In this document: positions 1 to 64,000 of the stretch, piece by piece
Layout: each line of letters begins with the position of its first letter
Numbering within the stretch: the first letter of the stretch is position 1
DNA from: Oopsacas minuta
Lineage: Eukaryota > Animalia > Porifera
Length of the DNA stretch: 64,000 nt
Reading direction: 5' to 3'
Assembly (NCBI GenBank): GCA_024704765.1
Contig: JAKMXF010000297.1
Span: 426,921-490,920 of the forward strand
The notes under the pieces: generated by a model
Seen by the model: the letters and a program-made list of their open reading frames with translations, nothing else
The model's database searches: none
What the model was told of the DNA's origin: nothing
Program-made: the position numbers and the translations under genes

Positions 1-1
1 A

Positions 2-874
2 TTAATGCCAGAACTGCTATGTGATAACTATACAGTCAAACTAGATGACAACGAGCTTTCACTCAATAGCTTTAAGAAACATCTCTCCAATGTTAATATA
101 CACAAAACTGCTTCACAACACAGCCTATCACGTTGTAGCGAGGATAGAGCGATATTGAATAGTCTCTTGTCTATTACTTCCCTTGTTCCAATTGAATTAA
201 TAGAAATCATGAATAATCATCAGAAAGATATCCTCGAAGAGATAAGTAGGAGCTACAAATCAAAGGGACAATACTGTTTACAAGGACAACAGGCTGCTTG
301 TCTACAGAATAGCACCTACCAGGTTCTGAAGGTAATTTACTAACTAATCAACCGATTACTGTTGGGATGTTTTTGTAGTCCAAAAGTGTGGGAAGACGTC
401 GATGTTTTACTGAAATTGTGAAAACCGTCCGATTCATCTCTACGATCATAAATTTCTACCGTGATCGGTTTAATTTACTGAAACGGCTAAGTAATAATAA
501 ATCTAATTTCCGTACTTTTAGTTTGTGGCAGAATCCAGCCAAATCACTGTTTCACGTAATCGGGGTGAACAATTTACCTAAAATTCAGCAGGCCCTAGTC
601 TTACCAGTAATTGAATTAAACATTCCTACAGGCTTCCCAAGTAACCATTCAAGATATTCCAGGAATAAAATGGCAATTTCAGAGCAGCCCTAACCAAGAA
701 CATGACCAGTGTGTTGGCTTTAGCTCCTATGTCATGCTAGAACAGAGCTCAGGTGAGGATTCTCCTATTCAAGGATCTACTACTCCTGTGGTAGTTGATG
801 TTAATCATTATGAGAGTATCATTTCACAGTCAAATGACAAGTTAATGGACCATTTAGAAATACAGCAGTTCTAG
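2..874 (+). CDS. 3' part of an unidentified protein-coding gene (last two exons; 5' end outside window)
   Basis: Open frame from window start to AAG|GTAATT donor at 331/332. Acceptor TTTCAG| at 682 continues in phase 0 (SSPNQEHDQCVGFSSYVML...HLEIQQF) to TAG at 872-874. No recognisable domain. Confidence 0.55.
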
Positions 875-1485
875 CAGATGAGCTCTCTCTCGTCAATCTT
901 GAACCAATTTTTGGAATAGGTGTTTCATTTGTAAAACAAAGTACAACAATCCTATTTAGGATTTTATAGGCTGATAATATCTCTGATACTTCATGTTTGT
1001 CCAATTTTCCTTAGGATTGTTACAGTATACTCTATCTATGATTAGTTTTATAATCTTATACGTTGGTTTATCTGTTATATTGTTGTATACAATCCATACA
1101 ATTCAATAATTCAATAAAGAATTAAATTATACATATGGACTGAGTGAATAATTCGTAATGAATATCACAGTGAATCCAGTTTATTATTATCATACCGGTT
1201 AATGGAATAAACTTACGTATTTTCATAAAACGTACAACACCTGACTCTGTAGCCTAGTTGCCTCAATGATTACGCCATCCGTAATTTTCGAAATTGAGTC
1301 TTGTCGCTGGAATACACAAGGTACATGTAGAAAATTAGGGACATTTGACCCATCACTAGTTTTCAATAGTTTAATAGTCTACGATCTACTTAAATAAAAC
1401 GACAGTTTACATGACTGTATTAGTGAAATAATTATCTATTAAATGATACTGAATACGAATGAATCTAATAAACATATCAACTTAC

Positions 1486-4400
1486 TTTTATGGTGTTCAT
1501 CTTGAAATTCCTTATCAAGACCTGTATGCACCTTTCTAGTGGGTCCACTAACTCCCTTATTCCCCTCTCTCCTCTTCCTCTTTTCTCTCCTGTCTCTATG
1601 TCTCTTCTTCTTCTGTTCGATTTCCTTATTCTGCCCCTCTATCCACAGGTTCTTGAAGTAGTCAGGATCTGTGTACAGCTTCATGGCATCCTTACCGTCT
1701 TCTCGTAGAGGCGTAACACGATTCAAGTTTGGAGGCGGCGCACAGCGCCTATATTGCTCCTATTTCAATTAAAGAATAATAATATTCTAATATCAAGCAG
1801 TAGTAATAACCACCACCAATCGAAATTATTATAATTCTATTAATAATATCAATTAACATATCCACAACGATAATAACTCAATATATGTTATGTACTATCA
1901 TTATCTGGAGTAGATTCAACTGGATTAGTCAATTCTGTTATGTGTTCAGATTGAGTATGTGTGTCTTCATGCTTAACTTGAGAAGGGATAGCCTCCCCTG
2001 GTGATGCAGCAGGTAGAGAGGAATGTACTGGAATAGTTTCTAAGCTCTGTTGACTAAGTCTTCCTAGTTCTCTGAACTTCTGGTGAATTTCTTCAACGTA
2101 GAGTTCTCTCAAGGGTTCTCCCAGCTCTTCTGACTTAAGCGGGACATAAACTCGATTTTTCTTCTCTGGTGTGAAATCCTCACCAGCTGACATCACACAA
2201 GGAGTACGTGATAGGAACTCATTGACTATATCAATAGGAAATATAAGTAGCAGAGCAGAGGATAAATAGGGGATAAGATCATAAATGGTGAGGTAACAGA
2301 ACTGAACAAATAACTCTTTCTCCTTCTCACTGTACGAGCTACGTTCTCTTACATCAAACTCTCTTATCGTCTGTACCATATCAGATATACTACACTGCAA
2401 AGCGTAGCGGAAAGGGAGAGCTAGTGAGATCAGAGGACATTGCTTAACTTCATTAAATGTTGCCAGTAGTTGGTTCAGGTACCGAGCTAGAGGTGTGAAC
2501 TGTAGCAGAGACTGTGGAGGGGCGAGTGTTTTACCAGAGTCTCTTGAGGGCTGGAAGTATGCTGCAGGGGGTTGAGAAGCCTGGTAGGGTAGTGTCAGGA
2601 TGTAGTTCTTCATTGAGTCTCTTAAATCAGCAGAGGCTGAGTTTATGTGGCCGGAGAGAGTCTTGAACAGAGTGCGATGAAATATATTCACAAGCATGGG
2701 TCTGAAATCTGCACCTATACGACTGAAGGATAGTCCGAAATACATACTCTGACTCAACAGAGAGTCGAGTCTCTGAATGTAATGACTGCTCAGCATCTTT
2801 TCTAGTGCTCGAAGGAATTCTCCTACCTTACATGTTATCCACCCATAGAACACGTGTGCATAGGATCTCTTGCTTTCATGAGTGTATTCTGATGACGTCA
2901 TCACAATAGATGGATCATCATTTGGGAATATTCCTCTATACTGAGTGATAATATCAAACAGATGTACTCTACTAGTCTCAATCAGCTTCCCCAGGTATGT
3001 ATAAGGGTCATCTGATGGAATAGCAGAGAGAGTCTGTTGCAACCAGCAGTTACGTGTCTGAAGGAACTTAATCCTCAGTTCTCCCTCCTCAAACACACCC
3101 ATCCTCCTCAGATACCCAATCGTCTTAAGACAGGCTGGTAACTGTATGTTGGTACCCAACAGCTGTAGCAACTGAGATTGCATAAGCTCCATGGTGTTAG
3201 AGACATCCCGTGCTATCCCCTGCATGATTGGGATATGATTGAGACGTGAAGATAGACGCTGTACATGATGAGACAATTCTAAAGCCTCCTCGTAGTAACC
3301 GTTACGCACACACGTCTCCATAACCTGAGGTATTTCCAATACTTCTAGCAGTTCAGAGTGCTTAGTGAGAACTAGTGAGTTCTTCTGTCTCTTCTCGTCA
3401 ACTTCAGCTGACCTCTGCACAAACTCTGAACACAATCTTTTAACAGTTGTAGATCGATCCATTATAGAGTCTAAATGAAAATTAACTCCGTCGAACTGGG
3501 TGAGAATATCAGAACTGCAATCAGCTGTTAGAATGAATGTACGGTAATTTTGATAAGCCAGGTTTTGTGTATCTGCATCCAGCTGGGCGCGGTCTTGTCG
3601 TAAGCGCTCTGGTTCCTCCTGCATCTGAGACAGAGAGTACGAGGCTAGCTCCTGGAGGTAGGATATATAGTCTGGTTCTACATGCCAAGATGTAGGTTTG
3701 TCTGGCATTAACCAACTGCTGATACTCTCCAGCTGAGACATATTGAGTATAAGCAATTACAGCTAATACAATGTGATAGGTTACCAGTTAAATTGGTAGA
3801 TTCTTATGAGTAGACTCTTAATGAGATAATAAATTATTTGCATTGAATAACAGGATAGCTGAAAGGGACAATTGGTAATACATTATAACAGTTTAAACCA
3901 TAAGTGCAACTGGATAGGGATAGCTGTTTTCTAGAAAGATAGATGACGTATGCTCACTACTCTATAATTTGTATATTGAAGTCCAAATAGGTAGGCACTC
4001 AAATTAACCTAAATCTGAATTTCTGATCCTTTAGTTCCTAATACGTATGTTATTTTAGATCTCATGGTATAATTTCATATAATGAATTTATAGAATATAT
4101 ACCTCACCGAAATATGGTCCAAACTGCCAGTCAATTTGGATAATAGGGGAATGGATACCTCGAGGCGGAAGGCGCCGAGTTAAGTTCATCAAGGAGCGAC
4201 GAGTAAAAGCCTCGTATAAGTAATAATTATACAATATATAAATATAAACAATAAAGTATATGTGTACCTGTAGTGTAGGAGGGAGTGTAGCTCGAGACAG
4301 GATCTGCTGTTTTGCATTCTGTCTGCTCCTGAACTTCTTGAGAGTAATTTCATGTGCTCCTACCTCCTCGTCCCCTTCTGGGTTCATCTTCTCCATGCGA

Positions 4401-4633
4401 GAATTCAAATTCTCCATTCTGTCTTTCATTTTTCCAAACCGCACCCCGAGGTCAGAAGCCTCAGTAAAGAGTTCTCCGAACAGAGTCTCAGCATGTTTGC
4501 TTAGAGAGCTGAGCTGTAAGATTACGCCTGCTAGAGTGAGTGTAGAAGTACACTCCAACTCTAATTTCGTATCTTTAGGCAGTTTATTCCTGCTTACATA
4601 AATAGGCTCAATTGATCTTTTCACGATAGGCAT
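1486..4633 (-). CDS. WASF: WAVE/SCAR family actin nucleation-promoting factor, exons 1-2 (WAVE homology domain and basic region); remaining exons not in window
   Basis: Exon 1 4633-4268 (MPIVKRSIEP...LSSLSKHAETLFGELF...RATLPPTLQ|GTACAC). Exon 2 1759-1486 (AAATAG|EQYRRCAPPPNLN...AMKLYTDPDYFKNLW...KKKRHRDRREKRKRR|GTAAGT). Typical WHD motifs and in-phase junction. Confidence 0.9.
1888..3741 (-). CDS. COG8: Conserved oligomeric Golgi complex subunit 8 (Dor1 family), intronless, about 617 aa
   Basis: First ATG at 3741. Dor1-like motifs LAYQNYRTFI, LLEVLEIPQVMETCVRNGYYEEALEL, LPACLKTIGYLRRM, SRVHLFDIITQYRGIF, YFGLSFSRIGADFR. Confidence 0.93.
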   Translation of the reverse strand: MSQLESISSWLMPDKPTSWHVEPDYISYLQELASYSLSQMQEEPERLRQDRAQLDADTQNLAYQNYRTFILTADCSSDILTQFDGVNFHLDSIMDRSTTVKRLCSEFVQRSAEVDEKRQKNSLVLTKHSELLEVLEIPQVMETCVRNGYYEEALELSHHVQRLSSRLNHIPIMQGIARDVSNTMELMQSQLLQLLGTNIQLPACLKTIGYLRRMGVFEEGELRIKFLQTRNCWLQQTLSAIPSDDPYTYLGKLIETSRVHLFDIITQYRGIFPNDDPSIVMTSSEYTHESKRSYAHVFYGWITCKVGEFLRALEKMLSSHYIQRLDSLLSQSMYFGLSFSRIGADFRPMLVNIFHRTLFKTLSGHINSASADLRDSMKNYILTLPYQASQPPAAYFQPSRDSGKTLAPPQSLLQFTPLARYLNQLLATFNEVKQCPLISLALPFRYALQCSISDMVQTIREFDVRERSSYSEKEKELFVQFCYLTIYDLIPYLSSALLLIFPIDIVNEFLSRTPCVMSAGEDFTPEKKNRVYVPLKSEELGEPLRELYVEEIHQKFRELGRLSQQSLETIPVHSSLPAASPGEAIPSQVKHEDTHTQSEHITELTNPVESTPDNDST

Positions 4634-6637
4634 CCTTTCTACTGAGCTGAATATTGAACGAATTAAAAAAACAAGAGTAAAAGTGTAGAGAAAAAATTAT
4701 CGAGTGGGAGTGTATGAACATGATTAGGAATATAGGATACTGCCAGCTTGATTAAAGAATTTCATATTTGAAATAAAAATCTTTTTAGGGGATCCGAAAT
4801 AAAACCACTATGTACGGCCGGAATAAGGCCAAGCGTTCTGGGCGCATTAGGGAAAATTTAGAACACACATGCATGTCAGGGATACATAAATATACATATC
4901 CTTCATGTGGGTTCGTCATATGAGGTGTTTTCTACACATTTAGCCTGGAAAATCACAGAATATTTTAGAATAACGGTTGCTAAGGATTTGTGTTCGGCTT
5001 TTTACGTTAGACCTCATGAACAACTTATCCCCATTCAAATCTAGGGCTGCCAGATTTCCGACAATCAGCGATGTTGTTTTTTTGGGGGGGGCAGGGATCT
5101 AGGGCGATACCTATCTCCTTTACCGGGAATGTTTTCACCAATGCTTTTCAAGAAAAGATATACTTGAATATAAAGCACACCCCATTTCATTTTTTTCATT
5201 TTTTACCACTGGCCGTGAAATCTGTACCAATCGACGAAGTTGAATTTCGTCAGATAAAATTTTTCGGTGTCACAGTGCCACATGTCTCCCCGGTGAGCTG
5301 TCCTCCCGGACATTTCACCCTAAGGCCATGAGTCGGGGAGGACCAAAAGTGAGGGGATGACATCGGTTCCGTAAAAGAGGATATCAAAGTCCGTTCCGTT
5401 CCGTGAAAGAAGGTAGCCCTAAATACGAGTACTTTAAGCAATTGATAGGTTATCCAGCGTATTCGTAGGCGTCTTAAAGAATCAAGGCATCCGAAAATGT
5501 GCGGGCAGCCCAGAGGCCTACTCGAAGTTTACTCAAGTTATTTTGGTGCTTTATACAATGGATATTTTTTGTTATATTTTATATAACTTTCTTCATAATC
5601 AATCGAAAATTATTCTGAAGGCTCGATGCCATTTACAGCTCTCTACGACTCAAAACGATGTTTTGGTAACAGGTCAGAGGTCACGGGGCACGGGCCTAAA
5701 GAGCAGGACAAAATTTCACTTCGCCCATGCCAGTGATGACATTAATTATTAGAACTACGCACACAGGGCTTACAGACACATACGACACAACACAAAAACT
5801 TTTCGTCAAGTTTATACTTGAATGGATAAATAAAAATTCCGAATCTTATATGAATATCATGTCAAAGTATGTTCTAATGCATACAATAGATTTTGGATCA
5901 TGGATATTCAGTGGAAGCTGTGCTAAAGGATGGTAGCAGAGATTGAATTTCAATATATATATAGCAGACGTGTAGACGACTCCGATCTCCAGAAGAGCGG
6001 ACAGCTATTTGGATGCAATTCACCAGAACTGAATTATTAATATTTTGTACCTGGAATAACGGACAAATGTATGTTAATATAGAAAATTCATAGAATATAA
6101 CTTCAATACATAATTAAACAATTAGAGTCTGGTATTATTTAAACATATGTATATGCATCATCATTATGTGGTTAATGTCAGGCCTTATTGGACTGATATC
6201 CAATTCCCCATCAATATCAGATATTTGTATTTAGGGGGCAAATACTGGTCAAACTGGCATTTGGCTGATTACTTGGGATGTATTCTCAGATTGGTAAAAA
6301 CAGACACAGATGCTAGATGCATCCAATTTTCATATTAATCTGACAGATTTCGGAAGATTATGGCATAACGTCGCACACCATACATATTATTGATATATCT
6401 CCGTCCTATCGGGAGATACCTTGCGAAAACTAACTATCAGATTAATTCAAATTTGGATGCAATAAAAAGTAAAATATCGTGCCTATAGCACCTTGACATC
6501 CTTGAAAGAATAACTGTTGTAAACACCTAGCTTTACAGTTGGTTCGGCTGCTTGACGGCCAAACCAACAGCACTGTTTGTATAATTATTCAAATAAAATA
6601 TATATATTCACTTAAATTATATGTATTCGTAACTTCT

Positions 6638-7501
6638 TTAGTTCATGTAAGAGTGCCAAGATGCGTACCACAGATGCATGGCATATATTTCATTGTCATT
6701 AGTATAGTCTTCTATCCTACCATCACACTCTTCCCGGACTTCATAATTGCAATCATAGAAAGCTTTCTTATTAATAACGTAGATGCATTCACTTGTAGTG
6801 TTATACTTCCTGATCATTTTAGCTAAGAAAAACGGTCCAGTTTTCTCATTGGGTTTCCCGGATTTCCGAGCAGCATTCACGGCATAAGAAGCTGCTCGTT
6901 CTAATATGAAGTGTCCAGGTATTGAAGCAATCAAAGCAACACTTACGAGATTGAATTCGTTGTCTACATATGCATCCTCGCTTCCTGCAAATGCAGTACA
7001 AGTCTGTTTCTCTAATAATGGCTCTAAGCTACGAAAACAAATGAAATCAGTGTCCATGTAGATCCCACCGTAACTAGCTAGAATGTTAAAACGGAGTACG
7101 TCACTGATGACAGCTGGTATACCATAGTCTAGCAATTGCACTGACAGCACTGGGTATTCTCTCCTAACCATATCATCTGTCCAGATCCTATAGGCCCAAT
7201 CTGGGTGTTTATCTAAACATGTCTGAATATTGGAGAGTATTCCTACATCTAGATTAGATTGGTTAGTAGTGTCGAGGTTAGGGGAAACCCAGATAAAATG
7301 AAATATCTTAGGAATATCTCTCAATAGGGATCTCTCCCTGGGGAACCATCTTTGTTGTGGGGGTTCCGTGGGTTGTAATCTCAAACTTTTCTCAAATTCT
7401 GTTCTCTCAAGCAAATTTGTCATATAAACAAGTATAAAAGTGTATATTAAGAAAAATATAACCCCAATTATTTGAATTTTAAATTTAATACTCATGTCCA
7501 T
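6638..7501 (-). CDS. GT32-family (Gly_transf_sug, DxD) glycosyltransferase, type II membrane, copy 1
   Basis: N-terminal TM (IIGVIFFLIYTFILVYM), IPKIFHFIW, SDVLRFNILASYGGIYMDTD (DxD), C-terminal MHLWYASW. Intronless. Confidence 0.85.
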   Translation of the reverse strand: MDMSIKFKIQIIGVIFFLIYTFILVYMTNLLERTEFEKSLRLQPTEPPQQRWFPRERSLLRDIPKIFHFIWVSPNLDTTNQSNLDVGILSNIQTCLDKHPDWAYRIWTDDMVRREYPVLSVQLLDYGIPAVISDVLRFNILASYGGIYMDTDFICFRSLEPLLEKQTCTAFAGSEDAYVDNEFNLVSVALIASIPGHFILERAASYAVNAARKSGKPNEKTGPFFLAKMIRKYNTTSECIYVINKKAFYDCNYEVREECDGRIEDYTNDNEIYAMHLWYASWHSYMN

Positions 7502-8538
7502 GCCCAATTATTTGAATTGCATATTTAATATTAATTCCAACATATCCTCTTATATATATACTTTCACAGTGGCTCCACCATAGGCTTTAGAGTGAAATTT
7601 TCACCATCCCATAAGCTTTCGAAAATGTTACCATTAAATTCACCATAGTCTGAAACTTGGGAATCATAATTTTCTTTATAAAATTCCTATTACTTTGTAA
7701 TCAAATGTCATGTTTAGTGGATGGCTATAATTGAATTCATTATTCATCTCTATTTTATGTTTACACATAGGCATATAATTCTCTCTATCCAAAAATACTC
7801 ATTAGAATAACAGCTCAAGGTTTTAACCTATTATTAGTTCAGAGTATAATCTTCTCAATTATGATAAAAGAGCTAAATATTTCACTTTGAATATTTTCTC
7901 CATGGTTCAGTTAATTTTGACGTCGCATAATGTGTCCGGACACATTATACCTTGGTCTAATTACCCTTCAAACTCACTGTGGCCAGTCGTGACCAGGTAA
8001 TATCAAGTTTTAGGGTGATTTGTCCTGATATTATCTGTAATTTGGAACTAAATTCAGCCTCCCGCAACCTCCCGCAAATGAACACCAAGCATTTTTAATA
8101 GAGCGACCCGTTAATTTTTAAGAATTTCAGAATTTAAGCAATTAATATTAAACTACTTTTATTTACTAAATTTCTAGCAAATATTTTAAATTCTAAATGA
8201 ATAACCAGGAAGCATTTGATTTTCTTATTTCTCAACCATCAATCAGAACGGCAGTATACTAGTGACATCAACAGGTGGAGATTATATTTCACTACATCAT
8301 TAGCTTTTGTAACAATATCTCTTGCAATATTCAATGGAGGAAAGGCTTACTGTTATCAAAAACTTTTAGTTCAGTTTCCCTTAATCATAAATCTATAGTT
8401 ATGGATTATTGGAAGCTTCGAAGCGATCTTACAAAATAAATATACTCAACATCCGGTAACTCGAACATTAGTTATCTCGAACGAATGTCATTTCCCCTCC
8501 TTTTACTATTCGATTTATACACAAAAGCGTTAACTGTA

Positions 8539-9213
8539 TCTATACTATTAAAACACGATTCATCTACCTACGAGAGTGATTATTTATTACGTATTATATA
8601 TATGTTTGTATTTTCGGAATTGATTGAAGAAACTGGGAGACCTCCAAGGCTCATTTTTGGAATACAGGAGTATTTTGGGCCTAGCTCGGATATGTTATAG
8701 TCTTGGACGAAAATTCACACCTATGACGAATTTATGACGTCATTGTCGCCTTTATGGATTTTCGAAAAATCATATAATTAACCACCGCTCACCCAGTATA
8801 TATGATAGAAGTTTGAAATTAGAATCACAGGTACCCCTCAATATGTCATACGTTCTGACGTCATGATTTTGGCCTAATGCAAACTTATCATGGGATTATT
8901 ACGTCATCATAACTGTACAAAAAATCAAAATTCTCCAAATTTCGATATTTTTGAGAATTTCATAATACTCGAAACACGAAGTGCCCAGATTACTCACCTA
9001 AAGCCACGTAATAGCTCCAGTATTACCACACAAGGCCATTAAATGGAATTTGGATGGATCATGGATAGTAAAAAATAACAATTTCCGCAAGAGGTTAACC
9101 TCGAGGCATGTAGTCCCGAGTATATCCCGCCGCATAGCGACCAGAAGCATCCAGAAATGTAGTTGTTAATCTCAAGCCAACCTGAGGCCCTAAGCTGCCG
9201 CACAGCGACCTAG
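8539..9213 (+). mobile_element. Non-autonomous Helitron with canonical ends
   Basis: A|TCTATACTATTAAAA 5' end at 8539. 3' end GCTGCCGCACAGC hairpin then CTAG|T at 9210-9214. Inserted between A and T with no TSD. Confidence 0.7.
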
Positions 9214-9248
9214 TAAGTAAATTATCTAAATTCTACGTAAAGCATCAG

Positions 9249-10172
9249 TTAAATAGTGTTTATTGGGTTCTTAAATTGGTAAATCCCATCTACACAGGCC
9301 ACAACAATATTTGATTCACTAGTCATAGCTATTCCTCTTGAATATTGTAAAATTCTATCAAATTCACCACCTGTAATAATAGAATATATAAGCTGCCCTT
9401 GATTGGAATACACTTGAATCCTATTATTATTACTATCTGTTATGATGATATTCTGCGAGTCCATGCAAAAAAAGCGGCTAGACAATATTGTGAAACTTCC
9501 AACCTTTTGTTGGATGATAGAACGATGCATATCTCCATTGAGGGAGAACACATGAACACCAAATCCAAGCACATATAACTCACTTTCATTGACTATGACA
9601 TTAACTGGATTCTTCAAAGATCGATGTGATAAACGATAAATCAGTTTCAGATCATCGCTATTTAAGACTTGTATTCTGTCGTGGTATTGTTCAGCTATGT
9701 ACAGTCTCCCATCTTGAGATAATGCAATCCCACGCAAACCAAGAAAGTTAAAAGATCTTCCACTAACAGATGAAACTTGACAAAATCCTATATCTTCTTG
9801 AAAACTAAACACAATACCAGCCGTATCACTGACAAAAATATTATCGTTCTGGATAGCTATACCGCATGGGCTTAACATTCCTGGGTAATTGAATGTTGTT
9901 ATAAAATTGAAAGAAGATGTAAATATAGATATTCGTCCGAATGGACGTCCATCTGTTACAAAAATATGATGTGTACACTTCTGTATCGCTATACCATACG
10001 GGTAACAGGGTGTGTTTAATGAATCATTTCTTCTAAGCAACATCACAGGCTTTATGTAGTCTTGTGATTGCACAGGGTGTTTGACTGGTTTAATAGGTGG
10101 GCGGTGGAAGTTTCCCATTCTATCGTTATACAATAGTGTAACTAAGGGTAGAAGATATCGAAATTTGTACAT
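9249..10172 (-). CDS. Stand-alone NHL-repeat beta-propeller protein (no RING, B-box or coiled coil)
   Basis: About six NHL blades: PYGIAIQ, PCGIAIQ, LRGIALS..LYIAEQYHDRIQV, PVNVIV, NIIITDSNNNRIQVY, SRGIAMT. True start may be the second Met (MGNFH). Confidence 0.8.
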   Translation of the reverse strand: MYKFRYLLPLVTLLYNDRMGNFHRPPIKPVKHPVQSQDYIKPVMLLRRNDSLNTPCYPYGIAIQKCTHHIFVTDGRPFGRISIFTSSFNFITTFNYPGMLSPCGIAIQNDNIFVSDTAGIVFSFQEDIGFCQVSSVSGRSFNFLGLRGIALSQDGRLYIAEQYHDRIQVLNSDDLKLIYRLSHRSLKNPVNVIVNESELYVLGFGVHVFSLNGDMHRSIIQQKVGSFTILSSRFFCMDSQNIIITDSNNNRIQVYSNQGQLIYSIITGGEFDRILQYSRGIAMTSESNIVVACVDGIYQFKNPINTI

Positions 10173-10777
10173 ACTATGATGGACCTTGATGGCATGTCAC
10201 AAATCGTATAAATATCTTGTTTATGGTACAACTGTCACTAGAAAGAATTGTCCCCGAATAATTTGGCTCTGTGCTAAATTTCCAGTGTAAAAATGGTCAT
10301 AGGACCAAAATGTTCATGGAAAATTGATTTGTGAATTTAAGTTCACTAGTGTAAGTGTAGTGCAGAATTTTCTCTTGGATTAGTGTCTATCTTGGCCGGA
10401 CCTCATTTTATACGAATGCAAAATACCCCCTGGTAGAAAAAATGTTTAGTGACAGAAAAACACAAATCGGGGAAAGATTGTATGTTGCAAAATGATTAGC
10501 TTTCAGGGATATCGCTTCAAATGTTCTAGAAAAGATAATTGATACCCTACTCAGTGGTATGGCAGTACAAAATGAGGAGTCATAGAGATCAGAGTGGACC
10601 ATGGGTCAGGGTAATGGGTGATGGGTAGTATGGGTGACGTAAACGGAAATTGATGGAGGTCAGATGGCCCATTGGTGACGGTTCGACCCGTTAAACCCTC
10701 ACCATGACTGATAACCGATTCGTAATTTTGATGTAATTACTAATTCTGATATTGATGAGTAATTCGTAATGAGTTCA

Positions 10778-10833
10778 CTACGATGTATTAACTATGATGT
10801 ATTAACTACGATGTATTAACTATGACGTATTAA
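10778..10833. repeat. 14-bp minisatellite x4 (CTAYGAYGTATTAA)
   Basis: ctacgatgtattaa / ctatgatgtattaa / ctacgatgtattaa / ctatgacgtattaa in tandem. Confidence 0.9.
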
Positions 10834-12021
10834 TTATGTTTGATTTTCATACCTCAAAATAGAACTAAATTCAAAATTCCGCGAACATGGGTCTTTTGAG
10901 ACGACCCGTTTAAGTTGGTATACTATGGGATGGCTGATCGGCAGGCATGTTGTTAAGACTATTGAGGTCATGGGGCGCCTTTTAGGGTTGCTAACGTAAA
11001 AATCAGGCTTGGCCCGATCTGTTAAATGGCAGTTGCCCCTATCATAGAAGTGTATGCACGACCTGATGTTTTACTGGTCAAACCTAGTAGTTAACGGGAA
11101 CAAGGTTAGTCACTGCAATAAATGTACATTTTCTCATACCAACTATCCACATTTGGATATTGGTGAATCAATTAGAGTTTATCAACTGTCATACGCTAAT
11201 CCAAACAACACTGTTCAAATTGCCAAATATCTCATTCGAATTGGTGAATTTGTTTGGGTAAATGAAATGCATAAAAACAATACTATAGGGAACAATTATG
11301 TGTAATATAAATAATTAGTATTAACCCGCATTAGAAAATACAATTGGGCCTTTCGAATGCTTTACTTGTAGGACATTTTGCATAGGTCGTATAGCTTTGT
11401 GCTCTGTTAGGATTAGTGAAGTTTCTGATTAACGAGGTCTACTACCTTGATAAGCAAATAGTCATGATTTTGTTATTGTATTATTATTCTGTAAATGGAC
11501 TAATATATTTGCGTGTTATTCATAAGTAACATCAAAGGGTTCTTTAGTTCCGCCTCAAAATTTCACGTAATTAATACATTCCATGGTTAGTTTATACAAG
11601 CGCCTCAGAATTTCACGCAACAGTCCCAAATTCCTCGATAGGAGAGACTCAAATAATCACAATCATATAATTAACCATGTGTGTATTTATCTCATTGTGA
11701 AATTTATGACATATAAATGACTCACAACAATAACAAAATGATGATACGTTCAAAATACGTTTACGTATCACATAAAAAATATTTACGTAGGCAAGTAAGT
11801 GACATAGAGACACCCCATATGATTTCATCTATTGAATTGAAATAAGAATAACGAGTTGTGGGATTTTAACCCTATTGTTACTACAATGGAAAACCCAGCA
11901 GTAACTTTAAAATTTTCTCAATTATTTATCTTCCCTATAAAATGCATTATGCACAGATTATCAATAATTATATAATTTAGGTTCATTGACTTATTATTTA
12001 ATTATTCATCAATAAATGTGA

Positions 12022-12303
12022 ATGTCCGAAGTGAATAGAGAAATATTGTTTGTCTGGGCCTTAACAGGAGGGATTTCTTGCTGTTGCCTAATTGTATGCT
12101 GCATACTAAACATTATTTGTTTCTTCGACTTGTTCAGACCCGTACTCTTCAGGAATACAGGTTTCCTCGAGACATATAATGAAAATTATCAATCGTCTCT
12201 CCCAGTATCAAGTCAGAGACCACCTCCACCCAGATACAACAGTAATAGAGGTACAGCATTATATCAACCACCTCCTGCCTACATAACTCGGATAACTCAA
12301 TAG
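12022..12303 (+). CDS. 93-aa single-pass membrane microprotein with Cys cluster and two PPxY motifs
   Basis: Hydrophobic segment ILFVWALTGGISCCCLIVCCILNIICFF, then PPPPRY and QPPPAY. ATG start, TAG stop. Confidence 0.65.
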   Translation: MSEVNREILFVWALTGGISCCCLIVCCILNIICFFDLFRPVLFRNTGFLETYNENYQSSLPVSSQRPPPPRYNSNRGTALYQPPPAYITRITQ

Positions 12304-12428
12304 TAACCAGAATATATCTTACTGTTTGTAATGAAAGTTGTAAATATTGTTACTTTGTTGCATTTCAAATAAAGTGAAAACATAGAGTTGTTATATGTAT
12401 CTTTTAACAAAAGTAATTTAAGTTCATC

Positions 12429-13169
12429 CATGGCCTACTAAATACGGCTATACATGCTGCCGAATCATAGTGAAGAATAAGAGTCCAGTTTTTATAAGTT
12501 TCATAAAGAAAATTATACCTCCAATATTTGCGAATTGAACCGTTTTAGGGTAAAAAATCAATTTAGACTTAAATAGTTCAAACGGCCATCCTTCATCTAA
12601 TTCAGGCACAATTCTGTGATGACGTTAGCATTTATACAATTCAATTTTTTGTGGTAAAAGACACATTCTGTCTTAATTGATGCTAAGATGTTTGAATTTG
12701 TTCATTTACTTTGGAATTAGGATAAATCTAAGTTTGACGATAGCTTATTGGAAGAAATATTACACAAATTATACTTTGGACAAAAAAGTTATTTATGAAA
12801 ATCTATTTATAAATTAATGGAATAAACATATGAAGACGTGGTAAGTAATTGATTTTAAAGCAAATGTGCATACAGAATACAGTACGGATGAGTAAAAGGC
12901 ATTATTCCAAAGAAATACGAAAATTACAAAATTCAAAACTTAAATTTTCGATGAGTGAATTTTTAAGCTATGATGTCATATTTTGAATTGAGCCTAAACT
13001 AGATGAAGGATGGCGGTATGAACTTTTTAACTAGTCTAAATCGATTCATTGGATTTTTTACCCTAAAAACGTTCAATTCAAAAGATTGAAAGATTATTTT
13101 TTATAAAACTGGATGCTCATTTTTTCCTATGATTCGTTAGCAATTATAGCCGTATTTTAGTAGGTCATG
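12429..13169. mobile_element. Non-autonomous DNA transposon or foldback element with about 200-bp imperfect TIRs
   Basis: 12429-about 12625 is the reverse complement of about 12970-13169 (catggcctactaaatacggctata... vs ...tatagccgtattttagtaggtcatg; ccatccttcatcta vs tagatgaaggatgg). Flanked by 7-bp direct repeat GTTCATC. Confidence 0.85.
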
Positions 13170-14202
13170 GTTCATCATACAATGGCAATGTGACATAAAC
13201 GTTAAAACTTTACTGCATGCAACAAAATATAATCATGCATGGTAGACTTAATCTATCGTACAATTTGATCGTCGTTGCTATTTGTGGTAAATCAACTTAA
13301 ATTTCCGATCCTCACTACATATTGGCAATTTTGTATTTCCATAGCCATGCTATCATAGAATTTACTTTACTTATCCTCGCAAGCGGATTCAGTTATCAAT
13401 CATACAAAGTGTTATTAGCATACTGACTATACTTCCATGTGTTTCTTGGGTGACACTGACCAAAGTCCGGGATCCTAAGAATTGTGCGGTTCTCAGAAAT
13501 CCGAATGACACTGCCAGTATCTGGGAAGTTCGAATGTATTTGATTAATTGAAATACGAAAATCAGAAACAGGTAACATCCATTGAAAGCAATTCTACACT
13601 AATCTATTATGATATTTCTCAATTTCAATCCATAAACCAACAAATAATTTACATGTGACAAATTCAAAACTGTGAAAACCGCAATCAAAATAAACGATTA
13701 CTGCAATCACACATATTTATTGAATTCGATTTCAGCTCTATATTTATTGGGTCGCATTTCGAGGATAATTCAAAACTAAACAAAAACCACCGTAATATAC
13801 AATAGTGGCATAGTATTATTAAATAATTAATTAATAAAACAGAGCTATTTAACACTATTGGTGTTAATGGAGTAGTTATGTTCCTGGAAAAGTGACTTGA
13901 TTAACCCTTCTCGGTGTTAGAGATACAATTTTAATCTTGAAAATACGATATTACAATTGGTATTCTAAATAACGTATAATAGTAATCAATACATCCCATT
14001 TGGAAATGGCTATCAGCTATCAATATGTTCCTTTAACAATTAAAATGTTATCAAATTTCCAAATGAATTAAATAGGCTGACATATACTCTTATAATTTAT
14101 AAGCAATTTAAATAAAGTACTGAAGGGAAAGTGAATAAGATTAGGAACAATAAAGAAAGGTAATTATTAAATCCGAAGTAGCTAAATACAAATAGATCAG
14201 AG

Positions 14203-15051
14203 ATGCGAAAAGGAAATTTTATCATCCTTAGTATCGTTATATTACTCCTTTACACACTGATAACAATTTACCTTACCTCTCATGTTGGAGATAAAGACTA
14301 TGAAGAGTATATGAAATCAGAATACTTTAAACAGATTGAAAATACACAAGGTAGTAGTGAGATATCTCTATATGATCAGATCCCTAAAGTGTTTCATTTT
14401 ATATGGGTATCTTCATCTTTGGATAAAACAAGGCAATCTAATCTTGATGTAAAAATACTCTCCAATATTCAGACATGTTTAGATAAACACCCAGACTGGA
14501 GCTATAAGATCTGGACAGATGATATGGTTAGGAGAGAATACCCTGTGGTGTCAGAGCAATTGCTACAATTTGGTAAACCAGCTATCATCAGTGAAATACT
14601 CCGTTTTAACATTCTAGCCTCATACGGTGGGATCTACATGGACACTGATTTCATTTGTTTCCGTAGCTTCGCGCCCTTCTTAAAGCAACAATATTGCACA
14701 GCATTCGCCTGTAGTGAAGAAGCGGATGAAGACAATGAGTATGATAAACTAGTAAGCCTAGGAGTCATAGGTGCAGTCCCTGGGCACATGATACTGGAAC
14801 GTGCGGCTACACATATCATCACAGCTGCTCGGGGACCCGAGTCGCCAAACGAAAGGACAGGGTCACATTTCTTTATGAAGATGATTAAAAAATACAACAC
14901 ACAAAATGACTGTCTGTATGTGTACAGTAAGAAGGGATTTTACGATTGTGGCTACCAAGAACGTACTCGATGTGGAGCTAGATTCCACTCTTACAAAAAC
15001 AATAGTGATATATATGCTATGCACCTGTGGGAAGAATTTATAGAGACATGA
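14203..15051 (+). CDS. GT32-family DxD glycosyltransferase, type II membrane, copy 2 (paralog of 6638-7501)
   Basis: TM FIILSIVILLLYTLITIYL, IPKVFHFIW, near-identical core QSNLDVKILSNIQTCLDKHPDW...WTDDMVRREYP, YGGIYMDTD. Intronless. Confidence 0.85.
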   Translation: MRKGNFIILSIVILLLYTLITIYLTSHVGDKDYEEYMKSEYFKQIENTQGSSEISLYDQIPKVFHFIWVSSSLDKTRQSNLDVKILSNIQTCLDKHPDWSYKIWTDDMVRREYPVVSEQLLQFGKPAIISEILRFNILASYGGIYMDTDFICFRSFAPFLKQQYCTAFACSEEADEDNEYDKLVSLGVIGAVPGHMILERAATHIITAARGPESPNERTGSHFFMKMIKKYNTQNDCLYVYSKKGFYDCGYQERTRCGARFHSYKNNSDIYAMHLWEEFIET

Positions 15052-15996
15052 CTATGATTTTGAGGCCTTATAGCTTTGGAAGTGTAAATTGAAATCATTG
15101 GAGGATGTTTAACTTTAAAATGTATATAAAGTATGTTTCTATTTACTTAGTGTAATATCATTCATTTTACAAATACGTACTACATCTATAAATAGCACCT
15201 TATGAAACTCAAAAAACATGTTTTCTCAAGAACAGTGTACGTATTTAAATTCAATCTAATACTTATGTTATACTATGGGAATGATGGGACCATTTGCACC
15301 ATACATTTCCAGGGCCATCTCTTCAGGCTGTCCGACTTCGGCACCCTCCTAATGTAGTGGTAGTTGGCCCCGTGGTAACTATAATGATACTATAAAGTAT
15401 GGTTTCTCAAACTCTCATGGGCTATGCCGCTATGGTGACAAAATTCTGTATCATGAGGTGAGTGCCAGACCTGGGATTTATTACTATTACTAGGAGTGAT
15501 TAGGATTACTATTAGGATTACAGGAAATGTATATGTTGTAATCATAAGCAACCCCAAGCCTGATTTTCATGACCACCCCAATTTTACTTGTTGGTTCAGG
15601 TTTGTTTGTTTGTTTGGTCAACTTTGGCCATGTTCGGTCATGTTTGTCAAGTTTGGTCAAAATGTCCTTAGGAGATCAACTTGACCAAAAAATGACGTTA
15701 AATATCATTGTTGCCAATGTGTCCATGTTGAGTTGGGTCATATGGAATGACACAAGTTGAAAACCATGCAGTAAGAAGAATTAAGTATGGTAACTAAGGT
15801 GGTCATACTACGTATTAGTGATGAAGTAATCCTGAAATAAATTAATAATAATATTGCGATATTGTATATAATTGGCTAAAAATCGCTACTCACAAAGTGG
15901 CAATAAAAATCTAAAATAGTAAGTGATACATGAATAATTGAATACAAAATAAATAGTATGCTAATTAGTAAAAGTATGGCTAACCATCGAGATATT

Positions 15997-18393
15997 TTAT
16001 GGAATATTTGTCACAAAATTATCAAACCAAGCGTATCTTTTCAAAACCTCATCAATACACTCAGGAGAGGCTACATTGCAAGAGTAGTTGAAATAAATCC
16101 ATCTTTTCCAAAGAGCAAATTGATGTCCCAATTCCGTATCACACAATAGAGACTTGCATCGATAAAGAATTTGGAGGAATTTCTCATAATCTTCCGGTTC
16201 AGGTAATGAGGAAATTAAGTTGTGTATAGCTTGCCATATGGCAGTGTTATATCGATTTGGGCCAAGTTGCATTTCTTCTGCGAGAGCGAATATTTGATTC
16301 AACAGTTCGAAGTGATCGGGCCCAAATGTTGCGTGATTAGGATTATACTTTAGCTCAGTTAGTCTATCAGCTTTCTCCCTCAAAAGTTTAGCTCTCTCCA
16401 ATAATTCCTTGTTCTTAGGATCTGCTTCGAATTTACACAATCCACAATCACATTCATAATCCCATTTACTTAGAAGGTCTTTTTAACGTATATCATAGTC
16501 TATAATTTGCATACGTGGAGCAGTTAATTCAACTCCTGTAGCGATGTCATGATTAGCAAATATAATACAAACATCTCTATAAAACGTGAGTGAAGTATTC
16601 GGCATACAGGAATGATTCAAATATGCACGAATTAACCAAATACCATGAGTATGCATATACTCGTTATGAAGATGATCTGGATGGTGGTAAGAAAGTGCGT
16701 TATACTGTATTATAGTTCTGATCTGTTGCTGTTGGTATGGAGCTCTGTCTTTGTCCCTAACCAACTCATAACCTTTGCTACCGTATATTTCTATTGAGAT
16801 TGGCTCGTTATGGAGATGCTTATCATGCAAGGAAAATATGCGAAAAGCAGACAATTTGGATTTGATTATCGTATTTGTTAAGGAATCATTGAGCTTTGAG
16901 GAAGCTCTTGTCTTCGAAATGGCAATATGATCAGCAAAAATAGTATATTCTCCACGAAGATCTTCCAGATTTTCTTGCTTGTTGGGACCAACATATGCAA
17001 TAGCTTTTGTTACACTAATAATTTCCCCTCTCTTGATATCTCTAGTAGAGAATATGCCATGTCCGTTCTTATGAGAAGTTCCTATTTTGATCGGACCGAT
17101 AAAATCTGCAATTTCTATCTCTTCACCACTAGAAGCCTTTCCAGAAATTTCCTCAAAGTCAATCTTCCCTTTACTATTATCAAGTAGTTTCTGCTCTTTA
17201 GCGATGGCAGCAATGCGGTTAGGGTTAACTTCTATGTCATTCAAAATATCCAGACTCTTCTCGTGATCTCCCAATCCAGACCATGCCATAGCTAATCTGT
17301 ACCGGTATTTGGAATTATTTGGATCTATTTCTATGGCAGCCTCTGCGTCTCTTAGAGAATATTCAAATGAACCATTCTTTAAGTGGCAGAGAGAACGATT
17401 GATGAGATAAAGTGAAACAAACTCATCTCCTGTATTAATAGCTCGTGTATAACAAACAATTGCCTTGTCAAGATCACCATCTTGGAGGTATTTATTTCCT
17501 TCAATCTTGTGAAATTCACCTGAATTAGCTTCGTTAGAATCTTGTGGCATGTCCAGTATTATGATCTCTTCTGGAGATTCCACTCTAATAATATAGAACT
17601 CATCTGCTTGACCAATTTTGTAATAAGGATTGGCAATAGCCATCTTCACACCTTGCTTAAGAGATCCGCGCATTTCTGGGGTAATGTTATAGATGCATAA
17701 CTTGGCGCATTGTCCGAAATCATCTTCAACAACTGTGTGATAAGATGTCATCATATACCCATTAGTTATTTGAGTACAGAAAATAACTTTGTTGCTGTAA
17801 ACTATGCCGGGAGCTAGTTCTATTATTTTAATTGGTTCTAGATCACATAATTTGATAGGTTCTATAACCTTAGTAGCACTCAAATGGTCGTATGTAGTGC
17901 CTGACAAAATCGTAATAGTTATAGATTTCTGGTTATCCTGCGCTTGATCAAGCACAGGCTTTGGAGCCAATTCTTCATTTCTATTTATCAAGAATTCCTT
18001 TCTGTAATGACAGTTACTACCTGGGATACATACATCAGAGCGTAATTTACTGGACTCTCTACCAGTCATCATTTTAAAAAAGCGCGGTTCAATGTGTTTA
18101 AATACTTTATTTAAGATACTGAAAACTTTTTGGATTTTCCTCTCTGACTGGCCTACACATAGCTCCCTAACTGCGTCTTCTAACACTTGGTCATCAGTTT
18201 TACCTATACCACTGAGAGTATCTCGCATTCTCATATATATCTTCGTAACGGGAAGGTAGTGCTCCCTTAATAGAGCCTCATCACCTTTTGGTAAATGGCT
18301 TATATACTCTTCCATCATAGAATGGAATTCTTCTCGGATGTGAGGGGCGACATGCTCCAATATATTCCAATACTCATGTTTTATTTTTTCCAT
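15997..18393 (-). pseudogene. TPR + SET domain protein (798 codons) interrupted by one in-frame TAA; pseudogene allele, sequence error or recoded gene
   Basis: ORF 18393-16483 and ORF 16440-15997 are in the same frame, separated only by TAA at 16485-16483. Three TPRs (HKIEGNKYLQDGDLDKAIVCYTRAI...), SET (GHGIFSTRDIKRGEII...YLNHSCMPN), post-SET CDCGLC after the stop. Confidence 0.7.
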
Positions 18394-18713
18394 CTGTTAA
18401 TAATTTTAAAATATAAATATAATCATGATAATAAACGATTATATAGATGTTGATCGGCAGACAGCTCGGGTTACACAAAATTACACAAACCTTTGGAAAT
18501 AATCTTCAGACTAGCACTTAGACGAATTAAGAATGGTGTTGGGAACTTGTTAATAGCAATGAATTCCATATACAACACTGAGGTACAGTTTCCAATATAT
18601 GTTATGTACTTATGTTATCAATCTGGACTCAGATTTATATGTATTAACAGTATTTGAGTGTATGGAGAGCAACGTGTTAGTAGGTCAAGGTATAGCCATA
18701 CAGCTAATGCTTG

Positions 18714-18938
18714 CAGTCAAATTTAGCGGGTACATAAGATAACACAATGGAAGTAGTTAATGGTGGCAATCCAAGGGACTTTCAAAAGTGCACTTTATGA
18801 GGCGGTGACCGCTATATATATTGGCTGTTAGATAAAGGGAGTGGCCATTATATAGAGGTAGTGGCTGTTATAGACATGTTTAGCGCCAGTAAGGAACCAA
18901 TAATGGTGGCCGCTGGCCGCGTTGAGCAGGTTTGACTG
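18714..18938. mobile_element. CAGT-ended Tc1/mariner-pogo-like MITE (same family as 51351-51533, inverted)
   Basis: Ends CAGTCAAAT ... GTTTGACTG|TA. Shares tctataacagccacta and agtccctt with the 51.4-kb copy. Confidence 0.65.
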
Positions 18939-19531
18939 TATTTTGAAAATTTACAATTAAGGGATAATTGTCAACGTTGTTATTTGTAGTATATCAGTAA
19001 GATAATTGTAACATTATTGCCTGCAAATTCGCAAATACTTTAGTGTGGCTCAATCAACAGGACAACATTTTAGGTAACGTAAACTTTTCTGGATAGAAAA
19101 ATAACTTGTCAGGTCCGTACAAGGCACAGACAGTAAATTTATTAATTAATAATATCTTAGGCTATCAGAAACAAGGAAACGGTTGTTATTCGTATAACGG
19201 TATCCTCCCTATAGTGAATTAAGTTTGTTAATAAACTATTATGGTTAAGGAAGGAACTGGCCAAACGTGCCAGGCGCAACACGTCCATTCGAAAAGTGGT
19301 AGGCGAGAAAATTACAGTGTTCGAACGCGGGCCACTCTGAAAAGTGGTACAGCGCTCGCCGCACCAGCCAAACCGGGTATGCCACCCCTGGTGGCGTTAT
19401 ATAGACTACTATAAACAATCTGTGTTATGTTAGCTGCAAGATATTAACAAATCAGTATTTGCAATGAAAGGAGAAATAAACAACAAAGTATTATTAGTAA
19501 TGATGAGTACAAATCTTAATGTTTTACATAC

Positions 19532-20617
19532 TCAGAAGTCCTCATCTTCCGGATCAATATACCTATCAAAAGATTCTCTCGTGCATGCTCCATCCGTGGT
19601 GAAGAGATATCTGTAGCAAGATCCATCAAGACATACAGCAGTAACAGTCTGTGTCCCAGAGAAGCAGCATTGACATGGAGACTCGGTAGGGAGAGTAAAA
19701 TTCGCGAGAGCCCAAAGAGAGTTAATGTATGAGCCATGCTGAATTACAGGAGCTAATTTAGATTTCTTATTGAGTTTGAGGTCATCAACTGAGAAGATAT
19801 GAACAGTGCCCTTGTCACTAGACACACATAAGTAGCGGGAGTCAAGGCTGAAGTTAATGCAAAGAATTCGTGCCATGTCTGAACCACGTCTCAGTTCCAT
19901 TATCTGTTTAGGTTTATCAGAGAGTCTCTCCACGTTAAATATTCGAATAAGAGTTCCTTGTATGCTAGCAGTAGCCAGCATTGTCCCAGTTGGATTAATA
20001 GAAAGATATGCAATGTCATGTTTATGAGCCTCAACGCTGACAGGACTGGCAGTGACACCTGCAGGCACGTAAGTAATATCTATAAGCTGAACCTTTCCAG
20101 ATAGCTTTGAAGGAAACGCGAGGAGACCTCTCTCTACACAACTGCTTAGAGCACATACTCCCTCAGGGTTGTGTGAGGTGTGGGATGAATAGAGAAGAGT
20201 AGGAGATTGTGTTGGGAAAGAATATACAAAGATTTGTGAAGCTAAAACTAGCACAATCCTGTCTCTCCTTAGACAGACAGAAGCTACTGGACCAGAACAT
20301 TTGAATTCGAGAATGAATTTTTTCTTATAGTCATCCCAAATCATAACAGTATCCTGAGATAGTGTAGAACCGCCCCCTATCACAGCTACTAGATTAGTTC
20401 GATGTAGCATTTCAGCTTTGTAAACTGACTTTGGTACTTTAAGATCAATATGACACCTCTCTCTCAGAGGATCCAAGTTGAACACATGGAATCCAGTCTC
20501 AGTGGAACAAACGAAACAGGACTGGTCTTGATTTATACCAACATGATGAGTAACGATGTTGTTAGGAGGAGATTGAGAGGAGAATAAGTTAGAGCTAATA
20601 CTGCTGGTAGTAGCCAT
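19532..20617 (-). CDS. WDR45: WIPI4/WDR45 PROPPIN autophagy beta-propeller, intronless
   Basis: NQDQSCF, EMLHRTNL, IWDD, GTLIRIF, phosphoinositide-binding LRRG, SSDKGTVHIF, WIPI4-type C-terminus SLWALANFTLPTESPC...CTRESFDRYIDPEDEDF. Confidence 0.92.
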   Translation of the reverse strand: MATTSSISSNLFSSQSPPNNIVTHHVGINQDQSCFVCSTETGFHVFNLDPLRERCHIDLKVPKSVYKAEMLHRTNLVAVIGGGSTLSQDTVMIWDDYKKKFILEFKCSGPVASVCLRRDRIVLVLASQIFVYSFPTQSPTLLYSSHTSHNPEGVCALSSCVERGLLAFPSKLSGKVQLIDITYVPAGVTASPVSVEAHKHDIAYLSINPTGTMLATASIQGTLIRIFNVERLSDKPKQIMELRRGSDMARILCINFSLDSRYLCVSSDKGTVHIFSVDDLKLNKKSKLAPVIQHGSYINSLWALANFTLPTESPCQCCFSGTQTVTAVCLDGSCYRYLFTTDGACTRESFDRYIDPEDEDF

Positions 20618-20680
20618 CCCAGATGCTATGTAATTTATTTGTGTTTTTTGGATCAGAAACGAAACTCACAACATACAGTA

Positions 20681-21195
20681 GGGCGTGCCTAATTACCGGA
20701 ACGTGACGTAACGTGACGGTCCAGGAAAATGTAGATGCCTAAAGTACGGGACGTGAAGTTGTAGTAACCTCCCGAAGTGTATAACAATATGTTTTATAGA
20801 TAAGACTCCGACACTTGTTAATTCAGAGAGTATCTGTATGGACTCCTGAGAGGTTTTCTGCTTGCTCTCGGTGTGATCGCATTTTTGGGACCCCTGAGGT
20901 CCGTATATCGTTAGCATATCAGAAACCAATCCAGTGAAATTGGACCCCTTACAAATTTCTCACACTAGCTATAATACGCCATAGATTGCTCGTTAGCCCA
21001 AATTTCTTAAATGTATTAGTTATCAGGCCACCCTCACGCGCTTACACCAGCCTCAGAAGTCAGAATATTTCACGTACTATCTCTAAGATCCCGGGATAGT
21101 AGGGATAGCACAGAATACATGAAGCACATTGTTATACACTTTGGGTGATGTATTTAGGAGGCTACCATAACGTCACGTCCCGGAAATAGGCGCCC
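20681..21195. mobile_element. Mutator-like (MULE) non-autonomous element with 9-bp TSD
   Basis: 9-bp direct repeat CATACAGTA at 20672-20680 and 21196-21204. TIRs GGGCGTGCCTAATTACCGGAACGTGACGT vs GGGCG-CCTATTTCCGGGACGTGACGT, with a further inverted match (aagtgtataacaat) inside. Confidence 0.8.
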
Positions 21196-21917
21196 CATAC
21201 AGTAGTACTAAATTACCAAATGAATTTGTGCGGAGAGATTAGATTAGATTATAATAAGGGTCGTCATATTGATTTGTGGCCTACAAATATATTGCAACTG
21301 AATAGTTAAATATTGAATCGGTTGGATCAAATATATTAGCCATATAGATATAATAGAGTATTTGATTGGTGAATGTATATATATATATATGTATATATAT
21401 CAACCAAATATTTTCTCGAAAATACAGAAATCAATACATCGCATCCTCTAATGAGAGAAATTTGATTATTAGAAACTACCACTCCTATTCCACCATGCAT
21501 AAACCACCCCGAAGGTTTATAACAACAAATAAAGTGGATTTCATAGTTACTACTTACTAGTTTGTTTTGCTTGCTCGCACAGCGGGGCATATAAATATGT
21601 AACTATTGAGAGTTAATCTTTAGCATAATTGACAAAATTCATCAAAAGGTGCCCAAATATACATTAGTAATAATTACAAAGATGTAAAAATGTTTATGTT
21701 GAATACAATGAACACATTGTATCTTATTTACTGGGTATTCAAATCCCATTAATTACTTAGAAAATGTGTCAAAATATGATTAATCGCGAAAATTCCGAGA
21801 GGTGTGAAGGTTTAGTTGCGAAAGTGTGACTTGTCTGAGCCAGGGTAAAAACACAACTTTCTGCTAATTTTTGCGTTTCTGGCACTTGCCATCTCATCAA
21901 TCAAGTCTGGACACATA

Positions 21918-22193
21918 CCGTATTCGTTTAAATTTAGACACCGTATGTAATAATTTTGTGTTCCAAGGCACCATTATTTTGAACCAAATAAATATGATTT
22001 GTTACAGATGGCGCACGGCGCCTAAGTAGTCTCCAAAGATAAATTAATGGCGGAGCAACAGAAGTAGATACATAGACAAGTGTCACATGGCAACAACTGA
22101 CAACTACTAGATATTCTAACTACTAGTACTCCCTTTACCTGATAGGCTAGGGGCGATTGACCTGGAACGGCGCCTGAATTAGAACGAATACGG
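21918..22193. mobile_element. CCGTA-ended, TA-flanked MITE
   Basis: TA|CCGTATTCGTTTAAATTTAGACACC ... GGCGCCTGAATTAGAACGAATACGG|TA (about 25-bp imperfect TIR). Confidence 0.75.
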
Positions 22194-22553
22194 TACTCCA
22201 TAAATATCGAACTGTTATATTATAAATTAAAGATGTAGTAATTTGCATTGACCTCCTTTATCCAGGGTCTACTGTGCTAAGTCGGAAAATCACAATTTGA
22301 GCTAATAGTTTGAGTGAAGTAAATACTACAGTAGCAGTAATAGCTATCTATCATATTATCCAATTAATCATACAGAGAATATGTTGATTTCAGAATCCAG
22401 AAATCATAGCATACATAGTTTGGATAAATACATGCAGTGTGAATCCTCCTAATAAACTTCATTAGACATTATTATAGAACACACAAGAGGGCGGGAATGT
22501 TAGGCATGGGTATATGAACTACAGATGACCTATCTAACTAATTAACTAGAATT

Positions 22554-22577
22554 GGGCGGGTGTATAGAGTCCCGCCC
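22554..22577 (-). other. GC-rich perfect hairpin in eRF1 3' UTR
   Basis: GGGCGGG-actctataca-CCCGCCC (7-bp stem, 10-nt loop), 34 nt after the TAA. 35 of 46 nt at 22554-22599 are G/C. Confidence 0.7.
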
Positions 22578-22611
22578 GGCCTGCAGCTGGCACGCGCCCT
22601 CTTATCCTTCG

Positions 22612-25600
22612 TTAGAAGATGTCGTCATCAAACAGATCGTTATCATCAGATTCATACTCCATGTCCTGAAAGTCAACTTTGTATCTAAGGAGACCACCAA
22701 TCCCTCCAAACCCCCGACAGAACTGGGAGCCTTCTTGAGAGCGGTCAGTTATTATCTCCAATGCTGCGCCGAAGGTTTTGTAGTTGTTAGCAAACCATTC
22801 CAGGAGAGGTAGCTTTAAGAGAAAAGAAATATATTAAAATATTTATCCTATTTAAATTAGTTACAAGTATTAGATGGAAAGATCAGTTACTATTAATACA
22901 TTTATCATCATCAGGCCTAGTATATATAAATTTGTGAATAAATACAGAAATTCCATGAATATAAACCACTTAAATCATATTAAAGATAGCCGTGAGAACT
23001 TGTAGGATAGTTGAAATTAAATCAAATAATCAGTAAGAAGAATGTATATAATAGTTCGATTAGAATAGGGATCAGAGATTTTAGTCACCAGTTTGAGTCT
23101 AATTACTAATTTGGTAAAGGATTACAACCTAATCTCCTCATGGCATTGTGAAAACTCGAACATAATTGGTTAGAATCCGGAGCTATGAACCTCATAATTT
23201 CAGATAATGGCTATGTTACTGAATACTTTTGTGGGCATTTTTCATATAAATGTTGTTATATTAAATACAAAGATTTTGGGAAAATAATTATCCAAATTTT
23301 TTGTTGCATAATCAAATGAGGCGTGAAATTCAACAAAATACTTCTTCAAGAGGGTGGGATATATTTAATTCACAAGTCTTGGAGCCTTTTTCTAGCCTCG
23401 GGCGCTTATTCGGGGAAATACGGTAGTTAGTAAAAACGATGAAATTATTCAGCCAAGTCAGAATTTCTTACACCATAGAATAATCGTAAGAATAAATAGT
23501 TAGTGTTACCTACCTTGTCAACTAACTCCAGCTCTACGCCTGTAGTGGGATCATGGAACTTTGTCTTGTCTTGTTCCTGTTCTGGAGTTAAATGTAGAAT
23601 AATTTGACTATCTGCTGTATGGTTCATAAGGGTATATCGCGATATTTCCAGATTCTCCCAGACAATTAGAGTATCAACAGCTCCCATTTGTAGAGCTTTA
23701 AGAGTATCATCCACTCCGAAACAGTATTTGTTCGAATCTAGGGCAATCTCACCAAAATATTTACCAATCAATTTCTTTTCGTGAATAAATTTGACATTTG
23801 ACAACACTTCAACTGATAGTTCAATAGCTTGATTGAATCCATTCTCTCCACCATATGAAACATCAACTAGTTTCAGCACCTAGTACATATAAGTTGTCCT
23901 TATTATTACTGGTTAAAACTCTTGAAATTATCGGATCCATGGCTATAGTACATATAACAAGACAGCTATCTTGCAATATACAAATTACAGTTAGATTTCG
24001 GTTAGAAAGATGTACTCTCGGACTAGTTAGTACTATGTACTTTTCTCCAAAACGGATTATCAATTCTTGTGCTAATTGTATAGGAATAATATTCGGATAA
24101 GAAGTGTTATGGTTAGTACGCACTAGTACGGTACTTCTTATCCGAGTTCTACTGTATATGTTAATTCCAACAGTAACATTAGGATTAGGTGACACGTGAC
24201 AATGACCCATTCATAATAATTTTTGAGTACATACGTGTAATATTCCGCTAAACAATTATCAAAAAAGTTCCAAATGTTCTAACATAACTACTCTAATGTA
24301 AAACAAGACAAGAATACTCAGGGTTGAATATAGTGATTATCTGAAGTTTTAATATCAGGTAATGTGAAAATATGCATCATCCGAAAAACTTAGATTAATT
24401 CAATAATGACTGCTTGAGTCTACGTAGAATTTCTTACCAGAATAATTTGCGGCTGAACACAAACATTCGATATTTATCAATAAACAGTGTACTAATGCAT
24501 GAGTTAATGATTATTAGAAAATTACCTTAGTTTGCAGTCTGGGATCAAATAGATCAGCTGCGAATAAGTCTGTTTTGAAGTCAGCGCTCCCAGCTAGGAT
24601 AAGTCCTGTAACATTAACCTTATCATTTGATATGAACATCTGTATAGCTGTTTCTGCTACTTTTCTAACATAATTATGTCTTTTCTCAACTCTCAGGCGA
24701 GCGAACCGTACAGATGACTGTCCACCTTTAGAAATCAAATTATAATATCACGTAATAACAATAATACCGTATTTTTAAGAAGCATTTATAATATGCTATA
24801 CAGGGATATAGCATATTATAAATGTTTTTAACAATACGGTTCGTGTTACTAACCTCTCCCATGCTTCTTAGGCAAGTCAACACTGAACTTATGTAGCACA
24901 TCTCTCGTGTTACCAGAGAGAGTTCCAAAGAGTGCTCCTTTCCCATCTATAACAATGAATCCAAATTTATTGTCGTCATTAAGCAGTGCGGATAGTGCTT
25001 CAGTATGGAACTTGTTGTCACATAGATAGAGACTGGTGTTGATAGGCTTGAAAGGCTCAAAATCTATGTTAACCTTCTTCTCCTTTCCATCTTCTGTCAG
25101 AATAGTCCCACAGTATATCTATTTTGGTAGGACAAACACATAATTATAAATCTAGCAATTTAAGGCAGTAGGAGAGCCTTACAAGGAGAAATCACCCTCT
25201 TGAATTATAACCTCCATCATTAGGGGGTTAGCCAAATATACTAGACATAAATAATATCAATCTGGTATAATCTCGAATATCAAACGAGTTTGTGAATATA
25301 TTCATGGTACTGTGTATATTATATGAATACTAAACATATAACATATAGTGATGCTATAACGAGATATAGCCCCTACTACTTACCCATGTATATGGTACTT
25401 TATTGATAACAATAACAACATACTAATTACATAAATATACAGTAGAACCTCGTTAATAAGAACACGGTTAATACGAATTTCCGGATAATACGAACAAATA
25501 TTTGCACAAAATCAGGTCACTACAGTTGCAAATTAATTGGTATTACTCAGTTAATAAGATCAAATTGTGACAGTCCGTTGGTGTTCGTATTAACGAGGTC

Positions 25601-28600
25601 CCACTGTTATTAACGTTGTAAAATAAATTTTGCATTCTATATTGCATTTTTATGCAATTACTGCTTACACTTCCAACAAATATTGCAGAATAAGACCCGT
25701 AAAAGATTAGCTAATGAGAATTTTGATAACTAAGTGTGGCTGAAGAGAACATAAGGAGGTAATTGAGAAGTAATACTAGATTACTTAATTAGATATATAA
25801 TACTGCTAGTGAACTTTGGCTTCAAACATAACAAGCAAGTGTTTCTGGAGATCAAGTTCTGAATTAATTCAAAAGATAAGAGCAAATCTTGAATAGCATA
25901 ATGCAATGATTGAGCTATCGGATAATAATGTCGGGTAATGAGTCATTACATGAAAGAACCAACAATATAACTAATACAAAAGGTGCACCTTGTATACATC
26001 TCGAACAGATATGCAACATGAAAGTAATTGAAAGTAATTGGAATGTTTCATAAAGTATATTCGTCCTTACGATAGCATAATCGTGGTGCCATGTGATTCG
26101 CTGAGGCAAGAAGGATAGGATAGCAATTGATTATATGCAGGAACGCTTGTATACACAACACTGTAGACATAATTCAGGTTAAATTAGCAACGTAAAGCGC
26201 TTATGAATACATTTCAGTTCTACGTACTATACAGTAAAACATTCTTGTTTCAGTAATGCTTCACAGATGCTCATTTCCGTATCAGTGGAACCTGCATAAA
26301 CCGACACCTGTATGATCCGAAAGACTTCTACAATCTGACAGTGTTTCTGATCTGAAATAGCTTCAGACAATACAAAGTCTCTTGTATAATCCGCCAAAAA
26401 TATTCATGTCCCAACGGTGTCGGTTTATCCAGGTCCCATTGTACATAGCTTAAATAAGGCGAATTTGTCCACTTAATCAATTAAAGTATTTAAATCAGAC
26501 CACATTATTCATTATCAGCAATTAGGTTTATTGCTAACAGTTTGTTTAGATGATTCCACTTTTCTTGATTTCCTGAGTTTAACATAAATTGCAAACGAAA
26601 TCAGTTCTGTACGAGTATAAGCAACTTAGAGACTTCACATATTTCAAGAAAGAAATTGAAAAGTACTAATCACATAGTGTCTTCTTATAAGTGAATTAAT
26701 ATACATAGCTCTATGTATGTATTTTAAACCAATTTTACTAAGTGAATACCGGAATAGCTTCATAATTGAAGCTATCTTATACGTAGGCGGTCAATAAATT
26801 CCAATAGCACCTAATACAACATTTTATAGACCGAGAAAACACATATCAATAGTTTGGGGATTGTTTTAACTATGTCCGGGAAAAACCTAGGTCAACACTA
26901 TACAAATAGCGATAGGCGGCTACACGTATTGCTATTGCTATTCTATAGACCGGTTTCAACATTGGTAAATCGTATTCATTGATCATAGATGACGCCAGAA
27001 AAGATGTCTAGTGAATAATATGGTTGTGTGGGAGAATCGAACAAAGAATCGAGAAACAGTGAGGATTCCAAATCTGCCATCAGAAAATATTTGCCTCTCA
27101 AATTATATTTTTATTTGATCTTTGTATATTTCTAGATTATTATGTTCTTTTTCATAATGGTACAACTAGTTTACTTTTATTATAGATATAATTTACAAAA
27201 TTAACATCACGAACAGCATAACATAATGCTTGAGGATATCTACCATTTTCTCATTGTACTAACGAAATATTAGATAACGTAAGGCAACTATAACTAATTA
27301 TTATCAAAAATTCACTCAGTATTGCCGTATAGGCAGTGTAGATTTGAATCTCGGAACCACAATATTACATTATTTCCGCACAGGCATTATTTATTTATTT
27401 ATTTTTGAAATCTATGTTCAGTTACAAATATTTTAAGTAGAAAATCAATGATCAGTTTAAAGTAACATTTTCTCGATAGAAGATTAGACAATAATTATCT
27501 AAGCATAAAGAAACGGTTAATATCCGTCCGTAACTATCAAATCATTTTAGAATCATGTAATATTCATAAAAAATAGCCAATGATTACAATCCTAAGTTTA
27601 TATTCAATTATTTTTACGTAAAACATATTTCTTAAAACTATTGTTATTAAGCACATGAATTAAATATATTCCTCTTCCCGAGATTATAATTTTACATAAT
27701 AAATGTATAATTATTTAAAGAACTTATTCAACTATGCTTGGTGAGAAATGGAATAATTAGATTGTTCTGATTAATCAGATTAATATATATTCATTGTTAT
27801 TCTACATAAAACATTTCAATTTATAATTTAGATATTAATCGTAATCAGCTGACTATTGGATCCCCTTTGCTATATGTGTCACATTTCGGCTACACTACAT
27901 CTATTATGATCACATTGTTAATATGAAACCCCTGGGGAACTTTGAGTATGAAATTGAGGAAACAAATGATGAACGAATGCATAAAGTTTGAGTCAGAGTT
28001 TCCTATAAAAAAACTAAAAAAGTACTAACTTCTAATTATAATTCTTCCTACGCAATCTTTAAATTTCAACCATGTTTTGCGTTCCAGTGTGCTAGATCCA
28101 CATCGAAAGTAGCGGGGCCGACCCCCCTAATTTGGCTAATTCTATGACTATGTTTGCTAGCAGGTGTGTAGCCCTACCTACCTATTCTTGCAAACGTGTT
28201 TTTCTGATTTCCTATCGCGCACCTGGGAAATAAGGGGTTTGCCCAACTTTAGCAGAGAGATGGATTCTACCAATCAGCATTCATATGAATAAATAATTAC
28301 ATTATTACAGTATACTCACATAATTGCAAAAGGAAGTCCTTATTAGAGATCGCAAGCCCGAGCCCTAGGTTCTTCGAGCTCGGCCGGGCTGAGTTTCGAG
28401 CCTATAATTTAGAATCTCAAATTAACCGCAAATTGCATGAAATTTCGAAAGAATTTCCTCTCAATTGTTTTATTAAATTGAATCAACTTTTGAAATTATT
28501 CATTGACATTCACTGTATGATCTGGTACTAAAAATTTGACATTCTATTTCTAGAAATATTCTAAACGTATAAAATAAATCTATAGGCAGACAAATTTTCT

Positions 28601-30704
28601 TATAAGGTTTAGGATGTCTTTCGATATATAAAACGAGCCGCTTAACTTACTCGCGCTGCGTGGAGTGCGAACACTTTTTGTTAGCATGGGACTCAGCACT
28701 TCATGTCTCGAATTTAGCAAACTATAAAATTACAAATTGAATTAATATATTAATATTTTAACAATTTGTTTACTTTATATTCATAAAACAACAATAAATT
28801 TAAATATGAGAAACTTGAAAATGAGAAATTCGGATTTAACGTGCTTGATGACGCCTATATGTCTGTGAGAGCAAGTCTCTAAGTATATTTATAGATTTCA
28901 ACTACGTATTTGTTTACTTATATTCATAAAACAACAATAAATTTACATATGATTAATTAGAAAGTGCGAAAATCGGAATCAGCATACTGGATTACCCCAA
29001 TGTAATTGTGTACTTTTTCCTATATCGTCAGCAGAAGGATATGTTATTCCCTTTATTATATACGCAGATCATCTTCCCCTATCATGAGAATACAAAGTGG
29101 ACAAACAAACAAACATCCAACAATTATTGAGTTTAAATAATATAGATATATTGATTGGATTTATTGTGTAGAATTGAATGGCGGAAGTTATATTGCTGGA
29201 TTGTTCGTCCCAAAAATCCGCGCCTAAATTCACCCCTGGAATTTTCATTCAAGATTTCGTCTCCTTATTGATTAGTTGTAATCTAGTGGCCTCTAAACAT
29301 CACAAAAATATGTCCCTAAATCTAAAGCGAGTTAAGAGACTCTGGACTGTTTGGAGCACAATTACTGCTCACCAACCACTAGTCTATGAAATACGCTGAT
29401 CCTATATCTTCTAGAGCGCATTGTAATACACTGGAACTTCAATTAGACTTCGAATAATTGGGTTAATTGGACAATCCATTCCATAGAACAATTTTACAAT
29501 AATTAACCGTAATTCAAGACTTTTACCACTAAACTAAAGCTTAGTAATAGTATGAGGATGAGAATGACCAAACATAGAAGAACGATATTGCGCTAGGCGT
29601 GCTAGTCTTGACTAAGAGTATTCAAAGTCATTGCTAATATAGTTATATAACTACTACGAAATTATTAATAGATTCACACACATTTTATAGGATCACCATA
29701 AATCAGAATTAACATAACCAATAAACATATGAATCCATAAAACGTCTTAGTATATTCTCTTGTAGCCAGGAAAACAGGAGAAAGGTTAGATGAGGTGAAT
29801 TGTTTTAATCAGAATAGTAAAATTCAAACATGGCTAGCGAAATTTCATTTCATAACGTAGTAAATCTAGCCGGAAGTCAAGTATTATTTAGGTATTGGCG
29901 GAGCGTAAACAAGGACATGAATTTTCATATCTTAATTACTAATAGTATTGTCTAGGCATGTATTTTCTCAAACTCTCATGGACAATGGCCTCACTTTGAA
30001 TAAATATAGCGAGTCATGAAAACACCCAAGTCGACTTGTTTGTTCATGTTTGGTTACGTTTAATCATGTCTGTATTTAGCCCATGACCGTAGAAATCAAC
30101 TAAAAAGTGACGTAAAATCTCTAGACGTATGAAAATTATTAGATTGCCATTTCAGGTGTAGGACCCTCATAAACATATGATTTCAGCTGAACTGGGATTC
30201 CCAGGAATTTTGGTTTGGTGGACATTTGCCCACAAACTAGAAATCTTAGGTACCAGAAAGATTCCATTATATCTTTCACGCAAGACGCAACTAAGATATA
30301 TATTTGTATGAGATCTTGATGAGAAATCAGGATCTCATGGGCCACAATACCAGTGAGTAAGCGAACAAGTAGAAGGCGAATATTACTATATATTTTAATC
30401 ATTCCGTAAAACTCACCACAAGCCCATTGGTAGGCACCTTACTGTACAGTTTGAGTCGATGTTGTACTGAAGTTATAGCACTCTGCACTGAGAGACGATT
30501 GACTCTACTTTTGATACTGCTAGCAGTCCCGGACTCTCCGGCTAACATCTTGCAGATTCGAGGGATCTGATCTTTAGGAGGAATGATTAGAGATATCATA
30601 CTTGTGCCGTTCCCACGGGCAGCCTCTAGACTCTTTATTAGTCGCTTTATTTTCCACATCTCAACATTCTGGTCACCAGAATTCTGTGTGAAGTTCACAG
30701 CCAT
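22612..30704 (-). CDS. ETF1: Eukaryotic peptide chain release factor 1 (eRF1), 5 exons, 439 aa
   Basis: Exons 30704-30417, 25118-24854, 24725-24526, 23879-23514, 22812-22612 (1320 nt, all GT-AG, frame intact). GTS loop, [13 protein letters not shown] and GFGGIGG present. NIKS replaced by SIKS. Confidence 0.97.
24010..24154. mobile_element. CAGTAGAACTCGG-family MITE in eRF1 intron 3 (left end approximate)
   Basis: Right end CTTATCCGAGTTCTACTG|TA. Internal attatcaattcttgtgctaattgtat shared with the copy at 54295-54472. Confidence 0.55.
25440..25606. mobile_element. CAGT-ended MITE in eRF1 intron 1
   Basis: TIRs CAGTAGAACCTCGTTAATAAGAACAC / GTGTTCGTATTAACGAGGTCCCACTG. Confidence 0.8.
26283..26441. 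mobile_element. CAGT-ended MITE in eRF1 intron 1
   Basis: TIRs CAGTGGAACCTGCATAAACCGACACC / GGTGTCGGTTTATCCAGGTCCCATTG|TA. Confidence 0.8.
28634..29146 (-). mobile_element. Non-autonomous Helitron-like element with CTCG 3' end, copy A (eRF1 intron 1)
   Basis: On the minus strand: A|TCTATATTA 5' end, (GTTT)n, internal repeat tttatgaatataaagtaaacaaat, GC-rich hairpin, CTCG|T 3' end. Homologous to 47896-48575. Confidence 0.75.
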
Positions 30705-32239
30705 CTCGAATAATTATCGTTAGCTAATTCGGTTAATTTGGGAACAATTGTTAATCTTTCAATTGTGTGTAAGACTGTATGATAAATTCGATAATTACAA
30801 TTTGATTATTCCGATATTAGGAATACATCTCGAATACCTGTCGGTCAATTTTAGAAGGCCGTAGCAAGCAGATTTCAATTAGTCAGATTGACAAGTACTA
30901 TTTCTATTAGCAGTTCAAATCTTGGTCCGGATGAACCTGACGAACCGGAACATCTCATACGGTCATGATTAATACTATAAGTCTAGTACTGTGGTTCCTA
31001 ACCTGGGGTCACGTGGGATCCACAGGAAGTATTGCGTCTATATAGCATATAGGAAGGATCCAGAGATATCGTTACCCAAAAAACTTGGGAAACTCAGCCA
31101 GCATATAAAAGTAATCAAAAAGTGTGGATCAATAATTACTCATAATTTTCTGATAGAGTAATTATAATACTATAAACTCCTATTGCAATTCAGTTGCTAT
31201 TACAGTATTACAGCAGTAGTCAAAATGCTAGACAGTTATTAATTTGTGAGTTTTAGCGACGATTGCTGAATATCTTTTGAATGTACTTGGCTGAATTTTC
31301 TTTCTTATAGTTTAATAAATAAATATGATGTAACAACCCTAAAAATAACTACACAACCTTATTTTAGCTGGATTCTAAATTTAGAAATACATATCATCCT
31401 ATAAATATACGATACATATAATAGGTGGATAATTGTTTAATTAATTAACATATATCTAAGACTGGTCTGTCTAATTAGCCCTTTGTTGTCACTGACAATT
31501 CTAGAATAATATTTTCTGGGGTCGTACATAGCAAACCCGCTGAAGTGCTATACGTATATGTATATGTTGAAAAAGTATCTAATAGTATCACAGTAAATTA
31601 TTAATGCTTAAATTTGTAATATCCAAAGAATATTGCGGAGTCATCAATAATACCATATATGGTCATTTTCAAGATGTCGGAGATATCATATCAAAATGTA
31701 CTATTAGAGTATGGGAAGTCGGGTATATGCTATATGTGTGTCATTTGGTTTAGCCGTAACATTGAAGGATGTCAAGTTATGGATGAATATTGGCCCAAAT
31801 ATGCCACCCATGGTCACTACTATAACTCTGAAACTCGCTAACTTTATCATTACACATTTTTGCTATTTTTGCGGCAGCATAGTTAGATCCCGTGGTATAA
31901 ATTTTGAAACGATAACTTTACTAATTAACTCATCATAGCACTTTTTTGACATAATTGCTAACTAAGCAAGCAGATCATTTCGGCCTGGAAATACTTTGTA
32001 TACATAGAATACATGTATTGTCAAATATCAATAATACATTTTATTCGGGTCAAATTTAATTTTATCATGACAAATAGAATTCCTATCCTTTTAAAATCAT
32101 AAGGTATATATGTAGGTTAATTAAGCACACATAAAACACAACATTTACAAATATTCCAATAATTCTAACAATTTTATTAACATAGATAAAAAGATAACAA
32201 TCAAAAGTTATCTATCTCTATGAACTCAATTGAATGAAT

Positions 32240-32644
32240 TTAATCAAACCATTGAGATATAAACACATTGGAGAGGTTAGTCTCGTTCAAACACTCATCT
32301 TCCTCAAACTTGTGTAATTGTTGCTTCATCTGTCCACCAGATATCCTCAGAGCAAGTAAGGTAGGAATACTATTCAGAGAGAATACTCCAGTCCTAAATT
32401 CATTCTTAGGATCTATCCACGAATCTCTACCACCAACTTCACACCTAATAAACTCCAAACTACTCCTTCGCTTCTCGCTAGTTGACAGAATTATGTTCTT
32501 AGAAGCATCGCAATCAGAACACCAACTAACCCCAGTTTCTAATGAGGATCCGTAGAAGTATATTACAACATCCTTGGTCCCGAGCGAAGTTAAATGAGTC
32601 TCTAATTCTTTCACAGATGAAAATATTTCGCTTGCTGATGCCAT
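32240..32644 (-). CDS. TXNDC17: Thioredoxin domain-containing protein 17 (TRP14, DUF953), intronless
   Basis: YFYGS....SWCSDC, CEVGGRDSWIDPKNEFR, SIPTLL, FEEDECL follow the TXNDC17 pattern. Confidence 0.85.
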   Translation of the reverse strand: MASASEIFSSVKELETHLTSLGTKDVVIYFYGSSLETGVSWCSDCDASKNIILSTSEKRRSSLEFIRCEVGGRDSWIDPKNEFRTGVFSLNSIPTLLALRISGGQMKQQLHKFEEDECLNETNLSNVFISQWFD

Positions 32645-34779
32645 TTAGGTATCTTCCAACCTAAGCTATTCTAGCTTACACTATTACAGACAATAATATA
32701 GAATAGCATATGTAGGTCACGAATAATGTAATAACCAATCAATAAAAATTAATGAATAAAGGAGCTCCAGCTAAGTATGATTTCTAAAATTGCTCAATTC
32801 AACTCTAATTAATAAATTTTGCATACAAATCAATATGCAAAATGCAAGGATGTCAATTTACAACGTTTTTAGTGTGCAATGCTCCAGAATGTAATTAAAA
32901 TCTGGAATTTCGTGCGATTAATGAGTACCCTCACCACTTCATGATGTGATAATAGTCTCTCATTTAATGCAGAGCTAAGGAATATCAACATTCACACTAA
33001 ATACAAGTTATCTCTATTACTAAATAATATGACTATTCGTATGATGATATATCTAGAATCTAGACCACGTAGTATTTCTTGAATACTACCAATTGTTCTA
33101 CTCGTATGTTATTGTGATAATATTATGAATATAGAACAGTTGAATAAACAAGTATTTTTGTAAACTAAATAGGAAACATAGTAATTATTCAAAATACCGC
33201 CTCCGTCCTTGTCATATTTTGTACGTAGGTTACACTTCATTGTTTTTATCGTCAAGATTTTAGTAAAATCAACGATATGTATTATGATTTTCCATTGTTA
33301 TAAGAAAATTACAGTAATTTCAGAGTTATTAATAGAGTTTCGTACTAAAACAATGGCCGTAATTCTGGAATAAATAAATTTTAATGCTTATAGGGATTCA
33401 AATGGGACTTTTAAAAGTGACGGAATATCGAGGTGGCCGCTATTCCGGGGTTACCGTTACTCGGGGTTCCATTGTAGTATTGTTTTATTTCTATTCGCTA
33501 ACCTGAACAAATTCACTAATTGGAACCTGAATGTATTCATTTGCTATCGGACTGTTAGGATTAGTGAGGGTCTACAGACTCTACACTCCACAGCAATTAG
33601 AATTGTAATTTTGTAAAACAGTTTACTTAAGTGCCGGCGAGAAATTTTATATTAAAATCCTTCAGGCCTCAGAATAAAAAGAGACCTTTCACTAATCTGA
33701 AAAATATCCTTTCAACACACTAAAAAGTGAATAATATTTCGCCGACATACAAGTAGAATGTTGTGTAAAATGATTACCATATGAATATGATAACCACTTA
33801 TCTAACCTTAGATATTTTAATGGCATGCGAATAAGTAGTTTGAGATTACTGTACCAGTGTAATTCAACTCAAATATCGATCATAGACAAAAGGGCTGGAT
33901 TAGAAATCATGAATTGGTGTATCATAAAAGAACACATGTTATGTACATCACAATCATATTATTGCAAGAATATGTAATATTATACGGAACGTGATAAAAA
34001 TAGTAAAGATGGCATTCTCTTCAAAGGCTATCGGCTAGAAGGATGTAATATAGTTAAAGTATCACCCCTACTAATTTAAACTGGTATGAGCACATAAATT
34101 ACAAATCTCTCATAGCTAATATTTTAGCTCAAAATTCTACGGAAATAGTATTATATAAGAAAATAATAATAGCGTGTAATACGTATCTACATGTAGATAA
34201 ATAGATTAGCTGGAGCAGATTAATTAATTATATTAAAAAGAGGTGTATTGGTTGTCTTGAATGATTATGTTAAACTGATAAAATAATTAAAGAAATAATG
34301 AAATTAATTACGACTTGCTAATATGGTTAGGTAATAATATCTTAATATTTTTGGCAAGAATTTAAACAATTTAACGAAAGATGAGTTGCAATAAATAATA
34401 CGGTGAGAATTCCAGATTAGAGTAGATAAGATCAGATGCGTTTTATTAATTTAATTATTTATCATGAATCATGTTGCAAGTATTTTCTCATATTAGTAAT
34501 AGTAATAGTAATACTAATAGTATTTATTGAATTTCAAACCAAACACCTGAGGCACTACCTGAAATGGTTTAACATAGTAAATTAGATACTAAAATAATAA
34601 TAATTGGTATTTAATAAGGAGATAATTACAGAATAAATCTAGCAATATTACACACCAAATTTATTAAAAACAATTAAAATTATTAACAACAAAAGATTTT
34701 TGGACTCCTTTAGAGAGAATTTGGATAAAACGGAAATGTGTAGGGAGATGACAGGGCATACTATCAATTGGAGGGGTTT

Positions 34780-35100
34780 TTACAAAATCTTATATTTTGT
34801 TTTCTGTTTCTTTAGAAAATATATTTCTTTGCGAATATTTTCAAATTCTCTCACTAATTCTGCTTTTACAATCTCTAAATATTCGATCTCTTCAACTTCT
34901 TTCTGTCTTCTCTTCCGAGAATATTCTTTCATTTTTGAACGTCTCCTGGTCTCTTTAATATGCGATGCTTCTTCTTTCGTAAAGCCTTCTTTCTGTAGGA
35001 GTTTATTAAGTACTTTAATATCGAGGTTAGTGATATTTTGATGTGATAAGGGCATGTCAACATTTCCAAGTATGTCGATTGGATCGAATAAATCATCCAT
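34780..35100 (-). CDS. Small Maf-like bZIP protein (106 aa) with divergent basic region
   Basis: Extended homology region LDIKVLNKLLQKEGFTKEEASHIKETRRR, basic region RRRSKMKEYSRKRR, zipper heptads L-L-I-L-Y. Confidence 0.75.
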   Translation of the reverse strand: MDDLFDPIDILGNVDMPLSHQNITNLDIKVLNKLLQKEGFTKEEASHIKETRRRSKMKEYSRKRRQKEVEEIEYLEIVKAELVREFENIRKEIYFLKKQKTKYKIL

Positions 35101-35163
35101 TGTATAATATTTGAGGTTCCGTTCGGTTTAGAGATTTTTTTAACTACAAGGAACTTGATCTAC

Positions 35164-35171
35164 TATTTATA
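35164..35171 (-). promoter_or_regulatory. Candidate TATA box of the Maf-like gene
   Basis: TATAAATA on the minus strand 64-71 nt upstream of the ATG. Weak evidence in AT-rich DNA. Confidence 0.35.
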
Positions 35172-35974
35172 CTAGAACCTAGTAGATAGATAGAGGCCCG
35201 AAGATCAAAGTATCTTATCATGATTATATGGCACTGTTGATTAGTGCATTCTGGCATTTTTCATATAGAAAAATATTCCGTTAAGAGTGAATAACATACT
35301 GAAGATCATTCAAGCAACGATAAAGACAGCATTCATTCTGTTCAGTTACAAATCCAGTTTCATCGGAACTAAATCTGACAATAAGATGTGGCAAGAAAAG
35401 TTATTCATATCCATGATAAATATATTAGGTGGTCAAAAGGTGTCACAAGTTACAACATTTTTCTAAATCAATTTGTAACTATACAAACAAATCATTCGAA
35501 AATATATTTTCCAAAGTAAATCGCGGTTGTTGAATACAAGAAATATTGTGATCCAAAGAATATAGATTGTTGTACCAGATAATTTCTAATTATTTTACTT
35601 ATTTTTCGGATAGTATCAAAACTACATCCAAATTAATTAATTGTTTCATGCTTTTGAATTTTCTGTAGCTTTTCCGAAAATCAATATTGATTCAGTTTTA
35701 GAAAAATATGGACCGATATTTATTGTATCGAATCGCATCCAACCGATATGGATAGATGCCACTTCCTGTCCGTTATAAAATATTAATACACCAGCAGATT
35801 CCAATTTGATATACAGTCAACCTCCGGCAACTTGAACCTCAGGGGAAGTCAAACCGTTCGAGTTAATTGATGGCCTCATTTAAGAGGGAAGTTACGAAAT
35901 TTGTAAACAGGTTAATCTTTAAATAATCATACCTAATTACCTATGGCTATGGGCATAACATATCGTGTGTTTTT

Positions 35975-36152
35975 CAAGGTTGAAACCGCTCGAACCGAAT
36001 ATAAGTATTCATGACTAGTAGACCGAAATACTGATATTATTCTGTTGCTCAACCGAATACTGATAATATTCAGTTAAATCAACCGAATAATACTGATAAT
36101 ATTCAGTGTGGCCCAACCGAATATGGAATGCTGATACTCGGTTGCAACCTTG
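35975..36152. mobile_element. MITE with CAAGGTTGMAACCG TIRs
   Basis: CAAGGTTGAAACCG ... CGGTTGCAACCTTG, internal aaccgaatactgat subrepeats, flanked by GTTTTT direct repeat. Related sequence starts at 45640. Confidence 0.75.
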
Positions 36153-36295
36153 GTTTTTATCCAAACTAATAGTATATTAATCAATATAGGAGAAAATTAT
36201 TCCATATAGGTAGTTATAGTAGAACCTCGTTAATACTTACACCAAGGGACGTCGAGAATAGTACTCTATATCCGGAGTACGTATTAACCGAAGTA

Positions 36296-36625
36296 CAGTG
36301 CAGCGAATGCCGGTTATAAGAACATTATCGGGAATTGCATAGAATGTTCTTGTAACCGACATATCGCTTATAAGAATACCATTTGGGAGCAGCAAAATGT
36401 TTATATATACGGTATGTTCTTAGATTAAAATGAGAATATGAAAACCGTGTCCTTCACTGTCTCAGGCTCTTATAACCGGTATAAATTATAAAGGGTATAT
36501 GGCAACCGTTTTCTAGTATTATGTTCCTATATCCGGCTTGTTCTTAGAATGTTCTAATATGCGGTAAGAATTCAATGGAGTAGAATGGTAAATCGAGCTA
36601 GAGTTCTTCTAACCGGGATCTACTG
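36296..36625. mobile_element. 330-bp TA-flanked CAGT-ended element
   Basis: TA|CAGTGCAGCGAATGCCGGTTATAAGAAC ... GTTCTTCTAACCGGGATCTACTG|TA. Abuts a second MITE end (tagtagaacctcgttaatac) at 36217. Confidence 0.7.
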
Positions 36626-36971
36626 TATAGCCAAATTTGTCCAAAATAATTCATATTAACATTAATAAGTACGTAATCAGATATTAAGCTCCTTACTGAT
36701 GCGAATAGGTGTATGGGCAGTTTTATACTGGGGAGAAGGCTGCGAGATGAGATTACCCGAATTTTCATAGAGTATATTTGATCGAAAGTTATGACTAATT
36801 TTGCACGAAATATACACAAAAGTTTTCGTTTGCCGGAAATCAGAATAAGTCCTCCACATTGTTTAGTCATAAAACATCTTATTGTGTATCCTACCAAGTT
36901 AAAATACGGATATGACAATGGATATATGCACACAGTAGATGTCGCTAGAGCTGAATCTTGTATTCATAAAG

Positions 36972-37306
36972 CAGGGCTGGATTCGATTAACCGAATAGTC
37001 TCATTTCCACCAATATATTAATGTTCCTAAGGGTTTGTGAGGTAAGAAATTATATATACACGAATTCTGCTAGTTCGGTATTTATGAGATGTTACATTTA
37101 GATTCGTTATCTCAAATTTCAATAGTTTAGAAAGATATAATCTAATCAGGATTGTCTATATACTAATAGCTATGTATTAATAGTTTCAATTTTATTCACA
37201 AAACATCATTGATTGTATTAAGAATAATTGCGGTGGTTAACCGGTTAACCGCTATTATAGAGAAGGTTTTAACCTCCCCTTAATTTGGTTAACCAACCCA
37301 GCCCTG
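36972..37306. mobile_element. hAT-like MITE
   Basis: CAGGGCTGGATTCGATTAACCG ... GGTTAACCAACCCAGCCCTG, internal GGTTAACCGGTTAACC palindrome, imperfect CATA(A/G)AG flanking repeat. Confidence 0.55.
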
Positions 37307-40300
37307 CATAGAGCTTTTGAAATCAAGAATCACGACCAACCCGTAGTTATAGCCAAGTGAAAGCTGTTGGTGATTTGTCGTGATTTCTAAGCTTAGTGAA
37401 ATTATGTTTCAGTTCTGGTGACATCAAGCCCTCCCTCTTCTACGCCTATGCGGGTGCGTAACTACCACTAATGCAGAGGAGACAAAAATCTCGATTCTAA
37501 ATTTTCAATAACACATGAATACTGTTGAATTTTCCCATAATATTGTGGTATACAGTTTTCGTCTCGTTAATACGAACACTGTTAAGCCGTAACTCCGAAT
37601 TAAGAGTACAAATTTGTACAATTTAACAGTCCCCTTCAATGCCTTTCAATGTAAATTAGTTTGGATAATACATCCTCCGGATAAGGAGTACGGATTCTGC
37701 AGTCTCCTGGTGTATGTTCTAGATATATAAGTAGACGGTAAATATAGCTGAAGGAAATTATTAATAAATTATTAAAATTGCTTCAGTCATAGAAATACCT
37801 TTTCTAATACGATTAAGATTAACATATTAGTAGTTAGTAGTTACATACCAATTCTAATTATAATTGGAATTACTCCTATTTCCTCAAATGCTTCAAGTTT
37901 AAAAGTATTGAATATCTTAAATAACTGTAAACTAGACTTGAAGATAATGGGTGTGACTATGATCATTATAGCTATATATTGCAAATTTGCCAATAAAGTG
38001 GTCAGATTATAAAGATGACTAGCATTTCTATATAACTATCTGCACTAGTATGGAATTTATACCTTAGAAACGTAGTATTTGTATATTAAAGCTATCATAG
38101 TACTCCCCTCCAGGCCATTTACAGGTCCAGTTTAACTGGCTCCAATAAATGATATCTCATCACATGACTAGCATAGAGTATATGGTTACTATATTATTCT
38201 GGTATAAGATCAAGTCCTATATTTTCAGCTAGCCAAATAATATTTTTATCTCGAATCATAAGCCCAAAGGAGCGTCGCGTGCTCCTAGATACAGCCTTGA
38301 TTTCAGTGGTTTCAGTTCCAAAAGTTTCAGAAATTTTAGATCGGTCAAATTCCATTTCAGTTTTGGGCCAGGTCGGGTTCGGAAAATGAACCCGATTCAA
38401 GCTGATACATTTTTGAAATCGTCTGAAATTTCAAAAGACCTAATTGTATCAAATTCTACTGAATCATAACTTATAATTCTATATTACACAAGATTGCTAG
38501 TAACTGTATGGGTACAAAGATAGGAGAGTTGAAAAAAGAATTTAATAGGATAATTGATGTTAGGATACATACGTAGGTGTACGTATGATTAGTTATTTTA
38601 CGAGAATGATGCCAATTAAACTTACTAATTAGTTAGATGACTAATAATACAATTTTCCAAGAAAGCATGGTTGCATAACTATAAGTGATTCAAGAATTCT
38701 CAACACAAAATATTCCACAGTAGCACACAAATACAGATAGGGTTAGGCATTATTATGAGTATGTCTAATCTCAAATTATGAAAAGTGCGGTAATGATAAG
38801 AAATGGCATTCGTATTAAATTTTGTCAGAAGTTCATTCTCTAATCTTGTGGAGTTCATAATAAACAACGCTACCTGACCGCTAATACAAACACGGTTAGA
38901 CTATATCTCAATAATTTTTGTGATAATGTCTATCTGTCCAAGTTTATGGAATAATTAATTAACTGGTAAGATAAGAGCTACAAACTTGGAATGCATATAA
39001 AGTGTTTGTATTTAGATGAAAGTAGGTTTAAATTAATAAGCGTTATCTTCACTAATCTCGGAGAAAAAGACGCGAAAATTACAAAATATTACATCTCATG
39101 CAAATACATTGGAATTTGTCTAATAAGGTGGATTGTGGAACTGAAAGGAGCTACATATCCGAAATTCGGCAAGTGTGTAAAAAAAAGTACATAGATAATA
39201 TAGATTAATGAATCCTGCAAATTTGGACCGAATCCGAAAAAGTGGATTTATGGGCACTGTGGCCCTAATTATGCCACAATTGTTTATGCCTCAACCACTT
39301 TGTATGGCTATATCTCAAAAATATTAGTCCGATTGCTACTTGAATAAAATATATATAAACAAGAGTGGGTATCGGAGTCGTAATTTTTATGCTGGACTTC
39401 ATATACAATATTTTTCATTAATCTATATTGTAAATAATATAGCTAGAAGGCTAGGCTACCTCGTGTATAGCAACTTCAGGATGTATAAATATTAAGTGAA
39501 AGATATTCATTATTACTTTGATGTGCTATGTGGTGAGAAAAGAACTTGGTTGTGTTAAACTCAGGTTCAAACCCAAAATGCAAACATCATTGATTACTCT
39601 AATAGTTGAGTAAGTACATGCAAACATTGACTAGTTAGTACTATACAGAAGTTGCATGCATCAATTTCCATTGTCTGAGTAGCCATATACTTAAATTATC
39701 TAACCAAAAGTTGATTTATCTAATTATCATTAAATGAAAGGATAGAGATCAATAGTGTGAGAAAAATTACCAAGTAGCCGTCGTACGATAAGAAAATGCT
39801 TCAAGACCAGGAGTGTATTGGGGGGGAACGCGAAGGTGCTACTTTATGAAAACATTTGGATGATTTAACAATATTTTTCAGTTTAGAAATTAGAGTTCAA
39901 AGTTATATTCCCAAGTAATATACTTTTGTATATGCTATATAAGTATCGTTTACATGTGGAAATGCTTATGTTCCTTCGATTGTCAGCAAAAAAGTACTAA
40001 ATAAGGTACATCCACGTTTTCACTTTATATCCCACATTTAGTATAAATATTTTATTTCATAAGATGTTAATGTAGACAAGCCTGGAAAACTGGGACATAA
40101 AAAGGCGCCTATTATACCACATAAGAGGCGAAAATTTAGTGGGAGGGGCAGTGTTTTGGAGCGTTCCCATACTTTTATACTTAGAAATACACCCCTGTCC
40201 AAGACATACTATATTGATGTATAATAATAGAATTGGGCTTTAATTAAGAATGTGTAATTTGATAAAATACCTCTAGTCTGTTATCAACGAGTAAATAGTG

Positions 40301-40562
40301 AGCATTATGGGATGAGCTTGTTGTTACGTAAAATAACCTATTACATGAGCTAATCATTTTTGGTAATCTAAGGAGGAGGAAGTAATAATATAATATTCAT
40401 ACACAACCATTACAATTAGATTTTATGTTCTGAACTGTAATGTGAATCAGCCTGCTGATTATACTACTGAATTTTATTTTGCTGTCAAGCCTGTCTACGA
40501 ATATATTGCCAAGTTTTTAAATTGTTTGGTTAGTCATTTGTAGATAATTACTAAATATATTA

Positions 40563-41235
40563 CTGATTCTGAATGAATGGTGGAAAATAGTGGAATTTCT
40601 AAAAAAGTGCTGAATTGTGGAAATGGTGGAACCAAGGAATGACATCGATATATCGGGTTGGAAAAGTCCAAAAAAAATATCGGAAAAGGGGCTGATAATT
40701 TCCGATATTTTTCGATATTTTTCCAATCTTACTTGATATTTGTAGAACCTTGACGGAACCTTGCGTTATTTGATAAGCGGGCACCAAAACAAGCACAAAT
40801 AAATAATTTCAAATGTTTAACATTAATCATAATATCTGTTTGATAATGATCAGATTGTCAGATTAAGTTTCATCCCCCCAACAATGTAAATTGTTGACAA
40901 TCTCCCCAAAGACTAGATTAGCATACTAAATTATAGTAAATCTAGTAAGTACCGCACATTATGAACACATCCCTATAAATTGTCCCAGGAGGATTTAGCT
41001 CACATAATTAAAATGAAGTTTATTGACATGATCTATACTGCCTTCACATATCTACTATAATTTATTATGCTTACCAATTCAATGACAGCCATAAGAGACA
41101 TCGAGGAGATTGCCAAAATTGGGGTTATTTATTTGCGGTTGTTTTGGTGCCCGCTTATCAAATTTCACCAGGTCCACCTGAATTCACCATTCAGTCACTT
41201 TTTAGAAATTCTACCATCTGCCACTATTCAGTCAG
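40563..41235. mobile_element. Foldback-type element with two nested pairs of inverted repeats
   Basis: Inner 39-bp IR at 40768-40806 / 41125-41163 (atttgataagcgggcaccaaaacaa...). Outer IR gaatttctaaaaaagtg-ctgaat / attcagtcactttttagaaattc. Confidence 0.7.
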
Positions 41236-42277
41236 ATCCCTAATTATTCAAGTTTTCAATAGTGAATACTAACAATTCTCTCTGATCATCCAATAACATT
41301 GCTTAAGAGGATATGCAGTCTGTGTGCATGTTGTGCACCCCATGGGACCTAAAATATTGTCCTTAAAGTGAATTCATATTAAGCGAACTGAATTTAATAA
41401 AAATCCTATGGTAGTTGTATTGAGAGTTTGGGGTTCTACTGAAATGGGACTGAGAATCTATTCCAACTGACCCTGACACAGGTGGAAAAATGACCTTCAT
41501 TATCCCATAATCGCTTACAAAATGACCTTTGGATATACAACTGTGGGCTAAGAGGATGCCATAACAATCAAGTAGATTGGAAGCCTATTTGCGGAAAGTT
41601 ATGGAAATTGTATCTTTTCGAATATTATTCGAGTTGATTTCATTTAACAAACCCATATACAAAACTCCGTAGTCTAGACTAGGTATAGCCGATATTCTAC
41701 TAAAATATATTAATTTAGAAGATTCGTGGATGCTATGAATTGAAGATATGTAACATGTTTAACTGCTAAACATTCAATATACTATAAATTATAAAAGATT
41801 GAATAAATCAATTATTTATGTGTTATGCTTCAGACTTGTATAAAACAGAGCGATAAGATTCGCGTACAACAATGGCATTAACATCGTTGTATTCTACATG
41901 CAAATATATGGCACAAGATCTGCGTATTATAACCAATAAGGTAAAAAGTCTTCATAACCTAAAATTCTGTGATTTGAGGAAAGCGAATCTCACTATAAGA
42001 AACTAATTAATACTGGTTATAGATAGAATTTAGATTTAGTCTACGTAGCAAAATATGATATCCAATTTTATCAAAGATTTTTACTCACATGATTACCTGG
42101 ATTTACTGATAATATTTATGCGTAATGTGTTACAGAACCAGTCATCACATTTTCCTTAGAACTGATCCCTCAATTACTGAGTCATGCCTATTTAATGTTA
42201 ATTATATTTACCTTGATCAATGAGATTAATTTACTGCAAGTAACTCATACTTATTAGGCGAGAGTATAAGGGTATCA

Positions 42278-43573
42278 ATGCGTTGGACGATCTTCTATTT
42301 AGTTATACTGGTCCACCTGGTGCCTGTTACCACTTTGTGCCAATTGAAGATAGTAGAAAGCATTCCTCAGAACCTTACCTACCCAGGAGGAAGTCCTACC
42401 CACGAATCAACCTTTAAAGGATGGGCGGATATTCTAAATTTGGCTAAGAATGAAGTTAACATATCTTCGTTCTACATGACGCTGAAGGGGTCAGATACTA
42501 AGACTAAGGATCCAAGTACCAAAGAAGGAGAACAGATTCTAACCAGCCTGAAGCTACTGGGAGGTAAAGGGGTAACTATCAGAATTGTAGAGGAGATATC
42601 GAGTAAAGGAAAGTCAGACTCAGATCAGTTGGAAAAGCTCAAGTTAGCTCAAGTTCAACATTTGAATATGAGTAACTTCGGTACCGGTGGGATCCTCCAC
42701 ACTAAGTTTATTTTTGTAGACGGTAAACACATGTACGTTGGCAGTGCCAATATGGATTGGAGATCTCTCACGCAGGTAAAGGAGCTCGGCATATTAGCCA
42801 TTAATTGCCCTACACTAGTTCAAGATGCAGCTAAGATATTTGAAGTGTACTGGCAGCTTAGCAAGCCAGGAGCTAAACTACCACACGTTTGGCCCCCAGC
42901 ATTGAGTACTTCATTTAACATGCAAACACCAATGAAGGTAGATATCGGAGGGGGGAGTAACAATCCGTATCTCTACCTCTCATCTGCTCCCTATACCTTC
43001 TGTCCGACAGGTCGTACCAGGGATTTAAATGCTCTCTTAAATGTTATCAGGAGCGCAGAGAAGTTCGTATGGATTGCAGTAATGGATTATATACCCGCTA
43101 TTATTTACAACAAACCTTACCAATTCTGGCCAGTGATTGATGACGAACTGAGGAGAGCTGCAATAGAGCGTAACATAAATATACGAGTTATGGCTAGTTA
43201 CTGGAGTCACACAAAAGAACAAATGCTACAATATCTATGTAGCCTAACAGCTGACAGTCAAATAAAAAGATATCCGCACTATGGAGGATGGATTGATGTA
43301 AAACTGTTTGAAGTTCCTGTCTTCACTCCTGAGCAGAAAAGCATCCCTTTTGCACGAGTTAACCACAACAAGTATATGGTGACTGATAATAAAGGATATA
43401 TAGGAACTTCTAACTGGACGGGAGATTATTTTAATTCAACAGCTGGGGTAAGTGTAACTATCCAGCAAAAAGATGGAAATAATTCTCTCCCTCAACAATT
43501 GCGTGATATATTTTCAAGAGATTGGGATTCTAAGTACGCTAAACCCATAATTTGTAACGGTAGTGTCTTCTAG
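42278..43573 (+). CDS. PLD3: PLD3/PLD4-family phospholipase D-like 5' exonuclease, intronless
   Basis: LVESIP-like VESIPQNL. HKD1 LHTKFIFVDGKHMYVGSANMDWRSLTQVKELG. HKD2 VNHNKYMVTDNKGYIGTSNW. QLRDIFSRDWDS. N-terminal hydrophobic leader. Confidence 0.92.
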   Translation: MRWTIFYLVILVHLVPVTTLCQLKIVESIPQNLTYPGGSPTHESTFKGWADILNLAKNEVNISSFYMTLKGSDTKTKDPSTKEGEQILTSLKLLGGKGVTIRIVEEISSKGKSDSDQLEKLKLAQVQHLNMSNFGTGGILHTKFIFVDGKHMYVGSANMDWRSLTQVKELGILAINCPTLVQDAAKIFEVYWQLSKPGAKLPHVWPPALSTSFNMQTPMKVDIGGGSNNPYLYLSSAPYTFCPTGRTRDLNALLNVIRSAEKFVWIAVMDYIPAIIYNKPYQFWPVIDDELRRAAIERNINIRVMASYWSHTKEQMLQYLCSLTADSQIKRYPHYGGWIDVKLFEVPVFTPEQKSIPFARVNHNKYMVTDNKGYIGTSNWTGDYFNSTAGVSVTIQQKDGNNSLPQQLRDIFSRDWDSKYAKPIICNGSVF

Positions 43574-44108
43574 TTCCTCTGTATTAGGCTTAGTATGTTT
43601 ATTCGAGGCTATTAATGTATTTATTTATCTTAAACACAATGATTGATCTTATTTGTTTGTTCAAGTTATTGAAGAACTGTTAAGATATACAAAAGTGGTG
43701 TAACATAAATATTGTCAGGAATCAATGTAAAATCTTGACTCGTCATCAGAAATCTAGGCGCAAGAAAAGATATAGAGCGAGTTTTGGGCGTATGCCCCTG
43801 AGAACCTGGTTGAAACCCTGCACTACACAATCTTAATTAATAGAATCCCGTCTCCCATTTTTCTGCTTGAAATTAACCTAGCATAGGAATTTTGCATTAA
43901 CCTGTAAATATGAAGTGCGTAGCATATCATTTGGGAATATATGTAGACTCGAGCTTTTTGCCACGTTTCGGCAGGACATGACACTTAACATAATAATATA
44001 TGCCAGAAAACGTGGGATAGTAATTAGTCAAAACATTTAAAGTAACCAGCATTTACGATCCAAATAACGTGACAAGCCATAATTATCCCGAATATGCCTT
44101 ATTTACTA

Positions 44109-44265
44109 CAGTCAACTCCCCTTATATATCGATATACCTGCTTTTTATCGAAGTCTGAAACTGAAGAAATGTTGTCACAAACAGTCAAAGTTACATACTT
44201 TCCGTCAGTCATATTGAAGTAACTATCGCGGTCCCTTGAGCTTCGATATAACGGGGAGCTGACTG
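44109..44265. mobile_element. CAGTCAACTCCCC-family MITE
   Basis: TA|CAGTCAACTCCCCTTATATATCG ... CGATATAACGGGGAGCTGACTG. Confidence 0.8.
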
Positions 44266-44508
44266 TCTATGCATTTTAGTCTTAGAAAGCAATTTGTTGT
44301 CCAATTGTAATATATTTACGAGTATTTCGTAATTATGATTTTGTAAGGAATAAGGATGCCAGAACAAACTGTAGCTACTATATATGGCTTGATCAACGTA
44401 AACATTGAATATGCAGCGAATGAATGTAAGTCTATAGTCTAAATAGCCTAAAAGTTATATATTAATTAGATTCTAATCAATTTATGATGAGAGATAATTT
44501 AATAAATA

Positions 44509-45564
44509 TCAGGAATCATTAGACATTTGATTGGGTAAACAGGGATTGATAACGAAAATAAATGAGAGCTCTCCAAAGGCGATCAAACACATATCTTCTA
44601 CAACTTGACTATTTTCAGTCATCAATGGAGTGTCGTTAATAAAAATGTGACATCTCCCTATGTTTGTGATGTAGAATTTATTTGAGCTAGAATCGAATTG
44701 AATAAATGCTTGTTTTCTTGATATTTTGAGAGCGGGTCCTTCTTTGCTAAGATCTATATCAACAATATCTTCATCAGTATTTCTACCAATTGTAACTTTT
44801 GGTGACGTTATTATAAAATGAGAGTTTTTCCCTTTCAGACAAGCAAATGTATCAGAAGTGAAATTCTCACAGAGACTCCCTTCTAGCAAGAACCTCCAAT
44901 CAGCTAATTGTTTTTCAAGAGTAATAACTTCTACTTTCTGTTTCTTATCTTGCAAACGTTTCTCATATAAACAAGCCATCTCTCTGTGACCCTGCTCTTG
45001 CGTGAGATCTTTATCCTTCAGACCTAGGAGCGCTTGAGAGAACTGATTAGGTATAGAGTGGATTTGAGAAGGAGATTGATCACACAATAGGTTGTACTTC
45101 TTGAGGAGAGACCAGTGGTAGTGGAGAGAGTGAGGAGTACGAGATGGATGAAATGTAGTCAAATTATTAGCTAGAATAGCCTCAAACTCTTGAACATTTG
45201 GTTCTAATTTAGAAGAAATCAGAGTTAATGTTCTTTCTTCTTCAGGACTCCAGAGGACAGCTGCTTCTGAGAATGAACGTTCGTCATAACACAATAATGC
45301 TATATCTTCCATAGCTGTGGTAGATAGAGCAGAATTGTATAGTAGAGCATCCCATCGCTCCTCTATTTCTTTCATAGTAAACTTACACGAGAACTTAGTG
45401 CCCAAGAACACGCTCAATAAACTACTGGTCTGCTGGACACCCTGTACCAACATGACGTCATCTAGTGGTGTCCAGCGTGTCTTATTTATCTCTATCATAG
45501 AGTGCTTACTGGTTTGTCTCCGTTTGGAGGCTGCATTGGTATCGAGTGGTTTCTGTGAATTCAT
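44509..45564 (-). CDS. MCRS1: Microspherule protein 1 (MCRS1/MSP58, INO80/NSL subunit), intronless
   Basis: RWTPLDDVMLVQGVQQT, KFSCKFTMKEIEERWDALLY, FHPSRTPHSLHYHWSLLKKYNLL, C-terminal FHA (VTIGRNT...IDLSKEGPALKISRKQA). Confidence 0.92.
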   Translation of the reverse strand: MNSQKPLDTNAASKRRQTSKHSMIEINKTRWTPLDDVMLVQGVQQTSSLLSVFLGTKFSCKFTMKEIEERWDALLYNSALSTTAMEDIALLCYDERSFSEAAVLWSPEEERTLTLISSKLEPNVQEFEAILANNLTTFHPSRTPHSLHYHWSLLKKYNLLCDQSPSQIHSIPNQFSQALLGLKDKDLTQEQGHREMACLYEKRLQDKKQKVEVITLEKQLADWRFLLEGSLCENFTSDTFACLKGKNSHFIITSPKVTIGRNTDEDIVDIDLSKEGPALKISRKQAFIQFDSSSNKFYITNIGRCHIFINDTPLMTENSQVVEDMCLIAFGELSFIFVINPCLPNQMSNDS

Positions 45565-45639
45565 GTTTGTTGGGAATAAAACAAAGAAATGAGATTGCTA
45601 AATCTATAATTTGTAATAAATTTAAACGTAACAATGAAC

Positions 45640-46236
45640 CAAGGTTGAAACCGCACGAACCGAATATCAGTATTCATGAATAATAGCTGCCTTACCGAAT
45701 ACTGATGTAAATACTGATATTTGGTTAGAAACCAAGTAAACTATTCGCCAAATAGTATTTGGTTAATACATCTTTGAGAGGGCTGTTATCATAAGTGTGT
45801 TTATAATTAAAATTATGGGATTGACTGAATGGTAGAATCTGATGGAATATATTGGAAATCTGACTGAATATTTAGCTTGTGTTATTACAAGGTTGCAACC
45901 GAATGATTCAATATTCGATTCAACCAGAGGCGTAAGTTGGCACATCCGTAGGGGCGTCCCAGGATTTAGCATACCCGGGGAAAGGCCCGGACCAAGATTT
46001 CAAACCCGGTAAAATCTTATATTTTATAATGGGCAGTGGTGCTTCGAGGATCTGACAGAATCGGGGCCTAATGTCCCGTTGGCTCCCCCCCATGCATATG
46101 TGGCATATTCTGCATCGAAAATTTACATAGAAATGTGTTAAGGATGCGGCATTACCGTACCATTGTGTGGTCCTAGTCTCGCCAGTGGGTTCCACCGAAT
46201 ATTATTTGTTAAGATATCCATGAATACTGATATTCG
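45640..46236. mobile_element. Composite TIR element directly 5' of MCRS1
   Basis: Starts CAAGGTTGAAACCGC like the 35975 element. Perfect 18-bp IR cgaatatcagtattcatg (45661-45678) / catgaatactgatattcg (46219-46236). GC-rich insert at about 45925-46190. Confidence 0.55.
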
Positions 46237-47495
46237 TTTGCTACCAACTATAAACTATCCGCCAAATAATATTCGTTGGAACCCACTGGAGAGGCTAGGA
46301 CCACACAATGATAGTGATGCTATAATTGATCACCAATGTAATGTTGTCAACAACAGTGTATATTACTTCTTTGTCGTCAATTGTAGTTATTGGTCTTGTA
46401 GTAGCATATCGTTTAAGCATTAACTGATGGATAGTGTTACTAATTACTGCACTGAGATATCTTGCGGAACAAAATATCCATAGTAGGGCCCAAACTGTCC
46501 AGGGGGCTCACACGTATATTTGCTCTTAGCTCTATAAGGTGTACCTAGCCAGGAGTGGGATGGGTCTAAGCTCCCCCTGCCCCCGGTTTCGGCGTCTATA
46601 CAAGTAATACAGATAGTAATCATCCAATCTAGTCCAGGCTAGATTGACTAATCACATTCCAACGGATTTGCTAGTAATCAATGATGAATATCCTGCATTA
46701 ATGCAAAACGATGATATAAGAGAAGAGCTATAGTCAGAGCACTGAGTGAACTTTGTGGATGCTAAAACTAACATCTTAGAATTTAGATTACTTTGAATTT
46801 CTCCAGACATCCTTTCTCTATAATTAAATAAAAAGTCCAGACGACAGGTGGTAGTAAAGCTTAAAGGTAAATTTCTAACCAATACTACAAATATTAATAT
46901 CATTATACATGCCAGAGTACCTCTGGCTAGTTGAAACGTAATATCTGGCATCTTTTGAAATATTTGCCAAAAGTGTGAAAATATGAGTAATAAATCTGTG
47001 TAATTGTAAATTTCATGCCAAACCTCGAATCGACTCGTAACACCTAATTAGCTCTGACAATATATTAAAGCCTAATTTATAGTATCAGCTAAAAAGTTTT
47101 GAGTATTTCACTTTAGGAAACTATTAAGCTAAATTGAGAATATATATATTACTGTCACGATTTACTAATTTCTCTATGAAATACTACTAAATTCTCCAAT
47201 CGCCCGATATGCGATAACATATTGAAATACACTGATAATGTAGAAGTTAGGTTGCTATAAGTGCAGAGGAGGAGTTGACTCTCATTTGGCAATACATAAA
47301 TACATACACATAATTACAAAAGTAAAAGTCAAGGTGAAGAATTTTACACACCTCTTCCATCACACAAAGCAATGGAGTAAAACTGGAGAAATAAACATTA
47401 GTAGAAAGCTATAAATTCATAAACGTTGAAATGGGTTGTTGGGGTGGGTAGAGAGGAAGGCGTAGCTCACGGTCTAAATAGTTACGTTATTTTAG

Positions 47496-50400
47496 TTAAG
47501 AATGGCTATGACTTGCGTTAGGAATGAAAGCATTTTTAATTGAGCTAATGACAGACTTTAACCATCGTGTTCTTTCACTCTCAGATTCTACATAGAAGGT
47601 ATGATCTTTTGATTCTTTTCCATTTCCTTCTGGAGCGAATAAATGAAAAAAATTCCGAGGTCCAGTGGTGTCACCTTCCTGTACTCGGTAGCCGAATAAG
47701 TGGAGGACATCTTCTGCAATCGTGTCTGACATTTTAGTATACACAAACAACTGAGCATTCTTCAAAACACAATACCTATAAAGCATGCATAAAACTCTAG
47801 ATATCAAAGCACAGGGAAACACGCATATTCAATTTTCTATTTCGAGACTTCGATAAAAGCAAGCATTTTGACAAATCACTTTAGATAATCAAGAATCTAT
47901 ATTAGTAAATCACAATGATTGTCTGTTTGTTTGTTTGTTTGTTTGTTTGTCCGTTGTCAAGGAAGGATTTACGGTATGCAATTTTGAAATTCTCGCACAA
48001 CTATGTATTAATCGTGTTTATCAAGGAAGTAAATAGAATTCAATAAAACTTCACTAAATTTATCGAACATGCTGAATCCGATTTTCACACTTTTGGATTA
48101 ATTATGTGTAAATCTATTGTTGTTTGTATGAAAATAAAGTAAACAACTTATCCAAATTTCAAAATATACGTATAGGTTTGCTCTAAACGGCTACCCAGGG
48201 GTAAGTAAGTACGCTAAATCCGAATTTCGTATTTTCAAGTTTCTTATATGTAAATTATTGTTGTTTTTATGAATATAAAGTAAACAAATTTCAAAATTGA
48301 GGTAGAATCATATTTTCAAAGACTATTCTATGATAATCGAGTATGCTGAGTCCGAATATGGTATTGCAAACAACATATTGTGAATATTAGTTATTTTTAT
48401 GTACATAAAGTAAACAAATTTCAAAATTGAGGTAGAATCATACTTTCAACGACTATACTGAGTCTGAATATTGTGAACAACATCAATATTATTAAATCTC
48501 AATTGTTGTTTGTCCGTTCAATACCTCGAGGCGCAATGCGCCGAGTTCATCGCGAAGCGACGAGCCAAAGACTCGTGAATATCAAACTTTGGATAGTGCA
48601 GCGTACTTTCTTGAGCAGAATATAATCTGTGAAGATCTTATTCAAATTTGCAAGTGCGGCAAGTCCAAATATAATTATTTACAACAAAAATCAGAGTCAG
48701 TAAAACAGAAAACTTAAATTCGTCATGCAGATGATATGCGATTCTAGTGAAATGCATACATTACATAATTTGTGTATACTTAAGTGAAATTACTAACCAT
48801 AAGGACACAATTAAGCTAAATATCTATGCAAGATGATAATAAACCAAGAATTGATAGTATAGATAATAGTGCTGTGATATCTATGATGGTGTTTTGGGGA
48901 TGAACTGAAATATGTTAAACCAGTCATAATAGAAATTTTAATGATAAGCTACAGCCAGTCATAATAGAAATATGTTATACAAACCGCAAATCTTAATAAG
49001 CGAAGTCGATTGTACATACTAATATCTTACCTTCTCTTCCAAGACCAGAGTCCACTACTCCTAAACAATACCCCATGCATGTCGGGTTTCTTAATAGAGA
49101 GAGCGCTGTATGCTACATTAGGCATACAGGGAGCTATAATATAATCTCGATTCTCATCCTGGTATTCTGCAGCGTCTGCCATTGCCTGAGCCCAGTTAAT
49201 CATTTGGTGTTCTGTATCACAGCTGAAGCAGTAAGGACGCCCTCCACCTTTCTTAACATTAAAAGAATAAACTCGTTTCACATCAAAAGACTTGGAAACT
49301 ACATATCCATCTAGTATGATAGCACCCAGAGCACCCTTGTCTCCTTTGCCCTTGTAATAGTACAGAATACGATCTTCTCTTAGCACAAACCTAATATATT
49401 ACAATAGTATACCCGCTGTCGTAAGATATGAATAATTGTTATGCAAAATTACATATCTAGCCAGGGGCGTGATGTTGTTTGGGGGCCATGTGCGATTCCA
49501 TTCAGAGGGGCTTTTGTGCAATAGTCGGTTCAGTCGTCCTCGGGGTCCCAAAGTGGACTCCGCATGACCCCAAAGGGGACCCAAACAGGAATCCCGCATG
49601 GAATGTATAATAAAACTAAATAAGTACTAGCTGAATTACAAGGCTCATTGGAAACGATGATTTCACCAAAATTCGAGTGTATTTACCACGCAAAAAGCTT
49701 TTGGAAGAAAAAAGAATAAATTAATAGTATACTGTGCAGTGCTTAATGTGCCAATTCTATTGTAAAAAGACTTTGTGAGATTCTAACTCAAAAGTCTCTA
49801 TTATTGTCTTCGTGTTAGAGCTACATGACAGTATATATGCTTAAGCTTTCAAGGAAATAACAAACCATCTCTTCTTCCAAGTTTTCTTCCCGTTGAGCAG
49901 ATACAAGTATCCGTCTAATAGAGGGTTGTTAGTAGGGGTACCTAGTTGTAGAGGCATACTAGGAGATTTGCTTATTGAGATACCAGCCTTTACTTTCAGT
50001 CTTAATGTGTAGTCTACTGGGATAGATAGGAGTAGTTCTACAACCTAGAAACAATTTATAATTACAAATCTCATCTATTTCACAAAACTAGAGACAATAA
50101 AATTAGAAAAATTTGGAATGAGATTTTGAATTGGAAAAGCTGGTAAAGTCTTAATCTTTATCTGGAGGGCATGTTACGCGATACTGTGATTATTATCAAG
50201 AGTGGAGTCTGAACATTCAAAATTATTACATATAGGTTCCATAAAGTCATCATATAATTATAAAACGGACATCCTTTACAATATTAAATCCAGGGAATTG
50301 GAGAAAATATTCAGGGAAACAGTTATAAGTGGTTGGTAAGTATGATATATTTACAACAGAATGTTCATTTTACTAACGAAATTTCGAATTAGAGAAGTCA

Positions 50401-53400
50401 GATAAGTATTGTAAATCGCCAAACATCTATCGATTGACAACATCACGAATAACATGCATAAATATTATTCCATATTTCCCTGAATAAGGGCCAGGGGTTA
50501 GAAAAACGTTCCTAAACTTGTAAATAATATTTTATCAACATGCTCTAGAAGAATATTTGTTGAAATTTACACCACATTTGACCAAGCAACAAATTATGAT
50601 AATTAGTTTCCTAAACCTTTTGTATTTTCCCAAAATTGAAAAAAAATTGGACGAAAATCACCCGAGGGCTATGAGCAATACAATATGTGAGAATTAAATT
50701 AGATACCCAGTGCTAATTAGATTAATGGGAATATGCTAAGAGTCAAGTTTCTATGAATATAATGAGACCTAATAACTAGGACTCAAATCTTTTGATCTAC
50801 AAATAGTAAAAGCATATCAATTATTACATAATATTACCTGTCTATGAGTGAGATTGCAGACTTCTTGGTCGTTAATAGTGATTATGATGTCTCCAGCGAT
50901 CAAACCAGCATTACTAGCTATAGATTTATCCTCTAACTCTACGACAGTATCTCCTATTCCCGCGATTCGAGATAAAGTGAAGCCATATTGAGCTTGAGTG
51001 CGAAGAATGCACACCTGCAAGAGTATCAGGTTTTAATAGAGCAACTAATTAAGTAACAATTAGAAATTTATTATCCGAAATAGAAGCTATTATGGAGTTC
51101 TTGCCCTTGTGATCTGTATAATTGAGAAATAATTATATATAATGATACTCTCGTGCATTGAATTCCACAACTGGATGATTTGTTCTCAAATAATTATCTT
51201 TTTCAATAATATCAAATTCAATTAAGACACTTCAAGTACGTATTACAAATAGCCACCAGGTGTTGTTTTGTTATATTATTAATTAATTAATATTGATTTG
51301 CACAGTAATATGACAAGGTTACAAAAATGGAATTCTACACTTATCAAATACAGTCAAACTGCTTAACGGCCATCTCTGTATAACGGTCACCTAAAAACAT
51401 TCCCCTCCGATTTAGCATTATAATGACCTCTCTATAACAGCCACTATTTTTGGTCTCTTGCTAGCGCAAAACCTCTATTCAACGGCCACCTTTGGCCAGT
51501 CCCTTCGGTGGCCGTTATAGACAAGTTTGACTGTATAAATCATCACTTAATATGTATTCAAATTGAAGGATAAACATGAACATAAATATACAAAATTGAC
51601 AATCAGCTTAAGTACACAGACTCACCAAACTTTCATATATGGATGATATATTAATTAATTAAATAAAGTAATCGTTTTCCGCGAATGTGATGATTATATG
51701 CAAGTGCTGTGGATATATACAGACGTATTGTATAGATCTATGTTGATTAGAGATAAGTTGAATCATAGGAGATATCCACAAATAAAGTTGTCAAACATTC
51801 GATCATCTGAAACAATATTTATATTCAAAGTATCCACATATTATTTCGCAGTTTTGCATAAATGAAAGAAGGGAAAAATATTGGGGATTACAATTCAGGG
51901 ATAATTGATAGGTATGTGCACGACGGCCATATATATACTCGGCACTTCGTGCCTCGGATTTAGCCTAAAGTTATAACACTAAATTTTCTTATCGTAAAGC
52001 GGATGTTTTCCTTAGCCTAATTAATAATTTAATATTGTACTTCAAACCAAAATAAATATACTACGTACTATAGTTTCTATCTAAACTGACCTAGTGTACT
52101 CTAAACCTAAACCCTGTTGTACATCGGAATGTAACGTAAGTAATTGTTCCTACCCATTATTACATGTACTAGAAATATGGGAATAAACGAAGAAACCACC
52201 TTTTGTATAATAAAATTTTTGATATTTAGCTTTATAGTACAAATATATAATTCCTAGAAATAATTAAAATAAGATATCAACACAGAATTATTTGAATTAT
52301 TTAAAAAATAATGATATTATGTAATAACATTAATTATAGCCATTATAGTCGAATCAGCTTTATCGGATACTCAAGGAGTTAAGCTACGGATTCATGCAAG
52401 AGTATACGAACCTACATAATTTCGTAAGAAAAACCATGGGTAATAGGTATGAGCAAGCTGACATAGGAAACTAATAGAGAATACTCAGGGAGACTTTCAA
52501 GGAAGGATTCCGAACCAGCCCATATAGGTATAACGCAAAAATAATAGTTATTCGAAAACTCAGCTTAATTGGGACAAATTCAAAGGAAAAGGGTTCTAAT
52601 AATCAGATTCAACTGTGTTTCTCTAAAGCGATAATGTAATTGTTACTGTTTTCCTTTCTCATATAATGGCCATGCTTATATCTACAAACCAGATTTGGAA
52701 CTGGGTTCGGGTTCGATGTTGTTCATTTCGGACTTAGCAAATTGTGAATTACAGTCATAACATTCTAATTGTTGAAATTATTCATTTAAAATGCAGAAAA
52801 AAATATCAACAGAAGTCTAAACTCTTCATATATCATATGGAACTCACTAGAGGTCTAGAGCAGTGATTCTCATTTCTCAACAACGGGCCGAAATTGAGGT
52901 CTTTTAATGTTACTAACTTTAATGACATTAAATTTTACCCGAATCCTTAATTGGACCTCAATTCTGGTAAATTAAAATCCTGTAAATGGACATTTTAATG
53001 TTACAAGCGTGCTTTGCTTGCTAGGTTGCTTCACGACGCGAGGCGCCTGCATAATAATCGCTTCAAAAATTCAGAAAAACTCCGTTGGTGGGGTAGCAAG
53101 GGATTGAAAATTGTACAACTATGATGAGTCGCGAACCACTGGCCCAGAGAGGATTTTGAGTTATTATCTACACTTATATACACTTCGGGTTCTTGGGTTG
53201 GGTTGGGTTGGGTTGGATAGGGCTTTGAAAAGTGGACCGGATTCCTCCTCTGCTAGAAACAAAGAAATAAACTTCTGCTGTCATCATTGATGACCCAAGA
53301 TGGCTTCAAGTATTATTACCAAGTTAGCATATCAACAATTGGGGACACTGCATTTGTTCGAATTAGCACATTATCATCTGTTCGAAATACGAGCTTTCTA

Positions 53401-56400
53401 TTTTTTGGGCTAATATATTCCTATGCTGTCATTTGTTGGGCTAATATAATCCTATGCTGTCATTTGTTGGGCTAATATAATCCTATGCTGTCATTTGTTC
53501 GTTATCAAGAGTGAAACTCTATATAATGAGTTTAACACATTTAACCGATATATTGCAGACACGGCTGAAGCAATAGATATCATTTCCCTAGATGCTTCCC
53601 AATTCTTTGGGGGCAAACAAAGACCTAGTTGCAAATTGCAATACCTCCAGGTCTGATTTGTGTTGTTAACTCACTCACAACCCACTCATTCAACTCATTC
53701 AAGAAAATGAGTTGATACAGCCCTGCCCTCTCACTTTAGTGTATACATGTTTGTGTTAATGCTTCATAATGTAGTTACAGTTCAAATCATATTACTAGTG
53801 TGAAATATTATGAAATAGTATTTAAACATTTACGTACCTCTCTAAGGTTATTTATAACTGAAGATCTGGGTTCCATTGATTTAGAGAAATTTTCCTTTTC
53901 TTTGTGTTTAGATCTGAAGCTACTCCGCATGCGGTAGAGAGTATCCCAGCCAGAAGAACCCAACATCTCTAAACTGTCACTATCATACTCCTCAGAATCC
54001 TGACCTGATACCCCAGACATGTAACTAGCTTGTCTCCGGTGTAAATTCTCCTCTGTTAATGTACACTCTAGTTTACAAGAAGATTCTAAAGTCTTCCGAG
54101 GAGATCTAGGACTCTCAGTATGAGGAGGGATAATATCTGAATATTTTTTGCGAGGAGAACTATCATAATTCACAATGTTGTTTGTGTCGTATGCAATGAA
54201 TCCATGGTCAGAGCTATAGAAATAATATTAACATAACATATAGCAATAATCAATACTGGCCCACTACACATTAATCGGTACAATAATAATCATACGATAG
54301 AACTCGGTTAGTACGTGCTCGGCTCAATACATCCTCTCTCAGTCTCTGTTAGTACGTACATTTATCCAAAATTATCAATTCTTGTACTAATTGTATCGAA
54401 TAATATGTAAGTACTTCAGGTATGTACTAAATTTTGTTCCCCGAGGAGGTACGTGTTCTTCGAGTTCCACTGCAAATATCTTAAATATAATAATCCTACC
54501 GATAAGGAGAAGGGATAGAATCTTGTAATGGAGACGAGTGCTCGCATAGAGTTGAGTGAGAATTTTTTCGATCTTCTGAGTATTTGTTAGAAGTTACACT
54601 TGTAGAGATACGGGGAGCAGCGGAAGCTGTTCGTCTGAAATGTTAAAAAGATAGAAATAAAAACTAATTTGTTGAGGAACAAATCAACATTGTATATTCG
54701 ATAATAATTTGAAAATGTTGCTTATAGAGTAGTTAATCTTGGTCCTGAAAGTTATGGAAAACATGAAGTCCTATAAGCCAGAGTGGATGCATAGAGATAT
54801 CTAAGCGGAATTAACTAAGCGTAGGCAATTGTATGTAATTACAGTAGTATATAACAAAAGGTGACAGAGTATCCTACAACCACACAGCGGCGAGGCTAGG
54901 GGGCTAAGCCCCACAAATAGAAATTTAGCCCCACTCAACTACTCAATTTTTTGGATATTCTCTTAACTAATTAAAAATATAATATATCATCTATAACAAA
55001 TTTCTTTTTTGCAGAGCAAGCCCCCAGACTCGCTCGAACAATACACAGTTCCTAGCGGCCAGATTTCTGGATCCGCTAGCCAACTGGTTTTGCTCCATGC
55101 CTCGGAGCTACAGCCCCCTCAAACAAGAAAGGCAAGCCTCGCGCCAGCAAGCGCCCATATACAACTTAAGACGTTCTACCTCTAATTAATTAAGAGTGTT
55201 AGACAATTCAAGAGCAAGGAGAATATATTAGGCCCCTCATAACATCGTAATCTAATCTGAATATACAATACAATAAATTAGCAACGATATGACATATCAT
55301 GCAATATAAGGAATTATGTAAAACATAACCATCTCTGTCAGTTACTAAATGCTGTAGTGTGACGAATGTATTTATTGATCAAAGAAGCAGTAAATCCCGT
55401 TTACAACACCTGAAACCAATATCTTATATTTGATACCTAATCACATGAATATGCTGTTGGTATGCAACTACAGTAGAACTCAGTTAGTACGCTAAATTTG
55501 ATTACCAAGGGGGCACGTCCATTCCGAGATCTACTCTAATATACAAGTCACCTGAATTGTAGTCCGGGGAGAGCAGAAAGAGAAACTCCAGTACATGACG
55601 TGTCGGTCAGTTGGTTCTGTTTAATCGAAGAGTTCTCCATGTTGTGTATACAAAGCTGGTCAATATCTGAGAGAGTGTGGGTTTGAGGCTTTTGCTCAAG
55701 GCCAAGTCCTGAATCATTCCGGTAGAATCCAAGTTTTTCCGGTCGCTGTCCCGTGCTAGAGTTAGAGCTGGCTGTTGAGCGTTGCGTACTGAGACCAGAG
55801 TCCTGTGGGCGTGTACAAGAAATAAGAAACGAGAGGGGAGAAGTATCCATTATTAATTGCTAATGTAGAACATTAAATACAAATTGCAGGCTATTGATAA
55901 AATCACAGTATATGAACTTTTGAATGAGCACAGCAAAGCGCATTGACAGGCTTAATGGAATGTTCTGCGATTAGGCAATTAGGATTCAAATGGAATCATG
56001 CAATTGTTAGAATAATTAGCATCCTATAAATACTGGTACCATTTAACTGGATTTGTGTAAGAATAATTTCAAATATTTGGATTCCTCGAAAACAATATTT
56101 TTGGACACCCCATGAAGTTGACGAAATTAGTAATGAATTTAAGAGATAGCATAGAAATACATCGCTTATAGAAATAAGCATACATTCCACATATCTATAG
56201 AATGTTACCATAGAAGTTGTAGGACGGTGAATGAAATTATGAACTTCTATTTAAACAGTAAAACAGCTATCAATAACAAAATCATACCTGAGAAGCTGTC
56301 CTATGACAAGTCTTTTTCTCTGGAATACCAGGAGACTTAGGAAGTTCTGTTTTGGAGTTATGAGGCAATCTGTAAGGGGGCAGTACAGGGCTGGGGGAGC

Positions 56401-56518
56401 TGAGGTTAGCTACCAAATCTATATTCTGTCTGTTGGGTACGTGCATAGGATGATAGGCAGGCGTCTGTTTATACTGAGTAAGAGATGTATCTGTAGTGAC
56501 GTTATTGTAATCCATCAT
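47496..56518 (-). CDS. PDZ + tandem PH-PH domain protein with long Ser/Pro-rich N-terminus (PDZPH1-like architecture), 8 exons, about 681 aa
   Basis: Exons 56518-56288, 55859-55552, 54634-54500, 54213-53838, 51014-50838, 50044-49866, 49390-49031, 47775-47496, all phases compatible. PDZ (QYGFTL...IASNAGLIAGDIIITINDQEV), PH1 (DGYLY..KKTWKKRWFVL..LYYYK), PH2 (HGVLF...WKRRYCVL..LFVY...ERTRWL). Confidence 0.8.
47896..48575 (+). mobile_element. Non-autonomous Helitron-like element with CTCG 3' end, copy B (last intron of PDZ-PH gene)
   Basis: A|TCTATATTA 5' end, (GTTT)6 at 47925-47948, three internal subrepeats (taaagtaaacaa...), hairpins GAGGCGCAATGCGCCGAG and TCGCGAAGCGA, CTCG|T end. Confidence 0.75.
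51351..51533. mobile_element. CAGTCAAACT-family MITE with TA TSD
   Basis: TA|CAGTCAAACTGCTTAACGGCCA ... TGGCCGTTATAGACAAGTTTGACTG|TA. Confidence 0.85.
53407..53499. repeat. 31-bp tandem repeat x3
   Basis: gggctaatata(a/t)tcctatgctgtcatttgtt three times with no spacers. Confidence 0.95.
54295..54472. mobile_element. CAGTAGAACTCG-family MITE in PDZ-PH intron 3
   Basis: ...TAGAACTCGGTTAGTACG ... CGAGTTCCACTG. Internal identity with the eRF1 intron 3 copy. Confidence 0.6.
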
Positions 56519-57119
56519 ATTCCAATTTAATTAAGCAATTCTAATTTCTGCAACTTAAATATGGATAATGAAGCCTGAGTTTGCTTACTTTGTTATTAGA
56601 ATACCAACTTAGCACTTCAATTGTTCAAGTACTATATTTAGCATTCTATGTTTCAGGATAATCATGTTAAATTGCTCCCTAGAATGATCCAATTTAATTC
56701 AATGAAAAACACAAAAGATATCGAATACCTATTTGAGGTATGTATTAGGAATTTAATTTGCTAATACGTACGTGTGTGATATGCAACTAAACACTGATAA
56801 TGTATTTTAAGCAGGTATTTAAGGATTGTAAACTTTAGCCTAGCTATAGCAAAGGTGAATTCCAATAATACATGCACCCAAATATTAGCTAATTAATTAA
56901 CTCCTTTCAAGTAAAGTTCATCTAAACAGTACAACAATGTTGTCGTATTAGATATTAATGTGTACTGATAGTTTCAGTGTATTATCTCGATCTATACACT
57001 ACTCGCTTACTCACAATATATTTAGCTGTAGAAAATATATTTCCGTTGCAATTGAAAGAAATTACACAACAACTACAAATGATAATAACTACATCTCATG
57101 TATACTGAATAGATTATTA

Positions 57120-59531
57120 TCACAATATATGTCTTATCAGTTCTGGGGATCGCTTAGCTAGTACATCCAGAATTTTCATTTTAATAGAATATCCTGATCC
57201 GGGAAGGATTCCGACAACACTTTTGATATTAGCGAGATGAGCTGAGTGGATAGATTCCGGAGGATCTGAATAGAGATTAGCCTCCCAGCACTCTAATGCT
57301 TGATCCATGTGAGCTTGATAGTATAGACAGAATCCTATGTTGTTCATAGCTGATGAACATGGGGAAAGTTCTAGAACTCTTCTGAAGGTTTGTTCAGCTT
57401 GAGAGAAACGTCTTTCTGCGATCTCTAATAAACCACAAGCCATTAAGTAGCGAGGATATTGTTCAGGATTCTCTAGATTATCCTTAGCAATTTGTAACTC
57501 TTGAGTAGCAGCAGGAATGTTGCCGACGAGAATGTAAATCTAATAATAACTATCAATAAATATCACAATGTAGAAATTGTATACGAATAAGTTACATAGA
57601 TACAAGAATGCTCAATTGGTATTCACAGCTTTGTAGGAGATTAATAGAATTCAAGTGAAATATTTCCATCAATTCTCTGAATAAAATAGAGTAGGACCTG
57701 CATCCAAGGCCTCCTGGGTGCTCAACCCACTTACATTGACGGCGCTCTAAATATGGATATGGAGATGGGGCAAAGCCAAAAGGCCAATCAAAATGTTGAA
57801 TAAATATTCGCACAATCAAAATCGTGTTATATAACTTATATTACCCACTTATGCCAGATTTGCATCCAAAAAATAAATATCATCGATATCCTATGGCTAA
57901 GGCATCCGGCATATCAATTTGAATATATAGGAAGATGGCAGTGTAAAGCTAGCGTCGTCACTTCACCTATTACCATTATAAATATTAGACAGAGCTACAA
58001 TATAACACTTAAATTGCAAGAGGACACCTCTTTCATCAAAGCTGGCGCCAGCCATTACTCTTGAATATTAAACAAAATCAAAAAAGATATATTTTGTAGA
58101 GTACACAGTACTATGATATATAGCTATAGCTTACCCTACTCTTAATGATAGAACAATCTGCTAACATAGCAGGCTGTTCCTTAGCCATGTTAGAGAATAT
58201 TAGTCTAGCGTTATAATAGTCCTTCAAGGAAACGAAAGTGCTCCCAATAGCTAGAAAAATTCTGTTAATCCTCTTTTGCCAGAGATTGATACCTTTAGAT
58301 TTTGCAAGTTCTGAAGCCTCCAATCCAAGAATGTGTTGTTTAACTCTCTGTGCAGTGTGTAATAGAAAGTAAAGCCTGTCTAGAGAACGTCTGTGTTGTC
58401 CTAGCAAATGTGGGAGAGATGAGTATAAGAGTACAAGCCCGAAAGGTACCATCCAACCACATTTGCCTCCATACCTATAACATCAATAAACAAATAATAG
58501 CAGTTTTAAGAAATTACATATTTAAGAGCTTTTTTCAATTTCAGGATTTTAATAAAATTAATTAAATCCACAAATAAATTAAAATTCAAAAAAATTATTT
58601 AATTATTCATTAATTAGAAATTGTAAGCAATCATAATATGTACCTGTCAGGATAGAATTCAAAATACATATCAGGTCTGTCAAAGTTAGAACCTGCTAGT
58701 GCCTCTATCTCATCCTCCAGTTCCCGTTTCAATCCCAACTTAAGCATAAGGCTGAATCTAGCTAACCACATCTGTAGAATTAGTGGAGAATACTCTACGT
58801 TGTTCTGTTTAGCACTGACAGAGCGTGTTTGTAGAATGAGGTCACGAGTTAGATGTAGTGCGTCAATATAGTTACCTACCCCTACTAGCTTCTCCAGCCC
58901 TCCAGATGTCACCTCTACTTCAGCGAGACAGATGCGGGGTTGATAACCTACTCTGATGTCATAGTCTGTCAGTCTGGATTCAATCTTGTGAGGAGCAATT
59001 GATTCATGACAGGTCAGGTCTTGAGGAATAGGATGCTGGTTTATGTACTTTCTCTGAGAATAATTGAATAAAGATTACCGCTTACCAAGTAATTCTATAT
59101 TGTATATACTAATACTCTTACCTGTTGCATAGCCTCTCTGGTGACAACTCCAGGAATCCATAGTGTAGAGTATATACTGTATTCGTCAGCAGTGAGCATG
59201 AAGTGAGGACATGTAGCATATTTATCACTCTTATTTGTGTGTATATTCTCATCATCAGAGCCAGAATCATGCGATGAGGGAGATACATCGGTTGGTATTA
59301 GTAAGCATTCTTGATTACTGTCTTGAATAGCGTCAGGAATAGTCATCATGGTATCTAGTTCCTCCAATTCAGATGTTGTCCTAACAATAGGAAGACTAGG
59401 CTTAGAAACAGGGTCTTCCTCATCAAGAGGATGTGTATCTGTTATCTCTGGGGTGTTAACATCAGAAAGGGGTAGCAAACCTTCTTTTGAAGGTGACGTT
59501 AGGATCACATCGGATTCTTGATCTCCATTGC
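57120..59531 (-). CDS. TRAPPC12: Trafficking protein particle complex subunit 12 (TTC15/TRAMM), 4 exons; 5' coding part probably supplied by the upstream EF-hand exons
   Basis: Exons 59531-59122, 59053-58644, 58474-58135, 57539-57120. LWIPG..TR, GLEKLV...LQMWLARFSLMLKLGL...[30 protein letters not shown], C-terminal TPRs (AMNNIGFCLYY). Confidence 0.88.
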
Positions 59532-59860
59532 CTACTAAAGAGGATTTTTTAAAATAAAAACGTAGTAATAATCAGAATTTCCTTACAATTTCAAACAATA
59601 GCATAGAATTCTGGTCAGTTTGAAAACTAAATCTTTACACAATTTCTAAACACAAGTATACAGTCCAACCTCCGAATCCGGAATTCCAAGATCCGGCACC
59701 ATTTTCCAAAAGGTTTGAAATTAATTTGACCATTTTCAGTTAATTTTCCTTTTAAGAGAGTTGTCTTTAGTTGTACATTTAATTTAATTTTGTAACTGAA
59801 AACCGTAAAACATCTAGCTACGTAATTCAAAAGCATTTCGAAATTTATCTTTTAAATATG

Positions 59861-59928
59861 CAGTAGATTCCGGTTATAAGAACATTATATGCAATTCCTG
59901 ACGATGTTCTTATAACCGGCATTCACTG
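59861..59928. mobile_element. 68-bp palindromic mini-MITE
   Basis: CAGTAGATTCCGGTTATAAGAACAT-18 nt-ATGTTCTTATAACCGGCATTCACTG. Matches both ends of the 36296-36625 element. Confidence 0.75.
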
Positions 59929-60054
59929 TGCTAATTTGATCTACTATAGAGTTATCGTTATTTCTGAGGCATCCTCCGGACGAGATTGCGCGGATCTCAA
60001 AGGTTCTGCCGTATCGAATTGATTAAATATTAATTAACATCGTATTATAAGAAA

Positions 60055-61861
60055 TTAGTTCTTACTTCCTCCAAGCTTGTAAGTCAACTGCTTATCAGAA
60101 GGTAATGTCCACTTGACCAGATGTTCAACCAATTCAGGATTCTTCTGCAACCACATCTCAAACTCATTTGGTGATAGCTTATTCGTTCTGCTGACGTCAC
60201 ACTCATGGAATGCTTGTTCTACTATCCGAGTTACTATGTCAGAAATAGCTCCTTCATTCAGTAGTGCAGAATTCTAAAAAAAGTACAGATAGATCTGTCA
60301 GTTAATAATCTAAATAGATTAGGTAGACGGAACTTCTGTCGCCCATAATTCTAACCTGGAAAATATATTAGTGATAGCTATTAGGGCTTTCATCGCAAGG
60401 GGAGTTAGTCAAGATTCCGGCGCCGGAACATATTTTGGCCAGGGTGGGTGCAAAACATTTGAACCTCAAATAGATATCATGAAATTGTAAATAATATAAA
60501 GTAATATGTCCAAAATTTTCAGGAACATAACCCCCACGAACGCAGCGGGATTCCTGTACGTGATTGACTGCATTTATATACTTATTGGTCTAAATCATCG
60601 AGGGTAGGTACCCAGCCTCCACCCCTAGTTTTGGCACACCTGAATTCGGGAAACAAGCCTAATATTCGTTGAAAATTCAGAAAATCTGCCGATCTCATTC
60701 ACAGTAGAATTCGGATAAGATGTACCACCTTGTCTAACAAAATATTAGTACGTACAGTCACTACAGTGCTACCAAGTGTGACAATGGAATTTCCTGGAGA
60801 TTAAATTTCTCAAGTATCTGATTTGTTAGGTAAAAGTTGTAAAAGTTGAAAACTTTTAATCACCTAGATATAAGCTTTATATGAGACAGCGTAGGGAAAT
60901 CGTGAGAGAGCATTAGTTTTAATCGTGCTTGAAACAGTTAATGTTAAATCTAACATTATCCAAGATGAATTTAGAAGATTACAAATGGTTTGTCGGACTA
61001 TACATGTGAATTTGTATTGTTTGACTCTATTTCAGAACAGAAACACTGTCAATTTAAAGAGGTCTTCTGGATTATACTGGTGTCGGTTTATGCAGGTTCC
61101 ACTGTATTTCCTAAATAATAACCAAGAATGCAGGCGTAATAATAGGTAGAGATGAAACTTCATACGTAGTCTACGTAAATTTATGGAGACTTGGAAGCAC
61201 TGGTACGTATTAAACGGGTGAAAGCCTTATCCGAATAGGCAAGGGCGTAGCTAGCATTGAGGCAGAAGAGACAACTGCCTCCTCGCTCTGTGATTTCTTG
61301 TTATGCCAAAAAGGGATTGATTATAATGAATGAGAATTAATTTTTGGTTTGTAAAAAGTAGTACGTATTAACCAAGGGTACGTCTATCCGATAACTGTAA
61401 CACATTTATAGTAGTTACCAGGCAGATTGTACCTGCATCTTTCCACAGCCCTTCAGTACAAGCTGTGTAGAAGATAGAATTATATTCAGCATAGTACTAA
61501 GTTCGTTCCTATCAATACCATCTCCACCTGATATATTGAACATAGAGAATAGCAGCTGACATTTCTCATGAAAAGAGCCATGTAATAACATTGCTACTCC
61601 AGAAACGAATTCTTCAAAATCTATAGTGTTAGTTTTCTTACAGTCTAGAGCTTGGAAGAGGCGCTCCCCCAGTAATAACGGTAACTTAAAATATTCACTG
61701 AAAGCTTCAAGGTTCAACACTTGTCCACCATGACCTGCCTTCGCATGTAACTCTTTAAATGAAGCACTAACAGCGGCAACCTCAAGTAAAGACAGTTGAG
61801 AGATTAGTTCTGCGTAATCTCCCTCCCCTGGATTTGTTTCTGAGCTCTCTGTTTGGCCCAT
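60055..61861 (-). CDS. N-myristoylated EF-hand Ca2+ sensor (calcineurin-B/NCS/calaxin-like), 2 exons, 215 aa if stand-alone, or N-terminus of an EF-hand-TRAPPC12 fusion
   Basis: Exon 61861-61433 (MGQTES myristoylation consensus; EF loops DCKKTNTIDFEE and NISGGDGIDRNE). Exon from 60273 (EF loop DVSRTNKLSPNE) ends either at TAA 60057-60055 or at donor GGAA|GTAAGA (60066/60065). Confidence 0.8.
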
Positions 61862-62377
61862 CCCACTTGTCAAGAATATGTCTGTCAGGGAACTGTCTAA
61901 TCAGTGGATTATTCAATCTGAGCCTGTAAAACCACAAGAAAAGCGAAATTGTTAACAAATAGGGAACCCTCATTATTCATACGGAATATGTACACATTGC
62001 ACAGATCAATCGCTACGCTGAATTAAATTTAAGATTAGAATGAAAGTAATCATACTGTAGTACTTGAAAAGGTTTTACGTATAAAAGAGTGTCCTAAACA
62101 CCTAAACACAGGAATAGTTAAAATATTAATGGCAGTACCACTTTTGAAATTGTGCGCCAGTGCTTTCCATGATTACGTAACGCAGAATATACCCATTATC
62201 CTAGAAGTGACATTATTAAAGTTTAAACAGTCCATTTAATGTGAGAAAGCATCAAGTTTTGTTGATTGTTATGGAGAGTATTATCTAAAGCATAAATTCA
62301 CCTAAGAAACTAACATTCAACATCCAAATCATAAATTCATAATGCTATCCCAGATGACATAAGGCTGAGACAGAATG

Positions 62378-62416
62378 AAGCGCTGGGGATCGGCCCTGAG
62401 GGCGGGTCCCGCGCTT
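62378..62416 (-). other. GC-rich long hairpin in ABCE1 3' UTR
   Basis: AAGCGC-GGGA-CCC-GCCC-tca-GGGC-CGA-TCCC-CA-GCGCTT, 17 nt after the TAA. 29 of 39 nt are G/C. Confidence 0.7.
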
Positions 62417-62433
62417 ATACAAACACCCAACGG

Positions 62434-63999
62434 TTAGGAGTCAATGAAGAAATAATTCCCACTGGCTTTCTGCTCGGAATCTTTAACTGAATGGAGCTTG
62501 TTAATCCTAGGACGATGATTGCTAGGATCACGTCGGAATGTTATCTCAAGAGATTTGAGGAATTTATTAATCCCTGTCAGCAGAATCTGAGGACTAGTAG
62601 CTAGCGTTTTAACAGAAGGAATACCTTCAAACACGATAACACGATCAGCGAGATAGGTAGCCATTATGAAGTCATGTTCTACTATAAATGCAGTCTTCTT
62701 TGCGTGAAGAATAAATCGTTTTATAACTTTAGAAGCAATCAGCCGCTGCTCAGAGTCCAAATAAGCAGACGGTTCATCTATTAGATAAATATCAGCTGGT
62801 TTTCCTAGACATAGAGTAATAGCAACTCTCTGTAGCTCTCCTCCTGATAAATGCTTCACTGATTGATCATACAAGTTCTCCATGTTGAGAGGTTTAATGA
62901 CGTCACTAATGAATTGTGGGTGTATGTATGCATCTCTGATCTTAGAATGAAACAGCTGTTGTACACTCCCATCAAATGAAGGAGATATCTTCTGAGGCTT
63001 ATAGCTTATGTTAAGTTGTGGAATCTCTATCCCACTCTCTGGAGGAGTGAGGCCAGCTAGCATTCTGATGAAAGTAGTCTTACCAGTGCCATTCTCTCCC
63101 AATAACACGATTATTTCAGAGTCCGTAAACTCTCCCTCCACAACGGATAATGAGAACTCACCCAGGTTCTTATCCATGTTAGGGTAACCATAACGTCTAA
63201 TACGCTTAACCTCCTCACTCTCAGTCGTCTCTGCTACTTTGAAAACAAGATTAGTGGGACGAAAACGTAGATTTTCGGTAGGAATGAATCCGTCCAGGAA
63301 AATATTGATCCCTTCCCGTACCCCAGCTGGGAGTGTCACTACTCCATACACCCCTGGTACCCCATACAGACAACAGATAAAGTCAGAGAGGTAGTCTAAT
63401 ACAGAGAGATCATGCTCTACTACAACTACGTAGTTCTCAGGAGATAAAAGTTTACGAATAGCTTGAGCTGCATTTAATCGTTGTTTGACATCTAAGAAGG
63501 AGGAAGGTTCATCAAACATGAAAACATCAGCTTGTTGTAGACAGGCTAATGCACAAGCAAATCTCTGTAGCTCTCCTCCTGACAACTCAGAGATATCTCT
63601 ACCTCTTAAGTTCCCAAGTTCAAACATTTCTACGTATCTGTCTTGCTCCTTCTTTTCGTCCTTCTTGTCCAGTAACTGCTGGACAGATCCCTTCACAGCT
63701 TTAGGGATCTGATCAACAGATTGAGGCTTGATCACAGCTTTCACTTTGTCTTCCAGTACTCGCATGAAATAGCTCTGTAGCTCAGAGCCCCTAAAGTGTA
63801 TGAGTATGTCTTTCCAGTCAGGAGGCTGGTCCCACCTGCCTAGATTCGGTTTCAGCTTTCCAGCTAGGATCTTAAGTGCAGTAGATTTACCTATGCCATT
63901 AGTGCCTACCAGTCCCAGCACCTGACCAGGTCTGGGCATAGGCAGACGATGCAATTTGAATGAGTTAGCACTGTAGCGATGAGTCGTGTCTTTATTCAG
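62434..63999 (-). CDS. ABCE1: ABCE1 (RLI1) ribosome recycling ATPase; 5' end (Fe-S domain) outside window
   Basis: [14 protein letters not shown], Walker [10 protein letters not shown] and GENGTGKTT, two LSGGELQR signatures, [20 protein letters not shown]. More than 1.5 kb without an intron. Confidence 0.98.
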
Positions 64000-64000
64000 G

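Follow-up and report, generated by a model that had tools for sequence, protein, structure and literature searches.

Replacement of the NIKS asparagine in the eRF1 of glass sponges with an apparently standard genetic code

The first uridine (U1) of a stop codon is contacted by residues Asn61 and Lys63 of the release factor eRF1, as visualized by cryo-EM (Matheisl 2015) and as also reported by Hoernes (2018). In simulations, discrimination of the base is performed by Lys63, and Asn61 provides a stabilising contact to the sugar of U1 (Lind 2017). Asn61 is the first residue of the NIKS motif, where its conservation among standard-code eRF1s is regarded as universal, and the neighboring residue Ile62 is packed upon by Val71. 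Human eRF1 with an N61S substitution keeps ribosome binding and stimulation of the eRF3 GTPase (102%), and, in a reconstituted system, this substitution alone causes an almost complete loss of release activity (Kryuchkova 2013). Full activity was seen for a human eRF1 that contains Euplotes residues 51–69, with Ser61 beside Glu60 (Eliseev 2011). Conversely, conversion of the TAESIKS loop of Euplotes eRF1 to TASNIKS removes its frameshift-promoting activity. Based on the human N61S, chimera and reversion data, Ser61 is viable only in the right context. As the original prediction for the locus described here had stated, Ser at the Asn61 position is known from ciliates with variant codes. It occurs in Euplotes (TAESIKS), which had been named there, and in Paramecium (SIKD).

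A variant of this kind is found in the glass sponge Oopsacas minuta. The analyzed stretch of DNA, referred to as the window, comprises 64,000 nucleotides (GenBank assembly GCA_024704765.1, contig JAKMXF010000297.1, positions 426,921 to 490,920). It contains an open reading frame on the minus strand at 30399–30704 that starts at an ATG at 30704 and begins MAVNF. A gene model built from splice sites extends this frame into five exons that together span 1,320 nt and encode 439 amino acids followed by a TAA stop codon:

Exon 1, 30417..30704, minus strand: codons 1–96, with the ATG at 30704, the donor GTG/GTGAGT and a Pfam eRF1_1 match (E = 4.6e-13).
Exon 2, 24854..25118, minus strand: end of the N domain with YLCDNKF, and start of the M domain.
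Exon 3, 24526..24725, minus strand: the GGQ loop, with GGQSSV at 24709–24723 plus a split Gly codon.
Exon 4, 23514..23879, minus strand: end of the M domain, and the C domain.
Exon 5, 22612..22812, minus strand: stop codon TAA at 22612–22614.

Exon borders are AG/GT throughout, and the splice sites and reading frame are intact, as had been anticipated for the frame. The three-domain architecture is present, as Pfam eRF1_1, eRF1_2 and eRF1_3 are all matched and every exon matches one of them. The spliced protein is collinear with human eRF1 (PDB 3E1Y/1DT9) over 430 residues with no insertions or deletions (E = 3e-228, about 80% identity), and it groups with animal eRF1 in a phylogenetic tree. 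It is also identical to NCBI entry KAI6652895.1, [quoted passage not shown], and the gene is therefore already annotated. The protein is thus present in databases as an ordinary eRF1, and the variant in its most conserved decoding motif is previously unremarked: literature searches for SIKS or for sponge together with NIKS returned no mention of it, and eRF1 and stop codons go unmentioned in both glass-sponge genome papers.

The original prediction, which was made from the letters of this DNA, had described a rewritten stop-codon-reading loop at 30507–30539. Codons 56–66 of the model map to exactly these positions on the minus strand and correspond to human residues 54–64 (DEFGTASNIKS); they cover the end of helix alpha2 together with the TASNIKS loop, here in variant form. 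Sponge residue numbers are those of human eRF1 plus two; human numbers are used below for substitutions. Two codons recur in what follows:

Codon 63 (human Asn61 position), 30516..30518, minus strand: AGT, encoding Ser; AGC in the related loci L001 and L002, and TGT (Cys) in L003.
Codon 74 (human Leu72 position), 30483..30485, minus strand: CAG, encoding Gln.

The NIKS tetrapeptide with Asn61 is absent from the O. minuta protein, which has SIKS instead. Because the alignment to human eRF1 is free of gaps, the substitutions S46P, D54G, F56S, N61S and L72Q, all five of which had been named beforehand, and the additional A49C are correctly placed. The S46P change is not unusual, since rotifers also carry Pro at this position. 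Much of the standard-code protein (human ETF1; PDB 1DT9, 3E1Y, 3JAG, 5LZT) is shared with the sponge, including the three domains, GTS (33 in sponge numbering), YLCDNKF of the YxCxxxF motif (127) and GGQ (185–187), as well as residues Glu55, Lys63 and Ser70. GTS, YxCxxxF and GGQ had been described as intact, and all are present; the sequence that flanks GGQ is, however, SSV in place of SAL. This replacement of the near-invariant Ala-Leu by Ser-Val (GGQSALRF to GGQSSVRF; 24709–24714, minus strand) occurs in five of five glass-sponge eRF1s, so that both the decoding loop and the catalytic loop region are altered. In addition to the changes at residues 49, 54, 56, 61 and 72 and in the GGQ flank, the Oopsacas protein differs from human eRF1 at about eight further near-invariant positions.

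The distribution of these changes was examined in related organisms. A word search with exon 1 recovered three close relatives on long ENA contigs, two with SIKS (P0001 and P0002) and one with DEFGTASCIKS (P0003), and among the best 120 exon-1 fragments these three are the only ones that lack Asn61 and Leu72. At the relatives' loci L001, L002 and L003, complete five-exon eRF1 genes are found with the exon borders of Oopsacas. The donor of intron 2 is GT in Oopsacas and L003, and GC in L001 (15285–15290, gcaagt) and L002 (15306–15311, gcgagt). The gene order of a Maf-type bZIP, a TXNDC17-like (TXD17) thioredoxin and eRF1 is shared by Oopsacas, L001 and L002:

Maf and TXD17 neighbors of eRF1, window 32240–32644 and 34780–35100, minus strand: order also found in L001 and L002.

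A fifth sequence, a complete Trinity transcript from Vazella pourtalesii (P0123; EukProt EP00800), encodes SIKS and Gln72, and Ser61 is therefore present at the RNA level in a relative. Full-length eRF1s were retrieved with an intronless giant-virus eRF1 as the scaffold of the alignment. This viral gene (L004:1974–3254; metagenome contig IMGVR GVMAG-M-3300012920-30) is itself full length, encodes 426 amino acids and has canonical TASNIKS, YMCDSKF and GGQ motifs.

In this comparison, Asn61 is invariant in the 156 full-length eRF1s from outside the glass sponges, and it is present in 282 of 289 eRF1s with a scorable motif, the seven exceptions being all from glass sponges. Similarly, Leu72 occurs in every one of these 156 full-length eRF1s, and Gln72 in all five glass-sponge sequences. 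No change of N61 or L72 was found in about 280 other eRF1s that were fetched, a set biased towards animals that includes calcareous sponges and demosponges. Sycon (Calcarea), Dysidea and Halichondria (Demospongiae), cnidarians and deuterostomes have the canonical motif, and SIKS or CIKS is thus confined, among the sponges and other metazoans compared, to glass sponges. At 13 positions whose conservation reaches 95% or more in the 156 other full-length eRF1s, all five glass sponges differ: N61S/C, L72Q, V101L, M151I, N154K, A187S, L188V, E235D, Q238A, S239A, M241L, Q282H and G299N, of which A187S and L188V constitute the altered GGQ flank. D54G is present in four of the five glass-sponge sequences and F56S in Oopsacas only. 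Maximum-likelihood analysis places the five glass-sponge eRF1s in a clade with 100/100 support on a long stem (0.28 changes per column), within which L003, with its Cys, branches as sister to the other four. By the original prediction's own standard, a SIKS form widespread in standard-code relatives would speak against it. Glass-sponge relatives do carry SIKS or CIKS widely, and what looked like one aberrant gene thereby becomes a trait of the class. For the sampled sponges (Oopsacas, Vazella, L001, L002 and L003, a set without Amphidiscophora), loss of Asn61 is likely to reflect a Hexactinellida-wide trait of the sole eRF1, in the form of a compensated variant. As such, it would provide a clean molecular synapomorphy for Hexactinellida.

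The variant protein is also under very strong purifying selection. Across the four genomic glass-sponge eRF1s, pN is 0.02–0.07 and pS is 0.5–0.9, the latter being saturated, and dN/dS is approximately 0.01–0.05 in the whole gene, the N domain and the loop region alike. Exon 2 shows 98–100% amino-acid identity between glass sponges. Oopsacas encodes Ser61 by AGT and both L001 and L002 by AGC, a synonymous difference, and a single step separates the Ser codon from TGT, the Cys codon of L003. Judged from these comparisons of codons, the Ser/Cys state at position 61 is old and maintained. The same data bear on the idea that the locus is a pseudogene or owes its sequence to a mistake in sequencing or assembly. 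A Logan contig from a public run (X3), assembled independently, covers 29120–30656 with 0 differences, which speaks against the assembly error at codon 63 that had been considered. Logan contigs of public runs from the same organism match exon 1 at every base, and Logan contigs from related organisms B and C are collinear with this region, the listed exon-1 differences being all synonymous third positions. The Logan contigs compared at eRF1 come from genomic-like runs; a search for RNA runs of Oopsacas returned none. Together with replacement of Asn61 in four other data sets by means of different codons, and with the intact reading frame and splice sites, this agreement makes an artefact almost inconceivable.

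The original prediction had further raised the possibility of a specialised paralog, in which case a canonical NIKS eRF1 would be encoded elsewhere in the genome. The search for it covered the 64-kb window and protein databases, and nothing speaks directly in its favor. Among the best 120 matches to the Vazella protein, no second eRF1 from Oopsacas, from Vazella or of glass-sponge-like character was present, and the next match scored 813 versus 993 bits. In the genomic runs, no second eRF1 contig was found over exons 1 and 2 at a likeness of at least 80%, and these exons have a single contig depth. Likewise, a tblastn search with E values up to 10 for an alternative NIKS first exon, which took in the 5.3-kb intron 1 and the rest of the 64-kb window, returned the known exon only. 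No second sponge copy was seen among 120 exon-1-sized fragments, of which those inspected from outside the sponges came from rotifers, fungi or other animals. These searches of protein databases, window and contigs would detect a paralog down to a similarity of about 79% in protein or 80% in nucleotide sequence, below which one could escape. In view of the missing second copy, the synteny that is kept in three species and the constraint that extends across all domains, a specialised paralog is very unlikely. The locus is instead probably a single, orthologous and functional ETF1/eRF1 gene, which is one part of the preferred reading alongside compensation and retained omnipotence.

Intron 1 itself contains repeats of very high copy number (25394–25789, 26186–26383 and 28562–29155). 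In runs of three organisms, the contig depth summed over these repeats exceeds that of the flanks 10- to 1,000-fold, and many internal deletion joints are present. They resemble small transposon or MITE families common to related sponges.

The presence of Ser61 in the eRF1s of Euplotes, where UGA encodes Cys, and of Paramecium, where UAR encodes Gln, is the observation that would favor a reassigned stop codon or variant nuclear code in the sponge. The Euplotes protein, which is UAR-only and promotes frameshifting at stops, shares the Ser at the Asn61 position and differs by S60E and by S70A, the change that switches off UGA reading. In the sponges, Ser60 and Ser70 are both retained and TGA serves as a stop. 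At all four glass-sponge loci, Ser70 is retained and is encoded by TCA or TCC. The Paramecium protein, which combines SIKD with an altered YxCxxxF motif and is UGA-only, also shares the Ser. In contrast to this protein and to Stylonychia-type UGA-only eRF1s, the sponges keep Ser64 and the canonical YLCDNKF, and TAA and TAG are stops. Gene content points in the same direction. The 12 domain-supported ORFs of the window contain 4,464 codons with 0 in-frame stops, so that in-frame TGA, and with it any use of UGA as a sense codon, is not seen in these codons. In a small sample of about 24 gene ends, TAA is commonest, TGA ends the genes for MCRS1 and a glycosyltransferase, and TAG ends that for PLD. 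Moreover, the TXD17 stop codon is TAA in Oopsacas and L001 and TGA in L002. Standard-code gene models reach a BUSCO score of 91–93%. Because all three stop codons end genes and no in-frame stops occur, no reassignment is indicated. A variant code is extremely unlikely, and the eRF1 change looks like one in which the standard code is kept.

Among the ORFs of the window, one at 16483–18393 (minus strand) encodes 636 amino acids with TPR, TTC5-OB and SET domains and ends in TAA. A second ORF of 147 amino acids without a Pfam match (15997–16440, minus strand) is located 43 nt downstream on the same strand.

The substitution in the sponges with Ser61 is identical to that of the human N61S mutant, and the N domains are very similar. 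The mutant is nearly inactive in release with normal stimulation of the eRF3 GTPase, whereas the sponge protein is a conserved and apparently sole copy. As the apparently sole eRF1 of living animals, it must work in its own context. Since the human mutant is nearly inactive and U1 contacts Asn61, we infer rather than observe full activity of the sponge eRF1. Lys63, the main discriminator of the first uridine, is kept along with Glu55, GTS, YxCxxxF and Ser70, and UAA, UAG and UGA would therefore still be read. The sequence of events is proposed as follows. In the stem lineage of Hexactinellida, eRF1 would have lost the Asn of NIKS, which is now Ser in four data sets and Cys in the earlier-branching fifth. 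The same stem lineage would have fixed L72Q and about 11 other changes at otherwise near-invariant positions, including the two residues after GGQ-S, and F56S and A49C would be later changes. Loss of the contact between Asn61 and U1 may have been compensated within eRF1, with L72Q as the best candidate and D54G as a candidate in one subclade, or by the ribosome. L72Q is considered the best second-site candidate because it is one residue away from Val71, which packs on Ile62, and because it is both unique to and universal in glass sponges. By analogy, the active human eRF1 with Euplotes residues 51–69 may serve as a precedent for compensation; against the Euplotes route itself, S60E is not present in sponge eRF1s. 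On the evidence of these comparisons, we favor with reasonable confidence an eRF1 in glass sponges that is compensated and still omnipotent. A class that has replaced Asn61 twice over, by Ser and by Cys, with the standard code apparently kept would constitute a natural suppressor experiment, in which L72Q, D54G and the GGQ flank are the second-site candidates for tolerance of the lost contact.

The original prediction had also proposed altered or leaky stop recognition. [quoted passage not shown] Its consequences could be raised readthrough, +1 frameshifting similar to that of Euplotes or a dependence on context or 3′ UTR signals. The near abolition of release by N61S in human eRF1 in vitro, the end of frameshift promotion when TASNIKS is restored in Euplotes eRF1 and the altered GGQ flank are consistent with this explanation. 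So is the TAA-C context of the eRF1 stop codon in Oopsacas, L001 and L002, which is followed by a conserved and structured 3′ UTR. The strong purifying selection on the loop, however, suggests an optimised rather than a degraded state; long ORFs are intact, gene ends look ordinary, the BUSCO value was reached by standard prediction, and no conserved frame follows the eRF1 stop, where a 1-nt indel occurs. Incomplete compensation is accordingly regarded as unlikely. A stronger form of the idea is improbable, namely that glass-sponge termination is intrinsically weak or context-dependent, with widespread readthrough or Euplotes-like frameshifting, and that the 3′ elements after the eRF1 and ABCE1 stops act as autoregulatory sensors of termination efficiency. 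If compensation were incomplete, unusual termination fidelity would be predicted in the syncytial glass sponges. The compensated and omnipotent eRF1 remains the preferred reading.

The segment that follows the eRF1 stop codon is located as follows:

eRF1 3′ UTR segment, window 22520..22611, minus strand: directly after the stop codon, conserved in four glass sponges.
eRF1 3′ UTR segment in relatives: L001:18925–19016, L002:19869–19960 and L003:15084–15175.

In the four glass sponges, these approximately 90 nt are far better conserved than the synonymous sites of the coding sequence. The segment contains a GC-rich hairpin (z of −0.4 to −4.4) and a conserved CUAGUUAAU...UAGAUAGGUC tail. In L003, the stop codon is followed by CGGC in one reading (TAA-C), and TAA is followed by A in another. 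Programmed readthrough into a conserved coding extension was considered for this segment and rejected, as the reading frame differs between species because of the 1-nt indel, and the in-frame TAG is missing in L002. The segment may regulate the expression of eRF1 and is possibly linked to the eRF1 variant.

ABCE1, the ribosome-recycling partner of eRF1, is encoded on the same strand at a distance of 32 kb, with a large exon at 62434–63954 (minus strand). This gene ends in TAA-C, after which a GC-rich hairpin is found at 62340–62433 (MFE −33 kcal/mol, z −1.9).

Follow-up and report, generated by a model that had tools for sequence, protein, structure and literature searches.

An N-terminal EF-hand module joined to TRAPPC12 in a six-exon gene of the sponge Oopsacas minuta

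Introduction

On the minus strand of the DNA analysed here (the window, 64,000 nucleotides of Oopsacas minuta contig JAKMXF010000297.1, positions 426,921 to 490,920) an open frame for a 215-aa EF-hand protein, ending KLGGSKN before its stop, is followed by exons coding for TRAPPC12. The first-pass annotation treated sensor and TRAPPC12 as two genes and postulated a splice switch, by which the cell would make either a free sensor or a sensor fused in frame to TRAPPC12. The question which the locus raises is whether there are two genes here, one gene with a switch, or one gene with a single product. TRAPPC12 is a TRAPPIII-specific subunit with an N-terminus that work in human and fly has found to be disordered and phosphorylated. 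In the literature searched there is no paper tying TRAPPC12 to EF-hands, nor one in which Ca2+ or a lipid anchor acts directly on TRAPP complexes, and the fusion is apparently undescribed. We conclude with high confidence that the minus strand from base 62017 to 57120 holds a single gene of six exons, the only TRAPPC12 of the genome, which constitutively encodes an EF-hand plus TRAPPC12 fusion of 739 codons.

Domain, homology and PDB searches were run exon by exon on the sponge gene. The RNA data are those of run X4, one library from one sample in the form of assembled contigs; isoform ratios, transcript ends and rare variants lie beyond the reach of such contigs. X4 was taken as RNA from its behaviour on the locus and not from its record, and runs X1-X3 are DNA runs.

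Structure of the gene

The features of the gene, in window positions, are the following:

61862..62017, minus strand, 5' untranslated region with two alternative spliced-leader acceptors
61433..61861, minus strand, exon 1, coding part of 143 codons: ATG at 61861, MGQTES, degenerate EF1, EF2 and EF3 loops
60274..61432, minus strand, intron 1, 1159 nt, GT..AG; RNA joint 60273/61433, depth 1410
60066..60273, minus strand, exon 2, 208 nt: EF4 loop (DVSRTNKLSPNE), end of the EF-hand domain (...KLGG), phase-1 donor
59535..60065, minus strand, intron 2, 531 nt, at first taken for intergenic DNA, ends GT..AG; RNA joint 59534/60066
59122..59534, minus strand, exon 3, 413 nt: acidic Ser/Pro-rich linker, conserved island TTSELEELDTM, start of the TRAPPC12 homology (YSTLWIPGVVTREAMQQ)
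58644..59053, minus strand, exon 4, TRAPPC12 core; RNA joints 59053/59122 and 58474/58644
58135..58474, minus strand, exon 5, TRAPPC12 core with the MVPF...LDRL motif region; library HMMER matches to TRAPPC12
57120..57539, minus strand, exon 6, TPR repeats (Pfam TPR_2/TPR_1) and TGA stop at 57122-57120; RNA joint 57539/58135

In X4 the exons have a depth of 1000-4000 and the introns of 0-190, and all five predicted exon borders coincide exactly with GT..AG joints in the contigs; these joints are absent from the DNA runs X1-X3. The joint between exons 2 and 3 has a depth of 1351, against 1352-1615 at the four other joints of the gene. Its donor is the predicted GGAA/GTAAGA (phase 1, last exon base 60066), and the in-frame TAA of the exon-2 frame follows nine nucleotides past it, at 60057-60055 inside intron 2. 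The acceptor had been placed at 59531, where the motif CTTTAGTAG/GC is indeed found and leads the frame on into NGDQESDV, but the X4 contig has its first exon base at 59534 (TTTAG/TAGGC), at the AG which a TTTAG/TAG tandem offers three nucleotides upstream and in frame. With this acceptor the junction reads GG-I-G-NGDQ, and the protein comes to 739 aa and not the 738 first calculated. It opens with MGQTES; an NCS-like domain with four EF-hands (about 212 aa) and an acidic disordered linker (about 110 aa) follow, and the TRAPPC12 core with its TPR repeats makes up the rest, which is the order that splicing in frame had been expected to give. Intron 2 contains an inverted repeat with 25-nt arms at 59861-59928. 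A multi-copy repeat lies in intron 1 at about 61021-61108, and the DNA read depth is raised fourfold at 61032-61215 of the same intron.

The pre-mRNA receives a spliced leader at either of two acceptors upstream of the ATG, with first exon bases 62017 (aattcAG/C) and 61923 (tttacAG/G). Among the loose ends listed, X4 contigs bear foreign ends of 21 letters beyond 62020 and of 19 letters beyond 61928. Each of these is found twice elsewhere in the genome, there followed by CAG/GTAAGT, the mark of SL RNA genes.

The TRAPPC12 part

With exon 5 a whole-library HMMER search gave 46 matches, and the named ones are the TRAPPC12 proteins of at least 15 animal species (Apostichopus, Procambarus, Mya, Argopecten, Nematostella, Octopus, Acanthaster and others). 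Exon 4 matches named TRAPPC12 proteins in phmmer at 1e-8 to 4e-16; exons 4 and 6 match the same proteins at corresponding positions, exon 6 at their C-termini. The end of exon 3 and exons 4-6 are homologous to TRAPPC12 (TTC15/TRAMM) of echinoderms, molluscs, arthropods, a hemichordate and cnidarians, with the C-terminal TPR repeats in common. When exons 5 and 6 were compared with the sequences of the PDB, the matches were TPR proteins of a generic or designed kind and no TRAPPC12 chain; since that search is unspecific, the identity rests on the whole-library search. The one place in the genome that exon 5 matches is C297:485055-485393, the copy in the window, so the gene is single-copy.

From the acceptor onwards exon 3 has an open frame, and its first in-frame ATG comes only after 61 codons, behind four out-of-frame ATGs (three in the first count). 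Three related sponge assemblies (L001, L002 and L003) likewise have the frame open for 58-71 codons ahead of the first Met, and over the four sponge loci one to four out-of-frame ATGs precede it in each species. In mononucleotide shuffles a frame open from acceptor to first Met arises by chance with P = 0.027 here and with P = 0.025, 0.12 and 0.19 in the three relatives; we take the observation to exceed chance, and the joint is present in RNA. In all four genomes the TRAPPC12 part lacks an independent start codon.

Related sponges and anthozoans

All six exons are present, in order, in the three related assemblies, with an exon 3 homologue that is 59-61% identical. Each has a phase-1 GT donor directly after KLGG and a frame-restoring AG acceptor, separated by introns of 350, 58 and 113 nt in L001, L002 and L003. 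The same succession of MGxxxS, EF-hand, linker and TRAPPC12 is encoded by models of Nematostella, Pocillopora, Montipora, Actinia and Dendronephthya, which are named 'TRAPPC12-like' or 'uncharacterized protein' and have EF domains 36-43% identical to exon 1. Nematostella XP_048582396.1 (902 aa) is matched by exon 1 at 2.8e-24, by exon 2 at 1.8e-9 and also by exons 4-6. At least 12 full-length EF-hand plus TPR proteins were found in anthozoans, some of them on cDNA-sized contigs. The cnidarian linker is longer than that of the sponges, about 300 aa, and lacks the TTSELEELD island. The architecture is already visible, uncommented, in cnidarian models of RefSeq. That the same protein is found in three further sponge assemblies and in anthozoans argues that the fusion is real and old, and not a splice switch between two genes.

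The N-terminus of TRAPPC12 had been described in the first-pass annotation as disordered and without EF-hands. This holds for the bilaterians sampled and for one choanoflagellate, whose TRAPPC12 proteins have long N-termini without a Pfam domain and without the EF module, in contrast to the MGxxxS and NCS-like EF-hands of the sponges; it does not hold for the anthozoan models. A common position of the intron between EF domain and linker in sponges and Nematostella was also considered. The Nematostella locus has a phase-1 intron of about 70 nt between the EF domain and the linker exon and the sponge intron is phase 1 too, but the two lie about 10 aligned residues apart, and homology of the introns is therefore not claimed.

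The EF-hand module

M1, G2 and S6 are invariant in nine sequences (four sponge, five cnidarian) and fit the MGxxxS consensus, so that Gly2 is predicted to be myristoylated. Exon 1 matches the EF domain of NOX5, GCAP1, KChIP1 and hippocalcin in the PDB at 1e-7 to 1e-8 (phmmer), and CBL as well, while the protein atlas search with exon 1 gave generic EF-hand clusters only. These proteins, the NCS family (recoverin, NCS-1, hippocalcin, GCAP, KChIP), calaxin, CBL and NOX5 EF, have in common a four-EF-hand fold of about 200 aa, to which the module is only 17-23% identical in sequence. For the module this fold was judged on the Nematostella ortholog, the AF2 model of which (mean pLDDT 67.7) aligns with KChIP1, calaxin, NCS-1, hippocalcin and recoverin over 190-210 columns at TM 0.45-0.60. 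All these proteins together give the best PDB sequence and fold matches and share the N-terminal MGxxxS and the degenerate first EF-hand; NCS proteins are, however, small and free-standing, whereas the sponge module is the N-terminal domain of a 739-aa protein.

Sensing of Ca2+ by this domain is predicted, but the loops make a rival reading worth weighing, which accepts the fusion and hypothesizes that the EF domain of glass sponges has lost its sensitivity to Ca2+ and works constitutively, as a lipid anchor or by binding proteins, in the manner of the Ca2+-independent KChIP or CHP-type proteins. EF1 is unrecognisable in the sponge. In all four sponge sequences loop position 3 of EF2 is Lys and loop position 5 of EF3 is Gly, so each of these two loops lacks one ligand residue, and exon 1 stays below the gathering cut-offs of Pfam EF-hand_6, _1 and _7. 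On the other hand, EF2 and EF3 have kept the -Z Glu without exception, and EF4 (D-x-S/T-x-T-N-K-L-S-x-x-E) has the full ligand set in 4/4 sponges, the sole sponge loop to do so; in hexacorals EF2 is canonical and above the Pfam cut-offs. In NCS proteins EF2, EF3 and often EF4 are canonical, whereas in the sponge EF4 is best kept and EF2 and EF3 are impaired. Binding of Ca2+ by the latter two is doubtful on these residues, and a Ca2+-myristoyl switch is putative. We regard a Ca2+-insensitive sponge domain as a somewhat unlikely, though serious, alternative.

One product or two

The regulated switch proposed at first postulates that in some conditions intron 2 is retained, or the transcript polyadenylated within it, and the free 215-aa sensor made. 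Since in each of the four sponge loci an in-frame stop follows closely on the donor, any retention of intron 2 would yield a complete EF-hand-only protein, and RefSeq models a second Nematostella isoform with another N-terminus. X4 depth is 0 at 59560-59743, 27 at 59744-59927 and 0-27 along most of the intron; in its first 140 nt or so it is about 5% of the exon depth (arithmetic on bin means) before it falls to 0, which leaves room for read-through or retention as a minor form. Any AT-rich intron meets stops soon, however, so an early stop is what the null expectation gives, and AATAAA is missing from the 130 nt that follow the TAA. The read-through tails of the four genomes (SKN, GNDINILFRLCKGGVG, GENSSLNVTRQ and CE, each before a stop; 3, 17, 12 and 2 codons) are conserved neither in sequence nor in length; with tails so different nothing points to a selected free product. 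It should be noted that the RNA comes from a single library and offers no contrast of conditions. With the joint as deep as the constitutive ones the switch becomes improbable, and the data suggest that the free 215-aa protein, a frame which does exist in the unspliced sequence, would arise only by retention of intron 2 and is at most a minor by-product.

The remaining rival assumes two co-transcribed genes, the in-frame joint being a conjoined-gene by-product and TRAPPC12 being made from the Met of ELEELDTM on an mRNA that starts in exon 3 or is capped there by a leader. That Met is kept in 4/4 sponge loci (ELEELD[TA]M), RNA depth is low but non-zero in part of intron 2, and trans-splicing is active in this genome, so that a leader could be joined at exon 3. 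Conjoined transcripts, too, have an upstream frame with its own stop, a donor just before it and splicing to the first coding acceptor downstream. Here, however, the downstream part is start-less, the frame ahead of that Met is open and one to four out-of-frame ATGs precede it in 4/4 sponges, and the joint, which two phyla have in common, equals the constitutive joints in abundance, so that the independent starts, stops and transcripts of both parents and the minor chimera that mark a conjoined transcript were not found, as judged from contigs which carry no isoform ratios. Against this rival, too, stands an intron of 58 nt in L002 and of about 70 nt in Nematostella; the phase and position of the donor are conserved where the tails are not, and cDNA-sized anthozoan contigs encode the same fusion. 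Nor did the library searches give a free-standing ortholog: a word search with exon 1 brought up nothing but three ORFs of exon size in related assemblies, and a search with the EF piece of Nematostella nothing but fragments of exons and partial models. We consider two genes very improbable.

Discussion

The single-gene reading has a direct consequence for annotation, since an "EF-hand protein" of 215 aa and a "TRAPPC12" without a start ought to be combined in one model, here and in relatives. The leader is added at one of the two acceptors, all five introns are removed, and the mRNA encodes a fusion of about 739 aa. As to function, its EF-hand domain may act as a membrane anchor, perhaps with modulation by Ca2+, that places or regulates the TRAPPIII-specific subunit, and hence Rab1 activation, at ER-Golgi or autophagy membranes. 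We put this forward tentatively, as a plausible proposal to which we give somewhat less than an even chance.

A bolder version hypothesizes that the ancestral animal TRAPPC12 carried a myristoylated NCS-like Ca2+ sensor at its N-terminus, retained in glass sponges and anthozoans and lost in bilaterians, and that in the animals which retain it Ca2+ directly switches the recruitment of TRAPPIII and the activation of Rab1. In glass sponges, which are syncytial and conduct Ca2+ action potentials, electrical signalling would on this reading be coupled to membrane traffic or autophagy. Taken as a whole we think the bolder version unlikely. With regard to evolution, the distribution of the module is a clean example of a domain gained or lost at the base of Bilateria. 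The finding weighs somewhat less in view of the RefSeq cnidarian models, in which the architecture could already be seen, and of a biochemistry that is read from sequence. An NCS-type domain with a myristoylation motif in the sole TRAPPC12 of a glass sponge, and in anthozoans, leads to the hypothesis that in early-branching animals Ca2+ controls the placement of a Rab1 GEF.

Gene structure and reading frame

The EF-hand exons and the TRAPPC12 exons are one gene, not two, and the gene yields a single spliced-leader-capped mRNA coding for an MGQTES motif, an EF-hand domain, a linker and TRAPPC12. The spliced gene model was examined exon by exon.

Coding exons of the gene (window positions)
61861, minus: ATG, opens MGQTESS... 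in translation
61861-61433, minus: exon 1, coding; donor CAG/GTACAA
60273-60066, minus: exon 2; donor GGAA/GTAAGA, phase 1 (after the first codon base)
59534 (or 59531)-59122, minus: exon 3; tandem AG acceptor CTTTAGTAG/GC
59053-58644, minus: exon 4; phase-consistent, GT..AG borders
58474-58135, minus: exon 5; phase-consistent, GT..AG borders
57539-57120, minus: exon 6; phase-consistent

The features from which the first-pass annotation started, i.e., the ATG, the phase-1 donor, the nearby TAA, the frame-restoring acceptor and the 215-aa ORF, are all present on the minus strand. Exon 2 read through its donor meets a TAA (60057-60055) nine bases on, which gives the 215-aa product. The exon 3 acceptor has two AGs three bases apart, placing the first exon base at 59534 or 59531, and the ...NGDQESDV... 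frame is kept with either. Unspliced, the exon 3 frame upstream of the acceptor runs into a stop at 11 codons, with no ATG over that stretch. From the acceptor there are 61 open codons before the first in-frame Met (P = 0.027, shuffles), and the out-of-frame ATGs ahead of this Met number four on recount, not three.

RNA evidence

The stretch is covered by contigs of four sequencing runs (X1-X4) from one sample and one study, none recorded as RNA. Runs X1-X3 show even coverage throughout and behave as DNA. Run X4 behaves as RNA, with 1000-4000 in exon bins versus 0-190 in introns and GT..AG joints exactly at every predicted border.

Exon joints in X4 (minus strand) and contig depth
60273/61433: exon 1/exon 2, 1410
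59534/60066: exon 2/exon 3, 1351
59053/59122: exon 3/exon 4, 1615
58474/58644: exon 4/exon 5, 1352
57539/58135: exon 5/exon 6, 1548

Joint 59534/60066 shows that the EF-hand donor is spliced to the TRAPPC12 exon. In depth it is on a par with the four undisputed joints in these contigs, which come from one library and do not resolve the proportions of isoforms, the ends of transcripts or rare forms. The in-frame splice predicted earlier is thus real, but it uses the upstream AG at 59534 rather than 59531, which adds one codon (GG-I-G-NGDQ) and brings the total to 739 and not 738. In intron 2 the RNA depth is 0 at 59560-59743 and 27 at 59744-59927, and the first ~140 nt of this intron have ~5% of exon depth (computed from X4 bin means); intron 1 is similar.

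Elsewhere the X4 depth is ~15 in intron 5 and 0 in most of intron 2. A single RNA contig covering intron 1 (60333-61462, depth 188, ~6-10% of exon depth) suggests marked intron 1 retention or a separate transcript within this intron. Multi-copy short repeats are found in intron 2 (59861-59928) and intron 1 (61021-61108), where the DNA contigs have 4-6x the depth of the flanks, many loose ends and spurious joints (59929/61082). The former is a MITE-like hairpin with 25-nt arms. A variant allele in all four runs has a C inserted behind 59885, and at 61022-61080 59 bases are replaced by 25 others.

Spliced leaders

The foreign ends that X4 contigs carry at 62020 and 61928 are found again in candidate SL RNA genes at other places of the genome. 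The two SL acceptors, 61923 and 62017 (minus strand), receive different leaders, ...AACTTTCATAAAACTAAACTACAG and ...CAAATCTTCATAAAAAACTTACAG. Either leader occurs twice in the genome; since every copy is followed by a GTAAGTTG donor and then by similar sequence, the copies are candidate SL RNA genes, which fall into two families.

Leader copies on genome contigs C312 and C10
C312:163221-163239, plus
C312:164611-164629, minus
C10:47269-47289, plus
C10:77407-77427, plus

In another glass sponge, Aphrocallistes vastus, trans-spliced leaders have been reported (PMC10282587); the genome paper of O. minuta (PMC10280926) mentions neither TRAPP nor trans-splicing.

Related sponge loci

In the 61.46-Mb genome (61,460,524 bases, 365 contigs, ~36% G+C) the TRAPPC12-like exon 5 and the EF-hand exon 1 are both single-copy. 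A word search with exon 1 gave three exon-sized ORFs (74-83% identity) on large ENA contigs, the homologous loci L001-L003 of three related glass-sponge assemblies. All three have the six exons in unchanged order, and L001 and L003 have RTC, a WD40 gene and ABCE1 upstream as in the window. In each, a phase-1 GT donor comes after the ...KLGG end of the EF-hand domain, and an AG acceptor brings the frame back into a linker that is open for 58-71 codons, has no in-frame ATG and has at least one out-of-frame ATG. The intron between is 350 nt in L001, 58 nt in L002 and 113 nt in L003. The read-through tails of the four genomes (SKN* in the window; GNDINILFRLCKGGVG*, GENSSLNVTRQ*, CE*) have nothing in common, as expected of intron sequence.

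ABCE1 (62434-63954, minus) lies directly upstream, with ~415 nt between its stop and the first SL acceptor of the EF-hand/TRAPPC12 gene; its counterparts are at 5893-7698 in L001 and 5700-7499 in L003. The order RTC - WD40 (NLE-type) - ABCE1 - EF-hand/TRAPPC12 is conserved in these two assemblies as a tight same-strand array.

The TRAPPC12 half and its distribution

Searched with HMMER against the whole library, exon 5 had 46 hits, of which those bearing a name are TRAPPC12 of sea cucumber, starfish, sea urchins, acorn worm, bivalves, gastropods, octopus, crayfish, barnacle, scorpion, Nematostella, a choanoflagellate and Syssomonas. Exons 4 and 6 match the same proteins at collinear positions. 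Against PDB sequences exons 5 and 6 gave generic TPR matches alone, none specific to TRAPPC12.

TTSELEELD[TA]M..IPD (59340-59375, exon 3) is the sole conserved island of the otherwise divergent acidic linker, identical in all four sequences from glass sponges; the cnidarian linkers do not show it. Possibly it is a short linear motif, e.g., a helix to which the EF-hand domain or a different TRAPP subunit binds.

O. minuta is not alone in its EF-hand/TRAPPC12 architecture: the search for it elsewhere, proposed by the first-pass annotation, found it in L001-L003 and in anthozoans. Nematostella XP_048582396.1 (902 aa, "uncharacterized protein LOC5506933 isoform X1") begins MGQGKS and matches exon 1 (2.8e-24), exon 2 (1.8e-9) and exons 4-6. 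Its first 210 residues, used as query against long proteins, matched proteins of 747-895 aa with EF-hand and TPR in Pocillopora, Montipora, Actinia and Dendronephthya, which are named "TRAPPC12-like" or "uncharacterized", and also several 2.6-3.2-kb contigs encoding the entire fusion without interruption. In sponge-cnidarian exon 1 alignments (36-43% identity) M1, G2, S6 and ~30 further positions are invariant, and the Nematostella locus has a ~70-nt phase-1 intron between the EF domain and the linker exon. The EF-hand module was not found in TRAPPC12 of sampled bilaterians or Salpingoeca helianthica by module HMMs and Pfam scans of N-termini, searches with exon 1 and the Nematostella EF piece found no free-standing ortholog, and a literature search found no paper connecting TRAPPC12 and EF-hands.

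A second Nematostella RefSeq isoform (765 aa; matched proteins P0022 versus P0069) starts past EF3 and lacks the myristoylation motif, and a group of 631-649-aa proteins (P0025, P0084-P0091) starts within the EF3 loop. These short models could be alternative N-termini of cnidarians or artefacts of exon-wise gene calling.

Possible role of the EF-hand domain

The EF-hand half scores slightly below the Pfam EF-hand cut-offs, and its best PDB sequence relatives are the NOX5 EF domain, GCAP1, KChIP1, hippocalcin, CBL4 and calaxin (1e-7 to 1e-8).

EF-hand loops in the sponge sequences
EF1: degenerate in 4/4
EF2: ligand position 3 is Lys in 4/4
EF3: position 5 is Gly in 4/4
EF4: full ligand set (D, S/T, T, backbone, S, E) in 4/4

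The hexacoral EF2 has a canonical loop and scores over the Pfam cut-offs. An AF2 model of the cnidarian EF domain (pLDDT 67.7) matches KChIP1, calaxin, NCS-1, hippocalcin and recoverin over nearly full length.

A Ca2+-independent anchor or adaptor role of the domain is possible but somewhat less likely than the Ca2+-modulated one given below. The regulated switch of the first-pass annotation, in which intron 2 retention gives a free EF-hand sensor and splicing the fusion, found no support and is improbable: in each of the four genomes any retention would leave a protein with the EF-hand domain alone, but a random intron would do so too, the read-through tails are unconserved, AATAAA is absent from the 130 nt after the TAA, and the exon 2/exon 3 joint equals constitutive joints in depth in the X4 contigs. 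By analogy with the NCS family, Gly2 would be myristoylated and the four-EF-hand domain would anchor or regulate the protein at membranes; the role that we tentatively favour for the EF-hand domain, as a possible one, is Ca2+-modulated membrane targeting.
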